DNA from: Malacoraja senta | Lineage: Eukaryota | DNA: 64,000 nucleotides | Reading direction: 5' to 3' | Assembly (NCBI GenBank): GCA_038087875.1 | Contig: CM075992.1 | Location: 9,798,001-9,862,000 of the forward strand | Shown: one piece after another, positions 1-64,000 of the stretch | Position numbering within the stretch: position 1 is the stretch's first letter | Layout: the number at the start of each line of letters is the position of its first letter | Notes under the pieces: model-generated | The model's input: only the letters and a program-made list of their open reading frames with translations | What the model was told of the DNA's origin: nothing | Databases searched by the model: none | Program-made: the position numbers and the translations under genes

Positions 1-136
1 GAAAATTAAGGAATAAATTACCTAGAGCTGTTAGGAGCATTTCATGGCCTTAAAGCTTATTGCACTAATATGGGAAATGTGTATAATCAGGTACAGGTTG
101 ACAATACTACAGCTGTAGCATACCTAAATCACATGG

Positions 137-598
137 GTGGTATCAAATCAGAATCATGTGATAGATTGGCAAATGAAATTTGGACCTGGTGTATTGCCAG
201 GAAAAATTTGGCTGTCAGCAATATATTTACCAGGTAAATTTAACTTAATTGCAGTCAAAATATCACGTAAATTTAATGATAATACAGAATGGATGTTAAA
301 TCAGGAAATATTTACACAAATTGTAACACAATTTGGAATGCCAGAGATTGATTTGTTTGCATCAAGACTAAACCACCAATTGCCTAAATATGTGTCATGG
401 GAACCTGATCCTGGTGCAGTAGCGGTGGATGCTTTCTCGCTACATTGGGGTGGTATGTTTCTGTATGCATTTCCACCATTTTGTTTAATCAACAGATGCA
501 TACAGAAAATTAAACAAGACTCAGCCTCAGGGATTTTGGTAGTACCAGATTGGCCTACACAGCTATGGTACCCACTGGTGTTAAAAATGATCAAATAA
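137..598 (+). pseudogene. DIRS RNase H C-terminus plus DNA N6-adenine methyltransferase-like (MT) domain, frameshifted
   Basis: IDLFASRLNHQLPKYVSW...DAFSLHW...LYAFPPF...LVVPDWPTQLWYP. Confidence 0.85.
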
Positions 599-599
599 A

Positions 600-1495
600 C
601 CCTTATGATTAGAAGCAGTACATTTCCTATATAAAGAAATGGGAGGTGTTTTGTTCAGGAAAGAATATTGCATATAACACAGCAGAAATTTCAGATGTAA
701 TAGAGTTTCTTTAAACTCTATACTACAAATTAAAATTAAGTTATAGTGCAATCAATACTGCACGAAGTGCACTCTCTGCATATTTAAGCAGTGAATCAGA
801 ACAAAATCCAATAGGATCACATCCTTGGGTCTGTAGGTTTATGAAAGGAATTTTCAACTCCAATCCTCCTAGACCTAGGTATACAAAAATCTGGAATGTA
901 AAAGATGTACTGATGCTGCTGAGGGATTGGAATCCTAAATCACCATGAAATTGGTTATGCTCATGGCATTAGTTTCAGCTCAGAGTTCAAACATTACAGA
1001 AACTAAGAATTGACAGAATGAAGGTAGGGGCGAATGCCGTTACATTCTATGTCTATGATTTACTGAAGCAAAGTAGACCTGGGATCACGGGATGTAAGTT
1101 GGAGTTTTCAACATATCCTAGCAGTTCCACGGCTATGTGTAGTAACATATGTAAAATGTTACATAGAAACAACAAGAATCTTAAGAGGCACAGAATTGGC
1201 ATTTTTTATTAGTCATAAAAAGCCTCATAAGAAAGTGTCAACACAGACAATTTCAAGATGGTTGAAACAGGTGTTGATTTATTCAGGTATTGATACTGAT
1301 AAATTTAGATCACATTCCTCCAGGGCGGCATCAACATCGGCGGCCAGGGATTCGGATGTGCCAATAGACCTTATCCTCGCGGCCGCAGGATGGGCAAGTG
1401 AACAGATGTTTCACAAGTATTACCATAAGGAGATTAAAGATCTCGGGGTGTTTAGTGATGCCGTGCTGGATTCAGTATTAAATCCCCCATTATAA
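600..1495 (+). pseudogene. DIRS tyrosine recombinase, frameshifted
   Basis: YSAINTARSALS, SRWLK, catalytic H-x-x-R (HSSR) and AAGW...FHKYY; homologous to 22856-23832. Confidence 0.88.
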
Positions 1496-2049
1496 TAAAT
1501 GGGCCTAATTTGTTACTTTTGTTAAAATAAATAGAACCATTAACTGATTACATTTAATGTTTTGGTTATGCATTGTTGATTGTGCTTACTCAAATAGAGT
1601 CAATCAGTGCAGTGAGCACCTGGATTTTAATCCGCGGTGTGAAATCTCAGAGCTTTGAAATCTTCACGTAGTCACTCACGTGACTCCGAAGTAAAATAGT
1701 AAGATTAAACGAGAACTTACCAGTTTGAAGTTTGATCTTTATTTTATGAGGAGTAACGTTGAGGGATTACGTGCCCTCCTCATAAAAGGATCAAGCTGGT
1801 AGTTCTAAGTCTTTATGCATCTTACTATCATACTTCAGTAATTATCGTCTGTGATTGTCACTCCGCTGCTTTGAAAGATTGACGCGTGTGCGGCTGGACG
1901 GGGTCTTCTTCACGTAATCCCTCAACGTTACTCCTCATAAAATAAAGATCAAACTTCAAACTGGTAAGTTCTCGTTTAATCTTACTATCAATCTTCAAGA
2001 CATTTGGGACACTTGTCTTTAACAGCTGAAGCATAGAATACAGGTTCTC

Positions 2050-2250
2050 AGTTTAGTTTATTGACTCGTGCACCAAGGTACAGTGAAAACCTTTTGTGGC
2101 GTGCTAACCAGTCAGCGGAAAGACAATACATGATTACAATCGATGCATTTACAGTGTATAGATACAGGATAAGGGAATAATGTTTAGTGCAAGGTACAGC
2201 CAGGAAAGTCCAATCAAGGATAGTCAGAGGTTCACCAAAGAGGTAGACAG
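2050..2250 (-). mobile_element. Rex1/Babar-like LINE 3' UTR fragment
   Basis: reverse complement of the tail seen at 4300-4398 and 63150-63253. Confidence 0.6.
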
Positions 2251-2427
2251 GGAAACCAAGATTTGAAAAAATACAACATTAGACTGTTTTGGCTTGAATG
2301 TATTTGAGATACTTCAGAAGAAGCTTCCACTTATTTCTAGATACTGTACTAATCTCTTCCAAAATGCTGCCTGGAATCGAAGATATCAGCAACACAAATG
2401 CATCAGCTCCGGCAAGGTGCTACATGA

Positions 2428-2590
2428 GCGGCACGGTGGATCAGCAGTAGTGTTGCAGCCTCACAGCGCTGGAGACCCGGGTTCGATCCTGACTACGGGT
2501 ACGGAATTTTTACGTTCTCCCCTTGAACTGCGTGGGTTTTCGCCGGGTGCTTCGGTTTCCTCCCACGCTCCAAAGATGTACATGTTTGTA
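2428..2590 (+). mobile_element. tRNA-derived SINE (HE1/V-SINE-like), 3' truncated
   Basis: GGCACGGTGG head, B box GGTTCGATCC, central core GCGTGGGTTTT. Confidence 0.75.
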
Positions 2591-2644
2591 GGTCTCTCGC
2601 CCGTAGAGTCAGAGAGCAGAAGTACAGAAGTGTGAAAACGCATT

Positions 2645-4400
2645 GCACACCAATGCCTCTATTTCATTACAGGGCTTAGGAAGTTTGGCATATTCCCAAC
2701 AACTCTCACCAACCTTCACAGATGCGCCATAGAAAGCATTTTATCGGGATGCATCACAGCATTGTTTGGGAACAGCTCCATCCATGACCGCAAGAAATTG
2801 CAGAGAATTGTGGACGCAGCCCAGCCCATCACACAAACCAGCCTCCCTTCCATTGACTCCATCTACACCTCACACTGCCTCGGCAAGGCCAGCAGCATAA
2901 TCAAGTACCAGTCGCACCCCGACCACTCACTCTTCTCCTCTCTCCCATCAGGCATGGTATTGGGGGTAGGGTGTTGACATGGATAGAAAATTGGTTGGCA
3001 GACAGGAAGCAAAGAGTAGGAGTGAACGGGTCCTTTTCAGAATGGCAGGCAGTGGCGAGTGGAATGCCGCAAGGCTCGGTGTTGGGGCCGCAACTGTTTA
3101 CCATATATATTAATGATTTGGAAGAGGCAATTAGGAGCAACACTAGCAAGTTTGCGGATGACACAAAGCTGGCAGTGTGAACTGTGAAGAGGATGTTAGG
3201 AGGTTGCAGGGTGACCAGGTTGAGTGCGTGGGCAGATGCAGTATAATATAGATAAATGTGAGGTTATCCACTTTGGTGGCAAAAACAAGGGTGCAGATTA
3301 TTATCTCAATGGGGTTAGGTTAGGCAAGGGGGAGGTGCAGTGAGACCTGGGTGTCCTTGTATACCAGTCACTGAAGGTTGGCGTGCAGGTACAGCAGGCA
3401 ATGAAGAAAGCTAAATGAATGTAGGCGTTCATAACAAGAGGATTTCAGTATAGGAGTAGGGAGGTTCTTCTGCAGTTGTATAGGGCTCTGGTGAGACCAC
3501 ATCTGGAGTATTGTGCCCAGTTTTGATCTCCGAATTTGAGGAAGGACATCCTTGTGATTGAGGGAGTGCAGCGTAGGTTCACGAGATTGATCCCTGGGAT
3601 GGCGGGAATGTCATATGAGGAAAGATTGAAAAGACTAGGCTTGTATCCACTGGAGTTTAGAAGGATGAGGGGGAATCTTATAGAAACATATAAAATTATA
3701 AAAGGACTGGACAAGCTAGATGCAGGAAAAATGTTCCCAATGTTGGGCTAGTCCAGAACTAGGGGCCACAGTCTTAGAATAAAGGGGAAGCCATTTAAGA
3801 CTGAGGTGAGAAAAAAAAATTTCACCCAGAGAGTTGTGAAGTTATGGAATTCCCTGCCACAGAGGGCAGTGGAGGCCACATCACTGGATGGATTTAAGAG
3901 AGTGTTAGATAGAGCTCTAGGGGCTAGTGGAATCAAGGAATATGGGGAGAAGGCATGCATGGATTATTGATTGGGAACGATCAGCCATGATCACAATGAA
4001 TAGCGGTGCTGGCTCGAAGGGCCGAATGGCCTCCTCCTGCACCTATTTTCTATGTTTCTATGTCTATGTTTCCAAGAGTTACAGAAGTGTGAAAACGCAC
4101 ACCTCCAGGTTCAGAGACAGTTTCTTCCCGGCTGTTATGAGGCAACTGAACCATCCTACCAACAACTAGAGAGTGATCCTGAGCTACTATCTACCTCATT
4201 GGAGACCCCCACCCTCTCATTGGTTGGACTTTACTGGACTTTACCTTGCACTAAATATTATTCACATGATTCCCCTTATCCTGTATCTGTACACTATTGA
4301 TGACTCGATTGTAATCATGTATTGTCTTTCCACTGACTGGTTAGCACACAACAACAGCTTTTCACTCTACCTCGGTACAAGTGGCAATAAACTAAACTCA
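2645..4400 (+). mobile_element. Rex1/Babar-like LINE 3' part, split by a CR1 insertion
   Basis: RKKLQRIVDAAQ...[13 protein letters not shown], resuming at about 4073 with YRSVKTHTSRFRDSFFPA; AAACT-type tail. Confidence 0.8.
2953..4072 (+). mobile_element. CR1/HER1-like LINE, 5' truncated, with stops and frameshifts
   Basis: [28 protein letters not shown]; (CTATGTTT)n tail. Confidence 0.92.
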
Positions 4401-4450
4401 ATCGCTGCACAGCTCCAGATTCAGGGACAGTTTTTGTTCCTCGTGTATCT

Positions 4451-4622
4451 GACAATAGACAATAGACAATAGGTGCAGGAGTAGGCCATTCGGCCCTTCG
4501 AGCCAGCACCGCCATTCAATGTGTCATGGCTGATCACCCACATTCAGTACCCCGTTCCTGCCTTCTTGACTTATCCCCTGAGTCCAATATCTTTAAGAAC
4601 CCGATCTAACTCTCTCTTGAAA
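4451..4622 (-). mobile_element. CR1-like LINE 3' end
   Basis: (ATTGTCT)n tail on the minus strand plus CR1 3' UTR. Confidence 0.8.
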
Positions 4623-5226
4623 GTTGAGTTCCTTCAATTCTGTGAATGGGAGTCTAATCCAGTGCTTGCTTTCTATTCCACCCACAGGTTGGCAGGCGAT
4701 GCGAGGGGGAGCAGCTAAACGCTGCACATGCTGAAGATTCCACACAGCAAGGGAAAAAGCCTAGAAGCGGCTGACAGATGTGGCAGCATCTGTCATGAGA
4801 GTGTTTTGCTGTCTGAATGCTGCCACTGAATGCTTTCCAGAGACTTGCACAGCACTGCCGCTCTTCTGGGTGGTCTATTTTGTAGTTTAAAATTTAGTTT
4901 TAGTTATTAGTTTTCGTTTTAGAGATACAGCGCAGAAACAGGCCCTTCGGCCAAGCGAGTCGGTGCCGACCAGTGATCCTAACGCACTTATGCCATTTTA
5001 CACTCGGGATATTTTTTACATTTGGATTTAGGATTTGCACGGGTGTCAGGAGTTACGGGGAATAGGCAGGAGAGGGAAAGACAGATCAGCCATGATTGAA
5101 TGGTGGAGTAGGCTTGACGGGCCGAATGGCCTAATTCTGCTCCGAGAACTCAAGAATTTGTGAACTCATGAGTGCAGAGACTGAGCAGGAAGGAGGATGG
5201 AAGGGACACAGGGAGACTGCAGATGC

Positions 5227-5530
5227 TGGATACATGAGCAAAACATGGGCAGCACGGTGGCTTGCAGCGCCAGAGACCCAGGTTCGATCCTGACTACGGG
5301 TGCTCTTGACTCTACTGTCTGTAGAGAGTTTGTACATTCTCCCCGCGTGGGTTTTCTCCGAGATCCTCGGTTTCCTCCTACACTACAAAGACGTACAGGT
5401 TTGTAGGTTAATTAGCTTGGTGGATGTTTAAATTGTCCTTATTGGGTGTAGGATAGTGTGTAGGATGGCGCACACTTGGTGAGCCGAAGGGCCTGTTTCC
5501 TCGCTGTATCTCTAAAACTAAAAAACTATA
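5227..5530 (+). mobile_element. HE1/V-SINE-like SINE
   Basis: B box, core, GCCGAAGGGCCTGTTTCC tail, AAACT repeats. Confidence 0.8.
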
Positions 5531-5684
5531 AACAAGGAACAGTGGGTCAGGCAGCATCTGTGGAGGGAATGGGGAGTGAGTTGAAGAGAGTGATGGGTCT
5601 ATCAGAGAGCCAACACAGGCAAAATGAGACAAGAGCCTTCTGGCTGCAGTTGTTCATCTTTTCCGCTCATGTTCTCTGTGGTTT

Positions 5685-5992
5685 TGACTTTAGAGGTACA
5701 GTGTAGAAGCAGGCCCTTCGGTCCACGGAGTCCATGCTGACCAGGGATCACTCCGTACACTAGCACCATCCTACACACTCTAGGGACAATTTACAATTTT
5801 TTTACCAAAACCAATTAACCTGAAAACCTGTACGTCTTTGGAGTGTGGGAGGAAACCGAAGCACCTGGAGAAAACCCACGCAGGTCACGGGGAGAATGTA
5901 CAAACTCGGTACAGACAGCACCCGTAGTCAGGATCGAACCGGGGTCTCTGGCGGTGTAAGGCAGCAGCTCTACCCGCTGCACCACCGTGCTG
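5685..5992 (-). mobile_element. HE1/V-SINE-like SINE, near full length
   Basis: reverse-complement head, core and tail. Confidence 0.85.
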
Positions 5993-6352
5993 CAACTTGT
6001 CCATTTCAACCAAGATGCCCTATCTAAGCTAGTTCCATTTCCCTGTGTTTGGCCTTAAATCCTTCCTATCCATGTACCTGTCCTAATGTCTTTTAAATGC
6101 TGTTATAGTACCTTCTTCAACGACCTCCTCGGGCAGCTCGTTCCACATACCCACCACTGTCTGAGTGAGAAAGCTACTGTACAGCTACGCCATTTTCTCC
6201 TTTCCTCAGCCGCTGTTACTCCGATTATTTGCTCCCAAGATGTGGACACATCGTGGACCGTTGGCACTCATTCCCCATCACTAGATGCCTCTGCAGAGCC
6301 CAGACGGGGGAGGGATGGCAATTCTCTTCTCCGAAGCCTGTTAGAGAACTAG

Positions 6353-7380
6353 ATGTGTAGGAAGGAACTGCAGATGCTGGTTTAAACCAAAGATAGACAG
6401 AAAATGCTGGAGTAACTCAGCTGGACAGGCAGCATCTCTGGAGAGAAGGAATAGGTGATGTTTCTGGTGAGAGTCAGTGAGAGTCGGGGAAAAGGGAAAT
6501 GAGAGGGAAAGTTGGTGATGTAAGGAGATATGGAACAAATTAATGAAGGACATTCAAGAAAGTAACGGTGATCAAGGAAACAGGCCAATGTTAGCTGTGG
6601 GCTAAGTGTGAACGAGTTACAGGCAATGAGACTCACCAGGACGACATTGAGGTGGGGGAGGGATGGAGAGAGAGGGGATCAAGGGTTACTTGAAGTTAGA
6701 GAAATCAATATTCATATCGTTGGGTTGTAAACTGCACAAATGAAATATGAGATGCTGTTCCTCCAATTTGTGTTGGGCCTCACTCTGACAATGGAGGAGG
6801 CCCAGGACAGAAATGTCAGTGTGGGAATGGGAAGATGAATTGAATGTTTGGCAACCAGGAGATCAGGTAGGTCCAGGCGGACTGAGCGAAGGTGTTCAGT
6901 GAAACGGCCGCCCAGTCTACGTTTGATTTCGCTGACGAACAACGGATACAGTAGATGAGGTTGGAGGAGGTGCAATTGGACCTCTGTCTAACCTGAAAGG
7001 ACTGTCAGGGTCCCTGGACAGAGTCGAGGGAGGAGATATAGGTGTTGCATCTCCTGCAGTTGCAGGGGAAGGTACCTGGGCAGGTGGTGGTTTGGGGGGG
7101 GGGGGGAAGGGTTGTTAACCAAGGAGTTGCAGAGGGAATGGTCTCTGGGGAAGGCGGAAAGGGGTGGAGATGGGAATAAGGGACTAGTGGTGTGATCCCG
7201 TTGGAGGTGGCAAAAATGTCGGAGAATTATGTGTTGTATGTTACGGCTAATGAGGTGAAAGGTGAGGACAAGGGGGCTCTGTCTCTGTTGCAACTGGTGG
7301 AAGGGGAAGCAAGAGCGGAGCTACAGGATACTGAGGAGACACCTGTGAGGGCCTCATCTAAGATGGGAGAGGGGAACCCC
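6353..7380 (-). mobile_element. Penelope-like element 3' part (GIY-YIG endonuclease remnant plus pseudo-LTR)
   Basis: PLVLTFH...; KRRLGGRFTEHLRSVR; homologous to 15462-16148. Confidence 0.85.
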
Positions 7381-7507
7381 CATTTTACAACATGTGTTTT
7401 ACAATAATATATTTTTTCTGTGGTCACCATTGTTGAAGTTGGCTTTGTTTTAGTCCTCAGATTTAGTTACTGCGTCATCCAGCATAGAAACAGGCCTATG
7501 AGCCCAA

Positions 7508-7787
7508 CTTTAGACTTTAGAGATACAGCATGGAAACAGGTCCTGCAGCCCATCGAATCCGCGCCAACCAGCAATCCTACACTCTAGGTACAATTTACAA
7601 TTTTACAGAGCAATTAATCTACAAACCTGTACGTCTTTGGAGTGAGGGAGGAATCCAGAGCACCCGGAGGAAACCCATTCAGTCACAGAGAGAACATACA
7701 AACTCCATACAGACAGCACCTGTTGTCAGGGTCAAACCTGGGCTTCTGGCGCTGTAAGGCAGTAACTCTACCTCTGTGTCACTGCCA
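7508..7787 (-). mobile_element. HE1/V-SINE-like SINE
   Basis: reverse-complement SINE motifs. Confidence 0.75.
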
Positions 7788-7789
7788 TC

Positions 7790-8779
7790 TTGGGGAACGG
7801 CTGCTAACCAGCAGCCGTCCATTAAATTCACTTTTTTTCCTTAGTTTTTAGTTTTTCTATGTCTTTGTTGGGGAATTTTGACTTTTAATGTGGGGGGATA
7901 AGGGGGAAACTATTTCTAGGTCCCTACCTGGTCGGTGAGGCAGCTTTTTCTCCGGGCTGCCCCATCGACCCGTCCTTGTGGCCTACCAGCGGGCGTGGAG
8001 CGACGTGGAGCGGCGTTTCCTGGCGGGGACTGCCCAGCACTTTCAGCTTCGGTGGCGGCACAGCGCTGGAGCGCTATCGCGGAGCGGAGCGGGCGATGCC
8101 TTGCCTGGGTCGCCGCGCTGGATCGACGCGCTGGAGCTCCGGTATGCAGTGACCGCCGAGCTCAACACCTCCGGGCTGCGGGACTGCGGAGCGGCCAGCC
8201 GCGGGCGGCGGCGCCGACTTTAACATCGGGAGCCTCGGAGCTCCGAATCGGCGCGGCCTTGTCGGCTTCAGGTGCCACGGACTCCGGTAGGAAACCGGCT
8301 GTTCCAGCCGTCCCAGCCGCTGCGAGGACTCTCCCGACGCCAGGGCAACTGCACCCGGCGAGAACGGCCAGGAACATCGGGCCTCCGTAGAGGCAACTGA
8401 GGAGGCCTCAATAGACCTGACTTTGGGGAGAACTGGGGTTGGGGACTGGACATTGTGCCTTCCCCCACAGTGGTGATCATTGTGGGGGGGTGATTTTGTG
8501 TGTAGTGTGTAGTGTCTATGTTAGTCTATGTCCAAGATGGCGGTCGGAAGGGAGAGTGTACGCTGGCGCGGTTTGGCTGCCGCTGCTCTCCCTTCACATT
8601 GTGTTTCTGAATTTTGTTGTTGTCTTTTTTGGATCTAATTTCTGTCTTTAATTTGTGTATTGTGATGTCTTTATAACTTATTTTACTCTGATTATATGTT
8701 TCTTTGTTAAATTTTGTAAGGTGTCCTTGAGACTTTTGTATAGGCGCCCTTAAATAAAATCTATTATTATTATTATTAT
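7790..8779 (+). mobile_element. Non-coding retroposon with GC-rich core and LINE-type 3' end
   Basis: T-rich/G-run 5' part, CpG-rich core, GTGTCCTTGAG...GGCGCC...AATAAAA and (TAT)n tail. Confidence 0.6.
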
Positions 8780-9559
8780 CATGATGCCCTATCTAAGGCA
8801 GCCTGATTTCCCTGTGTTAGCCCTTAAAACTTTCCTATCCAAGTACCTGTCCAAATGTCTTTTAAATGCTGTCTTCAGCTACCTCCTGGGGGACCTCATT
8901 CCATATACCCACCACTGTCTGAGTGAGAAAACTAAGGTTAGAACATATAACATAGAGAAGTACAGCACAGGAATGGGCCCTTCAGCTGTGGCACAATGCC
9001 TGTGCCAAACATAATGACAGGACCAAATCCTATCAGCCTGCACACAATCCATATCCTCCCATGGTCCAACAAGGCTCACCTACTAATAACTAGGCCTCAC
9101 CAGCAAACCAGCAAACCCTCGCTAGCAATGTAAAAATATAGATCATAGTTTGGAATATTTCTATTTATTGAAAGGTGCAGGAACAGAACTGAATATCGAA
9201 AATGCTAGAAATGCTCAGAGGGTCATGCAGCATTTTATTATTAATGTTCAATGTTTTATGTGTAATTCTTAATTGTTTACTGTATGTCGTGTTGTTCCTT
9301 GCGAGTGGAGCACCAAGGCAAATTCATTGTATGTGTACATACTTGGTCAATAAACGTATTCATTCATTCATCTGTAGAGGGAGAAACTATTAATGGCATG
9401 AGGCACAGAAGCACAGAGTCATACAGCACAGAAACACTCCCTTCGGCTCAACTTGCCCACGCTGACCAAGATGCCCCATCTACACTAGTCCCACCTGCCT
9501 GCGTTTGGTCCAGATGCCTCTAAACCTGTCCTATCCATGTAAATGTTCAAACAGTTTTT

Positions 9560-10875
9560 AAGGCTGGAGGGTGGCAAATGTTATGCCTCTATTCAAGAAG
9601 AGCTAAGGAAAAACCTGGGGAACTACAGACTAGTGAGCATCCATGGTCAGAAAGTTACTGGAGAGTATTCTGAGGGATAAAACGAAGATAGGCACAAAAT
9701 GCTGGAGTAACTCAGTGGGATAGGCAGCATCTCTGGAGAGAAGGAATAGGTGACGTTTCAGGTCGAGATCCTTGAAGAATTATTTATTGTTATTATACAA
9801 GAGTCGAGACCCTTGAAGAATTATTATTGAAGAAGGGTCTCAACCCAAAACATCACCCATTCCTTCTCTCCAGAGATGCTGCCTGCCCCGCTGAGTTACT
9901 CCAGCATTTTGTGTCTATCTTCAATTTAAACCTACATCTTCAGTTCCTTCCTACACATTCTGAGGGGTAAGTTACATATGCATTTGGATAGACAAGGGCT
10001 GATAAGGAATAGTCAGCGAGGTTTTGTACATGGGAGTTTGTGTCTCACAAATCTGATATGTGTTTTTTGACAATGTGACCAAAAAGGTAGATGGGGGCAG
10101 AGCTGTAGATGTTGTGTATATGGATATCAGGAAAACACCTACACAGTAAATGGTAGGCCTCTGGGGAGTGTTGTAGAGCAGAGGGATCTAAGGTACATGG
10201 TTCCTTGAAACTTTCATCACAGGTAGATAAGGTGGTCAAAAAGATTTTCGGCACTTTGGCCTTCATCAGTCACAGTATTGAGTATAGAAGTCGGGAGGTC
10301 ATGTAGCAGTTATATAAGACGTAGGTGAGGCCACATTTGGAGAATTGTGTTCAGTTTAGGGCACCATGTTATAGAAAAGATGTTGTCAAGCTGGAAAGGG
10401 GGCAGAGAAGATTTACAAGGCTGTTGCCAGGACTTAAGGGCCTGAGCTATAGGGAGAAGTTCAGCAGGCGAGGATTATTCCTTGGAGCGCAGGAGGATGA
10501 GGGGTGATCTTATAGAGGTGTATAAAATCATGCGAGGAATAGATTGGGTAAACACACAGAGTTTCTTGTCCAGAATGGGGGAATCGGGAACCAGAGGACA
10601 TAGGTTCAAGATTTAATAGGAAGCAGAGGTGTAATTTTCTCACACAAAGGGTGATGGGTGTATGGAACAAGATGCGGTAGGAGGTAGTTGAGGAAGGTAC
10701 TATCATAATGTATGTATCGTAAACATTTAGACAAGTACATGGATAGGATAGGTTTAGAGGGATATGGCCCAAATACAGGAAAGTGGGACTAGTGTAGATG
10801 GGGTATGTTGGTTGGTGTAGGCAAGTTGGGCCGATGGGCCTGTTTCCACACTGACTACATGATTCTATGTCTATG
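9560..10875 (+). mobile_element. Old CR1-like LINE with internal deletions and a Penelope-derived insert
   Basis: VRPHLENCVQF, KLERGQRRFTRLLPG; CR1 3' UTR. Confidence 0.8.
9680..9957. mobile_element. Palindromic Penelope pseudo-LTR pair
   Basis: AAAATGCTGGAGTAACTCAG...CAGCATCTCTGGAGAG and its reverse complement. Confidence 0.75.
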
Positions 10876-10941
10876 TAAACGTTATAGTACTTGCCTCAAT
10901 TACTTCCTTTGGCAGTTTGTACCATACAACCTCCACTCTTA

Positions 10942-11271
10942 AAGCCCTGTCCCACGGTACGAGTTCATTCCAAGAGGTCTCCCTAGTTTGCCCTGATTCG
11001 AACTTGGAGATTTACGGTAATGGCCGCTCGTCGGTACTCGGGGCTCTCGTGGACATTTTTCAACATGTTGAAAAATCTTCACGAATCTTCCCGTGCTTAC
11101 CTGCCGTTAGCGAGTCTTCCCGAGTACCTGCCGTTAGCGTTACGAGCCGCTAAGAGATGTCCCCGAGCTCCGACGTACCCGCTACATTCATTCTCCGTGC
11201 TTACCACGAGTTATTATTTTTTTTAACTCGGCAGAGCACTTGGAATGAACTGGTACCGTGGGACAGGGCTA
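10942..11271. mobile_element. PIF/Harbinger-like MITE
   Basis: about 32-bp TIRs AGCCCTGTCCCACGGTACGAGTTCATTCCAAG; TTA on both flanks. Confidence 0.8.
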
Positions 11272-11654
11272 TTAGTGTGAAAAAGACAAGAGTGTTTGTT
11301 TATTGTATGCACCAGGAATGGAACAATGACATTCTTGTTTATATGTTCATAAGTCATAGGAGCAGAATTAGGCCATTCGACCCATCTGCCATTGAATCAT
11401 AGCTGATCTATCTGTCCTTCTCCTGCCTTCTCCCCATAACCCTTGTTGCTGCAGCTCTGCAGCCACATTAACACAATGAATAAATATACACTAATCAGTA
11501 ATACAATAAATCATGGATCACGACCCAAAATGTCACCTATCCTTTATCTCCAGAGATGCTGCCTGACCTGCTCAGTTACTCCAGCACTTTGTGTCTATCT
11601 TCGGTATGAACCAGCATCTGCAGTTCCATTCTGCACAAATTATTGTTAATACTA

Positions 11655-11980
11655 GGGCGGCACGGTGGCGCAGCGGTAGAGTTGCTGCCTTACAGCGCTT
11701 ACAGCACTGGGGACCCGGGTTCAATCCCGACTGCAGGTGCTGTCTGTATGGAGTTTGTACGTTCTCCCGTGACCTGCGTGGGTTTTCTCCGAGATCTCGG
11801 TTTCCTCCCACACTCCAAGGACGTACAGTTTTGCAGGTTAATTGACATGGTATAAATGTAAAATTGTCCCATGTGTGTGTAGGGTAGTGTTAGTGTGAGA
11901 GTATCGCTGGTCGCTTTGGACTCGCAGGACTGTCGGGCCTGTTTCCGCGCTGTATCTCTAAACTAAACTAAATTAAACTA
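11655..11980 (+). mobile_element. HE1/V-SINE-like SINE, full length
   Basis: GGGCGGCACGGTGGCGCAGCGGTAGAG head, B box, core, (AAACT)n tail. Confidence 0.9.
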
Positions 11981-12261
11981 GCTAACCACACTGTAATAGT
12001 ATCAGCTGAAGAACATGTTGCAACCTAATCAAAATACAAAGTAGATCGCTGCCAAGGTCAGGCTGTAGTTAGAGATGTGCAGTGTTGTCCAAGAGGTTAA
12101 CTGTTGATGGTAAGAAGCTGCTCTTGAACATTGAGATCACGGTTCTCAGGCTCTTGTACCTTCTTCCCAATGGTAGCAACAAGATGAAAGCATACCCAGG
12201 GTGGAGTGGGTCTTTGATGATATTAGCTGCTTTATTGATGCTGTGATTCCAGTTGTTTAGA

Positions 12262-12632
12262 GATATGTTATGTGTATTAAATCATGAGAGGAATAGATTG
12301 GGTAGATGCACAGACTCTCTTGCCCAGAGTAGGGGAATCGAGGACCGGGGGACATAGGTTTAAGTTGAAGGGGAAAAGATTTAATAGGAATCTGAGGGGT
12401 CACTTTTTTCCACAATGGGTGGTGGGTGTATGGAACGAGCTGCCAGAAGAGGTAGTTGAGGCTGGGACTATAGCAACGTTTGAGAAACAGTTCGACAGGA
12501 ACATGGATAGGGCAGGTTTGGAGGGATATGGCCCAAACGTGGGCACGTGGGATTAGTGTAGCTGGGACATGTTGGGAAGGTGTGGACAAGTTGGGCTGAA
12601 GGGTCTGTTTCCACACTGTGTCACTCTATGAC
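12262..12632 (+). mobile_element. CR1-like LINE 3' end
   Basis: GHRFKLKGKRF...FFPQWVVGVWNELP. Confidence 0.85.
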
Positions 12633-12910
12633 TGCACGCAGCGCAGAAACAGACCCTTCTGCCCACCGAGCCCATGCCAACTAGCGATCCCCGCGACACC
12701 AACATTATTTTACACACTGGGGACAATTTACAATTATACTAAGCCAATTAACCTACAAATCTATACGTCTTTTGGAGGATGGGAGGAAGCATTAACATCC
12801 AGATCACGGGGAGATCATACAAACTCCATACAGACAGCACCTGTAGTCAGGATCGAACCCGGGTCTCTGGTGCTGTGAGGCAGCAACTCTACCACTGCGG
12901 CACTGTGCCG
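12633..12910 (-). mobile_element. HE1/V-SINE-like SINE
   Basis: reverse-complement SINE motifs. Confidence 0.75.
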
Positions 12911-13420
12911 TCCTAGATCACCATGTAGATCCCTTTGATGGCGGAGAAAGGAGTCCTCGTGATGGACCGGGCAGTGTCCGCCACGTTAGAGAAATGAAGG
13001 AAATTATAGGTTGGTGAGCATCACATCAACCTAACAACTCTAACTACAACCCAACCTTAGCCCTGATCTACTTTGGTTTTGGTTTTGGTTGTACTACAAT
13101 GCTTCAGCTTACACTACCACAGACTGGCTAGTGTTACTAATAATCTATAGTATTACTGATTATTGTATGTTTAGTCGATGTGTTATTGCATTAATGTGTC
13201 TGCAAAGCTGCAGGAACAAGAATTTCACAGGCAAGCTATTGGACAGGATTCTTCGGGATAGGATGTACCAGCACTAGAAGGGAATGGACTAATTAGGGAC
13301 CGTCACCATGGACTTGCCTGCGGTAGGTCACGTCTTACGAACTTGATTGAGCTTTTTGAGGAGGTGACAAAGATGATCGATGAGGTTAGGCTGGTGGAAG
13401 TTATCTACATGGATTTTAGT

Positions 13421-13779
13421 CATAGAAACATAGAAACATAGAAAATAGGTGCAGGAGGAGGCCATTCGGCCCTTCGAGCCAGCACCGCCATTCATTGTGA
13501 TCATGGCTGATCGTCCCCTATCAATAACCCATGCCTGCCTTCTCCCCATATCCCTTCACTCCACTAGCCCCTAGAGCTCTAACTAACCCTCTCTTAAATC
13601 CATCCAGTAATTTGGCCTCCACTGCCCTCTGTGGCAGGGAATTCCATAAATTCACAACTCTCTGGGTGAAAACGTTTTTTCTCACCTCAGTCTTAAACGA
13701 CCTCCCCTTTATTCTAAGACTGTGGCCCCTGGTTCTGGACTTGCCCAACATTGGGAACATTTTTCCTGCATCTAGCTTG
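13421..13779 (-). mobile_element. CR1/HER1-like LINE 3' end
   Basis: KLDAGKMFPMLG...GYGEKAG; (CTATGTTT)n tail. Confidence 0.9.
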
Positions 13780-14712
13780 CCATGGTGGAGAGGGTGGAGA
13801 GCTTCAGGTACCTCGGCATCCACATCTCCCAGGACCTGACATGGTCACACCACCTCAGCAGCCTGGTAAAGAAGGCCAACCAGCGTCTTTACCATCTCAG
13901 ACGGCTGAGGGACTTCAAGCTCCCCCTCAAGGTGCTCAAGAACTTCTACACCCATACTCTGGAGAGCATCCTGAGTGGGAGCATCATCACCTGGATGGGG
14001 AACACCATCAAGAGGGACCAACTGGCTCTGAGGAGGGTGGTTCGCTCAGCTGAGCGGACCATCAAAACCACCCTTCCCAACCTGCAGGACATCTACACCA
14101 AGTGCTGCAGGTCAAGAGCCAGGAGGATTATCCAGGACCACGCTCACCCCAACAACAGACTGTTTTCCCTGCTGCCCTCAGGGAAACGGTACCGGCTGCT
14201 CAGGGCCAACACGGAGAGAATGAGGAGGAGTTTCTTTCCCCAGGCCATGAGACTGCTGAACGAGGACGGAGTGTCGCCGCCCCCCCCCTCCCCCCCCCAG
14301 CCCCCCAACGCCCAAACCCTCCCCACCCTCCTCACCAGCACCTCACCAGCACCTGCACCCCCGCCCAAACCCCCCGCCCCGCCCCGCCCCGCCTCGCCAC
14401 CATCAAACACACACACATGGGACTGAACTGGACGGAACATGCTGTCACCACAGGTGTTCCACGGCACTTGTCACTTTGCTTGTAACAGCACTACTTGTTA
14501 TGTGGTATATTTATGGGGTATGTGTTATATGTAGGCATTGTTTTATGTGGGTTATGTGGTATTATGTGTTATATATGGGTATTGTTTTATGTGGGTTATG
14601 TGTAAGTGGGGAACCATGCACAACTGGACAGGCACTTAAGCATTTCACTACTGGTTATACCTGTATAATTGAGTATGTGACCAATAATCTTGAATTGAAT
14701 TGAATTGAATTG
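13780..14712 (+). mobile_element. Rex1/Babar-like LINE 3' part
   Basis: VERVESFRYLGIHISQDLTWS...KANQRLYHLRRL...FFPQAMRLLN; (TTGAA)n tail. Confidence 0.88.
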
Positions 14713-15025
14713 AAGCCATTTGCTAAAGTCAACTACTGCAGGTTAATCCAGAAGGTTACAATGGATGGGATCCATGGTGTCTTTGGATTCAGAACTGGCT
14801 TACACATAGAAGTTTACACATAGCTTAGATGGATATGGCCCAAACATGGGCAGGTGGGACTATGTAGATAGGCCATCTTGGTCGGCATGGACAAGTTGGG
14901 CCAAAGTGCCTGTGTCCATGATGTTTGACTCTACGACTCTAATTGTGATGGAAGGAAGATATTCTGGCTGTAGCTTTGTGACCAGTGTAGTTCAGTGGGG
15001 ATCAGTGCTGGGATCTCTGCGGTTT

Positions 15026-15059
<34 letters not shown>

Positions 15060-15128
15060 ACTTGTAGCTGGCTCGGTTAGTAATTGTAGCTGGCTTGGTT
15101 AGTAATTGTAGATGGCTTGGTTAGTAAG
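15026..15128. repeat. (TA)n microsatellite followed by three copies of a 22-bp unit TTGTAGCTGGCTYGGTTAGTAA
   Basis: seen directly. Confidence 0.85.
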
Positions 15129-15252
15129 TTTTCAGATGACTGCATAATTTGTGGTTTCTGACAGTGAGAAAAGTTGTCAAAGTATGCAGCGTGATGTAGG
15201 TCAGCCACAGAAATGGGCGGAGAAATAGTCAATCGAGTTTAATCTGAGCAAA

Positions 15253-16146
15253 GGCACACAAAAATGCTGGAGAAACTCAGCGGGTGCAGCAGCATCTATG
15301 GAGCGAAGGAAATAGGTAACATTTCGGGCCGAAACCCTTCTTCAGACTGATAGGGGGTGGGGAGAAGAAAGGAAAAAAGGAAAAGGCAAAGGAGGAGCCC
15401 GAGGGCTGGGGGAGGGGAGGAGACAACCAGATGGCTGATGAAGGGGAGGGGACAGCCAGGGCTAGCAGAATTGGGAGAATTCAATGTTCAGGCCACCAGG
15501 ATGTAGACTGCCCAAGCGGAATATGAGGTGCATTTCCTCCAATTTACGGTGTTGCTCGCTGTGGCCATGGAGGAGACCCAGGACAGAGAGGTCAGATACG
15601 GAATGGGAGGGGGAGTTGAAGTGCTGAGCCACCGGGAGTTCAGGTTGGTTATTGCGGACCGACCGGAGGTGTTCGGCGAAACGATCGCCAAGCCTCCGCT
15701 TGGTCTCACCGATGTAGATCAGCTGGCATCTAGAGCAGCGAATGCAATAGATGAGGTTGGAGGAGATGCAGGTGAACCTCTGTCGCACCTGGAACGACTG
15801 CTTGGATCCTTGAATGGAGTGGAGGGGGGAGGTGAAGGGACAAGTGTTGCATCTCTTGCGGTTGCAAGGGAAAGTACCAGGGGAGGGGGTGGTATGGGAG
15901 GGAAGGGAAGAATTGACAAGGGAGTTACGGAGGGAGCGGTCTTTGCGGAAGGCAGACATGGGGGGAGATGGGAAGATGTGGCGAGTGGTGGGGTCACGTT
16001 GGAGGTGGCGAAACTGACGGAGGATTACTTGTTGTATGTGACGGCTGGTGGGGTGAAAGGTGAGGACTAGGGGGACTCTGCCTTTGTTGTGAGTGGGGGG
16101 ATGGGGAGAGAGAGAGCAGTGTTGCGGGGTATGGCAGAGACCCTGC
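15253..16146 (-). mobile_element. Penelope-like element 3' part with open GIY-YIG endonuclease frame and pseudo-LTR
   Basis: ORF 15462-16148: CNRKRCNTC zinc-binding region, NLIYCIRCSRCQLIYIGETKRRLGDRFAEH...GLN. Confidence 0.92.
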
Positions 16147-16169
16147 AAATGTGAGGTCTAGTAAGAGTG

Positions 16170-16450
16170 TAGTTTAGAGGTACAGAGCAGAAACGCCCTT
16201 CTGCCCACCATTTCCACCATGACCAGCGATAACCGTACATTAGCACTATCCTACACACTCAGGACAATTTACAATTTTTATCAAAGCCAATTAACCTACA
16301 AACCTACTTGTCTTTGGATTGTTGTAGGAAACCAGAGCACCCCGGGAAAACCCACGCAGGTCACGGAGAGAATGTACAGATGTATTTGTAGTCAGATTCG
16401 AACCAGTATCTCTGGTGCTGTGAGGTAGAAACTCTACCACTGCGCCACCG
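16170..16450 (-). mobile_element. HE1/V-SINE-like SINE
   Basis: reverse-complement SINE motifs. Confidence 0.75.
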
Positions 16451-17336
16451 TTCACAAATTCACAAGTTATAGGAGTAGAATTAGACTATTCGGCCCATTG
16501 TACAAACTCCGTACAGACAGCACCCGTAGTCAGGATTGAACCCGGGCCTCTGGCGCTGTGAAGCAGTAGCTCTACCGCAAAGCCACCTTGGCTTATGACA
16601 GTGGCATTGAATAGGCTTTTAGATAGGCACATGGATATGCAGGGAATGGAGGGATATGGATCACTTGCAGGCAGAGGAGCTTAGTTTAACTTTGCATTAT
16701 ATTCAGCTCGGACATTGTAGGTCTAAGGGCCTGTTCCTGCACTAAAACTGTTCTCTGTTCAGGTTCTATGCACATTCACCTTCTCCACAGATGCTGCCTG
16801 TCCCGCTGAGTTACTCTAGCATTTTGTGTCTATCTTCGGTGTAAACCAGCATCTGCCATTCCTTCCTATACAGTTCGATAGAGCTATTGGGGACATGTCA
16901 GTTTAGATCAGAACAGACTAGTTCATACGTTCTATGAGCAGAATGAGGCCACTCCGCCATTGAATCATGGCTGATCTATCGCACCCTCTCAACCTCATTC
17001 TCCTGCCTTCTCCCCGTAACCCCTGACAACCGTACTAATCAAGAATCTGTCAATCTCCGCCTTAAAAATGTCCAATGACTTGGCCTCCAAAACCCTTTGT
17101 GGCAATGAATTCCAAAGATTCACCACCCTCTGGCTAAAGAAATTCCTCCTCATCTTCTTTCTAAAGGTACATCCTTTTATATGTTCTCTTGAGGATGTTC
17201 TAAGTCAACTTACAGGCGATGGGAGCTCCCGAGGTTTAAAGGCCATTGCATTGTGGAGAACAGGGCAGCCACTTGTAGACGTTCGATAGAGCATTGGTGA
17301 CATGTTAGGTTATATCAGAACAGACTACAGACTTAC

Positions 17337-17642
17337 TAGTTTAGTTCGGAGACACAGCATGGAAAGAGGCCTTTCAGCCCACCGAGTCCCCATCAACCAG
17401 CAATCCCCGCACACTTACACTATCCTACACACAATAAGGACGATTTTACATTCATACCAGGCCACTTAACCTACAAACCTGTACGTCTTTGGAGTGTGGG
17501 AGGAAACCGAAGATCTCGGAGAAAACCCACGCAGGTCACGGGAGAATGTACAAACTTTGTACAGACAGCACCCATAGTCAGGATAGAATCCGGGTCTCTG
17601 GCGCTGTAAGAGCAGCAAGGCAGCAACTCTACCACTGTGCCT
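17337..17642 (-). mobile_element. HE1/V-SINE-like SINE
   Basis: reverse-complement SINE motifs. Confidence 0.8.
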
Positions 17643-17956
17643 CCAAAGATGTACATAGTTGTAATGAAAGTGCATTAACAGGTGATATTATTGCACTTTT
17701 CCCTCTGTGAATATGGTCTACCTGCTGTGTATTTTCAGCATTTTCTACTTTGGTTTAGGTTTCCAGCATTTGAAGAGTTTGAATTCTGACATGTTCACTA
17801 TTTTCCCCTTTCTCTGTATCCATTCACCTCCTTACCCTCCCAACTCCTCCAGATAGTTTGGCTGTGACTAATCTTGTCCACCCTGTGATTAATCTTCAGC
17901 CTCCCTTTGTGTCATTCATTCCCTCAGTCGCAGGCTTTGTCCGCCCCACTCTCAGC

Positions 17957-18417
17957 AAGGATGGTTCCACTTGTGAGAGAGTCTAGGACCAGAGGGCATA
18001 GCCTTCGGAATAAAGGACGTTCCTTTAGGTAGGAGATGAGGAGGAATTTGGGTCAGAGGGCGGTGAATCTGTGGAATTCTTTGCCTCAGAAGGCTGTGGA
18101 GGCCAAGTCAGTGGATATTTTTAATGCAGAGATAGATGGATTCTTGATTAGTACGGGTGTCAAGGGTTATGTGGAGAAGGCAGTCACGGTGGTGCAGCGG
18201 CAGAGTTGCTGCCTTACAGCGAATGCAGTGCTGGAGACCCGGGTTCGATCCCGACGGTGGGCCGAAGGGCCTGTTTCCATGCTGTACCTCTAAACCGAAC
18301 TAAACTAAACAATACTAAAAGGCAGGAGAATGGGGTTAGGGGGGAGAGATAGAATGGTGGAGCAGACTTGATAGGCCGAATGGCCTAATTCTGCACCTAT
18401 CATTTATGATCTTATGA
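17957..18417 (+). mobile_element. CR1-like 3' end interrupted by a head-plus-tail mini-SINE (about 18183-18317)
   Basis: VNLWNSLPQKAVEAKSVDIF; AAGGCAG on both sides of the insert. Confidence 0.75.
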
Positions 18418-18436
18418 AAAAGCATATTTGATATAA

Positions 18437-18581
18437 TGTTTAAGAAGGAACTGCAGATGCTGGAAAATCGAAGGTAGTCAAAAGTGCTGGAGAAACTCAG
18501 CAGGTGCGGAAGCATCTATGGAGCTCCATAGATGCTGTCTCACCCGCTGACTTTCTACAGCACTTTTGTCTACCTTTGATA
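18437..18581. mobile_element. Penelope pseudo-LTR fold-back with no spacer
   Basis: perfect 26-bp palindrome 18511-18536 with imperfect extended arms. Confidence 0.8.
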
Positions 18582-18949
18582 TCATGTTTGATAATAGCTC
18601 TTTTTTTTAATTGAAAATTATTTACGTAATGCTCATAAAAATATTACGTAATGCTCATAAAAATATTTGTTTCTCTCTTTTTCCTCTTTCTCTTTCTCTT
18701 TCTCTCTTAGTGTCTATTTCTTAACTCTTTTTCTTTTGTTTTTAATTTTGCTCTTATAGGGTCTTCGTCCTTTTTTGTTGTCACATTTCCTACACTTTCA
18801 CTTTTTCCTTCACTTTCTTCTTTCTTTCAATCTTTTCCTTTTCTAGTGTAAAAAATAAATGTACATTAATTGTAAGAAGATATAAATGACGAGTACTAAT
18901 GTATGTGGTTGTAATGTAATGTACTTCTAATAAATAAAATTTAAAAAAA

Positions 18950-19300
18950 TTTTTTTTTTTTAAATAAAAAATTATTTAATCAATTATTTACAATAATATT
19001 TAGGGTATGAAAAAAAAATCAAAACCCACCACCACATTACAAGACAAACGAAATAAACTAATATGCAACTATATGTCAATACTTATTGAGGATGCATTCA
19101 ACCCTCCACGGTGCCTCGCTTTCCCTGACAGCGCGAAGTCCATCTCGAGTACCACCCGGGTGCGGACGTAACCCCGTAAAAGGGGCAGGCAGCCGGCTCG
19201 GGCAGAGACCTCTTCCGCCTGGCGCCGTGACTTGTGGATGGCCAGCTTGGCCAGGCCCAGGAGCAACCCAACCAGGACATCTTCGGCCCTATAGATAAAA
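18950..19300 (-). mobile_element. Tx1/L1-clade LINE 3' end with poly(A)
   Basis: LLGLAKLAIHKSRR...LLRGYVRTRVVLE resembles the Tx1-type ORF2 C-terminus; T-run at 18950. Confidence 0.7.
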
Positions 19301-19584
19301 GCTCATTGATGTGACAGATTAACACTGTTTGTCTCAAGGCGGATACTGCCTGGGCTGCACTTGCTGTTTATATTTTAGATTTTCAGCATCTGTGGTCTTT
19401 TGCCTGTTGGCGCATGGACTAAGGAGGTCACTTCACTTGTCAAACCCAGCCCACTTTCCGGAGCAAATATCTCCCAATCGGTTTAAAAGGAAAAATTGAC
19501 TGTCACATCAAGTGATGGCTGGAGAAAAGTATTCCAAATGGTTGCTCCCTGTGTGTAGAAATATTTCCCTAACATTTCTCCAAA

Positions 19585-20012
19585 ATTTGACGGCACTGGG
19601 CCTGTACTTGCTGGAGTTTAGAAGGATGAGGGGGGACCACATTGAAACTTACCGAATAGTGAAAGACCTGGATAGAGTGGATGCGGAGAGGATGTTTACA
19701 CTAGTGGAGGAGTCTTGGACCAGAGGTCATAGGCCCAGAATTAAAGGTTGTTCCTTTAGGACAGAGAAGAGGAGGGATTTAGGTCAGAGGGTGGTGAATC
19801 TGTGGAATTCATTGCCACAGAAGGTTGTGGAGGCCAAGTCAATGGTTATTTTTAAGGCAGAAATAGATTCCTGATTAGTACGGCATCAGGGGTTATGGGG
19901 AGAAGACAGGAGAATGGGGTTGGGAGGGAGAGATAGATCAGCCATAATTGAATGGCTGAGTGGACAAGATGGGTTGAATGTCCTAATTTTGCTCCTATCA
20001 CTTATGAACTCC
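19585..20012 (+). mobile_element. CR1-like LINE 3' part
   Basis: LGLYLLEFRRMRGDHIETY...VNLWNSLP. Confidence 0.85.
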
Positions 20013-21002
20013 TAATGCTCTTTCCAAAGATACTAACTGCAGAATCCCTCACTTTTCCACGTAAACGGTGTCCTCGCCCCCCCCCCCCCTCACTCTCCGC
20101 ACCTCCCTCATACCAGCGGGCCCTGTTCCCACAGCAGTAATGATACCATGGAGATAGTGTGAGCGGTGGCTTTATCTGCCTGGTTCATGACTTCATTAGA
20201 GCAGCCCCCTTGCACTCCCGCAGTATGGGAGGAAATCTAATTGCAGCAGTGAAGTTGAAGAAAGAGTCGAGAAGCCGAAACTGTCAACACTGTGTTTCAG
20301 CAGGGGACCCATTTGCTGTCAGGGTTGGAAAGTGGAACGCCAACCGAGGGATTTACAGGGAGGTCAGCTATTCACGGCAGGTCAGGGTTTTGCTGGCCGC
20401 ATTCAGAGGTGCTAAAGCACACGGATATATTTTGTGCTTTGACCAGGACACACAATTACTTGGGCCGCTCCCAGAAGCACGGCATAGCTCATCCCAACAA
20501 TCTTACAACAACTGTGCACTTAGGGGAAAACATACTTGGCTACTAACGTTCCATTTCTCTTCACTTTCTAGTCCTCCACCTAATAAATAAAAGCAGTAAC
20601 TTGAGAGGATTATGACCGGCCAAGTACTGATTTATGGCTGTACTTAGATTCAAACTTCTAGCACTGCACTGTTTGGCTTGGCATCCAGTCTGCAGATTTC
20701 TTCCCAGACACGTGTGGTGTTAATGCAGGAGGATAAGGGACAGCCAGTCGATAACTGGCTGCATGAAGTGGGGGCTGTTTGAGAGTGATGTGCGGGGGTG
20801 CAGTGTTGAAGCGGATAGTTCCTGTTCCAGGCCAACCACGCAGGAGTATCAGCTCTGAGATGACTTCATAAGTCATAAAATGCGACACTGCAACGTCGCC
20901 ATGACAACGGGCCTTCATGGTCAGGTCAAGATCCCTGCACTTACAACAACTGGGACTTGAAAATGGCCCCAAACTGGCCACTCTGTACACTGTCTCAGTG
21001 TA

Positions 21003-21160
21003 CTAGAAACATAGAAACATAGAAAATAGGTGCAGGAGGAGGCCATTCAGCCCTTCGAGCCTGCACCGCCATTCATTGTGATCATGGCTGATCGTCCCCA
21101 ATCAATAACCCGTGCCTGGCTTCTCCCCATAGCCCTTGATTCCACTAGCCCCTAGAGCTC
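21003..21160 (-). mobile_element. CR1-like LINE 3' end
   Basis: (CTATGTTT)n tail plus 3' UTR. Confidence 0.8.
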
Positions 21161-22855
21161 TAATAGAAACTTACTACTGCTGCACACTTGTACTGTATTT
21201 GCGATGCTTATCTAAGATGTGTCTATGTACATATGGATAATGATACTTGTACTGAACTGTGTACAACAATGAATTTCACTGTACCTCGATACATATGACG
21301 ATAAAGCACCATACCATACAAATCATAGGAGCAGAATTAGGCCATTTGGTCCATCAAGTCTACTCTGCCATTCCATCATGGCTGATCTATCTTTCCCTCT
21401 CAACCCCATTCTCCTGCCTTCTCCCCATAACCCATGGCACCCGTACTAATCAAGAAACTGTCAATCTCCACCGTAAAAATACCCACTGACTTGGTCTCCA
21501 CAGCCGTCTGTGGCAATGAATTCCACAGATTCACCTCCTCATCTCCTTTCTAAAGTTACATCCTTTTTATACGTTCTTTTAGTTTAGAAATACAACGTGG
21601 AAACAGGCCCTCCGGCCCACCAAGTCCGGGCCGACCAGCGATCCCCGCACACTAGCACTATCCCAACATACACTTGGGACAATTTACAATTATACCAAGC
21701 CAATCGACAAACCTGTACATCTTTGGAGTGAACATTTTCAGGATGTTCCAAGTCTTGAGGTTTAATGGCCATTGATGTGTGTAGAACAGAGTGATGAGAT
21801 TGATTGCACCAGGCTGCAGGGTGATAATCGGCATATTCTCATTGTGTAGGAAAGAACTGCAGATGTTGGTTTAAATCGAAGATAGACACAAAATGTTTGT
21901 GCAACTCAGCGGGACAGGCAGCATCTCTGGAGAGAAGGAATGGGTGAGCATTTTGTGTCTATATTCTCATTGTGTACTGCTCCAGGGCTGCAGCTCTGCT
22001 CACGGTGAGTCTCTGACTACGATGTGCCTTTTGGAGGCAAAAGACAATGCATTGATGTGAGAATCTCGACAAAACATTGCACGGGCCGTGGTTTTATTTG
22101 CTTTTCTTGGCACTCTTTAGAGTCACTGAGCTGTGCAGCATGGAAACAGGCCCTTCGGCCCAGCAGGTCCATGCCGCCCTTTTATCGCATGTACACTGAT
22201 TGTATTTGCTCGTGTTTAGTCCAGATCTTTTTTGCAGTCTCCTTAAACTAAACTAAAAATTAAAACTAAGGTTGTCTGGCTGCTTTTACAACGGGTCATC
22301 AACACATCAGGACACCTCAGTCTTCTCAGTCAATCGTGTATAATAGATAGATTAAACGAGAACTTACCAGTTTGAAGTTTGATCTTTATTTTATGAGGAG
22401 TTACAATGAGTGATTACGTGAAGAACCCCGTCAGTCGGCTTGCGCGTCAATCTTTAAAGCAGCGGTGTGAAACCACAGATAAAACGTAACTGAAGTAACA
22501 TAATAAGAATATAAAACAGACCTTCCAGTTGACCTTTATAATATTGAGGGCCGGGAGCGGTGGGCACGTAATCGCTCAATGTAACTCCTCATAAATTAAA
22601 GATCAAACTTCAAACTGGTAAGTTCTCGTTTAATCTTACTATTTTACTTCGGAGTCACGTGAGTGATTCCGTGAAGAATTCAAAGCTCTGTGATTTCATG
22701 CCGTAGATAGGAATCCAGGCTTCTCACACTGCATCAGTTGACTCAGGAGGAGTGAATAATGAGCAATACAATGAAACATGGTACAGATTAACATGTTGCT
22801 TTAATTCACAAACAAATAAAGAAAAATACAATAGCGACCCCTCTCCCAGGGGAAG

Positions 22856-23832
22856 CTAGGAAACAGAACTTAAAATAAAATTGGTGAACACCCCGGTTTC
22901 GATAAGTGGTTTATTGTAAAACCGGTGAAATGTCAGTTCATTGGACCATCCTGCGGCCGCGAGGATATGGTCTAGAGGGACGTCCATTGCCCTCGCTGCT
23001 GACGTTGATGCCGCCCTGGTGGAGTGAGATTTAAAATTGTCAGTATTAACTCCTGCAAAAACCAATACTTGTTTCAGCCATCTTGAGATGGTCTGGACGG
23101 ACACTTTCCCATGTGTTTTTTTGTGGCTAACAAACAATTGTACTTCCGATCCTCTGAGGCCCTTGGTGACCTCAATATAAGACAACAAGTGCGCCACCAC
23201 ACACAGTCGTAAATCCGTGGGATACGGTGACAGTAAAAGCTTGACTCCTGACACCCCTGGTCTGCTCTGTTTTATGAGATCATATATGTAGAACAGAACG
23301 TCATTTCCAGATGACACCATCCTGTCCAGTCTCAATTTGTGCAGAGACTCTGCGCTGACACTAACGCCATGAGCATAACCAACTTCAAGGCAATCTTTAC
23401 CAAAGACAAGGATGTGGCTGGACCCCACTGTCGAAGCAGCGTGAGTACCACACTGACATCCCAGATTTCTGTATATCTAGGCATGGGGGGATTGGAATTA
23501 AAAACACCCTTCATAAATCGAGATATTAACGGATGAGATCCTACAGACTGTAGTTCTGACCCCAAACATAAATACGACGACAGAGCACTCCTGGCAGTAT
23601 TGATGGCACTATAACTTAAGCCGTCATCAAAATACAATTTGGAGAGAAACTCTAACACATCTGGGATGGAAACTGTGTGGTAAGTAATTTTCTCTTTTAT
23701 GCAAAATGCCTCCCACTTCCTGATATGAGAGAGATACTGCTTTTTTGTACTATCCCTCAAGGATGATGTGATGATGTCCACGGTGCGATTGGATAATCCC
23801 AGACCCAGGTATGGCCTCCTTAAAACCTGCAA
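22856..23832 (-). pseudogene. DIRS tyrosine recombinase in two overlapping frames
   Basis: STKKQYLSHIRKW, YSAINTARSALS, LCVV, SHSTRAAS, AAGWS, FHRFY. Confidence 0.9.
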
Positions 23833-25620
23833 ATTAACAAATTAATACGATCATACAACAGGTATTGATCTCCAGTCACAGGGTTTACTAATAGGTTATG
23901 ACATTTTGGAACCACCATAATTGGCTGAGTTATAATGTCCGAAATGAGAGGGAACCATGGCTGTGTAGGCCAGTCGGGCACCACCAGAACTCCTGAAGCG
24001 GAGTCCTGCTTTATTTTAGTCAAGCACCGACTGATGATGCAGAATGGGGGAAATGCATATATAAACAGTCCTCCCCAATGTAGCGCAAAAGCGTCCACCG
24101 CTACTGCCCCCGTGTCTGGTTCCTATGAAACATACTACGGCACCTGGTGATTGAGTCTGCATGCAAACAAATCAATATCTGGCATCCCATATCGAACAAC
24201 AATATTATTAAATACTTCATGATTCAACATCCATTCTGTGTTGTCATTGAATTTGCGTGATCTGGTGTCTGCCACCATGTTGAACCTGCCCGGCAAGTAA
24301 ACAGCTGAAACCCAAATGTTTCTTTTAATGCACCAATGCCAAATAAGGTTAGCCAATCTGTCACAAGATTGTGACTTGATTCCACCCATATAATTCACAT
24401 ACGCCACTGCTGTGGTGTTGTCAATCTGAATCTGAACATGTAAGTGATGCTTGGTGGTACAATAAGCCTTAAGCCCATAAAATGCTCCCAGTAACTATAA
24501 ATAATTAATTCCATGTGATTGAAGAATAAATGCCTCATGCACATTCCATCTGCCCTCACAGTTAGAGATGGTATCAGTAGCCCCCCAACCTACGGCACTA
24601 ACGTCAGTCTGTAAAACAACTGAAGGTGCTTCAATCAAAATTTTGGTGGAACAATTCGAAATGTTCCTAATCCACCATTGAATTTCAGCAATTGCTTCGA
24701 TTGCCTGCTATAATGGCCTGCATGATTCCTTAGTGCCTGTACCTTTGATCTCTGTAAGTGTTGGTAATGCAAAGGTCCATACTGTGCAGCTGGAAAGGCT
24801 GCTACCAATTTGCCAATCAAGCTGGCCACATGCCTAATTGAAGGTGATTGCTCTGCTAGGAGCTTGATACAGCCTTCAATTAAATCTAATCTCTTGCCCT
24901 TGGGTAGAGTTACAGACATGTGAGTTGAATTAATTGTGAAACCAGATAATCAATAACTTTAACCGGTATCAATTTTGATTTAGTTGGATGAATTAGAAAC
25001 CCCAGACTCTCAAACATGAGTTTAACAGCTTCAACAGATAACCCAGCTGCTTCCCGAGTTTTTCCAATTATTAAGATATCATCTAAATAAGCCATTACAA
25101 TATGACCCTGAACCCGGAGTAGCCCCAAAGCTGGTTTCAGCAGTTTTGTAAATAATCTAGGAGCTGAGGTTAACCCATTAGGCAGTGCTTTAAATTGCCA
25201 CAGCTGCCTCATCCAACTAAATTTCAAATACCTCCAATGGTCTTTATGAACAGGCACTGAGTAATATTAAGATCTATAAATGGCATATAACACCCTTTGG
25301 AAATCAATTGCTTGGCAGTGGCAAAAGTTTCCATCTTGAAATTCCTATACTGCATAAACGGATTAAGGTCCGTCAGGTCCTAAATGATCCGACTACCACC
25401 ATCTTTCTTTGGTCTGGGAAATATGTTAGATACGAATTGATGAGGTTGCCAAACCGTCTTTTCAATTACACCTTTGAGATACAATTTCTCAATTTAAGCC
25501 TGAACCTCCAAGTTCTCTGTTTGTGAGAACACAAGTGCCCTTCTGGGTGAATGTTGAGTAGGTGGACACAAATTTGCAATGAATTAAATGTTAAACCCTT
25601 GTATTGCTTGCAGTATGAAC
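23820..25620 (-). pseudogene. DIRS reverse transcriptase/RNase H/methyltransferase polyprotein remnant
   Basis: YLKFSW...LPNGLTSAPRLFTKLLKP...MAYLDDILI; TDVSAVGWG; DNTTAVAYVN; DLFACRLNHQ; YAFPPF. Confidence 0.9.
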
Positions 25621-25934
25621 AATTAGGATGTTATCCAATACCATTCTTTTAGAAACCAGTGTAACCTCCCACCAACTGGTAGGTGACTCTCACTGAACAT
25701 GTTTCTACAAGCACCAGACTGACGGGGTTCTTCACGGAATCACTCATGTGACTCTGAAGTAAAATTATCATTTGTACCGACAATGACATATTTACTTGCT
25801 GCAGCTTCGCCGGCCTGTAAAAAGCAATAGCACGCAGATAAATATACAATAATCAGAAATGCAATTAATTAATAACTATAATACCAGGTAACCACAATAG
25901 TACCAAAACCAAACTCCAGACATGAACATTTGTG

Positions 25935-26430
25935 TTGAGTTTAGTTTATTGGCACGTGTATAATCATGTGCAATATCTAATACTGACTGATCTACAACAT
26001 GTACCAAGGTACAGTGAAAATCTTTGGTAGCATGCTAGGCAATCAGCGGAAAGAAAATACATGATTACAATCGAGTCATTCACAGTGTAAAATACATGAT
26101 AAGGGGGATAAAGTTAATAACATTTAGTGCAAGATAAATTCCAGTAAAGTCCGATCAAAGATAGTCTGAGGTTAGTGTTGTCTCATGTTCAACCTAATGG
26201 TAGCTGAGAAGAACCTGGTGGTCATGGTTTTCAAGCTCCTGTACCGTCGTCCTAATGGTAGGAGTGAAATGAGAGCACGCCCATGGTGGCGTGGGTCTCT
26301 GATAATATGGGCTGCCTTTTTAAGGCAGCATCTCCTGTAGATCACTTCCATGGTGGGGAGGTCAGTGCCCGTGGTGGACCGGGCACTGGCTACCACTCTC
26401 TGTAGTCTACGTTCTTCCTGGGCATTGGAG
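25935..26430 (-). mobile_element. Rex1/Babar-like LINE 3' fragments
   Basis: LKKAAHIIRDPRHHGRALISLLPLGRRYRSLK plus 3' UTR. Confidence 0.7.
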
Positions 26431-26627
26431 TTTGCTGAAACATGGGCGTGGGATAGCTTGGTTAATATTACACCTCCTAGTGTAAGCAGGCTGCAAGCTG
26501 AGATGATTCAATAGGAAATGAGATGTGGACAATTCTTGGGCTCTGGTAATTTGTCCGGTTTATGGGGGGGGTAGGTGGAGGGATCATCAGTTGTCGGAAA
26601 GTGAACCTGTACTGCCAAACTGTAGCC

Positions 26628-26932
26628 TTTAGACTTTACTTTAGAGATACAGAACAGAAACAGGCCCTTAAGCCCACTGAGTCCGCACTGAACAGTGATC
26701 ACCCCATACACTAGCTCTCTCTCTCTCCCACACACACTAGGGACAATTTACAATTTACTGAAGCCAATTAACCTACAAATGCGTATGTCTTTGGAGTGGG
26801 AGGAGACCAGAGCTCCTGGAGAAAACCCATATGGTTACAGGGAGAATGCGCAAACTCCTTGCAGACAGCACCCATAGTCTGATGCTCTGGCGCTGTAAGG
26901 CAGCAACTCTACCGCTGTGCCACCGTGCTGCC
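26628..26932 (-). mobile_element. HE1/V-SINE-like SINE
   Basis: reverse-complement SINE motifs. Confidence 0.8.
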
Positions 26933-27234
26933 CTAGAAGACGCCTAGAGAGTTGACTTAATCTTCACTCTTTGCAGCCTGCACCTGTCAGAGAGCAATTG
27001 GATAGCAGGTCCCTGGACCTAAATCCACATTCCCACCTCACGCTAGTCTCTCACTGTGACCCAGGTCTCTGTGTGCTGGTGAATTTTGGTCACAGTGCCT
27101 TTGGCAGCCATACCGGCAACTACCCAGGCCCTAATCTCATGAATGCCTTCCTCAGACCAATCAACCCCACTCTGCTCCTTCAGGATCCTACAGGGTGGTC
27201 AAAAAGCCTTACTTTGAGAGCACTAACATGCGCA

Positions 27235-27997
27235 GGAACTACACAGTGAATGGTAGAGCACTGAGCAGTGTTGTAGAGCAGGGGGAGTTAGGGATGCAGG
27301 TACATAATTCGTTGAAAGTGGCATCACAGGGAGATAGAATGGTCAGAAAGTCTTTTGGCACATTGTCCTTCATCAGTCAGAGTATTGAGTATAAAAGTTG
27401 GGAGGTCATGATGCAGTTGTATAAGATGGTGTGGCCGCATTTTGAGTATTGTGTTCAGTTTGGGACACTGTGCAACAGGAAAGATGCCCAGGAACAAAGC
27501 TGGAAAGGGTGCTGAGAAGAGTTACGATGATGTTGCCTGGACTCGAGGTCCTGAGCTATAGGGAGATGGTGAGCAGGCTATGACTATTTCTCGGAGCACA
27601 GGAGGATGAAGGGTGATCTTATAGAGGTGTACAAGGTCATGAGAGGAATAAATCATGGGTTTAAGGCACACAGAGTCTCTTGCCCAGAAAAGGGGAATCG
27701 AGAATCAGAGGACATAGGTTTAACGTGAAGGGGGAAAGATTTAATAGGATCCTGAGGGGTAACTTTTTCATAGAAAGGGTGGTGGATGTATGGAACGAGC
27801 TGCCGTAGGAGGTAATTGGGGCAGGAACGATTACAAAATTTACAAAACATTTAGACAGGTACATGGATAGGACAGGATAAGAGGGATAAGGGCCAAAAGC
27901 AGGGAGGTGGGACTAGTGTAGATGGGACATGTTGGCGGTGTGGTCAAGTTAGGCTGAATGGCCTGTTTCCACACTCCATGACTCTATGACTCTATGA
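27235..27997 (+). mobile_element. CR1-like LINE 3' part
   Basis: PHFEYCVQF; (ACTCTATG)n tail. Confidence 0.85.
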
Positions 27998-28867
27998 TCC
28001 ACTGCTCTTTGGCTCAGACTCTTACTGGCCCTGCTAGCCCCCCCTTGTGCTGGTCAAGCTTCAGTCTAAGTTGCCTCCTGTAACAATGCACAATGTTTCA
28101 ACAGCTCAATGGTTCCTTTATTATCACTTGTACCACGGTGCAGTGAAAGTTATTTTTTACATTCAAATCAGTGAGATTATTCTCATACACAGTACAATCC
28201 TTGGTTAGGTACATAATACATTTAACAGGCTGCTGAGTCCATATGCAATTGTCGTCACGTTTTGGTGCCATTTAACAGTCACAAAGGCCTGTTGCAGCCG
28301 TCGCCAAACATTCCCGTCATCCCGTGAACCGTCGTCCCTCTGCACTCCCGGCCACCTTCAGCTTTCGTGCCCCGGGGCGCCTCTCACAGCCGACCTTGAG
28401 TGCGCGGAAAGTATGATCCCCCCGGTTCTTCCTAGTGTCCCATGTCCACCATCGATCGGTCGAGGTTGCAACACCAGGAACAAAGGAGGACCCGGCAAGG
28501 GGGGAGGGGAATGGGGGAGGGAGGGGGAGAACAAAGGGGGACCTGGTGTGGGATACATTGTAACTTTGTCAGTGCCCCTTATGTGGTGACTATTTGCATA
28601 CCTTGGCTACGCAAGCAAAGAATTTCGCTGTGACTTGTCACATGTGAGAATAAAATATTCAATTCAATTTAACTCAATCCACTACCATCGCCAACTCCAT
28701 CCACCTCCACTCCAGTTCTCGGTCTACGGGGACGAGCAGGGGCCGGGCTCGGCAGCTTCCCTCTCCCGGTTCCGCGGCGGGCTCACCGGGCCTGCAGCCG
28801 TGGTCTGGCCGCGGGTCACCGGGACCTTCTGCTCATGCATTCTACCCCATAAGCCAACAGTCCATGT

Positions 28868-29260
28868 GGTAGGAGCAGAATTAGGCCATTTGGCCATCAA
28901 GTCTATACCACCATTCAACCATGACTGATCTATCTCTTGCTCCTAACACCATTCTACTGCCTTCTTCCCATAACCTCTGACACCTATGCTAATCAAGAAT
29001 CTATCTCCACCTTAAAAATATCCATTGACTTGGCCTCCACAACCTTCTGTGGCAATGAATTCCACAGATTCACCACCCTCTGACTAAATAAATTCCTCCT
29101 CATCTCCTTTCTAAAGGTACGTCCTTTTATCCTGAGGCTGTGGCCTCTGGTCCTAGACTCTCCCACTAGTGGAAACATCCTCTCCACATCGACTCTATCC
29201 ATGCCTTTCACTATTCGGTAAGTTTCAATGAGATACCCCCTCATCCTTCTAAACTCTAAG
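28868..29260 (-). mobile_element. CR1-like LINE 3' part
   Basis: LEFRRMRGYLIETY...VNLWNSLP. Confidence 0.85.
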
Positions 29261-29972
29261 CAGTGGGTGAGGCGCAAGGCAATGGGGTGCTGCTGTACAG
29301 CCTTGCAAACATCTTCACCCTTTACTGAACAGCGAGGATGTGGGATGATTGGAGAGATGGGGACGGGAGGACTGGTGGGGTCAGAGGGCTGAAGGGGTGC
29401 AGTACTATGGTCTGGGTGGGATATCTAAAGTGGAGGACGTAAGTAGAGTGTAAACCAAAGTGTTGTCCCGATCTTCCAACCTACTTCATCGTGGACTTTG
29501 GACTTCTTCTTTGCAACTGTAATGCTGTAACACTACATTCTGCATCTGGTATTTTTCTCTTCACACTATCCGTGGTATTTGTGTATGGCTCAATGGTATT
29601 CACATATAGTATAATTTGACTGGAGAGCACTAAAACAAAGCTCTTCGGTATATCTTGGCACATGTGAGAATAATAAATGTGACAACAATAACACGTAATG
29701 GAATAGCAATCGCACCTATGCAGTGTTCCCTGCTTGGCTTGGAACCAGCACACTGAGCATCGCTGCTGCCTTTCATTTGTTCTTTTGCATACCTCTCATT
29801 GATTTGTTCTTTGTACCTCTTCATATCTCTAGTTTGCATTTCCCCTGACTCTCAGTCTGAAGAAGGATCTCGACCTATTCCTTCTCTCCAGAGATGCCGC
29901 CTTTCCTGTTGAGTTACTCCATCATTTTGTGTCTCTTCGGTGCTCTTCAGCATCTGCAGTTCATTCGTTAGA

Positions 29973-30872
29973 TCATAAGTTCATAAGTTGTAGCAGCAGA
30001 ATTAGGCCATTTGGCCCATCAAGTTTAATTCAATCATGGCTGATCTATCTCTCCCTTTAAACCCCATTCTCCTGCTTTCTCCTCACAACCCCTGACACCT
30101 GTACTAATCAAGAATCTATCAATCTATCACCTTAAAAAATATCCATTGACGGCCTCCACAGCCTTCTGTGACAATGAATTCCACAGATTCACCACCCTAT
30201 GAATAAAGAAATTCCTCCTCATCTCCTTTCTAAAGGCACGTCCTTTTTATTCTGAGGCTAAGGGCTCTGGTCCAAGACTCTCCCAGTAGTGGAAACATCC
30301 TCTCCACGTCCACTTTATCCAAGCCTTTCACTATTTGGTAAGTTTCAATGAGGTCCCCCCCTCATTCTTCTAAACTCCAGTGAGTGCAGGCCCAGTGCTG
30401 TCAAACGCTCATCATATGTTATCCCAATCATCGCCGAGGTCATTCTTGTAAACCTCCTCTGGACCCTCTCCATAGCCAGCACATCCTTCCTCAGACACGG
30501 GGCCCAAAACTGCTCAAAATGCTCCAATTTTGGTCTGACCAGTGCCTTGTATACTGTAAAGCCCCAGCATTACATCCCTGTTTTTATATTCTAGTCCTCT
30601 TGAAATAAATGCTAGCATTGGGTTTGCTTTCTTTACTACCGATTCAACTTACAGCTTAACCTTTTGGGAATCCTGCACCAGCCCTCCCAAGTTTGTTAGC
30701 ACCTCCGATTTCTGGATTCTCTCCCCATTTAGAATATAGTCTACACCTTTATTCCTACTACCAAAATGCATGACTCCACACTTTGCTACACTGTATTCCA
30801 TCTGCCACTTCTCTGGCCCCTCTCCCAACCTGTCCAAGTCCTTCTGCAGAGTCCCTGCTTTCTCTACACTGC
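29973..30872 (-). mobile_element. CR1-like LINE 3' part
   Basis: LQKDLDRLGE...KCGVMHFG; MERVQRRFTRM. Confidence 0.85.
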
Positions 30873-31239
30873 CTGCCCTTCGACCTATTGTCCCAAGAGC
30901 ATGCAATGGCAGGAATGCTTTGGAATGGGTTGAGCTGAACACCCGCTGGAGGTGCAAGGGGAGGGGAATGACATCATTCCATGCATGGTCGATGTGGACA
31001 TCTCATCATCCGCACCAACCACAATCCACAGAGGTAGAGTTTCAACATTGGCACGGCTCAGCCTGGGAATTATTGCAATAATATTCTGCTCGAGGAAGCA
31101 AATGATTTGTGGGTTTGTAAGCCATTTGGGAAGAACGTCGGTACAATTCCAGTTTTCTTTCTGATGTCAGTTCTGGGCCAGTTGATAATCACTCAGAACC
31201 TTTGCATAATAACAGCTTCCTTTCTCAGCTGCTTCAACG

Positions 31240-31540
31240 TGGCGGCAAGGCGGAACAGCGGTAGAGTTGTTGCCTTGCAGCGCCAGAGACCCAGGTTCGA
31301 TCCCGACTGCAGATGCTGTCTGTACAGAGTTTGTATGCTCTCCCCATGAACTGTGTGGGTTTTCTCCGAGACCTTCGGTTTCCTACCACACTCCAAAGAC
31401 GTACAGGTTTGTATGTTAATTGGATTAGTATAAAATGGAAAAATTGTCCCTAGTGTGTGTTAATGTGCAGTATTCACTGGTCGGCACAGACTCGGTGGGT
31501 CAAAGGACTTGTTTCCGCGCTGTAGCTCTAAACTAAACTG
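31240..31540 (+). mobile_element. HE1/V-SINE-like SINE
   Basis: head, B box, core, tail. Confidence 0.8.
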
Positions 31541-31599
31541 CGGGAATATTATAAAGCTGAGAGAGCTGTAAATTCCCTCTCTTTATATACTGCGCAAGG

Positions 31600-32000
31600 T
31601 TGTGTAGGCTGGGACTCTATTCCTTGGAGCGCAGGAGGATGAGGGGTGATCTTATAGAGGTGTATAACATCATGAGATGTATAGATCGGGTAGATGCACA
31701 GAGTCTTGTCCAGAGTAGGTGAATCGAGGACCAGGTGACATCGGTTTAAGGTGAAGGGGAAAAGATTTAATAGGAATCTGAATGGTTACTTTTTCACACA
31801 AAAGGTGGTGGGTGTATGGAACGAGCTGTCAGAGGAGGTAGTTGAGGCTGGGACTATCCCAATGTTTAAGAAACAGTTAGGTACATGGATAGGATAGGTT
31901 TGGAGGGATATGGACTAAATGCTGGCAGGTAGGACTAGTGTAGCTGGGACATGTTGGCTGGTGTGGGCAAGTTCGGTCGAAGGGTCTGTTTCCACACTGA
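31600..32000 (+). mobile_element. CR1-like LINE 3' end
   Basis: RRRMRGDLIEVY; 3' UTR. Confidence 0.8.
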
Positions 32001-32754
32001 CTTAAAAAACGTTTTTTCGAGATCACTTTCCATATGGCTTCAATTTCAGTTCAAAATGGTTTTCCAAAGCTTGCCTTCATATCTGGGAAAGGAGCCTCCT
32101 TTTCTAATGCGTCATGGGGGATTCACTTGAGTCGATGAGCCAACTGAGACAACCTTACACATGGGCCTGCAAAAGCCGACACTAGATCTTGCCAACATTA
32201 CTGGAATGTTGCATTTCCATTTGTGTGTTCAACTGGAAAAATGATACCGAACTAACATTTATAAACACACACACTGCAAATTATGATCTAACCTCTCAAC
32301 TCTATCCTCATTAATCAAAAAGACATTGTAAATTGAAAAGTCGTCTTTCCAACCCTGGGACATAAGCACGTGCTTGTGTTGAGTGGCTTCCATGCTCCAC
32401 ACATTTATTTTATACAGTATATACACGCTCTTGTTTGTTAAAACCCACAGGGTGACGTAACAGGACTCTGGTTAGTGTAAACAGTGTTCAATTTGATGTA
32501 ATGTCTTTCACCCCATGTTCATTTGGAACCACTTAAAAGAAGGTCCTGTGTATAACACTTAGCTTTGCCATAACACTTGGAATGAGTTCTGGCAACAAAA
32601 CTGACTCTAGGTACTCCGATTAGCCCACATCCTGTTAACTTTCTTGCAGGAAGGCACTGGTTCCCCAATGATCTGGAAGTAAAGGTGCCTTCTGGTCAAG
32701 GATCTGTATTTATCACTGGCTTTCATCTTAAAACTGCATTCATCAGAATCCTTC

Positions 32755-33165
32755 AGCCTCTTTCTGTTCTTTGCTCCTCTCTCCATTCTCTCTCTGTCTC
32801 CATTCCATCTTTCTTCACACGCTCCCCTTCCCCACACTCTCCCTCAATCTCTCCCCAACTCGCTTTCCACGTTCTTTCCATCTGAACACTCACTCCACAT
32901 ATTCTCCCTCTCCGCACATTCTCTCTATCCACACACTCTCTGGTCACTTCTTTCCATGCTCTCTCTCCACATTTTCCTTCTTTCTCATCTCTCCCTCTCA
33001 CTCACACTCTCCCTCGCTCTCCCTCTCTCCCATTCTCTCTCATTCCCTCCCTCCCTCTCTCCCATTCCCTCTTCTCTCTCTCCATCTCTCTCCTTCTCTC
33101 TCTCTCTCTCTCCCTCTCTCCCTCCCTCTCTCTCTCTCTCCCTCTCTCCCTCCCTCTCTCACTTT
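32755..33165. repeat. Polypyrimidine/(CT)n low-complexity tract
   Basis: seen directly. Confidence 0.9.
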
Positions 33166-34231
33166 CTGCCATGTTATAAATAGAATGTTACTTGTAATGG
33201 AAAGGCCTCAGTTTGTTCCACTGGAATATTCCCGTGGATAATATGAATTTCTTGGATGGATGTAATTGATGAGGGATGGTATACTCTCACATCTCCTGCT
33301 TAGTGTTGCTCCACAGTCTGCTGTGGTGCTGAATACTTTTATTTTGACTCATACCTACTGTATGCCAAGGCAAAGACTGATTGTGTAAACCAAACAGATC
33401 CAGCCATAAAGTGAGGCATAGAAATTAAAAGAGTCCCTAATGTAGAGGTTTGGGGGGGAAAGAGAGTTCTCATTTTTATGTAACAAGTTGGTCGGAATTA
33501 TTTTTTGTACCCATGAGGTGAAGCTATTTTCATATGTTCATGAGTCATGGCGGTAGAATTAGGCCATTCGGCCCACCGGGTCTACTCCGCCATTCATTTT
33601 TATTCTGAGGCTGTGCCCTCTGGTCCTAGACTCTCCCACTATATATTTTAATATCATTTTCCTTTTGAAATCCTTTGTCTGTGGATTATGTGTATCGACC
33701 TGTTGGTTTCTAAGATAAAATGAATGTCCACTGCTGTCTTATATAACAGAGTAACTGAGGTACTGGCCTTTGCATTTACCCTAGTCAGGAATGATCTTTA
33801 CAGATGGTTGAATGTTGAGAGAGTCTGGTGATTCCTCGAGTGTACAGGCACAACCACTATCCACTATGTCTATCTCTAAGGTCTATCTATTTCTTATGAG
33901 GATGTCACCAGGACTTGAGGCCCTGAGCTATAGGGAAAGGTTGGGCAGGCTGAATCTTAATTCCTATGCCAGGCTTTGTCCAACCCCTGTTAATCCTGGC
34001 CAAATTGGAGAGGCTAGGACATCAAAATGGGGTAAAAGCTTCAGGGCTGCTGGGACATTTGGTCAATTTGGAATTGCTGTCTGCAGAGCTGGGACAAGCT
34101 GCGGAGTGGTGCCAGTGTGTCTAGAGCCTAGATACAATTTGCAAGAAAAGAATAAGAACATCTGTAGACACTGTCAATTAGGTGAAAAACACATAGAATG
34201 GATTGGATGGCTGCAAACCAGACATACACCT

Positions 34232-35388
34232 TGTAAATAATTGTAAATAATGTTGCAGAGTTTAACTTTGCCGAGTGTTGATTGGATGAGGTATTGAGCC
34301 TTGTCTGGGTTTCCTGCAGATCAGGGTAAATGTTTCTAAGTTGGCTTCCTTGATAAGTACGGTTTGAATACAATGTATTGAACTGCTGTATTATTGGGTT
34401 AGGGAAATGTCTGTTATGTATGGGGTTAATTGATATCTGTAATTGGATTATTAAAGGCTCTGTCTTACCTGTTTGCGGTCATCGGCGGTGAAGCGCGGCG
34501 TCGCCGGTAGCGAGGACCGCTCGGCAACGGCGAGAGCGTCGAGCCTATCCACCGGAGCGCCGCACGGATGGTGCGCGGGGGCCGAGTTAATTCAAACACG
34601 GCGGGTCCCACGTGCTTGCGGTAAGTAAAAAAAGGGCGGGCCGACTGCGATGACGTCGGCCCGCCGCACGTGACTCACCAGCGGCGGCCGTGCCGGCGGC
34701 CATCCTGATCGCGGCGCTGTAGCGGTGGCTGTGCCTGCGGCTGTGCAGCACACGTGCCTCACTGGCGGAGGCGCGTGCCTCACTGGCGGAGGCACGTGCG
34801 TCACTGGCGGAGGCTGTGGCAGTGGAGGTTTGACGCACGGTGCTCGAGCCACACTGGCGGCGGCCCGTGCGAGCGGCCGTGCCGCACTCGTGCATCACTG
34901 GTGGAGGTTGTGCGGTGAGTATTTAGTTTTGGACATTGTCGATTTTATTTTAGCACCGCGCGGTGTTGGGAACACCGCCGCACGGCCCGGGAATTGTACT
35001 TTCTCACGAGTGCGCGGTCTATGGCGGCAGATTCCTCCCGTTTCGCCGCCATAGACCGCAGACTCGTGAGACAGGCCTTTAAGAGACCACCCCCATGTGG
35101 TTCGGCCCCTCGAGGTCCCGGGACATATAAAAGTCCACTACAACGAGGTCCAGCGTCGATCTTCTGGGGGAACGCTTGGGACTGCGTGACTTTCTGGAGT
35201 GTCTCTGTTTGAGCGAGGCCTAGAGGACTTGAACAGGCAGATACGAGGATCAAACCCACGGTGGAATAGGTACAGTAGTTGAACTGTAATGCGCTTTTGT
35301 TAAAATAAAATTTAGTTGTTTCAAGTGCTTGATTCGGTGTTTTTACTGAAACTAGACTGGGGAGAAGCTTAGAAATGAGCAATTTACA
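34232..35388 (+). repeat. 5' LTR (start position inferred)
   Basis: 7-bp terminal inverted repeat TGTAAAT/ATTTACA; TATAAAA 35126-35132; AATAAA 35303-35308; ends in CA just before the PBS. Confidence 0.7.
35126..35132 (+). promoter_or_regulatory. LTR TATA box
   Basis: TATAAAA downstream of the GC-rich U3-like region and about 175 nt upstream of AATAAA. Confidence 0.6.
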
Positions 35389-35389
35389 T

Positions 35390-35407
35390 TGGGGGCTCAT
35401 CCGGCTT
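35390..35407 (+). other. Primer-binding site, tRNA-Pro
   Basis: TGGGGGCTCATCCGGCTT versus the MLV-type PBS-Pro TGGGGGCTCGTCCGGGAT, 15/18 identical. Confidence 0.85.
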
Positions 35408-37885
35408 CTCAAAAGACCCCCAAACACAAGTTTGCGATCAAGGGTGTTGAGCTGTTTCGATCGCGAGTGCAGAAATCGGGCCCACAGTGCAGTTTTTGCA
35501 TTGATTTTCGGCACTTCGTCAGTCGGAGTGGATCGATCATTCGCGGGCTTGGGAAAGGGTCTAATCGAGATCATTAGAACAGAGTCTAGCAAGAACGGGG
35601 GAGTGGTTAGCACGCCTTTGGGTTAGGGGCCCGTAAAACCAGGGTGGGGTTAGAGGCCCTGCTGGGGTTGGGTTTCATTTCCTGGGTTAGAGGCCCAAAA
35701 CTTTGGTCGCAGTTGGCAGACTGCAGCTGATTTAACGAGAGCCAAACGCGCTTCATCGGGTGAGGAGTGGCCCATGGTTAGACTTGGTATCCAATTGGTG
35801 GGGTATTAAAATACAGGTCTGGCCTTCGATCGGATCTGTGCTGGGAGCGTGAAAAGGTGCACTCTGAAAATCGGCATCGATAACTCACAGCGCGAAGCGG
35901 CTAAGCGCTGGATCCTCGGTGCCCAGCCAAGAGGACTGTCTGCGTGAAAGTATCTGAGTCTCTCCCTGAAGTGATGGACGAAGAACCTTGTAAAGGTACT
36001 GGGATTGGATGGACAGAGTACAGCTTGGCCGGAATACTCTAGTCCGTTCAAGAATTCAACTGGGCATTTTTAGTTTGATTCGAGAGGCCGCGTAGTAGAA
36101 GAGATACGCACTGAAATTAGGAGTTGGAGTTCGAGTCTATATTTACAAAGCCAAATTTTCAAACACTGAATTTCATATTGAAGTTCTGCCAGTAAGGTGG
36201 AATTCGAATTCCTGTATATAGAACTTTGGAGTTGGTGCATGTCCGTGATTGATTCCGAATAGCGGCTAATCAACAGTGAATAGTAACCCTCTGGGCAATT
36301 GTTGACTAGAACCTGATAGTGAAGAGTAACTGAGAGATGGGAACCTGGTTTACTTGATGAAAAGTACTCCGAATAGCGAAGGGTACCCCTAATTCTGTCG
36401 AACTGGAGAGGAGAGATAGAGGTCCCCCTATAGAAGTCCAGTCCCCCTAGAGGTCCCCCTATAGAAGTCCAGTCTTAGCAGAGGGATAGTAACATTCGGG
36501 AGGAAAAGTAGTCAATTAAGGAGTTGTACCCCTCAGCAAAGAGTAAACTAGGAAGGGGAAAATCTTTGGTATCAGAGGGAGAGGTTCACTGCGTGATAAC
36601 AGCGTGACGCGGCGTCGAGATCGGGTGTTCGTGAACTGTGCGCTAGTGCTTTAAATCATTTTGTAAATTGTAAAAATCTAGCTTTTCGTATTGCCATAGT
36701 ATCCGGATTTTGTAAATATTCTATGTATGTAAATAAACTTAGAGTATATTAAGAATTAAAAGTTAAGATTCAGATCGTGTTAAGTCCGCGGACCATCATT
36801 TGTGTTGCTGCTTGTGCGAGTGTTTACGGATTTAGAAACTTGAAGTAAGAGTGTGTTTGAGGTAAATATTTATATTTGTTTAAGATCGTTTTGTAAGAAT
36901 CTGAATCGGGGTAGTTCGATCAGGGGTTGTACTCCTTCGATCGCTGTGTCAGGGGAGGAGTCATCCCGCTGATTGATTGTGCCACGAGGAAGATTAATTA
37001 GAGTGGGGTTTACTGGATGCTGACAGTTTATATTGGGGTGTGTTTTGGGTTATTGATAATCAGGGGAATATTTTCATTCTTAATTATAGTTTAGTAAGCT
37101 TGGTACGGATTTGTCTGTCTGTGCAAACTTACAGTGGATTAAGTGAGAGAGAGATTGCTGCGTGAGAGACTGCGATTGAGAGTTAGACTTGGAGTGAGAT
37201 CCTTTGTTTGAAAGTCTGGAATTGAATGCAGTGATTGTGATTTAACCGATAAGAGAGTTGGGAGAGAGACTGAATACGAGCGAGTGGTTTGAATAATTGA
37301 ATAGGAATGACTGGGAAACAGTTGAAAGGGAGCGATTGCTAGAGTAAGTGTGAATCTGAAAGACCGTTGACCATTGTGTGGGAGAGATCCCATTGACCTT
37401 GGAGTCTGAAAGGAAGGAGTGATTGGAAGAGGTGTTAGTGTCTGGAACCTTTATTTTGCAATTTGTGTTGTGACCATTGTTCCGAGAATGGGGAATGTCT
37501 CTGAGAAGGACAGATCAAACAGATTAGAAAGCTCGATAAGGATAATTTGTGGGGAGCTTCCGCATGAAGTGGATACACTGAGGATTATCTGGGGAATTAA
37601 ATGCAATTTTGAAAGAAGAACTTTGGCCATTGGGTGGACTAAAATCTGTAATAGGAATAAACTATATAGAAACGATCATTAAAAAATATGGGAATAGTGA
37701 AGAAGGAAATGAGTTAATTGGGTAATGGAGAATGTTCTTCACTAAAAGAAAAATAAAGAAAGAAATTGTTTTGCTGTCCACCCTAAGAATGGCGGCTTGT
37801 AAATTAGGAATAGGAGGAGAACACGATAGGACTGATCCTTCTCGGGACATTCCTGAGCAGGGACAGGGAGAACTAGTAAGCCAAC

Positions 37886-37886
<1 letters not shown>

Positions 37887-37932
<46 letters not shown>
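37887..37932 (+). repeat. (CAGGAG)n hexamer repeat, in frame (QE)n
   Basis: seen directly. Confidence 0.9.
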
Positions 37933-37933
<1 letters not shown>

Positions 37934-38589
37934 GGAGAGTGTCATGTTTTGAAAGGGAGACTACTGAGCCGACGAAAACTAAATCTGTTAAATTCGGTAA
38001 GAGTGGAACAGGGTCTGCATATCTTGAAGGGAGAGATATTTACTATATGCCAGGGTGTACAGAATTCTTCGGAGTGGAGCTAGAGCCACAGTATTCCTCA
38101 CAGAACTCTCATGTTCCCAATTCGGAGAAACCATGCGCAGCTTGCAAGCAGGGCACATGGGAGGAATCAGCGTTATTTTAAGAAAGGCGGGAGAGAGAAA
38201 ACAGGAAGATGCTGGAGTCAATTATAAAAGATGAAATAGCCGCACATTTGGATAGCAGTAACAGGATCGGTCCAAGTCAGCATGGATTACGAAGGGGAAT
38301 CATGCTTGACTAATCTTCTGGAAATGTTTGAGGATGTAACTAGGAAAATGGACAAGGGAGAACCAGTGGATGTAGTGTACCTGGACTTTCAGAAAGCATT
38401 TGATAAGGTCCCACATAGGAGATTAGAGGGGCAAAATTGGGGCGCATGGTATTGGGGGTAGAGTGCTGACATGGATAGAAAATTGGTTGGCAGACAGGAA
38501 ACAAAGAGTAGGGATTAACGGGTCCCTTTCAGAATGGCAGGCAGGTAGTGGGGTACTGCAAGGCTCGGTGCTGGGACCGCAGCTATTTA

Positions 38590-39380
38590 GAATAGAATAG
38601 AATGCCTTTAATTGTCATTCAAACAGCTTGGTTTGACCAAAATTGCATTTTCTACAGTCTTAACAATTACAAAAAAAAACAAGACCCACACTTAACACAC
38701 TTTACACAAACATCCATCACAATGAATCTCCAACACCTCCTCACTGTGATGGAAGGCAAAACTCTTCCCTTGTTCTTCTCCCATGGTCCAGCAGTCCAAC
38801 TGCATTCGTCGAGGTGAACTGGGGCTCCCGATGTTAAAGCCCCCGGCAGGCGATGGTAAGTCCAGCGGCTGTTAAGCCACACCGGGCGATGTTAGGCCCC
38901 GCTCCAAGTCATTTCACCCCTCGATTCCAGCAGGAGAAGTTGCTGTTGATGGAGCTCCGAAAAGCGGTCTCCCACCAGGGACCTGCGAGCTCCCGATGTT
39001 ACCGTCCACAGGGCCCGCAGCCAGAGCCTCCGAAGCTCTGAGTCAGGTTGCAGCCGCGCGCCACCACAGCTCCTCCCGCTCCAAAGTCGGCCAGCTCCGC
39101 GATGGCAGGTCCGCAGGCTCCACGACTGGAGCCCTCAGGTTAGTTCCGGCAGGAGGCCGCCGCCGGCTTCATGATGTTAGGCCCAACGACATCGGAGACA
39201 CGACAGGGAAAAAGTCGGGTCCCCGAATGGGGAAGAGATTAACGGTTTCCCCCATCCACCCCTCACATATACACAGCTAAAAAATAATAAAAACTAGAAT
39301 CAAAAACATACACTTAACGAGACAAAAATTAAAAAAAGACAGAGGGACTGTAGTCGAGCCGCTGCCGTTAGGCGCCACCA
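38590..39380 (-). mobile_element. Non-coding GC-core retroposon nested in CR1
   Basis: GCCTTCCATCACAGTGAGGAGG tail module, (ATTCT)n end, ATTTA on both flanks. Confidence 0.65.
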
Positions 39381-39561
39381 TACCACACCATTTACCATAT
39401 ACATCAATGATTTGGATGAAGGGATTCAAAGTTAGCAAAGTAGCAAATTTGCAGACGACACAAAGCTGGGTGGCAGTGTGTACTGTGAGGAGGATGCGAT
39501 GAGAATGTAGGGTGACTTGGACAGGTTGGGGGAGTGGGCAGATGCATGGCAGATTAAGTTT

Positions 39562-39848
39562 ATGTTTTTTCTTTTTCTTTTGTCTTTTTATCTTTGCTTT
39601 TTTAAAAAACATTTATAAGTTCCCTTTTAAAGATTTAACTATATTTACATAGAGACCGGGAGGTCTATATTCATTGTGTATTTTGACACTGGTCTCATGT
39701 TAGGTTATACCTGTTATTAATGTAATCCTGATCCCTATGTATCAATACCATTGTTATGTTTATCATTATTCTTTTTGCTCTGTTTTTTATGTTTTATTTT
39801 TGTTTTTGTTTTTTGGAAAAAAAACAATAAAAAGATTTTAAAATAAAG
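39562..39848 (+). mobile_element. L1-type 3' UTR/poly(A) insert nested in CR1
   Basis: T-rich body, AATAAA plus A-rich end, flanking AAGTTTA(A)TGT duplication. Confidence 0.55.
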
Positions 39849-40987
39849 AAGTTTAATGTGGATAAATGTGAGGCTATCCACTATGGTATCAAAAACAGGA
39901 AGGCAGATTATTATCTAAATGGTGTCAAGTTGGGAAAAGGGGAAGTACAACGGGATCTGGGGGTTCTTGTTCATCAGTCTATGAAAGTAAGCATGCAGGT
40001 ACAGCAGGCAGTGAAGAAAGCGTATGGCATGTTGGCCTTTATAACAAGAGGAGTCGTGTATTGGAGCAAGGAGGTCCTTCTGCAGTTGTACAGGGCCCTA
40101 GTGAGACCACACCTGGAGTATTGTGTGCAGTTTTGGTCCCCTAATTTAAGGAAAGACATTCCTGCTATTGAGGGAGTGCAGCATAGGTTTACAAGGTTAA
40201 TTCCTGGGATGGCGGGACTGTCATATGCTGAGAGAATGGAGCGGCTGGGCTCATTGGAGTTTAGAAGGATGAGAGGGTATCTTATTGAAACATATAAGAT
40301 TGTTAGCGGTTTGGGCACGTTAGAGGCAGGAAACACGTACCCGATGTTGGGGGAGTCCAGAACCAGGGGCCACAGTTTAAGAATAAGGGTTAAGCCATTT
40401 AGAATGGAGACGAGGAAACACTTTTTCTCACAGAGAGTTGTGAGTCTGTGGAATTCTCTTCCTCAGAGGGCAGTAGAGGCCGGATCTCTGGATACTTTCA
40501 AGAGAGAGCTAGATAGGGCTCTTAAAGATAGCGGAGTCAGGGGATATGGGGAGAAGGCAGGAACGGGGTACTGATTGGGGATGATCAGCCATGATCGCAT
40601 TGAATGGCGATGGCTCAAAGGGCCGAATGTCCTACTCCTGCACCTATTGTCTATTGTCTATCTTCGGCTCCTCCTCCTAAATGTAAATCTGAAGTAGAGA
40701 CATCGTGGAGAGATCCTCTATCTCCTATGATTGCCCCACAAGTGGAGGACAGTAGGGGAAATCAAGGAGCTAGAAGGAAGACTCCATCGACATGGGTGCC
40801 AAAATTAATTCGGAACTCCAATAGCTGGAGGTTGACGGAATCTTTCTTGAAGTACCGGGATAGAACAAATTGCTTTTCAGAGGGTGAGATAGGAGGGGAG
40901 GAAAATATGGATGGATTGATCCGGACATGGATAATATCATTATGTCAGAGTGATTCACCGATGATGGGATTTAGAATGGACAGTATG

Positions 40988-41079
40988 TTTGTAAATAAAA
41001 TTTAGTTGTTGCAAGTGCTTGCTTCAGTGTTTTTACTGAAACTAGACTGGGGGGGAAGCTTAGAAATGAGCAATTTATA
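40988..41079 (+). repeat. 3' LTR remnant (poly(A) signal plus U5-like end)
   Basis: direct repeat of about 35296-35388 with roughly 5 substitutions and 2 small indels. Confidence 0.85.
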
Positions 41080-41107
41080 CCCCACATTCTTTCCAGCTTT
41101 TGCTGGA

Positions 41108-41452
41108 TAGTTTAGTTTAGAGATACAGCGCGGTTACAGGCCCATCGGCCCTCCGAGTCCATATCGACCTGCGATCCACGCACATTACCATATGCCTACA
41201 CACATGAGTGACAATTTACACTTACGGTCAATTTAAAGTGATACCAAGCACACAAACCCAAGCCAATTTACCTACAAACCTGTACGTCCTTGGAGTGTGG
41301 GAGGATACCAAAGATCTCGGAGAAAACCCACGCGGTCATGGGGAGAATGTACAAACTCCGTACAGACAGCACCTGTAGTCAGGATCGAACCCGGGTCTGT
41401 GGGTCTGCAAGTGCAGGAAGGCAGCAACTCTACCGTTATGCCACCGTGCCAC
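41108..41452 (-). mobile_element. HE1/V-SINE-like SINE
   Basis: reverse-complement SINE motifs. Confidence 0.8.
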
Positions 41453-42256
41453 CCATACCGTCCTCCTATATTATTATCATTCAGATGAAGGTTCCCGACC
41501 CGAAACATCACCTATCCATGTTCTCCAGAGATGCTGCCTCACCCTCCCCAATCTTTGCACATCCCAAATCCTGGACTTTCCACTCATCACTTTAATTTCA
41601 TGTTCCATGTATCTTCTTGTGTTTTATGGCTATTGGCAGACCAATTTCCCTCCTGGGATAAATAAAGTTTGATTGTATCATATTGTATCATATGGTATCG
41701 TATCTGGGGCTTATAACACGCCAGGTGCAGGGCCAAGTGGCCTGCCAGTTGGGTTTATGGACACTTGTTGCTGGGCCTCTGGTCCTGGAATTGGGATCAA
41801 TGGCAACTTTGAGCCTCTGGTCCTGGAGTGATGCAGACTGGTCTCTCAGCCGTTTGAGCCAATGGGCAAATGGAACGAGCTTGGATGGGGCATCTTGGTC
41901 AGCATGGATGAATGTAAACACAATAAGCTGGAGTAACTCAGCGGGACAGGCAATATCACTGAAGAAGGGTCGTGACCCGAAATGTCACCCATTCCTTCTC
42001 TGCAGAGGTGCTGCTTGTCCTCCTGAGTTACTCCAGCTTTTTGTGTCTATCTTCAGTTTAAACCAGCATCTGCAGTTTCTTCCTGCACAAATAGTCTGAA
42101 GGGGTTGTTTCCATACTGAATGGTTCTATGATTCAATGACCTGTTCTACTCATGTATGGTTTGATTGCACTCATCATGTATTGTATTATTTACCTGGATT
42201 GCACGCAAACAAAGTTGTTCTCTGTATAATAAATGACTACCAGATGTGGGTGGTAT

Positions 42257-42570
42257 AGTTTAGTTTAGTTTAGTTTAGTTTAGAGATACAGTGCAGAAAC
42301 AGGCCCCTCGGCCACCGAGTCCGCCCCTACCAGTGATCCCCGCTCACGGACACTATCCCACACACACGAGGGATAAATTTACCAAGCCAATTAACCTACA
42401 AACCTGTACGCCTTTGGAGGGTGGGAGGAAACCGGAGAACACGGAGAAAAACCCAGCACGTCAAGGGGAGAATGTACAAACTCCGTACAGTCAGCACCCA
42501 TAGTCAGGATAGAACCCGGGTCTCTGGCACTGTGAGGCAGTAGCTGTACCGCTATGCTACCGTGCTGCCG
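42257..42570 (-). mobile_element. HE1/V-SINE-like SINE
   Basis: (AGTTT)n tail, core, head. Confidence 0.85.
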
Positions 42571-42674
42571 GTTGGTAGTCAGTAGTGTATTCTGGATTGG
42601 CAATTACACAATGGGCCAAATAAACTCCTGTGTTGTAAATATTCTGATATTCTCTGGATTGAATCAGCTGCAAT

Positions 42675-43155
42675 GAATGCAGCTGATTCGGTAACATCGG
42701 GAGCTCGCGGGTCCCTGGTGGAGACCGCTTTCGGGGCTCCCGCAACGGCAACTTCTCCCGCCCGAGTTGGGGGTTGAAGATGACCTGGAGCTGGGTCTAA
42801 CATCGCCCGGCGCGGCTTTAATGGCCGCGGGACTTCCTAGCGCTACCGGGGGCTCCAACATCCAGACCCGGAGGGCGGCCTTGCATCGCCCGGCGCGGCT
42901 TTAATGGCCGGGGGACTTATTTTCCATCGCCCGCCGGGGGCTTTGACTCTGACATCGGGAGGAGAATGGGGAGTGCAGGGAGAGATAAGACTTTGCCTTC
43001 CATCACAGTGAGGAGGAGATTCGCTGTGATGGATGTTTGTGTAAATTGTGTTGTGTCTTGGTTCTTTCTCTTGTTTGTATGACTGCAGAAACCAAATTTC
43101 GTTTGAACTTCATTTGAGGTTCAAATGACAATAAATGGTATTGTATTGTATTGTA
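42675..43155 (+). mobile_element. Non-coding GC-core retroposon, 5' truncated
   Basis: duplicated CATCGCCCGGCGCGGCTTTAATGGCCG; shared tail module; (GTATT)n end. Confidence 0.6.
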
Positions 43156-43172
43156 TGAGGTCATGTTTTGTA

Positions 43173-43430
43173 AATCATCATCATCGGCGGTCACTCGAAA
43201 CGAGTATGACTGTCCTCTCATGGAGGACGCCTGTGCGTGACTTTTGTTTAACATGGGGAGACTGGTGCAGAGACAGCCACCCCACGGTCCTTAACAGATC
43301 TGGGTCAGGATCCAGTGGCATGGAGTCCAAGACGACCGGGGACCCTTTTCTGCTGCAGCCTTCATCCACCTTCCCAGCCGTTGTGACGCTCCACTAAGGT
43401 CAGCCATCGTCCTCCGCCAGTTCCACCATT
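43173..43430 (-). mobile_element. RTE-type non-autonomous retroposon
   Basis: (GAT)n tail; resembles RTE-clade UTR-derived elements (from memory, not verified). Confidence 0.5.
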
Positions 43431-44373
43431 GAGGTCTATTTAGTAAATAGAACATAAAACAGTACAGTACAGGAACAGGCCCTTCGGTCCACAATGTCTG
43501 TGCCAAACATGATGCCAAGACCAACTCTTATTTGCCTGCACATAATCCGTACACCTCTTTTCCCTGCATATCCATGTATCTATCCAAAAACCTCCTAAAT
43601 GCTACTATCGTATCTAGCTCCACCATTACCTCTGACAGCACGTTCCAGGCACCCACCACTCTGTGTAGAAAACTTGCCCCACACATCTCCTTTAAACTTT
43701 GCCCCTCTCACCATAAAGCTCTGCCCTCTAGTGATTGATGTTTCCATCCTGAGAATAAAACATCTTCAGTAGTAACTCAGCGGGTCAGGAAGCATCGGTG
43801 AATATGTAGAGGTGCCATTTCAGGGTGGGTCCCTTCTTCAGGCATATTCTGTTCCGTCAGCATTATTCTGATCGTGCAATATGGTGACATTGAGCGAAGG
43901 TTAACGTGGAATGGGATAGTCCAGTTAATCAGTGTCTCAATCCCACTAATAGACGGTGAATGATATGCAGCATAACCGTCTGTAGAAGGGTCTCAGCCCG
44001 AAACGTCACCTGTTGCTTCTCTCCAGAGATGCTGCCTGACCCATTGAGTTACTCCAGCATTTGGTGTCTACCTGCAGCATCTGTCTCCGCTCTTTCAGTT
44101 ATTGTTGGTACAATTCCCATCAAAAATCTTGCAATTCCAATGTTGAAATATTGTAATCAATGCAGTTTCAGTAGCGGTTTTGCAGACAGAGTTCGTAAAT
44201 GACCGAGGGTAATAGATCTTTTCAGCAATAAAGTAGTTCACAGCTATCAGGGAGAGAGCACGGTTATAAGGGAAAACATTCAAAGAAAAGAAAATTGGAA
44301 GAAAGGACAAATGATATGGAGAATAATTCTTAAGCAAAGGTATAGATAACAGTGAGACTGGGTGGGCACTTAA

Positions 44374-44662
44374 CGGCATGGTGGCACAGTGGTAGAGTTG
44401 CTTTACAGCGCCAGAGGCCCGAGTTCGATTCCGGCCTATGGGCGCTGTCTGTACGGAGTTTGCACGTTCTCCCTGTGACTTTGTGAGTTTTCTCAGGATG
44501 CTCCAGTTCCCTCCCACACTCCAAAGACGTGCAGATTTGTACGTTAATTAGTTTGCAATAAATGTAAGTTGTCCCTGGTGTGCGTCGGATAAATGTTATT
44601 GTATGGGGATCGCTGGTCGGCACAGACTCGATGCGCTGTATCTCTAAAACGAAAAACCAAAA
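44374..44662 (+). mobile_element. HE1/V-SINE-like SINE
   Basis: head, core, tail. Confidence 0.75.
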
Positions 44663-45133
44663 CTTGTCAGTGATTGTATGTGAGATGCACGAGAGAGCGA
44701 CTAAAGATATGGAGAATAAATAATAATAACGAGGCTAAAATAGAGAATAATGTGGAACAAAGGTCTGGTAATGCAGTAAGTAAAGAGTACTAGTTAGACT
44801 AATAATTATTTACGCAACAGATGTGCATGCAAAGATGTGCACCTGGAAAATAACACATGAATAATACGTTATTATTATGTGTAGTACCTCGATTCACAAA
44901 CTGGAAATCTGTGGCTTTTATGCTGGCCAATCCCTGTAATGTTGCTATATTGTCACTGATGGTTGATGAATATAATGTGTTTTCATATCAAATGAATCAT
45001 ATAAGGCAGATATGGTGTTGAGATTTTGGAAACTTGCTCAGCAGAGCCAGAACTCACAACTGAACAAAGGTAGACAAAAGTGCTGGAGAAACTCAGCGGG
45101 TGAGGCAGCATCTATGGAGCGAAGGAAATAGGC

Positions 45134-45161
45134 AACGTTTCGGGCCGAAACCCTTCTTCAG
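45134..45161 (-). ncRNA. Minimal hammerhead-ribozyme-like core in a Penelope pseudo-LTR
   Basis: minus strand reads CTGAAGA-A-GGGT-TTCG-GCCC-GAAA-CGTT; stem I is weak. Confidence 0.5.
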
Positions 45162-45941
45162 ACTGATGTAGCGTGGGGAGGAGGGGGGGGGGGGGGTTGG
45201 AAGAAGAAAGGAAGAGGAGGAGCCAGAGGGCTGAGCGAGAGCTGAGAAGGGGAGGTGACAATAAGGGGTACCGGAAATTGGAGGTCAATGTTTATGCTGC
45301 TGGGGTATAAACTGCCCAAGCGAAATATGAGGTGCTGTTCCTCCACTTTCCGGTGGTGCTCACTTGGGCCATGGAGGAGGCCCAGGACAGAAAGGTCGGA
45401 TTCGGAATGGGAGGGGGAGTTGAAGTGCTGAGCCACCAGGAGATCAGGTTGGTTATTGCGGACCGAGCGGAGGTGTTCGGGGAAATGATCGCCAAGCCTA
45501 CGCTTGGTCTCACCGATGTAGATCAGCTGACATCCAGAGCAGCGGATGCAATAGATGAGGTTGGAGGAGGTGCAGGTGAACCTCTGTCGCACCTGGAATG
45601 ACTGCTTGGGTCCTTGAATGGAGTCGAGGGGGGAGGTAAAGCGACAAGTGTAGCATTGTGCGACAGAAAATGTGAGACAGACACAAAAAGCTGGAGTAAC
45701 TCAGCGGGTCAGGCAGCATCAGGTCCAGAGAAAAGGAATGGGTGACGTTTCGGGTCGAGGCCCATCTTCGGACTGAGAGTCCAGGGGAGAGGGAAACGAG
45801 AAATATGAAAAGGTACCTGGAAGAAATGAATGACAGACATGCTAAAGGAATCACAGAGGGAGAGCTGTGAGGGAGGGCTCTCCCTCAGCCCTTTGGCCCC
45901 TCCTCTTCCTTTCTTCTTCGCGCCCCCCCCACCCTACATCA

Positions 45942-45969
45942 CTGAAGAAGGGTTTTGGCCCGAAACGTT
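45942..45969 (+). ncRNA. Minimal hammerhead-ribozyme-like core in a Penelope pseudo-LTR
   Basis: CTGAAGA-A-GGGT-TTTG-GCCC-GAAA-CGTT. Confidence 0.45.
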
Positions 45970-46360
45970 GCCTATTTCCTTCGCTCCATAGATGCTGCCG
46001 CACCCGCTGAGTTTCTCCAGCACTTTTGTCTACCAAGTGTATGTTCTTACCTGTTAAAAAATGCCCAAATGGTCAATATTTGCGCTGTAAATAAATTGTG
46101 GAGGGTGACAGCGCTCTGAACCAAATGCTCTAGTATCTTTGCTCTGAACCCGAGCACCAAGGTAAGAGGCTGAAGGAGCGCATCCCTCGGGACAGCCCCC
46201 ACTCTCCCCCCGGGGTCAGCGCTGTCTGGTCACGGCCGCCCTCCACCCCGTCTCCCCCTGTGCGGCCGCACTGTCACGGGCTGTGGGTCGGCAGCGCCCA
46301 CACTCGGGGCCAGGTGGAGCGGGGCCGCGGCTCCGGGCAGCGGACACACGGGGAGGAAAA

Positions 46361-46990
46361 CCCGGCAACGTCCCCGTCAGCTGCAGCAGAGTTGGGGACA
46401 GGATGGACCTCTGCCCACCCAGAGTCACTGACCGCATTGCATCGGCACAGGCACCACGACCCCCCCCCCCCCACTGGCACCCCGAACCTCTCCCCCCGAA
46501 CACCCCTGCCCACCAAACCCCCCCAACCACCCCCCGACCCCCCCCCCCTGACCACACCCCCCCGCGACCACCTTCCCTCCCACCGACTACCCACCACCCC
46601 CCGACCACCCGGCAACGTCAGCTGCAGCAGAGTTGGGGACAGTCTGGTCCCTCTGCCCACCCAGAGTCACTGGCCACACTGCATCGGCACAGGCACCACG
46701 ACCCCCCCCCCTCACCACTGGCACCCCGAACCCCCAACCCCCAGAACACCCCTGCCCACCGAACCCCCCCAACCACCCCCGACCCCCCCCCCCCCTGACC
46801 ACCCCCCCCCCCCAACCACCTCACCTCCCACCGACCACCCCCCACCCCCCCGACCACCCGGCAATGTCAGCTGCAGCAGAGTTGGGGACAGTCTGGTCCC
46901 TCCGCCCACCCAGAGTCACTGACCGCACTGCATCGGCACCGGCATCACGACCTCCCCCACCCCCGGCCGCCCCCCTGCCCCCACCCCCAC
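46361..46990. repeat. C-rich tandem repeat, about 248-bp unit, about 2.5 copies
   Basis: CCCGGCAAYGTC...AGCTGCAGCAGAGTTGGGGACAG at 46361, 46608 and 46857. Confidence 0.85.
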
Positions 46991-47141
46991 GGCCGCGGGG
47001 ACAGACGGTCCAGGGTCCACGAGTGAGGAACCAGTCAGCGTAGAGTCCGGATGCTGGGACAGAAGAAGGGCCCTCTGTACTGGCATCCATAGTAAGTGCT
47101 TACCTGGCGTTCACCGCATGTACTCCAGAAGGCGTTGCATG

Positions 47142-47205
47142 GCAACAGTATGGGTCACGGGTCGTGACCTCGAGCAACAGTATGGGTCACGGGTCGTGAC
47201 CTCGA
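47142..47205. repeat. Exact 32-bp tandem duplication with an internal hairpin
   Basis: two copies of GCAACAGTATGGGTCACGGGTCGTGACCTCGA. Confidence 0.9.
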
Positions 47206-47626
47206 CTGCCGTGCAACCTCCATATACAGTTAAATGGGGAAATAGCAGTCTATGTTCGGAGATTACATGGCAATATACCACAATATATATCACGTGTGTC
47301 ATGCGCTGTGGGGCGAAGGCAGGAGAATGGGGTTAGGAGGGAGAGATAGATCAGCCGTGATTGAATGGCGGAGTAGACCTCAAGGGCCGAATGGCGTCAT
47401 TCTGCTCCTATCACTAGACAGAGACATAACAAACTCCTGCCAGGACTGCGAATGGCATCATTGGGATTGTTGACAGGCACACGCGTTAACTGAAAAATGA
47501 GCAGAGATCAGGAAGTTGTGGAGTCAGGATCTTCGTTTGAAAAGTGTGCTTCCTGCAGGAAATTGAATAATCATAGAGATATAACAAAAATGAATATCCA
47601 CTTTCAAGCTCAATTTTCCTTTGCAG

Positions 47627-47658
47627 ATGGTTATGAGAACTCCAGGCAGGCTCGTACG
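47627..47658 (+). other. Candidate 32-nt exon of an unidentified host gene
   Basis: GCTCAAT branch-like site, TTTTCCTTTGCAG acceptor, ACG|GTGAGT donor, in non-repeat DNA. Confidence 0.4.
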
Positions 47659-48799
47659 GTGAGTGGATGTCCCACCTCCTCTTCTGAAGCCTCGTGACAA
47701 TTTGGCCAAACTTTGGTGAGCCCCAGGGTCTTCAATAACGATAACGTCACCTCTCCAAAGCAGTCTGGTTTGTGCCCATCGTGGCTGCAGTACAGTACAC
47801 TTGCAACATGTGCTGATGTTACTTGATACCTACAGGATACTTTATCACCACGTGCGACATGTAACCGAGATTCTTTGTTTTGTTACCACACACAAGGAAT
47901 GCAAAGAGTCGCCATGTATAGGGCAACGACAAAGTGACTAGTGTTCAATGTAGTCCCAAAGGTCCCTCCCTATTCATTCTAGGCCGCCTCCCTCCCCCCC
48001 CACTACCCTTCCTCACATCGGGACCCCCTTTGTTCTTGGCAGCCCCTCCACATAGGGTCCCTCTTTGTTCTCGGCGCCTATACCCCCTCAGCCACCCCAA
48101 CCCCCACTCCCACTGCCCCCACCCCCCACACCAGTACCATCTGTTCTCAGTGACCCCCCCCCCCCACATGCCGGGTGCCTCTTCACTCTTGGCGCCCCCC
48201 CCCCCCCCCCCCGATGCCCTGGGCTCACCCCTCCGGACCACTGCTCTTGGCACCGTCTTTTATTGCGTTGGATGCAATTGGTGGTGGAGGGCACTGAGGG
48301 AGACTGCAGGAAAGGAGAAACATGGAAGGGCCAAAAGTCCCTATGGTGGCCAACGCCTTGGCAGTCCCACCCGCAGCAGTGGTGAAGCATGTAGTCCGAA
48401 GGGTTAACTCAATGAAGAAACCCTTCCATCACCTCCCCTTCCCCCTTACAATAGCCAGCCCCATAGAGTCATCCAGCAAGGAACTTGGCCCTTCAGCCCA
48501 ACTGATCCATGCCAACTAAGATGCCCCATCAAAGCCAATCCCATTCGTTCATATCCCTCTAAACCTTTCCTATATATGTACCTGTCTCAAATGTCTATTT
48601 AGTACCTTCTCAAAGAGTCACGAGTGTTTTATTGTTATATGCCCTGAAGAGGACCAATGACATGTTTACTCGCAGCCGCATAATGCCTATGTAAGCATAG
48701 TCTTTTTTAAACACCATGATAAACAACAACAAAAAGGTTTAGTATACGTTAGAAAAAACTAAATAGCGCAAAGACCAAAGCAATATCCCCAGGTCCATG

Positions 48800-49245
48800 C
48801 AGTTCAGGGCTTATTTAGAAAGTTGTAGTATTGAGTAGCCTGATGGCTGTAGGGAAGAAGCTGTTCCTGAACCTGGACGTTACAGTTTTCAGGCTCCTGT
48901 CCCTTCTTCCCGATTGCAGGAGTAAAATGAGAACTGTGCCGGGGTGGTGTGGGTCTCTGATGATGCTGGCTGCCTTGTAGAGGCAGCGACTCGTGTAGAT
49001 CCCTTCAGTGGTGGGGAGGTCTGTACCCGTGATGGACCGGGCAGTGTTCACCACTTTTTGCAATCTTCTTCACCCCTGGGCATTCAAGTTGCTGAACCGG
49101 GCCCTGATGCAACCAGTTAATATGCTCACTACTGTACACCTGCAGAAGTTCAAGAGAACATTTGTTGACAGAATCTCCTCAAACTTCTCAGGAAGTTGAG
49201 GCATTGATGGAGTCCTTTGTGATTGCATCAATGTGCTGGGTCCAG
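48800..49245 (-). mobile_element. Rex1/Babar-like LINE 3' part
   Basis: QKVVNTARSITG...KAASIIRDPHHPG...FRNSFFPTAIRLLN. Confidence 0.8.
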
Positions 49246-49449
49246 GTTAAGTTACTCCGACACAAAGTGGTGGAGTAACTCAGCGGATCAGGCAGCATCT
49301 CTAGAGAAGAAAGATAGGTGATGTTTCCGGTCATGACGCTTCCTTACTTAAATGTTAGCACCTGACACACTGGTCTCTCTGTTAAGTGACTTGGGTCCTG
49401 CTTATACACTACTCCGAGAATCACTTTCGAGTGTCATAAAGCTATTATT

Positions 49450-49750
49450 TTAGTTTAGTTTAGAGATACAATGTGGAAACAGGCCCTTGGCCCACCGAAT
49501 CGCCACCAACTAGTGATCCCGCACATTAACACTATCCTACACACACTGTGGACAATTTAGAACTATACCAAACCAATTAACCGACAAACCTGTACGTCTT
49601 TGGATTGTGGGAGGAAACCGAAGATCTCGGAAAATCCCATGCAGGTCACGGGGAGAACATGCAAACTCCATACAGACAGCACCTGTAGTCAGGATCAAAC
49701 CTGGGTCTCTAGATTTGTCAGGCAACAGCTCTACCTGCTGCATCACCGTG
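49450..49750 (-). mobile_element. HE1/V-SINE-like SINE
   Basis: reverse-complement SINE motifs. Confidence 0.8.
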
Positions 49751-50021
49751 TTCGTGTTTGCTATACACAGACCTCCATGAGCATTCCACCTTTGTCTGAG
49801 CCCCTTGACTCCCCGCACAAGTCCCGTGTAACCAGGCTCACGTTATTTAACCTCCGTTCATTCTTTCCACAGCTTCTGCTGTTCTGAAGAAAATACACCT
49901 TAACCACGAAACTGCTTGTGAAACTTGGGGCCTTGTTTTTTTCATAACGTGACATAATTTACATCAGCTAGGGCCCATGAACCACCTAGAGAAAACTTCC
50001 CTGGAATAGCAGCATGACAAA

Positions 50022-52795
50022 TAAAGGTTTCAAAGGTCTTTTATTGTCACGTGTACCAATTAAGGTACAGTGATATGAGAATTATCATACAGCCATACGA
50101 AAAAAACAAGACTGACACACAACTACATAAAAGTTAACATAAACATCCACCACAGCGGATTCCCCACATTCCTCACTGTGATGGGAAGGCAAAAAAGTCC
50201 AATCTTCTTCCTCCTTATTCTCCCGCGGTCGAGAACCATCTGCTGTCGAGGCGATCGAAGCTCCCGCAGCCGGCGGTCGAAGTCCCTGCGTCGGGGCGAC
50301 TGCTGCTCTCGCATTGGGGTGATCGAAACTCCCACGGCTTGGAGTTCCCGGAGTCTGTCTCTGACCAGAGACCAGAGGATTTGTGATGTTAAGTCTTCAG
50401 GCACCCACAGTTGGTGCTCCGAAGTTGATCCCTGGCAAAGGGATCGCGGGCTCCATGAGGGTAAAGGGCCTGTCCACTTTGTGATTTTTTTCAGCGACTG
50501 CGAACGTCAGTGACTGACCCCCATAAATCCATCAAGTCGTACGACATACACGCTGACATATGCTGACCTGCGGGTGACACCCGGTCAGGGTTAGGGTCAG
50601 TGTTAAGGTTTGGGTCAGGGTTAGGGTTAGGGCATAGGGTAGGGTTAGGGCTAGAGTTAGGGTTAAAGTTAGGGACCACAGATGGGCTGTAAAATATTCT
50701 TCCTTCAATTGCATGGGTTTTAAACATTAATATATTAAAATTAATACAATAAAATCAATTGTGCAGTGAAAGTCGTTCAGTTTTATTTACAGATGTTGGT
50801 CTGCTTCCAGATCCAATCGCCGTCTCTAACTTTTCACAGGGATGGATTCAGTGAGTGTAGACTGAACACCTCTCTCCCCTCCACCCCCCTCTTCCCCCTC
50901 CTGCCCCCATCCCTCCTTCTCCACCCCCTACCCTTCTCCCTCCCCTCTCCCCCACTTCTTCCCTTCCCCCCGCTTCCTCCCTTCTCCCCGTTCCATTCTT
51001 CTCCCCCTTCGCCACTCCCCCTTCATATCCCCTTCTCCCCCTCTCCCTCCCTTCTCCCATTCTCCAACCCCCCCCCCCCACTTTCCCCGACACCCCCATT
51101 TGTGGACCCCAGCCTGCGACCAGCGATTCCCCGCACACTATCCCACACACGCTAGGGATAATTTATACAAACCTGTACGCCTTTGGAGTGCGGGAGGAAA
51201 TCCAAACCCTAACCTTACCCCTAACCCTAACCCTACCCCTGGCCCTAAGCATAACCCTAACCCTAACCCTAACTCTAGGTTGATAGGCTTGGTATAATAT
51301 AAATTGTCCCTAGCGTGTGTGGGATAGTATGCGGGGAATCGCTGGTCGGTGCGGACTCGGTGGGCCGAAGGGCACTGTATCTCTGAACTAGATGTGACAC
51401 AGGGGCCCCAGGGGTTGGACTCCAACCCCCAATGTTCTACCTGCTCCTCATGGGAACTAAACTGTTGGCCACGAGTTGTCCCAGAGGCAGATCTCGCAAA
51501 GGTCTCTCCAAACTGCCAGAGGCAGCGGGCTTTTCAACTGGGTACAGGCAATGTTGTCGATGTACCAATGCCACCCACCTGCTCCGGCCACTGAGTCTAA
51601 ATACCCACCACCTATTTTGAAGCAAAGCGAGGGGGCGGAGGGGGGGGGGGGTGGTTGGAGGAGGGGGAGTTGTTCCCAAAGTCTGCATTTATCCCATAGT
51701 CAATGTTACTAAACCAGATGATGTGGCCTTTGTGCAGTACTATTAGTGGAATCTAGCTGTCACAGGCTGGGTCCACAAATGGTGGGCGTCGGGGAAAGTG
51801 GAGGGGGGGTGTGGGTTGGGGTTTTGGAAAATGGGAGAAGGGAGGGAGAAGGGAGAAGGGGATATGAGGGGAGGGGGGGAGTGGAGAAGGGCGAGAAGAG
51901 TGGAGCGGGGAGAAGGGAGAAAGAGGGGGGAAGGGAAGAAGGGGGGAGAGGGGAGGGGAGAAGGGTAGGGGGGGAGTGGAGAAGGAGGGATGTGGGCAGG
52001 AGGGGGTGGAGGGTAGAGGCGAGTTCAGTCTACACTCACTGAATCCATCCCTGTGAAAAGTTAGGGACGGTGATTGGCTCTGGAAGCGGACCAATACATC
52101 TGTAAATAAAACTGAACGACTCAGACATCTTTCCATTTGCACAACTGATTTTATTGTATTAATTTTAATATATTAATGTTTAAAATCCATGCATTGAAGG
52201 AAGAATATTTTACAGCCCATCTGTGGTCTCTAACCCCAACCCTAACCCTAACCCTAACCGGGCGTCACCCGCAGGACAGCATACGCCAGCGTGTGACGGG
52301 GCGCACGACATAATGAGACGCCCTGATGTCACCCCAGGATTTTGAACATTCCAAAATCCAGGGGCGACAGGGAGACACCGTGCATCACCTGCGCGTCACC
52401 TGCGCATCACTGCGTGTCATTATATGCATCACGACCTGACCACGATGCGACAACCTCTTTTCCGGCTGTCGCCGAAAATGTCGCCCAAGTGGGACAGGCC
52501 CTTCAGTCCGCAGGCACCCGCGATGGAGCTCCCAGTTGACCTCCTGCAAAGATGATAGGCCGCAGTCATACGATACGGAAAAAAGTCGCATCACCGTCGA
52601 GGTAAGAGAATAGAAAAGGTTTCCAAAAACCCCCTCCGCTCCACCCCACCCCACCCCTCCCCCCACACACCATACCCCACATAAGACAAGCTAAAGAACA
52701 CCAAAAAATATACATTTAACACATACTTATTTAAACACAAAGAAGGAAGGGACAGACTGACTGTTGGCGAGGCTGCCATTGCTGGCACCACCCGA
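50022..52795 (-). mobile_element. Non-coding GC-core retroposon split by the 50465-52502 element
   Basis: tail module at 50030-50190, 5' module at 52560-52795; sequence is continuous across the insert. Confidence 0.55.
50465..52502. mobile_element. PIF/Harbinger-like non-autonomous element enclosing a large fold-back with telomere-like tracts
   Basis: TIR AGGGCCTGTCC(C)ACTT; flanks TAA/TCA; inverted arms 50548-51120 and 51759-52294. Confidence 0.75.
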
Positions 52796-52873
52796 TGTTG
52801 CTCAGTAATTAAAAATTGAGCTATTAACAATAACAAATCTGAAGCTCAGGTGATTAGCTTGTGTTTAGATTCC

Positions 52874-53456
52874 ATAGAAACATAGAAGAAACATAGAAAA
52901 TAGGTGTAGGAGGAGGCCATTCGGCCCTTCGAGCCAGCACCGCAATTCATTGTGATCATGGCTGAACGTCCCCAATCAATAACCCGTGCCTGCCTTCTCC
53001 CCATATCCCTTGATTCCACTAGCCCCGAGAGCTCTATCTAACTCTCTCTTAAATCCATCCAGTGATTTGGCCTCCACTGCACTCTGTGGCAGGGAATTCC
53101 ACAAATTCACAACTCTCTGAGTGAAAACGTTTTTTCTCACCTCAGTCCTAAATGGCCTCCCCTTTATTCTAAGACTGTGGCCCCTGGTTCTGGACTCGCC
53201 CAACATTGGGAACATTTTTCCTGCATCTAGCTTGTCCAGTCCTTTTATAATTTTATATGTTTCTATAAGATATCCCCTCATCCTTCTAAACTCTAGTGAA
53301 TACAAGCCTAGCCTTTTCAATCTTTCCTTATATGACAGTCCCGCCATCCCAGGGATCAATCTCGTGAACCTACGCTGCACTGCCTCAATCACAAGGATGT
53401 CCTTCCTCAAATTAGGATGTCCTTCCTCAAATTAGGATGTCCTTCCTCAAATTAGG
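52874..53456 (-). mobile_element. CR1/HER1-like LINE 3' part with open frame
   Basis: ORF 52976-53410; (CTATGTTT)n tail. Confidence 0.92.
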
Positions 53457-53554
53457 CTATATTCTGCACTATGTTCCTTAATGTTGGCTTCTGTAATGCC
53501 TTTAGTTCCTGCACCCTTGTGTTTCACAAGGATATTGGGTTAGTGCTGCAAGTT

Positions 53555-53885
53555 CTCAAGTCAAGTCAAGTCACATTTATTTATATAGCACATTTAAAAA
53601 ACAACTCTCGTTGGCCAAAGTGCTTTACATATGTTATAAGAATAGTATAGACAAACAAACTACATACTGTACATATATACATATAGCCCTCACTCAGAGG
53701 ACGTCAAGAAAGGCTTGGGAGTATATATAAGTTTTTAGTCTTGACTTAAAGGAGTCGATGGAGGGGGCAGTTCTGATGGGAAGGGGGATGCTGTTCCACA
53801 GTCTAGGAGCTGCAACCGCAAAGGCGCAGTCGCCCCTGAGCTTATGCCTAGACCGCGGGATATTCAGCAACCCCAAGTCGTAGTT
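53555..53885 (-). mobile_element. L2-clade LINE 3' end
   Basis: RGDCAFAVAAPRLWNSIPLPIR...FKSRLKTY; TGTAAAGCACTTTG; (GACTT)n tail. Confidence 0.85.
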
Positions 53886-54200
53886 CTGATTCTGAGGTAT
53901 AGAATCAGCCACAGTCTCACTGAATGGTGGTGCAGCATCAAGGGGCTGAATGGCCTCTTTCTGCATCCATTTTCCATAGTCTTAATCAGTACTGGGGATC
54001 ATGACAGAAGCCTCCTCGTGGCGATCCCCGGACACGATGCACCCTGTGACGCGTCGGGCGACCAATTCTGTCAACATGTTGGATGAAGACGGAAGCCAAC
54101 AGCGAGCTACATCGTCTGACACACGAGCGAATGAATCAGTACTAACCCCAACTACAATAATCATTCTGCACGCTGTATCTCTGGCTCCACTACAGACATC

Positions 54201-54512
54201 GGGTGACACGGTGGCGCAGCGGACGAGTTGCTGCCTCACAGCGCCAGAGACCCAGGTCTGATCCTGACTGTGGCTGCTGTCTGTACGGTGTTTGTACATT
54301 CTCCTCGTGACTGTGTGGGTTTTCTCCGGGTGCTCCGGTGTCCTCCCACTGTCCGAAGACGTGTAGGATTGTTGGTTAATTGGCTTCTGTAAACCTTGTA
54401 AATTGTCCCTAGTGTGTAGGATATTGCTAGTGTAGGGGGTGATCGCTGGTCGGCGTGGACTTGGTGGTCTGAAAGTCCTGTTTTAGTGCTATATCTCTAA
54501 ACTTAACTAAAC
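54201..54512 (+). mobile_element. HE1/V-SINE-like SINE
   Basis: head, core, tail. Confidence 0.8.
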
Positions 54513-54851
54513 TTTGGTTTTGCATGTTATGGTTACCTCGTATCACGATTATTAATTTATCGTATTATTGATTACTCTATGGAACAGTTGCACTACAATG
54601 CTGAGAACTCTATTCTGCACTATGTATCTTCTGCTTTGATCTATGTATTGTACTTTACTTTGACTTGATTTATGCTATTTATATTATATTATTTATGTAT
54701 TGTATTTCTCATCAGTTTGGATAGCATGGAAGATAATTGTTATCACTGTAAATTGGTTCACATGACAGTAATAAACCTAAATCTATGTTGGTTTAGTTTA
54801 GTTTTGAGATACAGCCAACTGAGTCCGTGCAGCGAACACCGCATACACTAA

Positions 54852-55491
54852 AGGGCCTGTCCCACTTGGCTGTCTTTCGCGCGCCATTTACGCAACCTGC
54901 TAGCGTGTGGGTAACGCATGGGTAGCGTGTGGGTAGCGCGGGGACGGGCGCATGGAGTGGTGTGGAGGAGTGTGGACTTCGTCCTGAACGAAGTCTTCGC
55001 GCGCCACCGGGCCTGTCGCGGAACTGACGGCCAAAGTGGGACAGGCCCAAGACCCTGGCGCGATGCAACGTCTCACCTCCAACAGCAGCAGAAGCAGGCA
55101 AACGATCGCCGAGCTCGGCCTGGGCCTCACGGCCGTTGCGGATCCGGATCCGCCCCCACTTCTACTCCCAGAGCGGGGGGGGGGGCCAAGAAAATTGAAG
55201 ATAGACACAAAATGCTGGAGTAACTCAGCGGGACCGGCAGCATCTCTGGAGAGAAGGAATGGATGACGTTTCGGGTCAAGACCCTTCTTTCAGACTGAAG
55301 AAACATCACCCATTGCTTCTCTCCAGAGATGTTGCCGGGCTAGCTGAGTTACTCCTGCATTTTGTGTCCATCTTCAAATGACGTCACGCGCTCCAGACGG
55401 CTGTGCGGCGCATGATGACGCGCGCAACTCTCGCGGCACCGTTGCGCGACCGTCACTACCGGCCTGTGACGGCCCAAGTGGGACAGGCCCT
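54852..55491. mobile_element. PIF/Harbinger-like MITE with a nested Penelope palindrome (55195-55376)
   Basis: TIR AGGGCCTGTCCCACTTGG; TAA duplication at 54849-54851 and 55492-55494. Confidence 0.82.
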
Positions 55492-55499
55492 TAAGACTT

Positions 55500-56285
55500 C
55501 AGTATAGCAAAGTGTGGAGTCATGCATTTTGGCAATAAGCATAAAGGCGTAGATTATTTTCTAAGTGGAGAGAGAATGCAGAAATCGGAGGTGCAACGGG
55601 ACGTGAGAGTGCTGGTGCAGGACTCCCAAAAAGTAAATTTGCAAGTCGAATCGGTAGTAAGCAAGGCAAATTCATTATCAAGAGGATATCAAGAGGACTA
55701 GAATACAAAAACAGAGATGTAATGCTGAGGCTCTATACAGCGCTGGTCTGGCTGGATTTTGAGAACTGTGACCAAATTTGGGCCCCATACCTGAGGAAGG
55801 ACATGCTGGCTCTGGAGAGGGTCCAGAGGAGATTTATAAGAAATTATTACAGAAATGAGTGGCTTAGCATATGATGAGCGTTTGACAGCACTGGGCCTGT
55901 ACTCGCTGGAGTTTAGAAGGTTGAGGGGGGGACCTCATTGACATTTTCAGAATAATGAAAGGCACAGATAGAGTGGATGTGGAGAGGATGTTTCCACTGG
56001 TGGGAGAGTCTAGGACCAGAGGTCACAGCCTCAGAATTAAAGGGTGCTCATTTACAACGGAGGTGGGGAGGAGGAACTTCTTTAGTCAGAGGGTAGTTAA
56101 TCTGTGGAACTCATTGCCGTAGAGGGCTGTGGAGGCCACGTCAGAGATAGACAAATTCTTCATTAGAACGGGTGATGGGGAGAAGGCAGGAAAATGGGAT
56201 TAGGAGGCAGAGATCAGCCATGATTAAATGCTGGAATTGACTCGATGGGCCGAATGGCCTAATCCTATAACTTGTGACCTTGTGA
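55500..56285 (+). mobile_element. CR1-like LINE 3' part, decayed
   Basis: KCGVMHFG...LERVQRRF...LEFRRLRG. Confidence 0.82.
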
Positions 56286-56286
56286 A

Positions 56287-56756
56287 CTATCATACACACA
56301 CTAGGGACAATGTGCAATTTTACTGCTAATTAACCTACAAACCTATGTGTCTTTGGAGTGCAGGAGGAAACCGGAGCTTGACACAAGATGCTGGAGTAAC
56401 TCAGCGGGACAGGCAGCATCTCGGGAGAGAGAGGAATGGGTGACGTTTCAGGTTGAGACCCTTCTTCAGACTCATATAGATGAAGTCTGAAGAAGGGTTT
56501 CAACCTGAAACGTCATGCATTCCTTCTCTCCTGTGATGCTGCCTCTCCCACTGAATTACGCCAGCATCTTGTGTCTATCTTCGGTTTAAACCAGCATCTG
56601 CAGTTCCTGCCTACACAGGAAACCGGAGCTCCTGGAGAAAACCCATGCAGTAACAGGGAGAATGTTTCAACTCCGTACAGACAGCACCCGTGGTCAGGAT
56701 GGAACCCGGGTGTCTGGCGCTGTGAGGCAGCAACTCTACCGCTGCGCCACCGTGCT
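56287..56756 (-). mobile_element. SINE interrupted by a palindromic Penelope pseudo-LTR pair (about 56379-56617)
   Basis: AGGAAACCGGAGCT duplicated around the insert; inverted arms. Confidence 0.8.
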
Positions 56757-56785
56757 AAATATGGAACAAATGTGTGCAAATAGAT

Positions 56786-57994
56786 ACATAGAAACATAGA
56801 AAATAGGTGCAGGAGTAGGCCATTCGGCCCTTCGAGCCTGCACCGCCATTCAATATGATCATGGCTGATCATCCAACTCAGTATCCCGTACCTGCCTTCT
56901 CTCCATACCCCCTGATCCCTTTAGCCACAAGGGCCACATCTAACTCCCTCTTAAATATAGCCAATGAAATGGCCTCAACTACCCTCTGTGGCAGAGAGTT
57001 CCAGAGATTCACCACTCTCTGTGTGAAAAAGTTTGTTCTCATCTCGGTCTTAAAGGATTTTCCCCTTATCCTTAAGCTGTGACCCCTTGTCCTGGACTTC
57101 CCCAACATCGGGAACAATCTTCCTGCATCTAGCCTGTCCAACCCCATAAGAATCTTGTAAGTTTCTATAAGATCCCCTCTCAATCTCCTAAATTCTAGCG
57201 AGTATAAGCCGAGTCTATCCAGTCTTTCTTCATATGAAAGTCCTGACATCCCAGGAATCAGTCTGGTGAACCTTCTCTGCACTCCCTCTATGGCTATAAT
57301 GTCCTTCCTCAGATTTGGAGACCAAAACTGTACGCAATACTCCAGGTGTGCTCTCACCAAGACCCTGTACAACTGCAGTAGAACCTCCCTGCTCCTATAC
57401 TCAAATCCTTTTGCTATGAAAGCTAACATACCATTCGCTTTCTTCACTGCCTGCTGCACCTGCATGCCTACTTTCAATGACTGGTGTACCATGACACCCA
57501 GGTCTCGCTGCATCTCCCCTTTTCCTAATCGGCCACCATTTAGATAATAGTCTGCTTTCCTGTTTTTGCCACCAAAGTGGATAACCTCACATTTATCCAC
57601 ATTATACTGCATCTGCCAAACATTTCCCCACTCACCCAGCCTATCCAAGTCACCTTGCAGTCCCCTAGCATCCTCCTCACAGCTAACACTGCCCCCAGCT
57701 TAGTGTCATCCGCAAACATGGAGATGTTGCCTTCAATTCCCTCATCCAGATCATTAATATAAATTGTAAATAGCTGGGGTCCCAGCACTGAGCCTTGTGG
57801 TACCCCACTAGTCACTGCCTGCCATTGTGAAAAGGACCCGTTTACTCCTACTCTTTGCTTCCTGTTTGCCAGCCAGTTCTCTATCCACATCAATACTGAA
57901 CCCCCAATACCGTGTGCTCTAAGTTTGTATACTAATCTCTTATGTGGTACCTTGTCGAAAGCCTTCTGAAAGTCCAGATACAACACATCCACTG
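56786..57994 (-). mobile_element. CR1/HER1-like LINE, RT region to 3' end, one frameshift
   Basis: ORFs 57540-57992 and 56878-57648: [27 protein letters not shown]. Confidence 0.95.
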
Positions 57995-58499
57995 CTAGCT
58001 GAGATGGGGCATCTTGGTTGGCATGGATACGTAGGGCCGAAGGGCCTGTTTCTGTGCTATCTAGCTCTATTCAATAAATTATCTGTATTATTGCATTAAC
58101 GGCCTGTGAAGCTGCAACAATAAGCATTTCACTGTTCCGTTGTCAGTACATGTGACAGTTAAACACTTGACTTGACTCTTGACTCTTGACTCAATTGACT
58201 CTTAACTAAATGTACCATGAGGTCCATAGTATTATACTTGAGTCATTATACACCTTGTACACTACAATCTCAAATAAGCTCTGAACTACATAGACTATTA
58301 TTGTTATTATTGCACTATTATTGTTTGTTTGTTTTTTATGTGTATCTATGAGTGCGTATATACACACAGTGAACATTTTTTTCTCATTAATGATATTGTT
58401 TGCAGTGTACTATGTTTACATATTCTGTTGTGCTGCTGCAAGTAAAAAATGTCATTGTTCTATCTGGGACATATGACAATAAAACACTCTTGGCACATT

Positions 58500-59221
58500 T
58501 AAGATATTTTAAGAATTGGGGTAACTGTTTTCAAGCACCTACGTCGACGGAGACGCGTCGTTCTTCCTTGTCATTTCCTCGCCCCTCCCCTCCTCGCGGC
58601 CTTACAGCTGGTTTGGTGCGGCCTTTCCTGAGGTCGGGCCCAGAGCTTCAGCAACGGCACAGCGGGGACTTTAACATCACGGGCCCAGAGCTCCAGTGGA
58701 GCGGGGCTATTCCTTGCCGGGGGTCGCCGGAGAAGCGCTCAGACCGCCGGCCTGTGGCCTACAACATCTTGGAGCCTCGGTCTGTGGTGCTTCTGGCGGC
58801 AGACATGGAGTGGACCTTTCATCATGGAGCGGGCGATCACTCGCTGGGGGTTGCCGGAGAAGAGCTCCGACCGCCGGCCTGCGGCCTACAACATCTGGAA
58901 GCCGCGGTCTCTGGTAAGGAGGTGGCCGATTTGGGAGCTCTGGGCCGTGGGGTGTGCTCGACCTGTCCCGACGTCGGCGTTCCGACCATCCCAACCAGAG
59001 GGCTTGATTGACTACGGAGGTGAACAAGGGAGGAGAAGGAGGAGGACTGTGTGAACTGTATTGCCTTCCACCACAGTGAAGAATGCTGTGGTGGATGTCT
59101 GTGTTGAATTATGTTGTGTATTGTGTCCTTGTTTAATTGTAACGCTGCATGGTTAAATTACATTTCACTGCATATTATGGTGCATGCGACAAATATATTT
59201 GAATTTGAACTTGAAATTGAA
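58500..59221 (+). mobile_element. Non-coding GC-core retroposon
   Basis: internal direct repeat GCCGGAGAAG...CCGCCGGCCTG...ACAACATC; shared tail module; (TTTGAA)n end. Confidence 0.6.
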
Positions 59222-59224
59222 GGT

Positions 59225-59772
59225 CATCAGGTCATAAGTGATAGGTGTAGAATTAGGCCATTCGGACCAACAAGTCTACTCCGCCAATCAATCATGGCTG
59301 ATCTATCTCTCCCTCCAAACCCCATTCTCCTGCCTTCTCCCCATAACCTCTGACACCTGTACTGATCAAGAATCTTGCTCTATCTGCCTTAAAAATATCC
59401 ATTGACGTGGCCTCCACAGCCTTCTGTGGCAAAGAATTCCACAGATTCACCACCCTCTGACTAAAGAAATTTCCCCTGATCTCCTTCCTAAAATAACTTT
59501 ATTTAATCTGAGGCTTTGACCTCTGATCCTAGACTCTCCCACCAGTGGAAACATCCTCTCCACACCCACTCTATCCAAGCCTTTCATTATTCTGTATGTT
59601 TCAATTAGGTCCCCCCTCATTCTTCTAAACTACAGCAAGTACAGGCCCAGTGCCAATAAACGCTCATTATATGTCAACCTACCAATTCCTGGGATCATTC
59701 TTGTAAACCTCCTCTGGACCCTCTCCAGAGCCAGCACATCCTTCCTCAGATGCGGTGCCCAAAATTGCTCAT
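59225..59772 (-). mobile_element. CR1-like LINE 3' part
   Basis: homologous to 29973-30520. Confidence 0.82.
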
Positions 59773-60414
59773 TTTTATAGTGGTTCACTCAGTAATGATG
59801 CAGTGATAACTCATTGCCCAGAAACCCATGCCCAGCATGGGTTACACACGCTCGACGGAACTTTGAACCCGTTTACGTCCAACTCAAAGGCAGGAATTTT
59901 TCCACTGCCTGACAGCTGCCTGACAGCGCGGTGAATCCAGGAGAAGGCGGTCAACAATTCACATGGGTGGGGAGCAGGGAACAAAAAAATCCAGAAATAA
60001 CACAGAGTGCAAAAAAAACGATTCATCTGCCCACCAACTAAAAACAGTTTTGCAGTCTGCAATTGAGAGTTTTCAAATGTTTGAATCTCTCCCATCATCC
60101 ACTCAGATCTCATCTGACTGCAAAAGCACAGAAGTGGTTTGGATGTGTCCCAGTACAAACATTCTTGGGTTCGATTAAACTCCATCGTTACCATCAAGAA
60201 GGACTTTATGGCCATTTCCCCATTCAATTATCCTTTATCTCAGAACCTCAATCAGGGAGCAGTGACAGGTTTTCAATCAGTTTACATTATTTTAATAATT
60301 GGGTTATTCAGTTTGTGAAAGATTAAGGGCATTGGTTTGTGGTGTCTTTACAATGTGACATGTATCAGCCTTGATCTAATTACATAGAGGGCAATGGATA
60401 TCTTATTCAATCAC

Positions 60415-60672
60415 AGGGCGCGGAAACAGGCTCTTCGGCCCACTGAGTCTGCGCCGACCAGCAATCCCTACACATTAACACTATCCTATACTCACTAGGG
60501 AAAAATGTTACATTTATACAAACCTGTATGTTTTTGGAGTGTGGGAGGAAATCGATGATCTCGGAGAAAACCTACATTGGTCACGGGGAGAATGCACAAA
60601 CTCCGTAGAGACAGCACCCGTAATCGGGATCGAACCCGCATCCCTGGGGCTGGAAGGCAGCAACTCTATCGC
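60415..60672 (-). mobile_element. HE1/V-SINE-like SINE
   Basis: reverse-complement SINE motifs. Confidence 0.75.
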
Positions 60673-61399
60673 TCTCAGGCAACTTATGTTTATCATCCGA
60701 ATTTTGGCTGTTTAAGAGTTGCCTCGTTCAAATCCAGGTATCTGTTACCAGTTATAAAATTCACCGCAGAATAGAATTGGCTTTCATTTGAAGCATTCAT
60801 TTCTTTTGGTGGCTTGTGCCGTTTAATGTGGGCAATTTCCAATGCGTCCCAATTTGAAGGCAGTGCGTCAGGGCAGGGTTAGCTGCGGGAGGAGTTCCAG
60901 AAGAGCACAGCATCACTTCCCACTGATGATCCCAGCCGAGAGCTTGCAGCCTCTCACAGTGTTGACATTGCTAAAACAGGCAGTGCGTGAAACGTGTAGG
61001 AAGGAACTCCAGAAGACTGGAGGGTGGCAAATATCTGTGGTCGAATGTAGACACAAAATGCTGGAGTAACTCAGCAGGACAGGCAGCATCTCTGGAGAAA
61101 AAGAATAGGTGACATTTTGGGTCACGTTCATATTCATGGCTCATCTATCTCTCCCTCTCAACCCCATTTTCCTGCCTTCTCCCCATAACTCCTGACACCC
61201 ATACTAATCAAGAACCAATCAATCTCCACCTTTAAAATAACCATTGATGGCCTCCATGGCCGTCTGTGGCAATGAATTCCACAGACTCACCTCCTTTCTA
61301 AAGGTACGTCCTTTTATTCTGAGGCTATGGCCTCAGCTCCTGGACTCTCCCACTGGTGGAAACATCTCTCCACATCCAACATCCTTTTCAAGAGAGAGT

Positions 61400-61686
61400 T
61401 AGATTTAGTTAGAAACAGGCCCCTCGCTCCACTGAGTCTCCGACGACCAGCGATCACCCCATACACCACTAGCACTATCCTACACACACCAGGGACAATT
61501 TACAATTTATAGAAGCCAATTAATCTACAAACCTGCATGTCTTTGGAATGTGGGAGGAAATTGGAGCAAATCCATGCAGGTCACGCGGTGAACATACAAA
61601 CTCCATACAGACAGCACCTGTGGACAGGATCGAACCCGGGTCTCTGGCGCTGTAAGGCAGCAACTGTACTGCTGCACCACCGTGCC
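61400..61686 (-). mobile_element. HE1/V-SINE-like SINE
   Basis: reverse-complement SINE motifs. Confidence 0.75.
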
Positions 61687-61904
61687 TCATTATTTGGGAG
61701 AGGATTCTCCTCAGCTCTGACCTGATTTGCTGGTTCATTGATTTAAAAATGCGACTCCAAATTCTAGACCCACATCAGGACGGATCATTATCTCCGCATT
61801 TACGTACTAATAACATGTAGTAATGTTGTGTAAAACACAAAGTCCTCCAGCACTTCTTTTGAGGGAAGGGACTGGTGAAATTTCCGCTTTCCTCTTCTTA
61901 GTAA

Positions 61905-62182
61905 AACTCAGAATTAAAGTGTGCTCTTTTAGAAAGGAGGTGAGGAGGAACTTCTTTAGTCAGAGGGTAGTTAATCTGGGGAACTCATTGTCACAGAGGG
62001 CTGCGGAGGCCAAGTCAGTGGATATTTTTAAGGCAGAGGTAGACACATTCTTGATTAGAATGGGTGTCAAGGGTTACAGGGAGAAGTCAGGAAAATGGGA
62101 TTAGGAGGCAGAAATCAGCCATGTTTGGATGGTGGAGCAGACTGGATGGGCTGAAAGACCTAATTCTATTCCTATAACTTTT
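61905..62182 (+). mobile_element. CR1-like LINE 3' end
   Basis: FRKEVRRNFFSQRVVNL. Confidence 0.8.
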
Positions 62183-62185
62183 GAA

Positions 62186-63590
62186 GACCCTTCTTCAGAT
62201 TGATTGCAGTAAAGGGGAGAAAGCTGGAAAAGAGATTATGGTGAGACAAAGCCTGGCAAGTGATAGGTGGGAGCTGGCAAGTAGTTGAGTCTGAAGAATG
62301 GGGGCAGGATGGTGGGAGAAATGGGTGTGCTCTGGGGTAGGGGAAATGGGAATGGGGGGGTTGGGAAGAGCGGGATGTTACCTGAAATTTGAGAATTCAA
62401 TCATCACACCATTGAGCAGTAAGCTACCCATACAGAATATGAGGTGCTGTTCCTCCAATTTGCATGAGGCTTCACTCTCAACATTCTCACTCACAACATT
62501 CTCAATGGAGACACAAGGAACTTCAGATGATGGAATCTTGCATAAAACACAAAGTGCTGGAGGAAGTCATGTGTCCACACATATTGAATGGACCACACAT
62601 ATTGAAGCAACGACCAAGAAAGCACACCAACGCCTCTATTTCTTTAGAAGGCTTAGGATGTTCGGCATGTCCCCTACAACTCTCACCAACTTCCACAGAT
62701 GCACCATAGAAAGCATTTTCTCAGTATGCATCACACCTTGCTTTGGGAACAGCTCCATCCAAGAGCGCAAGAAATTGTAGCAAATTGTGGACGCAGCCCA
62801 CACCATCACACAAACCAACTTCCCTTCTATTGACTCCATTTATGCCTCACTCTGCCTCGGCAAGACCATCAGCATAATCTAGGATGTGTTGCACCCTGGA
62901 AACTCCCTCTTCTCCCCTCTCTCATCAAGCAAAAGGTACAGAAGCGTGAAAACACACACCTCCAGATTCCGGGACAGTTTGTTCCCAGCTGGTATCAGGC
63001 AACTGAATCATCCTACCAACAACTGCAGAGCAGTCCTGAACTACTATCTACCTCTTTGGTGACCCTCAGACTATCCTTGATCGGACTTTGCTGGCTTTAC
63101 CCTACACCAAACATTATGCCCTTAGAATGTATCTATACACTGTAAATGCCTCGATTTTAATCATGTATTGTCTTTCTGCTGGCTGGTTAGCACGCAACAA
63201 AATCTTTTCACTGTAGGTCGGTACACGTGACAATAAACTAAACTGAAACTGAAACACTCTGGAAATGGGGGAGGCCCAGGGCAGAAAGGTCAGTGTGGGA
63301 ATGAGACCATCTACTGGTCTTTACTTTTGCTGCCCAATGTACAGTGGGAGCTGTCAATACACTAGTTGAGGTTGAAAGAGGTGCATGTGAACCTCCACCT
63401 CAGCTGGAAGAGCTGCTGGAGGCAAGGGAGGGGGTGTAGAGACAGGAAATACATCACCTGCAACAGCAAGGGAATATACTTGTGGTGAGGGTTGTGAGGG
63501 GTCATTCCCTCCACAGATGTTGCCTGACCCATGCAGATCTTCAAGCACTTTGTGTTTCATGCATGATTCCAACATCTGCAGTTCCTTGTG
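62186..63590 (-). mobile_element. Decayed Penelope-like fragment interrupted by a Rex-like LINE
   Basis: AATATGAGGTGCTGTTCCTCCAATTT near 62440 resumes as GAGGCCCAGG near 63270. Confidence 0.6.
62570..63254 (+). mobile_element. Rex1/Babar-like LINE 3' part
   Basis: KKAHQRLYFFRRLRMFGMS...FHRCTIESI; (AAACTG)n tail. Confidence 0.85.
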
Positions 63591-63735
63591 TCGCCATTGA
63601 GAGTGCTGTATGTTTCAATGCAGACCCTGATCATTCATATCAACTTTAAGAAGTATAGGCCCTCTGTGCATCATCCATCGACCCTGGATGTTTAAGTGCT
63701 TCAACTCAATGAGATAATTTTCCTAAAACACAGAG

Positions 63736-64000
63736 CCGGCATGGTGGCGCAGCGGTAGAGTTGCTGCCCTACATCATTAGAGACCCGGTTTCGATCCTGA
63801 CTAACGGTGCTGTCTATATGGAGCATGTACGTTCTCCCCGTGACCTGGGTTTTCTCCGGAAGCCCCTGGGTCCTCCCACACTCCAAAGACTTACAGCTTT
63901 GTAGGTTAATTGGCTTGGTATCATTCTAAATTGTCCCTAGTGTAGGATAGTGTTAGTGTGCGGGGATCACTGGTCAATGCAGACCGGTTGGGCCGAAGGA
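63736..64000 (+). mobile_element. HE1/V-SINE-like SINE, runs off the window end
   Basis: head, B box, core. Confidence 0.8.

Follow-up and report, generated by a model that had tools for sequence, protein, structure and literature searches.

What is the retroviral remnant that lies in this 64,000-nucleotide stretch of Malacoraja senta DNA (the window, to which all coordinates refer), and how could a lineage without pol and env have multiplied? Features are on the + strand except the target-site duplications and the MITE, which carry no strand. A preliminary description had started the LTR at 34232, given it a length of about 1.15 kb and left its flanks undecided between ACCT and CCCC. Other copies, however, begin at the site matching 33988 (TGTTAA), and the 5' LTR (33988..35388, TGTTAA...TTTACA) measures ~773 bp after removal of a 624-bp transposon that they lack. 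Because the start is corrected to 33988, the flanks become a perfect CCCC/CCCC duplication, with the 5' copy (33984..33987) based on the 4-bp length typical of the family and the 3' copy (41080..41083) matching it exactly. The remaining LTR features of that description were all located: the end TTTACA (35383-35388) is followed by one T and by a primer-binding site for tRNA-Pro (35390..35407, 15/18 match), a TATA-like ATATAAAA occupies 35125-35132 and AATAAA 35304-35309, and the last ~90 bp recur with 92% identity at 40988..41079. This second copy, the remnant of the 3' LTR, consists of U5 only, ends in TTTATA and differs from the 5' LTR by a K2P distance of 0.057 over 91 bp. The primer-binding site is complementary to the 3' ends of the host's own tRNA-Pro(TGG) genes, and the match is 18/18 in 12 of 27 rows from other copies, some of which show one copy twice. 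An Rfam search of 33500-41800 gave no match.

Comparison with other copies defines a long non-coding leader (35389..37487). Its first part (35389-37005) is common to the helper and the capsid-bearing gag-only copies introduced below and likely holds a putative packaging signal, and its second part (37006-37487) is confined to the A/S lineage, also introduced below, to which the window copy belongs. The gag-like frame noted previously is present from the ATG at 37488; its 5' part (37488..38179) comprises a Met-Gly start, a matrix-like helical domain and a Q/E-rich spacer, and the reading frame is disrupted by a frameshift and stops. Both pol and env are missing from this copy, as had been reported. 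The earlier anatomy omitted two further events. Gag is split by a 5'-truncated LINE of ~2.5 kb (38180..40658, with nested repeats at about 38594-39389 and 39563-39849), whose RT-like frame and tandem 3' tail we take to be a CR1 signature, hence its label. The spacer then continues (40659..40981) up to a deletion of ~3.4 kb that took the zinc knuckle, a decayed pol region, the polypurine tract, U3 and R, leaving the U5 end alone as 3' LTR. The MITE-like transposon in U3 (34455..35078), is flanked by a TTAA duplication (34451-34454 and 35079-35082) and has the ends AGG...CCT. The genome gave 2624 candidates for further copies of it, 40 of which were scored (87-100%); TTAA is found on both sides in two of six loci and near-TTAA in the others. 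The ends AGGCT/AGGCC agree with RR termini (Kolobok) and differ from AGGRR (T2); the element may be Kolobok-like. The window copy, damaged after its insertion by MITE, LINE and deletion, is dead and by itself an ordinary fossil.

It belongs to a high-copy family. Paired and solo LTR copies are abundant in the genome, pol-bearing relatives are among them, and complete copies show the hallmarks of a TG...CA LTR pair, a primer-binding site, a polypurine tract and a short target-site duplication, which is exactly 4 bp in 15 of 19 complete copies and 5 bp in none of the 19. Group A, which includes the window copy, and its skate-like sister group S have a single gag frame of matrix, spacer and zinc knuckle, without env or working pol, of which only RT and integrase scraps are left. 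Group B comprises the helper copies with gag-pro-pol and no env, and group C consists of gag-only copies that retain the capsid. In one further copy, L028, a C-type matrix is fused to the post-gag region, with capsid and knuckle absent. A first look yielded 252 candidates for the matrix end, 209 for the spacer-knuckle junction and 893 for the integrase end. The sampled copies are the top-ranked matches only, so capsid-bearing A-type or env-bearing B-type copies, if rarer, may have been missed. Divergence between paired LTRs is 0.048-0.082 in A (n=6), 0.052-0.070 in B (n=5) and 0.061-0.117 in C (n=7); being alike in this respect, the env-less helpers and the A copies are of the same age. At ~0.065, this age corresponds to ~15 My or ~150 My for rates of 2.2e-9 or 2.2e-10 per site per year, both given in PMC4422223. 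The lineage is long-lived and likely one of rays and skates. RNA reads, which come from another organism, are low and partly sense-biased and give thin support.

The feature that the preliminary description missed is a non-autonomous lineage whose Gag is capsid-less and nevertheless selected. At E<=0.05, five capsid queries together with skate and catshark gag-pol detected no capsid in the gag of the 26 A tiles examined, and they likewise found none in 20 S tiles (0/46 for both groups), and the same kind of capsid query matched 16 of 16 C tiles. A single 30-aa capsid-query match in the A tiles (E 0.019) sat in an LTR. The segment missing from A folds in B as a retroviral capsid, with core pLDDT of 80-95 and MLV CA (6hwx, E 5.7e-5) as the best structural match. 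The skate protein XP_055498707 is likewise capsid-less and is colinear over spacer and knuckle (48% over 317 columns), aligning nearly full length to many copies. Foldseek returned no match at E<=0.001 for the A Gag model, but this model is of low confidence (pLDDT 38.7) and the missing capsid match therefore carries little weight. Pfam assigned no family to the gag pieces of the window copy and zf-CCHC alone to fuller A frames, and the ESM Atlas gave no usable match for A Gag and none for the N-terminal domain by itself, from which neither novelty nor absence follows. The matrix label, with no Pfam or Atlas match, is based on where the domain lies, its Gly2 start, its helices and an identity of 35-50% with the N-termini of helper Gag. 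As read from these copies, the Gag of A and S lacks a capsid, and the copies lack a working pol.

Substitution patterns point to selection on this shortened protein. Between A and 20 S or intermediate copies, the median dN/dS is 0.25 (0.18-0.35) at dS of 0.5-1.8, as estimated by NG86 without transition correction, with one reference in every pair and a protein-guided alignment that favours matches; by region, the values are 0.16 for matrix, 0.14 for knuckle and tail, and 0.35 for the spacer. Among the 25 copies of A, amino-acid changes are depleted in shared substitutions (66/58 against 478/150 for private ones; OR 0.36, p 6e-7), and the depletion persists after stratification by transition and transversion (OR 0.44, p 1e-4). 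In eight control sets, taken from wrong frames or non-coding DNA, the OR was 0.75-1.96; in helper RT it was 0.13. The within-A signal is weaker with other references at the five-copy threshold (p 0.11-0.24), is not significant for transversions alone, where counts are small, and the corresponding test of group C gag has low power (OR 0.39-1.10). Shared frameshifts occur at 2.1 per kb in gag versus 6.7-9.8 per kb in leader and post-gag DNA. Judged by these comparisons, the truncated Gag evolved under purifying selection at the amino-acid level.

The helpers reveal the class of the family. Relatives with the same R-U5, primer-binding site and leader encode retroviral protease, RT, RNase H and integrase, including an RVP domain and an integrase with an MLV-type C-terminal domain (MLVIN_C). 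Helper RT scores 243 bits with MLV-type, 144 with foamy, 120 with Ty3 and 78 with class II RT, and clusters with shark and skate ERVs. A quick midpoint-rooted tree of 56 selected rows places it in a chondrichthyan clade of eight rows with an SH-aLRT of 100, outside the clade of 15 rows to which Rauscher MLV belongs; ERVs from fish, amphibians and reptiles are its neighbours, with no named epsilon reference among the matches. The pol domains, RT scores and shark/skate grouping agree with the earlier assignment to class I ERVs of cartilaginous fish, but the term gammaretrovirus-like proves too narrow, because the RT lies outside the MLV-containing clade. Neither outcome that would have overturned the retroviral reading was seen: pol is of neither Gypsy nor BEL type, and LTRs occur in numerous pairs and solo copies. 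The statement that RT screens would miss the element holds for the window copy only and fails for the family, in which pol-bearing copies are common (893 candidates). Gag and pol lie in one frame with a TGA directly before pol in nine of the ten B frames shown, and this stop would be passed by read-through. Between protease and RT, helper B contains a ~130-aa segment with two H-x-T motifs, also found in skate and wrasse ERVs; Pfam gave no match for it, and it may be 2H phosphodiesterase-like. No env was found in the helpers, as 19 of 20 B tiles pass from integrase to LTR within ~300 bp, and among 20 env-bearing loci, 19 had no DNA in common with the family and one only an adjacent LTR. The env loss in the helpers was probably secondary.

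Helpers and dependents appear to have exchanged sequence. The R-U5 and leader of the window copy have identities of 0.89-0.91 with B and C and of 0.83 with S; its gag is 0.75 identical to S and gives no alignment to B and C. Since the R-U5 and leader of A are closer to B and C than to S, this pattern points to recombination in shared particles.

Taken together, we read the window copy, with a probability of roughly 0.6, as a dead member of a non-autonomous class I ERV whose capsid-less Gag probably loads its own RNA in cis. The element would be transcribed by Pol II from the LTR and its capsid-less Gag translated, the nascent zinc knuckle binding the element's own leader and the matrix directing delivery to the assembly site of the helper. 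Capsid and enzymes would likely be borrowed from the env-less gag-pol relatives, with spread inside the cell, and helper enzymes would perform tRNA-Pro priming and integration. Template switching between co-packaged RNAs may let the cis signals keep pace with the helper. A wider scenario, to which we give somewhat less than even odds, is that the capsid was dropped once, long ago, and that the rider has persisted across rays and skates by turning its matrix-spacer-knuckle Gag into a dedicated RNA-loading adaptor and by exchanging LTR and leader through recombination, so as to follow successive env-less helpers; it would amount to a distinct form of parasitism on a retrovirus, in a community of three tiers, namely gag-pol helper, capsid donor and capsid-less rider.

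The truncated Gag could instead act in trans, co-assembling with or blocking helper Gag and so tuning or restraining the helper by interference or restriction. Matrix and knuckle, the domains that would compete for membrane and RNA, are indeed its most constrained parts, and Ty1 p22 is a precedent for a truncated Gag that inhibits transposition (PMC4551931). We nevertheless consider this unlikely: selection ran along a dispersed replicating lineage, with a ladder-like matrix tree and shared alleles, and not at a single fixed locus; the stops and frameshifts of sampled copies are mostly private; and a pure trans effect would give the encoding RNA no advantage. Quite unlikely, in our judgement, is that the signal was inherited from unsampled capsid-bearing parents, by repeated capsid loss or a gag refreshed by recombination, and that the capsid-less protein never functioned. 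Free recombination in the family, the structure of L028 and the confinement of sampling to top matches would allow it, but the capsid is absent from each of the 46 A and S tiles and from the skate protein, which is colinear nearly throughout, and matrix-end and spacer-knuckle candidates are similar in number. It is very unlikely that translation alone matters, with the open frame shielding the RNA against degradation or silencing while the protein stays inert; the scarcity of shared frameshifts in gag would fit, but such shielding predicts no missense constraint, and the dN/dS values of matrix, knuckle and spacer have already largely refuted it.

We regard as highly improbable that the spacer conceals a strongly diverged capsid, which would place the element among the usual gag-only ERVs alongside Bik-1 and group C. 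At ~300 aa, the spacer is long enough and itself constrained, and A Gag was modelled with too little confidence for exclusion. Against this, it is 27% hydrophobic and 64% disorder-promoting (41% and 44% in the helper capsid), has just two predicted helices, and belongs to a Gag whose matrix and knuckle can be aligned to those of the helper while the capsid, in general the best-conserved part of Gag, cannot. Finally, a Gypsy- or BEL-type retrotransposon, to which the env-less helpers and the 4-bp duplication (also possible in Gypsy elements) might hint, is ruled out for practical purposes by the RVP and MLVIN_C domains, the RT scores (243 versus 120 bits for Ty3) and tree, the MLV-like capsid fold and the in-frame stop between gag and pol.

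As a rule, non-autonomous ERVs are non-coding or possess a capsid-forming Gag, and the A/S lineage fits neither case. Selection on matrix and nucleocapsid without a capsid implies that a role of Gag in selecting or delivering RNA is separable from building the shell. In this lineage nature has in effect tested the cis-preference of retroviral packaging, until now documented chiefly in mouse IAP 1Δ1. Neither a selected Gag without capsid nor this ERV family was described in the papers that our literature search returned; Repbase and Dfam, where a consensus entry may exist, were outside the scope of that search. The results also explain an annotated skate gene as ERV-derived: Leucoraja erinacea LOC129701504 (XP_055498707, "uncharacterized protein"), a gene model without the matrix part, has the same spacer-knuckle layout and is 48% identical to A and up to 81-83% to S.

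Among known systems, the elephant-shark CmiERV lineages II and III are also class I ERVs of cartilaginous fish. Compared by description only, they were delimited by the presence of an env downstream, and the survey presented in PMC4422223 found few of them, whereas the Malacoraja senta family is env-less, high-copy and accompanied by satellites; rays can thus harbour large env-less families that env-dependent screens skip. The two-H-x-T segment of the helper may be compared with the CNPase domain that PMC4977317 describes for some epsilon-like fish ERVs. Zebrafish BHIKHARI (Bik-1/Bik-2) and chicken ENS-1 resemble A/S, as outlined in PMC12067270, in having a lone LTR-flanked gag, no pol or env, many solo LTRs and dependence on a partner; Bik-1, however, is related to lokiretroviruses, and a capsid domain is present in its Gag as in ERNI, in contrast to the capsid-less A/S with a class I helper RT. 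The true parallel of the BHIKHARI-type gag-only ERVs is group C. Unlike group A, the VL30 and ETn satellites are not known to retain a selected Gag. In the VL30/MLV and ETn/MusD pairs, as in this family, the non-autonomous partner carries the terminal and packaging sequences of its helper, as PMC6466679 describes them. A precedent is mouse IAP 1Δ1, an env-less, non-autonomous class II element that is partly deleted, keeps an open frame and needs Gag and Pol in trans; its fusion protein is described as promoting its own retrotransposition in cis (PMC6466679, PMC7411935). IAP 1Δ1 makes a Gag-Pol fusion after a deletion of 1.9 kb, while group A is class I and encodes matrix, spacer and knuckle with no Pol, and the A/S lineage, unlike IAP 1Δ1, shows divergence with dS above 1 and is held in common with skate. 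By analogy, we think it reasonably probable that the RNA-loading role in cis proposed for A Gag resembles that of the IAP 1Δ1 protein.

The provirus in the window was delimited by comparison with other copies in the genome, whose loci are given here as L-numbers; its features are on the forward strand. As the preliminary description had reported, the 5' LTR end (TTTACA, 35383-35388) is followed by one T and a 15/18 match to PBS-Pro (35390-35407), a site that is complementary to the ends of the host tRNA-Pro(TGG) genes and is exact in 12 of 27 rows from other copies. Self-comparison bore out that the final ~90 bp of the LTR recur at 40988-41079 with 92% identity. The LTR start, formerly set at 34232, moves to 33988 in the alignment, and the flanks once read as ACCT and CCCC become CCCC/CCCC. 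The earlier LTR length of about 1.15 kb is likewise reduced to ~773 bp, because 34455-35078 was inserted into it, with duplication of TTAA. This insertion is a repeat family of its own (40 of the 2624 first-look candidates were scored, at 87-100%) and appears Kolobok-like in its target and ends, by the T2-MITE and Kolobok features in the accessible part of PMC6004289. The MITE family is GC-rich and, with copies up to 98% alike, postdates the ERV; the LTR of another ERV copy also holds an insertion, a relative at 70% (L023:995-1570). The gag-like frame noticed before starts at ATG 37488, is interrupted by a CR1-type LINE (38180-40658) and continues to 40981, where a ~3.4 kb deletion cuts it off; this deletion took away the zinc knuckle and post-gag region together with most of the 3' LTR.

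Elsewhere in the window, an inverted fragment pair (128-1800 and 22559-24322) carries RNase H-like and tyrosine-recombinase-like frames, which we take to be pieces of a DIRS-type retrotransposon. Frames with a GIY-YIG-like YIGETKR motif (15462-16157 and 45158-45700) are presumably Penelope-type fragments, and degenerate telomere-like (TTAGGG/CCCTAA) arrays lie in the contig interior at 50583-50674, 51205-51277 and 52230-52259.

Searches of the genome gave first-look candidate counts, not to be read as copy numbers, of 3891 (R-U5 with leader), 2127 (U3 of the window type), 893 (integrase end of the helper), 452 (capsid of group C) and 252 (start of the window-type gag). The LTR recurs both paired and solo: the 19 other top U3 matches comprise ten solo LTRs (six with an exact 4-bp duplication), five 5' LTRs and four 3' LTRs, and complete two-LTR copies were found as well. 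The target duplication, previously uncertain, is exactly 4 bp in 15 and 5 bp in none of 19 complete copies, defined as having both ends inside one tile and including two near-duplicate rows. Four layouts were distinguished: i) group A, that of the window, with a gag lacking capsid; ii) group B, the helper, with gag, protease, a ~130-aa insert, RT, RNase H, integrase, ~300 bp and LTR; iii) group C, with a window-type LTR, a gag with capsid and no family pol (16/16 tiles); and iv) group S, more diverged and also capsid-less, retrieved with a skate protein. Env is absent from the sampled B copies, nearly all of which have just the ~300 bp between integrase and LTR, in a sample chosen by a query spanning the integrase 3' flank that rare env-bearing members could escape. 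One helper copy has a 3.7-kb insertion between integrase and LTR (L012:138-3875), with direct repeats of 165 bp and a frame that has an IQ motif. Downstream of the integrase stop, helper copies L033, L034 and L036:1980-2260 have a pyrimidine tract that ends in CAG and a short stretch led by ATG, reminiscent of an env splice acceptor left behind; groups A, C and S share 125 bp of this post-integrase sequence. Group C copies (L027, L030, L115-L130) have LTR, leader and post-gag DNA in common with group A, and this group could have provided capsid to the capsid-less copies. In L028:4400-6200, a C-type matrix and spacer are joined to the post-gag region without capsid or knuckle; this copy, which has both LTRs and a duplicated ATAG, is either a separate deletion form or a recombinant.

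Other, env-bearing ERVs are present in the genome (78 TLV_coat matches). Of 20 such loci examined, 19 are without any DNA common to the family and one has an adjacent LTR only; RT or integrase from these loci has 27-49% identity to the helper's counterpart. They include unrelated multi-copy class I families (e.g. L131, L132, L140-L144), and several TLV_coat matches sit in long stop-free frames of ~600-690 aa, which suggests younger families. A repeated env-like element with a 394-aa frame (L133, L136-L139, L141 and further TLV_coat matches), whose tiles contain integrase fragments only and no RT match, is possibly an env-only non-autonomous ERV.

The family is almost certainly a class I ERV, and it is not gammaretroviral proper, as indicated by several features of the helper. 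Its RT scores higher against MLV-type RT (243 bits) than against foamy (144) or Ty3 (120), so that the Gypsy affiliation considered beforehand is not borne out; it scores 78 bits against one solved polymerase, which we take to be HERV-K. Proteins of catsharks, skates and a sevengill shark come closest to this RT (64-71%), most other vertebrates reaching 46% at most, and these neighbours suggest a ray or skate as the likely host. A quick tree built on 56 selected rows places the RT among eight chondrichthyan rows that form a clade (SH-aLRT 100) apart from the one containing MLV; the proposed class I cartilaginous-fish lineage thus stands, and the label gammaretrovirus-like is too narrow for it. 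Helper gag and pol share one frame with a TGA between them (9/10 frames), and the central part of Gag is predicted to fold as a retroviral capsid, with MLV CA as the best match. The ~130-aa insert has two H-x-T motifs (helper locus L075:4629-5348; P0002/P0003), is without a Pfam match, also occurs in skate and wrasse ERVs, and is presumably a 2H phosphodiesterase.

Queries from B, C, skate and catshark detected no capsid in the gag of any of 26 A tiles, one weak match lying in an LTR, and the same kinds of query found none in the gag of 20 S tiles. The N-terminal ~110 aa and the knuckle of A Gag align to helper Gag at 30-50%, and a Met-Gly start is common to A and B. Little skate XP_055498707, the single match among proteins of near length, is colinear with A Gag through spacer and knuckle and also lacks a capsid; a profile search added just short unnamed pieces and generic knuckles. 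Contigs of three organisms, one of which may be the source of the window, cover 30/30 bins of the A gag region. RT and integrase scraps behind gag in A and S copies indicate descent from an autonomous ancestor.

The capsid-less Gag has very probably been under selection. In 25 A copies, each set against one natural frame, the non-CpG substitutions found in at least three copies comprised 66 nonsynonymous and 58 synonymous changes, versus 478 and 150 among private substitutions; the OR is 0.36 (p 6e-7), with 0.25 in matrix, 0.47 in spacer and 0.19 in knuckle and tail. With three further references the OR was 0.39-0.50 (p 3e-4 to 0.014); the signal was not significant with these references at a five-copy threshold, nor for transversions alone. 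Stratification by transition/transversion gave OR 0.44 (p 1e-4), and eight control frames gave 0.75-1.96 and helper RT 0.13 in the stratified test. For A against 20 copies of S or intermediate type, median dN/dS (NG86, pairs not independent) is 0.25 at dS 0.5-1.8, with 0.16 for matrix, 0.14 for knuckle and tail, and 0.35 for spacer. A 41-row matrix tree forms a ladder from S to A, with B and C set apart. The protein thus mattered at the level of its amino acids during capsid-less replication of the lineage.

LTR-pair divergence overlaps among A, B and C, which indicates that helper and riders were active together. The R-U5 and leader of the window copy have an identity of 0.92 to other A copies, 0.89-0.91 to B and C, and 0.83 to S, whereas its gag has an identity of 0.75 to that of S and cannot be aligned to that of B or C. 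Since retroviral recombination requires co-packaged RNAs, this mosaic points to packaging of helper and riders in shared particles. Selection along a replicating, dispersed lineage would favour functions that aid the encoding RNA. In the simplest such role, matrix and knuckle would bind the leader of their own RNA while being translated, and the bound RNA would then be carried to the assembly site of helper Gag. We assign a probability of roughly 0.6 to the truncated Gag being a cis-acting RNA-loading adaptor for helper particles; its action in trans is unlikely. It is improbable that the selection signal was inherited from capsid-bearing parents, and slightly more so that only translation mattered and not the protein. 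Least probable is a diverged capsid hidden in the spacer, ~300 aa of disorder-like composition with only two helices in a low-confidence fold model (pLDDT 38.7) that has an N-terminal helical domain and gave no structural match.

Poly(A) reads of another organism (435 placed, using ~6% of the run, most of them 85-95% alike) are biased towards sense over the LTR and gag start, skip the MITE and are of mixed orientation elsewhere in gag, which weakly supports transcription at the level of the family and has no bearing on the window locus.

A literature search, made on listings of papers and on the texts named below, found no published account of the family or of a selected capsid-less Gag. A CNPase domain is described in some epsilon-like fish ERVs in the accessible part of PMC4977317. 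The CmiERVs, few in number, were defined by env (PMC4422223), whereas the helper group lacks it. The gag-only Bik-1 and ERNI, as far as the available text of PMC12067270 goes, keep the capsid, in contrast to group A. The proposed cis role of the capsid-less Gag has a precedent in mouse IAP 1Δ1, whose fusion protein, according to the portions available of PMC6466679 and PMC7411935, aids in cis while Gag and Pol are supplied in trans.

What the first reader, a model, noticed from the sequence alone, without database searches (positions are those of the whole stretch)
45134..45969. Minimal hammerhead-ribozyme-like cores dispersed by Penelope repeats
Seen: CTGAAGA-A-GGGT-N4-RCCY-GAAA-CGT(C/T) at 45134-45161 (-), 45942-45969 (+), about 56443-56470 (-) and about 56488-56515 (+), with variants at about 41959, 55264, 9826 and 45744. 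Stem II pairing is kept while the loop varies (TTCG, TTTG, CGTG, CTCA, TTCA). Established: Penelope-like elements carry minimal type I hammerheads whose palindromic stem III (ACGU) works as a dimer. Caveats: there is an extra A after CUGAAGA and only about 2 bp of stem I. Inference: an atypical or relic ribozyme at very high density, in both orientations inside a probable intron.
Basis: partly seen in the sequence, partly recalled or inferred. Interest (0 to 1): 0.7.

Follow-up and report, generated by a model that had tools for sequence, protein, structure and literature searches.

The report
Minimal hammerheads in Penelope retrotransposon ends
These are the tiny self-cutting RNA motifs that Penelope-type jumping genes are known to carry, seen here as many broken, decaying copies in a shark- or ray-like genome, so the finding is real but mostly ordinary.

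Summary
The motif is real. It is the minimal type I hammerhead of a Penelope-like retrotransposon (PLE) with a Neptune/Nematis-type zinc-finger linker, in what is inferred to be a cartilaginous-fish genome.

The copy at 45134-45161(-) lies about 100 nt behind a GIY-YIG endonuclease fragment. 45942-45969(+) is its inverted arm. The window holds 26 truncated copies; all 7 close pairs are head-to-head, 3 with target-site duplications.

The 'extra A' is a published hallmark of PLE hammerheads, and 2-bp stems I have precedents. In 20 of 67 distant relatives the same core follows the endonuclease, with covarying stems, so selection acted on the element lineage.

The copies here look dead. Loop variation is mostly CpG decay, the core is not significantly better kept (p=0.11), and only 1 of 12 copies spanning the motif keeps every feature. 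A read-through RNA would pair the two arms. No host exon was found, so 'intron' is unsupported.

One lead: 8 of 14 copies reaching the hammerhead begin at its 5' edge, at an initiator-like TCAGTC. They may be run-off cDNAs of uncleaved transcripts. Verdict: a new member of a known kind.

The parts
45134..45161 (-). Minimal type I hammerhead, subfamily A: CUGAAGA, extra A, stem II GGGU/GCCC with loop UUCG, GAAA, C-G-U, U17. Stem I is 2 pairs (45162-45163 with 45132-45133). Predicted cut between 45134 and 45133. The only copy of 12 with every feature intact.
45067..45133 (-). 3' terminus of the PLE repeat behind the hammerhead; no tail extension on this copy
45162..45265 (-). Pyrimidine-rich 3' UTR / pseudo-LTR between the ORF end and the hammerhead. 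It ends in TCAGT, initiator-like and also acceptor-like (CAG).
   Evidence: the promoter and splice readings are inference
45266..45653 (-). 5'-truncated GIY-YIG endonuclease fragment (YCIRCSGCQLIYIGETKRR). It is broken near its end by a short deletion and loss of the stop; 80% amino-acid identity to the longer copy at 15462-16157.
45675..45850 (-). Second, subfamily-B 3'-end copy between the two arms. Its hammerhead at 45744-45771 has U4C, U in place of the extra A, and one broken stem II pair. The upstream boundary is approximate.
45877..46034 (+). Inverted arm, 150 of 158 aligned bases identical to 45069-45242. It holds the hammerhead core 45942-45969, which lacks the stem I 5' strand.
15237..16157 (-). 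Longest PLE copy in the window: 231-aa open ORF end with CX4CxxC linker and GIY-YIG domain, UTR, and hammerhead 15318-15345 (ACGU decayed to AUGU)
56375..56617 (.). Head-to-head inverted pair (cores 56442-56469(-) and 56487-56514(+), both with G10.1-U11.1). It has a tail on one arm and a 14-bp target-site duplication, and sits inside another repeat. Ends approximate.
9678..9957 (.). Head-to-head inverted pair, tail on one arm, 10-bp target-site duplication; core decayed
18437..18576 (.). Head-to-head inverted pair truncated downstream of the hammerhead, palindromic junction, tail on one arm, 8-bp duplication
41909..42089 (.). Head-to-head inverted pair with overlapping junction; core at 41959 has no stem I
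43771..44110 (.). Head-to-head inverted pair; both cores mutated
55192..55376 (.). Head-to-head inverted pair joined at the CAGTCTG quasi-palindrome; core 55265-55293(-) has a one-base insertion
6354..7041 (-). Decayed PLE 3' end with endonuclease remnant and internally deleted hammerhead. Further solo copies lie at 5540, 11515, 16773, 21843, 29873, 41481, 49259, 61042 and 63502.

Best explanation
The motif is the minimal type I hammerhead in the pseudo-LTR of an endonuclease-bearing Penelope-like element with a Neptune/Nematis-type linker. SHOWN: it lies about 100 nt behind the GIY-YIG ORF and about 65 nt (about 100 with the optional tail) before the element's 3' end. It was spread as short 5'-truncated copies, often as head-to-head inverted pairs made in one insertion. 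The fold has been under selection in the element lineage. INFERRED from PLE biochemistry: in tandem transcripts of an intact element two motifs pair through ACGU:ACGU to supply stem III and cut after GUH, weakly and probably only with the element's protein. The copies that were inserted came from uncleaved RNA, since they keep sequence on both sides of the cut site. INFERRED for this locus: the copies are passive and decay neutrally. In any read-through RNA the arms at 45069-45242 and 45877-46034 form one long duplex that buries the hammerhead.
For: GIY-YIG Pfam hit for the 15-kb copy (E 1.8e-4, just under the curated cut-off). 11 longer homologues, 5 from sharks and rays at 59-65% identity, and 3 scanned with RT followed by GIY-YIG. 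C-X4-C-xx-C linker and EN Cys/His columns. 26 copies; 7 of 7 close pairs head-to-head, (1/4)^7 = 6e-5. Flanking duplications of 10, 8 and 14 bp at 3 of 7 pairs. Tail in 10 of 26 copies, on one arm in 4 of 7 pairs and never on both. These match PMC8557442 and PMC3846280 (passages). In relatives, 20 of 67 loci have the motif 100-244 nt after the EN match, 0 of 67 on the reverse strand, 0.05 in shuffles; all 20 have the extra A, which the descriptor did not require. On 13 chosen rows, 5 of 7 pairs change on both sides; covariation 0.59 against 0.24 shuffled and at most 0.18 slid. Neutral decay: core 5/90 against downstream 36/303 substitutions, p=0.11; CpG columns 8/36; 1 of 12 fully intact. Arm-to-arm pairing probability about 1 on both strands. 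Protein-assisted, dispensable cleavage and uncleaved templates in the anole PLE (PMC11167929).
Against: No cleavage was measured. The double-hammerhead fold of the best copy (-7.1 kcal/mol) is far less stable than an alternative duplex (-25.0), and monomer folds are no better than shuffles. Stem I is 2 bp here against 3-6 bp in 18 of 20 relatives, so this lineage's ribozyme may be weaker or lost. 47 of 67 relatives had no strict hit. The core trend (5.6% against 11.9%) points toward conservation and the test is small, so some constraint on copies is not excluded; in a looser alignment of all 26 copies it was 8/153 against 147/1390. P0001 itself had no Pfam hit. No full-length element lies in the window. 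4 of 7 pairs show no duplication, and an 8-bp shared word arises in about 9% of random window pairs.
Confidence: 0.88

Rival explanations
1. The hammerhead of this lineage is vestigial even in the master elements. With a 2-bp stem I and a self-complementary stem II region it no longer cuts, and the sequence is kept as promoter or protein-binding signal.
For: The hammerhead dimer is about 18 kcal/mol above the best alternative duplex. Stem I is shorter than in 18 of 20 relatives. Cleavage was not needed for insertion in the anole element (PMC11167929). No peak of copy ends at the cut site appeared among the 24 of about 3,012 loose-end rows shown.
Against: All four A-versus-B subfamily differences inside the motif fall on tolerated positions: loop, U-G/U-A pair, H17, and stem I U-G/U-A. 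That is only four changes and is not significant alone. 2-bp stems I are published for other PLE hammerheads. Low stability without protein is expected for this class.
Confidence: 0.25
2. Individual copies, above all 45134-45161(-), act as ribozymes in host transcripts. For example, the intact A core could cut the GUC site of the B copy 600 nt upstream on the same strand.
For: One copy keeps every feature, and the same-strand B copy keeps ACGU-C and a matching 2-bp stem I; the heterodimer can be drawn (-5.9 kcal/mol).
Against: The inverted arm pairs with the whole motif at probability about 1. The alternative duplex is -22.0. 11 of 12 copies carry a defect. No host exon was found in 267 screened reading frames.
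Confidence: 0.05
3. The repeats are a non-autonomous retrozyme or SINE that multiplies through small circular RNAs.
For: Most copies are short, and retrozymes derived from PLE repeats are reported in a chondrichthyan (bioRxiv 10.64898/2026.07.22.740005, passages).
Against: None of the 7 close pairs is head-to-tail. 5' ends vary and run into the EN ORF. Copies are not bounded by the cut site.
Confidence: 0.05
4. The resemblance to a hammerhead is chance.
For: A loose descriptor also caught a false positive in this window, 10269(-), which is the antisense of a LINE reading frame. Rfam hammerhead models gave no match up to E 5.
Against: Position, strand, extra A and covarying stems are shared with relatives at about 45% protein identity. 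The motif fits the published consensus letter for letter.
Confidence: 0.02

Closest known systems
Minimal hammerheads (min-HHR) of metazoan Penelope-like elements, Cervera and de la Pena 2014 (PMC4209133)
   Same: Consensus CUGANGAH G..C GAAAN NU H, extra nucleotide between 9 and 10.1, G10.1-C11.1, palindromic 15.2-16.2, no stem III, location in the pseudo-LTR, thousands of solo truncated copies, pairs on opposite strands 100-700 bp apart
   Different: Stem II is 4 bp and stem I 2 bp, at the short end of the published range. 'shark', 'skate', 'Callorhinchus' and 'Leucoraja' do not occur in the searchable supplement (file 1 not searched). Density is high: 6 family hits of my descriptor in 64 kb.
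Poseidon element of Anolis carolinensis (PAc), Frangieh et al. 2024 (PMC11167929)
   Same: Hammerhead close to the element's 3' end, two alternative 3' ends (tail), copies made from uncleaved RNA; cutting and extension of both strands would explain inverted pairs
   Different: Poseidon lacks the zinc-finger linker seen here (PMC8557442). In PAc the ORF starts inside the hammerhead; no such start was established here.
Neptune / Nematis EN+ PLE clades (PMC8557442)
   Same: C-terminal GIY-YIG after RT in homologues, CX2-5CxxC linker, 5' truncation, inverted arm, tail on one end
   Different: Clade not fixed by RT phylogeny here; no RT sequence of this family in the window
Drosophila virilis Penelope hammerhead and internal promoter (PMC4209133, PMC2377424)
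   Same: 2-bp stem I; transcription start inside the pseudo-LTR upstream of the hammerhead; an AG just before stem I
   Different: Penelope has a 75-bp intron 46 bp after the start and a 2-nt insertion in stem III. Here no convincing donor site was seen by eye, and copy ends suggest a start only about 3 nt before the core.
Non-LTR (animal) retrozymes
   Same: Type I hammerhead that needs a dimer; PLE origin proposed
   Different: Retrozymes are head-to-tail arrays; here close copies are inverted

Membership tests
PLE minimal type I hammerhead | Core boxes CUGANGA and GAAA, and U-H at the cut site | tested here: met
   45134-45161(-); intact in 6 of 12 spanning copies
PLE minimal type I hammerhead | Unpaired nucleotide between A9 and G10.1 | tested here: met
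   Present in all 6 family hits in the window and 20 of 20 relatives; defined in PMC4209133
PLE minimal type I hammerhead | Stem II closed by G10.1-C11.1 | tested here: met
   G-C in 9 of 12 copies, G-U by CpG decay in 3; G-C in 11 of 13 aligned rows
PLE minimal type I hammerhead | Palindromic 15.1-16.1 (ACGU) in place of stem III | tested here: met
   CG kept in 7 of 12 copies, TG in 3, CA in 2
PLE minimal type I hammerhead | Stem I closing the junction | tested here: met
   2 bp at 45134-45161, within the published range; absent at 45942 and 41959; covaries across relatives
PLE minimal type I hammerhead | Self-cleavage as a dimer or with protein | not testable with these tools
   Only folding energies, which do not favour the dimer
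EN+ Penelope-like element | C-terminal GIY-YIG endonuclease behind an RT | tested here: met
   EN in the window; RT then EN in homologues P0009-P0011. The RT itself is not in the window copies.
EN+ Penelope-like element | 5'-truncated copies, inverted arm at the 5' end, optional 30-40-bp tail at one end | tested here: met
EN+ Penelope-like element | Full-length ORF between two direct pseudo-LTRs | not testable with these tools
   No whole genome held; none in the window
Neptune clade | CX2-5CxxC linker before the EN | tested here: met
   CNRKRCNTC in the 15-kb copy; shared with Nematis and Naiad, and the C-terminal EN in homologues excludes Naiad
Neptune clade | Placement by RT phylogeny (Neptune versus Nematis) | not tested
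   No reference RT set fetched
Non-LTR retrozyme | Head-to-tail tandem units each with a hammerhead | tested here: not met
   0 of 7 close pairs are in the same orientation; tested in this window only
Rfam hammerhead families | Match to a covariance model | tested here: not met
   No hammerhead family among 12 matches to E 5; expected for a motif without stem III (inference)

The most novel reading that the evidence does not exclude
The short copies are not random truncations but complete run-off cDNAs. Transcription would start at the A of TCAGTC, 3 nt before C3. The RT would prime internally about 95-130 nt downstream, at the core end or the tail end, and run off the 5' end of the uncleaved RNA, inserting a 'strong-stop-like' unit that is little more than the hammerhead. 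This would explain the 2-bp stem I (only 3 nt of RNA precede the core) and the flood of solo hammerheads in PLE-rich genomes. It would make the ribozyme a conditional decapping switch about 30 nt after the cap. Support: 8 of 14 copies that reach the core begin within -5..+1 of C3 (p about 1e-5; 6 of 11 with pairs merged, p about 2e-4; window chosen after seeing the data). Loose ends pile up at 45163/45164 in 2 of 4 runs among the rows shown. 15 of 18 copies of one related family have TATAA(A/G) at -37 to -41, and one solo copy starts at about -6. Against: no TATA in the window's family or in 5 copies from other related families. The CAGTCTG quasi-palindrome or RT stalling at the structure could make the same hot spot. 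In D. virilis the start lies further upstream, before an intron.
Probability: 0.3. Interest if true: 0.55.

Novelty: new member of a known kind. Interest (0 to 1): 0.3.

Why it matters
Mainly as annotation: it extends PLE minimal hammerheads to a cartilaginous-fish family at high density. My searches did not find these in print, but one key paper was not held and a 2026 preprint covers one chondrichthyan. What PLE hammerheads do is still open. This family offers very many copies whose 5' ends can be mapped against the cut site and a candidate transcription start, which tests whether templates are uncleaved 5' parts of the transcript. The same window also holds a contrast case: an HDV-like ribozyme whose insertion begins exactly at its cut site.

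Tried and rejected
No whole genome is held, so there are no genome-wide counts or full-length element. Rfam found no hammerhead model match. The pattern scan of viral contigs gave 0 matches. Run search: no RNA holder listed, which says nothing about expression. The four runs laid were contigs and cannot show RNA ends; only 40 of 218 letter rows, 15 of 513 joints and 24 of about 3,012 loose ends were shown. Host gene: 267 of the 272 low-repeat reading frames were scanned, and the other 5. Searches gave four weak hits, all far below cut-off; the ALKBH8_N hit sits in a LINE-like frame. Short exons could be missed, so the intron claim is untested rather than refuted. A splice-acceptor reading of CAG|UCUGA was considered. 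No good donor was seen by eye and relatives lack the AG, so it was set aside. Monomer folding gave no significant z-scores. The hit at 10269(-) was rejected as LINE antisense. A relaxed one-mismatch core was too loose to use (51 of 80 loci on +, 25 on -). No target-site duplication was found around 45067-46034. Three look-ups of earlier scan findings returned nothing. Lunse et al. 2017 was not held; its dimer result is taken from a review passage.

Full report
OBSERVATION. Seven matches with up to two mismatches stand against none in 100 shuffles. Rfam gives no hammerhead match.

WHAT CARRIES IT. The motif is part of a repeat end of about 95 nt with 26 copies in the window, 14 on the minus and 12 on the plus strand. 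Upstream of the 45134 copy, on the same strand, is a reading frame for a GIY-YIG endonuclease fragment. A longer copy at 15462-16157 hits Pfam GIY-YIG at E 1.8e-4, just under the curated cut-off; the 45-kb fragment gives no Pfam hit of its own but is 80% identical to it. Its 11 longer homologues include five from sharks and rays at 59-65% identity, from which I infer a cartilaginous-fish genome. Three scanned homologues have RT followed by GIY-YIG. The linker CNRKRCNTC fits the CX2-5CxxC motif of Neptune and Nematis PLEs (PMC8557442, passages). I did not build an RT tree.

ANATOMY OF THE LOCUS. 45067-45653(-) is a 5'-truncated copy whose endonuclease end is broken. 45675-about 45850(-) is a second copy of another subfamily, with a mutated core. 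45877-46034(+) is an inverted arm, 150 of 158 aligned bases identical to the first copy but lacking the two bases that form stem I. Across the window all 7 neighbours within 260 nt are head-to-head. Three pairs are flanked by direct duplications of 10, 8 and 14 bp, so at least the 10- and 14-bp cases are single insertions; the 45-kb unit has none. A tail of about 35 nt occurs in 10 of 26 copies, on one arm in 4 of 7 pairs and never on both. These are the published PLE signatures (PMC8557442 and PMC3846280, passages). About 140,000 contigs from each of three public runs of unrecorded kind lay on the stretch before the tool saturated. That shows a very abundant family but is not a copy number; a few contigs show opposite-strand joints near 45166.

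IS IT A HAMMERHEAD? [quoted passage not shown] 2-bp stems I appear for D. virilis, Culex and Oikopleura (PMC4209133: main text parts 1-2 of 4, supplement file 2 part 2 of 3, file 1 not searchable). As an independent test I fetched 80 metagenome loci encoding relatives of the endonuclease at 38-51% identity. Of the 67 with at least 150 nt downstream, 20 carry the motif 100-244 nt after the match; none has it on the reverse strand and shuffles give 0.05. All 20 have the extra A and 18 have a stem I of 3-6 bp, neither required by the descriptor; 47 had no strict hit. Many of the 20 belong to one family, so they amount to about four lineages. On 13 hand-picked rows (4 window, 9 loci) 5 of 7 pairs change on both sides, with covariation 0.59 against 0.24 shuffled and at most 0.18 slid. 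The rows were chosen by a descriptor that demands stem II, so the stem I signal is the non-circular part.

ARE THESE COPIES CONSTRAINED? Probably not. Of 12 copies spanning the motif, 6 keep all core boxes, 4 of these keep ACGU, 3 of these keep stem I, and only 45134-45161 also keeps G10.1-C11.1. The loops CTCA, CTTG, TTTG and TTCA are CpG decays of CTCG or TTCG; three copies have G-U at 10.1-11.1 and five have lost the CG of stem III the same way. In 9 non-A copies, core substitutions were 5 of 90 against 36 of 303 downstream (Fisher p=0.11), and CpG columns 8 of 36. The trend is toward conservation and the sample is small; a looser alignment of all 26 copies gave 8 of 153 against 147 of 1390, with edge noise and subfamily differences included. 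In the public runs the only two variants shown inside the motif are a loop change and U-G to U-A in stem II, but only 40 of 218 rows were displayed. Folding 45040-46060 on either strand pairs the hammerhead with the antisense of the other arm at probability about 1. The double hammerhead of the best copy scores -7.1 kcal/mol against -25.0 for an alternative duplex. No host exon was detected, so 'intron' remains unshown.

MECHANISM. Shown: position, dispersal by PLE-type insertion, and selection on the fold in the lineage. Inferred from PMC11167929 (parts 1-2 of 4): the element protein nicks both strands of AT-rich DNA, primes internally at two adjacent sites (core end and tail end), copies uncleaved RNA and assists a weak ribozyme. 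Dimer cleavage comes from PMC4209133 and a review passage (PMC6765202); I could not read Lunse et al. 2017. I put this account at 0.88. The chance that the motif is non-catalytic even in masters is about 0.25, and that any copy here cuts a host RNA about 0.05.

A LEAD. Fourteen copies reach the core; 8 begin within -5..+1 of C3, where the hazard seen downstream predicts about 1.3 (6 of 11 with pairs merged; post hoc window; boundaries judged by eye). Loose ends with unrelated flanks pile up at 45163 (231 contigs, X19) and 45164 (47, X1). That place is not among the six rows shown for X20 or X22, and no peak shows at the cut site. The sequence there, TCAGTC, fits the initiator consensus (recalled), which occurs 1.3 times per kb of strand in this window, so it is not rare. 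In one related family 15 of 18 copies have TATAA(A/G) at -37 to -41 (chance 0.007 each, but the copies are related); 0 of 5 copies from other families and 0 of 5 window copies do. Internal promoters in pseudo-LTRs are known (PMC2377424, PMC3846280, passages). If transcription starts just before the core, the short copies are run-off cDNAs and stem I cannot be long. One search for this link found two papers, neither evidently on it; of one I saw only the listing. Fold-back at CAGTCTG or RT stalling are live alternatives. Probability 0.3.

NOVELTY. The class is known. Searches for shark, skate or chondrichthyan examples found no description of this family. However, a 2026 preprint reports hammerhead retrozymes in one chondrichthyan (passages; its supplements are closed), Lunse 2017 was unavailable, and repeat libraries could not be searched. 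PMC6155905 was seen as passages only. Verdict: new member of a known kind, interest 0.3.

Noticed in passing
window 53994-54133 (+); ribozyme 53994-54072: HDV-like (CPEB3-type) ribozyme: P1 7/7, P2 7/7, P3 3/3 pairs, L3 UCCUCGU, GG for P1.1, J4/2 CCAA (Rfam CPEB3 E 0.0017, below gathering score). It starts exactly at G1 behind a 10-bp target-site duplication (53984-53993 / 54134-54143). It is a 140-nt retro-insertion whose 5' end is the predicted cut site, probably a SINE-like element. Single copy in the window. Two searches (listings only) found no description in sharks or rays. Worth its own follow-up.
   Followed up: partly
window 128-1495 (+) and 22856-25526 (-): Two decayed elements with tyrosine-recombinase fragments (Pfam Phage_integrase) and, in the second, an RT fragment (RVT_1): DIRS-like retrotransposons by inference.
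   Followed up: partly
P0004 (zebra shark protein), last residues: The predicted protein reads through the 3' UTR and ends in SLMKGLRPKRQ, the translation expected of a CUGAUGAAGG...CCGAAACGUC motif. This hints at the same hammerhead, with U at free position 7, in another shark (inferred from peptide only).
   Followed up: no
window 10240-10269 (-): Chance hammerhead-like core on the antisense strand of a CR1-type LINE reading frame; a likely source of false positives in descriptor searches of such genomes (the CR1 label is recalled).
   Followed up: yes
window 41481-41544, 5540-5569, 63502-63586: Copies with different downstream sequence point to at least a third subfamily. The public runs show matching loose-end consensus sequences and a second tail type.
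   Followed up: no
L003 (3299 + and 804 -), L033 (3117 + and 2140 -): Related elements in metagenome loci are also flanked by inverted hammerhead-bearing arms.
   Followed up: partly
whole window: 49% of bases lie in repeats that recur within the window, including many LINE ORF2 fragments and a tRNA-type SINE (labels recalled).
   Followed up: no

Follow-up and report, generated by a model that had tools for sequence, protein, structure and literature searches.

A 2-kb element with Harbinger-type ends and a fold-back core carrying telomere-like tracts

The segment 50465-52502 of the window (the whole stretch of 64,000 nucleotides analysed) is a single 2,038-bp insertion inside an older repeat, bounded by TIRs of 15/16 bp and by a 3-bp TSD, TAA/TCA. 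Judged by its sequence, TSD and TIRs included, it behaves as a non-autonomous Harbinger element that is a foldback in its build, and its best explanation, to which we give a probability of about 0.7, is a passive composite of PIF/Harbinger type, consisting of a MITE plus a fold-back core, amplified or moved in trans. Every module, the centre included, is multi-copy, and the order of the arm-centre junctions is kept in diverged copies from three organisms. The original prediction had proposed a transposon of foldback type whose modular arms carry cargo within Harbinger-type TIRs, and this is upheld by the TSD, the empty-site alignment, the recurrence of its modules in many copies and several organisms, and the junction order. 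Taken by itself, the locus is an ordinary decayed copy of a repeat, an aged element without genes, odd in its design and made of known parts. Its features are the following (X1 is one of the public runs described below).

50020-50464 (resumes at 52503), no strand: older host repeat, left part; three diverged relatives in the window, 68-80% over 60-183 nt
50462-50464, +: left TSD, TAA, by the empty-site alignment
50465-50479, +: left TIR, one C short
50480-50547, +: left subterminal region of the MITE-like shell; end-versus-end z 5.5
50541-50548, +: 8-bp direct repeat, left copy; partner 52305-52312
50548-50583, +: GC motif, left arm; 28/32 aligned letters shared with the right copy; carries the subterminal-type motif
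50584-50673, +: decayed (TTAGGG)15; 75/90 in register; TRF score 91; G strand inward
50674-50867, +: AT-rich block, left arm; 185/191 against the right copy
50868-51116, +: pyrimidine tract (91% Y over 50868-51095) plus 21-nt inner motif; G4Hunter down to -2.8
51117-51204, -: SINE piece, inverted; 48/50 against the forward piece
51205-51277, -: decayed (TTAGGG)12, central, loop of the inner hairpin; 65/73 in register
51278-51390, +: SINE 3' piece, forward; many copies in the window
51391-51761, no strand: asymmetric centre ("cargo") with a G-rich run at 51626-51669; non-coding; depth 22,000-67,000 in X1
51762-52023, -: right-arm inner motif and purine tract, 51786-52016 being 89% R, by module alignment
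52024-52228, -: AT-rich block, right arm; depth 55,000-89,000 in X1
52229-52259, -: decayed (TTAGGG)5; 29/31 in register; G strand inward
52260-52294, -: GC motif, right arm; 28/32 against the left copy
52305-52312, +: 8-bp direct repeat, right copy; partner 50541-50548
52313-52486, -: right subterminal region; hairpin 52330-52366, 11-bp tandem motifs 52385-52419
52487-52502, -: right TIR, matching the left TIR
52503-52505, +: right TSD, TCA, one mismatch to TAA
54852-55491, no strand: sister element, bounded by the same TIR; its TSD, TAA/TAA, is perfect

Ends, insertion site and shell

The TIR begins at 50465 on the forward strand and ends at 52502 on the reverse strand, and can be extended with mismatches to about 38 bp; the left and right ends of the element, aligned with each other, give a z of 5.5 (0/200 shuffles). 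The C that the left TIR of the present copy lacks is found at 50473 in 10-21 contigs per run. The host is an older repeat built of sub-repeats and interrupted by 50465-52502, and when the element is excised together with one 3-bp copy, a gap-free match to the preceding sub-repeat is restored (score 52, versus 45 without the TSD). The host repeat has a high depth in all four runs examined, and its joint 50373->52505 is found in 4/4 of them (1-4 contigs each, with a side of 24-27). Neither the TSD nor the interrupted host repeat figured in the first description of the locus.

PIF/Harbinger elements have an extended target preference of 9-15 bp. Target sites are readable here at n = 2. In 4/4 runs, family ends lie against the CR1 tail, at the joint 52503->52887 (21, 18, 18 and 28 contigs), the sides being short, with 24-28 letters. 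At both readable sites the 3-bp TSD is of TWA type, TAA/TCA with one mismatch at the present element and TAA/TAA at 54852. In the excerpts available of the sources cited here and below, 3-bp TWA/TTA/TAA TSDs define PIF/Harbinger (bioRxiv 10.64898/2026.05.26.728016; PMC3014272) and its TIRs measure 14-25 bp (PMC3014272), and the TIRs of 15/16 bp are short in the same way. The outer TIRs had also been said to match a MITE at 54852; the match is found, at 50465 (one base short) and at 52502, and this "MITE", the sister element at 54852-55491, is itself composite, with an inner TIR that ends at 55049.

Like a MITE, the element is non-coding and multi-copy, and at 2,038 bp it exceeds the 100-500 bp of MITEs, a size that the shell alone would fit. 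This MITE-like shell, obtained by removing the core, measures 274 bp, has a hairpin at position 120 and consists of weakly palindromic halves (score -14, versus -41 +/- 8 in shuffled sequences). The 8-bp direct repeat at the core borders has a chance probability of 1-2%, a post hoc figure since the zones were picked after the match had been seen (matches of at least 8 in 58/2988 random window pairs and in 24/3000 shuffles).

Arms, telomere-like tracts and centre

That the two arms are inverted copies of each other is confirmed by blastn, which aligns 50643-51130 with 52259-51748 over 527 columns at 83.7% (E 3e-156), and the outer arm piece 50548-50610 agrees with 52294-52232 at 85.7% (63 nt). 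Overall, the arms are 84% identical, differ by 24 substitutions plus indels and are separated by a spacer of 645 bp. The AT-rich block, with 64% A+T over 194 nt and 76% in its core, is as well conserved between them as had been noticed (185/191, 96.9%, plus 17 gap columns), the pyrimidine/purine tract agrees at 198/215 (92%) and the 21-nt inner motif at 20/21; blastn found no further copy of the AT block within the 64-kb window. The purine and pyrimidine tracts, described earlier as pure, are present with a purity of 89-91%, so that the adjective has to be dropped. The structure is that of a foldback: a middle domain is enclosed by long, modular inverted repeats, which include a domain of tandem repeats. 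Shell and GC motif have a subterminal-type motif in common, TCACCYGC, which lies at 50577 (reverse strand), 52265, 52385 and 52396, with five others in the rest of the window. Three other resemblances were discarded: the exon-like appearance of a stretch of the AT block was unsupported, a homology between centre and AT block failed a test with 200 shuffles, and the TIR-like look of the outer end of the right arm, judged by eye, was too weak (about 10/16).

The telomere-like tracts lie where they had been placed, according to TRF and to an in-register identity to (TTAGGG)n of 75/90, 65/73 and 29/31 (83-94%), their longest runs of perfect hexamers being 2, 3 and 3. The element contains 17 perfect hexamers, versus 0.46 expected from the remaining window (Poisson P 3e-21). 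The outer arrays are unequal, with 15 and 5 units, and lie 119 and 243 bp inside the element ends; both have the G strand inward, and each begins at the GG(T) that closes the GC motif. Since both run inward from this GG(T), which could have served as a primer, the tracts were probably added by telomerase. Among the families of Rfam, no telomerase RNA matched at the gathering threshold or at E up to 5.

The G4 potential that had been foreseen is borne out by computation, with |G4Hunter| of at least 1.5 in 22% of the 25-nt windows of the element, versus 1.9% outside, and the predicted fold of the element as a single strand contains 509 long-range pairs. The expected cruciform, in contrast, is unlikely in duplex DNA, given that a spacer of 645 bp separates the arms and that these are 84% identical (PMC10164571). 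According to the available text of the same source, divergent inverted repeats with long spacers still pair in single-stranded regions, and the arms could pair only if the DNA were single-stranded or transcribed.

In the centre, the inverted SINE piece agrees with the forward piece at 48/50, versus 30-41/50 with eight other SINE copies, and the two have a private deletion in common; the stems of the inner hairpin are one SINE copy duplicated in reverse. This hairpin (about 51117-51170 with 51290-51348; -71 kcal/mol, z -8.7, 0/100 shuffles) has the central telomere-like tract as its loop. The forward SINE piece starts at the point where the gap of the inverted piece starts, a coincidence that would fit template switching. 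The SINE-derived hairpin and the 8-bp repeat flanking the core were both absent from the first description. No other copy of the centre (51391-51761) was found in the 64-kb window.

The element is non-coding, without an ORF or RNA family, as seen with 10 scanned frames of the 31 stop-to-stop frames of at least 50 aa that overlap it: in Pfam, these ten (five of them from the centre) gave three weak matches (E 0.06-0.17), all below the cut-off. Rfam gave 0 matches at gathering in the whole window, and among the runs listed no RNA run contained words of the element. The sole Rfam match inside the element at E up to 5, MIR7533, was rejected, with 58 bits versus a gathering score of 230 and a coverage confined to the inner hairpin.

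A dispersed family in read contigs

Words of the element occur widely, with 16 of the 23 listed runs, from nine organisms, containing 0.17-0.34 of them. Four public runs were examined, X1 and X2 from organism A, X3 from organism B and X7 from organism E. The contig comparison covered the junctions outside the three telomere-like tracts, these being treated as repeats, and a junction was counted as bridged when a contig reached at least 31 letters on each side of it. In organism A, two contigs reproduce the right flank exactly, one over 52479-52704 (depth 16.7) and one over 52491-52663 (depth 2.8); they extend 24 and 12 letters into the element, below this rule.

The summed depth, which indicates an order of magnitude only and not a copy number, has in X1 a median of 35,327 over the 19 bins of 50501-52400, versus 16.7 for the exact-locus contig, the lowest bin standing at 64x this contig and the asymmetric centre at 1,326-4,035x; in X2 the median is 1,726 versus 2.8, with 55x in the lowest bin and 290-1,107x in the asymmetric centre, and X3 and X7 give the same profile. 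At positions belonging only to the shell, the depth is about 2-4 fold lower than in the centre (in X1, a shell-specific depth of 7,000-16,000, and of 8,000-16,000 at 50519-50538, versus 22,000-67,000).

Among the 32 matches listed, to which 317,180 others add, at least 13 contigs, with 6-13% substitutions, bridge the junctions between modules. Two pass from the AT block to the pyrimidine tract and two from the purine tract to the AT block (X3), three from the left arm to the inverted SINE (X1, X2 and X3), three from the SINE to the centre (X1, X3 and X7) and three from the centre to the right arm (X2, X3 and X7); five further contigs, crossing junctions by fewer than 31 letters, were left out of the 13. 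None of the matches listed is a contig that spans the whole element. The from_end values, 37-57 in the rows for 50528/50538 and for 52320/52324, agree with shell and GC motif being on one contig in all four runs, and we infer that shell and core are linked across the telomere-like tracts in other copies.

Among the variant sites listed, 27 were typed, 17 of them without a partner in the other arm, and at 8 of the 10 with a partner the letter of the family is that of the other arm, from which it would follow that both arms have decayed from one consensus and were formerly more alike. In X3, one contig (depth 153) connects 50517 with 52336 by way of 17 other letters; this short form without a core may represent an ancestor, the product of a deletion or a sister family.

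Origin, rival explanations and relatives

It is proposed that a Harbinger MITE of about 275 bp took in, on one occasion, a fold-back core of about 1.75 kb made up of genomic DNA, a SINE piece together with its reversed duplicate, and telomere-like tracts. The core may have arisen via break repair with template switching, by which arm and SINE piece would have been copied in reverse, with TTAGGG repeats being added at the break ends, probably by telomerase. Later, a transposase and a Myb/SANT partner, both supplied in trans, would have bound the TIRs and subterminal motifs, and the whole 2-kb composite would have been moved by cut-and-paste into TWA-like sites. This spread may have occurred before these organisms split, or in parallel, and the copies would then have decayed neutrally, with telomere-like tracts, G4 tracts and arms as passengers. 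For transposition, PIF/Harbinger elements are described as needing both a DDE transposase and an end-binding, Myb-like protein (PMC2836001). As for an autonomous partner, 0/123 metagenome or viral loci with the TIR motif (at least 119 metagenome contigs and 4 viral contigs) had a TIR pair or a similarity of at least 28 nt.

In the main rival reading, the core (about 50549-52304) would be a foldback in its own right, of hAT or Mutator type, with TIRs of about 570 bp and an 8-bp TSD, lying inside a MITE of about 275 bp and having most of its copies elsewhere, outside the shell. The 8-bp direct repeat at both core borders would be explained in this way, as would the leftover 274-bp shell with its near-central hairpin and weakly palindromic halves, and the X3 contig could be a short shell-like MITE without a core; a core depth about 2-4 fold over that of the shell allows for core copies outside it, and the Tetris type has, in the available text of PMC4079207, 8-10-bp TSDs and modular TIRs. 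However, the right border has 11 extra letters that keep the arms from abutting the 8-bp repeat, the subterminal motif of the shell is present in the GC motif, shell and GC motif would be contiguous in other copies in four runs to judge by the from_end values, and the X3 short form is equally a possible deletion derivative. Mutator or Tetris elements have long terminal TIRs with an 8-10-bp TSD, whereas the whole element has asymmetric ends and a 3-bp TSD, and the core by itself might agree with them, through the 8-bp direct repeat, which on the right is displaced by 11 nt. We regard this nested origin as unlikely.

Three further rivals turn on the inner junctions: in other copies, too, one and the same centre is joined by both arms, a fact that argues at once against independent insertions, a local repair event and a chimera; two of these, independent insertions and an assembly error, had been named beforehand as what would overturn the original prediction, and neither is found at these junctions. 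A repair product peculiar to this locus, formed in a resident MITE by telomere addition and fold-back synthesis and never amplified, is very improbable. The head-to-head orientation of the tracts would agree with it, as would the two-sided telomerase addition proposed for some vertebrate ITS (PMC8537989), the SINE duplication of template-switch type and the single copy in the 64-kb window, yet the centre and both asymmetric junctions are seen in diverged contigs of the flank-matching organism A and of two others, at depths that exceed the level of the locus by factors of hundreds to thousands. The earlier suggestion of repair with telomere-repeat additions therefore fails for the locus, its structure recurring in diverged copies, and a single event of this kind is a plausible source of the founder. 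Scarcely probable, too, are two independent and opposite insertions of one dispersed repeat, by chance 645 bp apart: the arm is itself multi-copy and the arms differ by indels and tract length, but the passages from left arm to inverted SINE and from centre to right arm recur (at least three contigs each among those listed) and, by reading, no TSD surrounds either single arm. As for an artefact of assembly or of a fold-back chimeric read, consistent with the want of a spanning contig among the matches listed, 24 substitutions and further indels distinguish the arms, where a chimera would be near-identical, the junctions appear in independent runs and the right flank is exact in two organism A samples; we consider it extremely improbable.

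Termini with telomere repeats are known in herpesviruses and Teratorn-like elements, and TTAGGG arrays within long inverted repeats might recall a remnant of such a terminus. Against this, a 21-nt AT-block probe had 0 exact matches in viral contigs (and 0 in metagenome contigs), no viral-type Pfam match reached the cut-off in the ten frames scanned, the TSD is of 3 bp and not TTAA, and the interior contains a SINE and low-complexity filler; such a descent has next to no probability.

Within the preferred reading of a passive Harbinger-type composite, the element is comparable to mPing, Harbinger3N_DR and Harbinger-N12A_XT of Xenopus in its short TIRs, 3-bp TWA-type TSD and lack of an ORF (PMC2836001, PMC3016246, PMC12676858, bioRxiv 10.64898/2026.05.26.728016). 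Repeated subterminal motifs, internal palindromes and high copy number are also shared with Tourist-like MITEs and non-autonomous Harbinger elements; unlike these, as far as the available sources describe them, the element is 2 kb long and not 100-500 bp and contains internal inverted arms of about 570 bp, three telomere-like arrays and a captured SINE, and no autonomous partner was found among the loci searched. With the foldbacks Tetris, FB and Galileo it has in common long modular arms, an unequal tandem domain (here 15 versus 5 hexamers) and a non-coding middle domain (PMC4079207), whereas its arms are internal to asymmetric MITE ends, its outer TSD is of 3 bp instead of 8-10 bp and its tandem unit is the telomere hexamer; most foldbacks are said in that source to be of Mutator type. 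The Anolis composite hobo_AC (hAT) is likewise non-autonomous and amplified with captured genomic DNA and SINE/TE fragments, but belongs to another superfamily, and neither a long fold-back nor telomeric arrays are reported for it in the available text (PMC3014272).

Oxytricha TBE are DNA transposons with a telomeric repeat in their inverted repeats and a 3-bp TSD, although these repeats stand at the very tips, with the C-rich strand first, and TBE has three ORFs (PMC4724952); membership in TBE was rejected, the present arrays being subterminal, decayed and of opposite polarity, with no ORF. Kolobok, described with a 4-bp TTAA TSD and RR..YY termini (PMC9587614), was also discarded: the RR termini fit, but the flanks read GTAA/TCAG and CTAA/TAAG, with TTAA on both sides in 0/2 elements. 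No account of this family was found in the literature searched, and one may stand in Repbase, Dfam or supplements.

Short internal TTAGGG arrays, some of them head-to-head, are also known as s-ITS and TERC-ITS and ascribed to telomerase at breaks, and two-sided addition has been proposed for some vertebrate ITS loci (PMC8537989). Short ITS inserted by telomerase at a break are marked by an empty orthologous site, and TERC-ITS by a flanking fragment copied from telomerase RNA. Each s-ITS is inserted at one locus as an exact or nearly exact array, unlike the decayed arrays inside an amplified element found here, and the available part of that source reports that no role of transposons was found in the spread of TERC-ITS. 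That a transposon has acted as a bulk disperser of ITS-like arrays, whatever their function, seems to us rather more likely than not.

A bolder idea, that the telomeric repeats are working parts of a vertebrate transposon family, appears quite improbable. TRF1 and TRF2 are Myb-type telomere-binding proteins of the host, and paired TTAGGG arrays might recruit them, or the Myb/SANT helper of Harbinger, to pair or protect the excised ends, with the long arms helping synapsis. If true, this would explain the very high copy number of a 2-kb palindrome in several species, and thousands of short interstitial telomeric and G4 sites would have been seeded.

If the family is as large as the depth suggests, it would have spread long inverted repeats, G4-prone tracts and three arrays per copy across a group of species. 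This would bear on the origin of interstitial telomeric signals, with no transposon role having been seen for TERC-ITS in the available text of PMC8537989, on telomeres called in error in assemblies and FISH, and on the risk of rearrangement in single-stranded DNA (PMC10164571), and would extend the foldback build to Harbinger-type ends.

The window as a whole is repeat-rich DNA of vertebrate type, with a GC content of 37-59% and one SINE recurring many times. We take this SINE to be of HE1 type and the DNA to be that of a cartilaginous fish similar to a skate or ray, and the long ORFs of the window presumably resemble fragments of CR1, Penelope/GIY-YIG and DIRS retroelements.

Composite structure and possible target site of the TIR family

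The element at 54852-55491, which has the same TIR as the fold-back element (50465-52502) and was called a MITE in the original prediction, is a composite of several parts:

54852-55049: complete short element
55195-55377: palindrome with 78-bp arms, borne by the middle part
55491: outer TIR

A TAA/TAA target site duplication matches only the outer ends of 54852-55491, and thus composites appear to arise readily in the TIR family common to both elements. The family TIR often directly adjoins a CR1-type 8-bp repeat tail, as observed in 18-28 contigs per run in all four public runs aligned to the window (joint 52503 -> 52887), which suggests that this tail is a preferred target.

Variants and AT block of the fold-back element

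Variant subfamilies of the fold-back are marked by contigs that join separated window positions, with other letters in between. A variant without the inner right arm (joint 51547 -> 52079) reaches a depth of 192 in run X3, and another, with a shorter right subterminal region (joint 52378 -> 52441), a depth of 1,443 in run X1. Within the AT-rich block of the left arm, about 60 nt (50797-50856) are flanked by splice-acceptor-like and donor-like motifs, judged by eye, and therefore the block may be captured gene DNA; no protein match was found for this exon-like stretch.

Other repeats in the window

A palindromic repeat with a hammerhead-like core, presumably similar to Penelope ends, recurs at 55195-55377, 49259-49345 and 56359-56596, with no Rfam match at the gathering threshold. 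ORF fragments at 128-598, 22856-23841, 15462-16157 and 45158-45700 are taken by us to be DIRS-like (RNase H/methylase, tyrosine recombinase) and Penelope GIY-YIG-like. A GC-rich tandem repeat (46375-46964; unit 249 bp, 2.4 copies) includes C-run tracts, and a 20-bp unit lies in perfect triple tandem duplication (53394-53456) within a CR1-like fragment.
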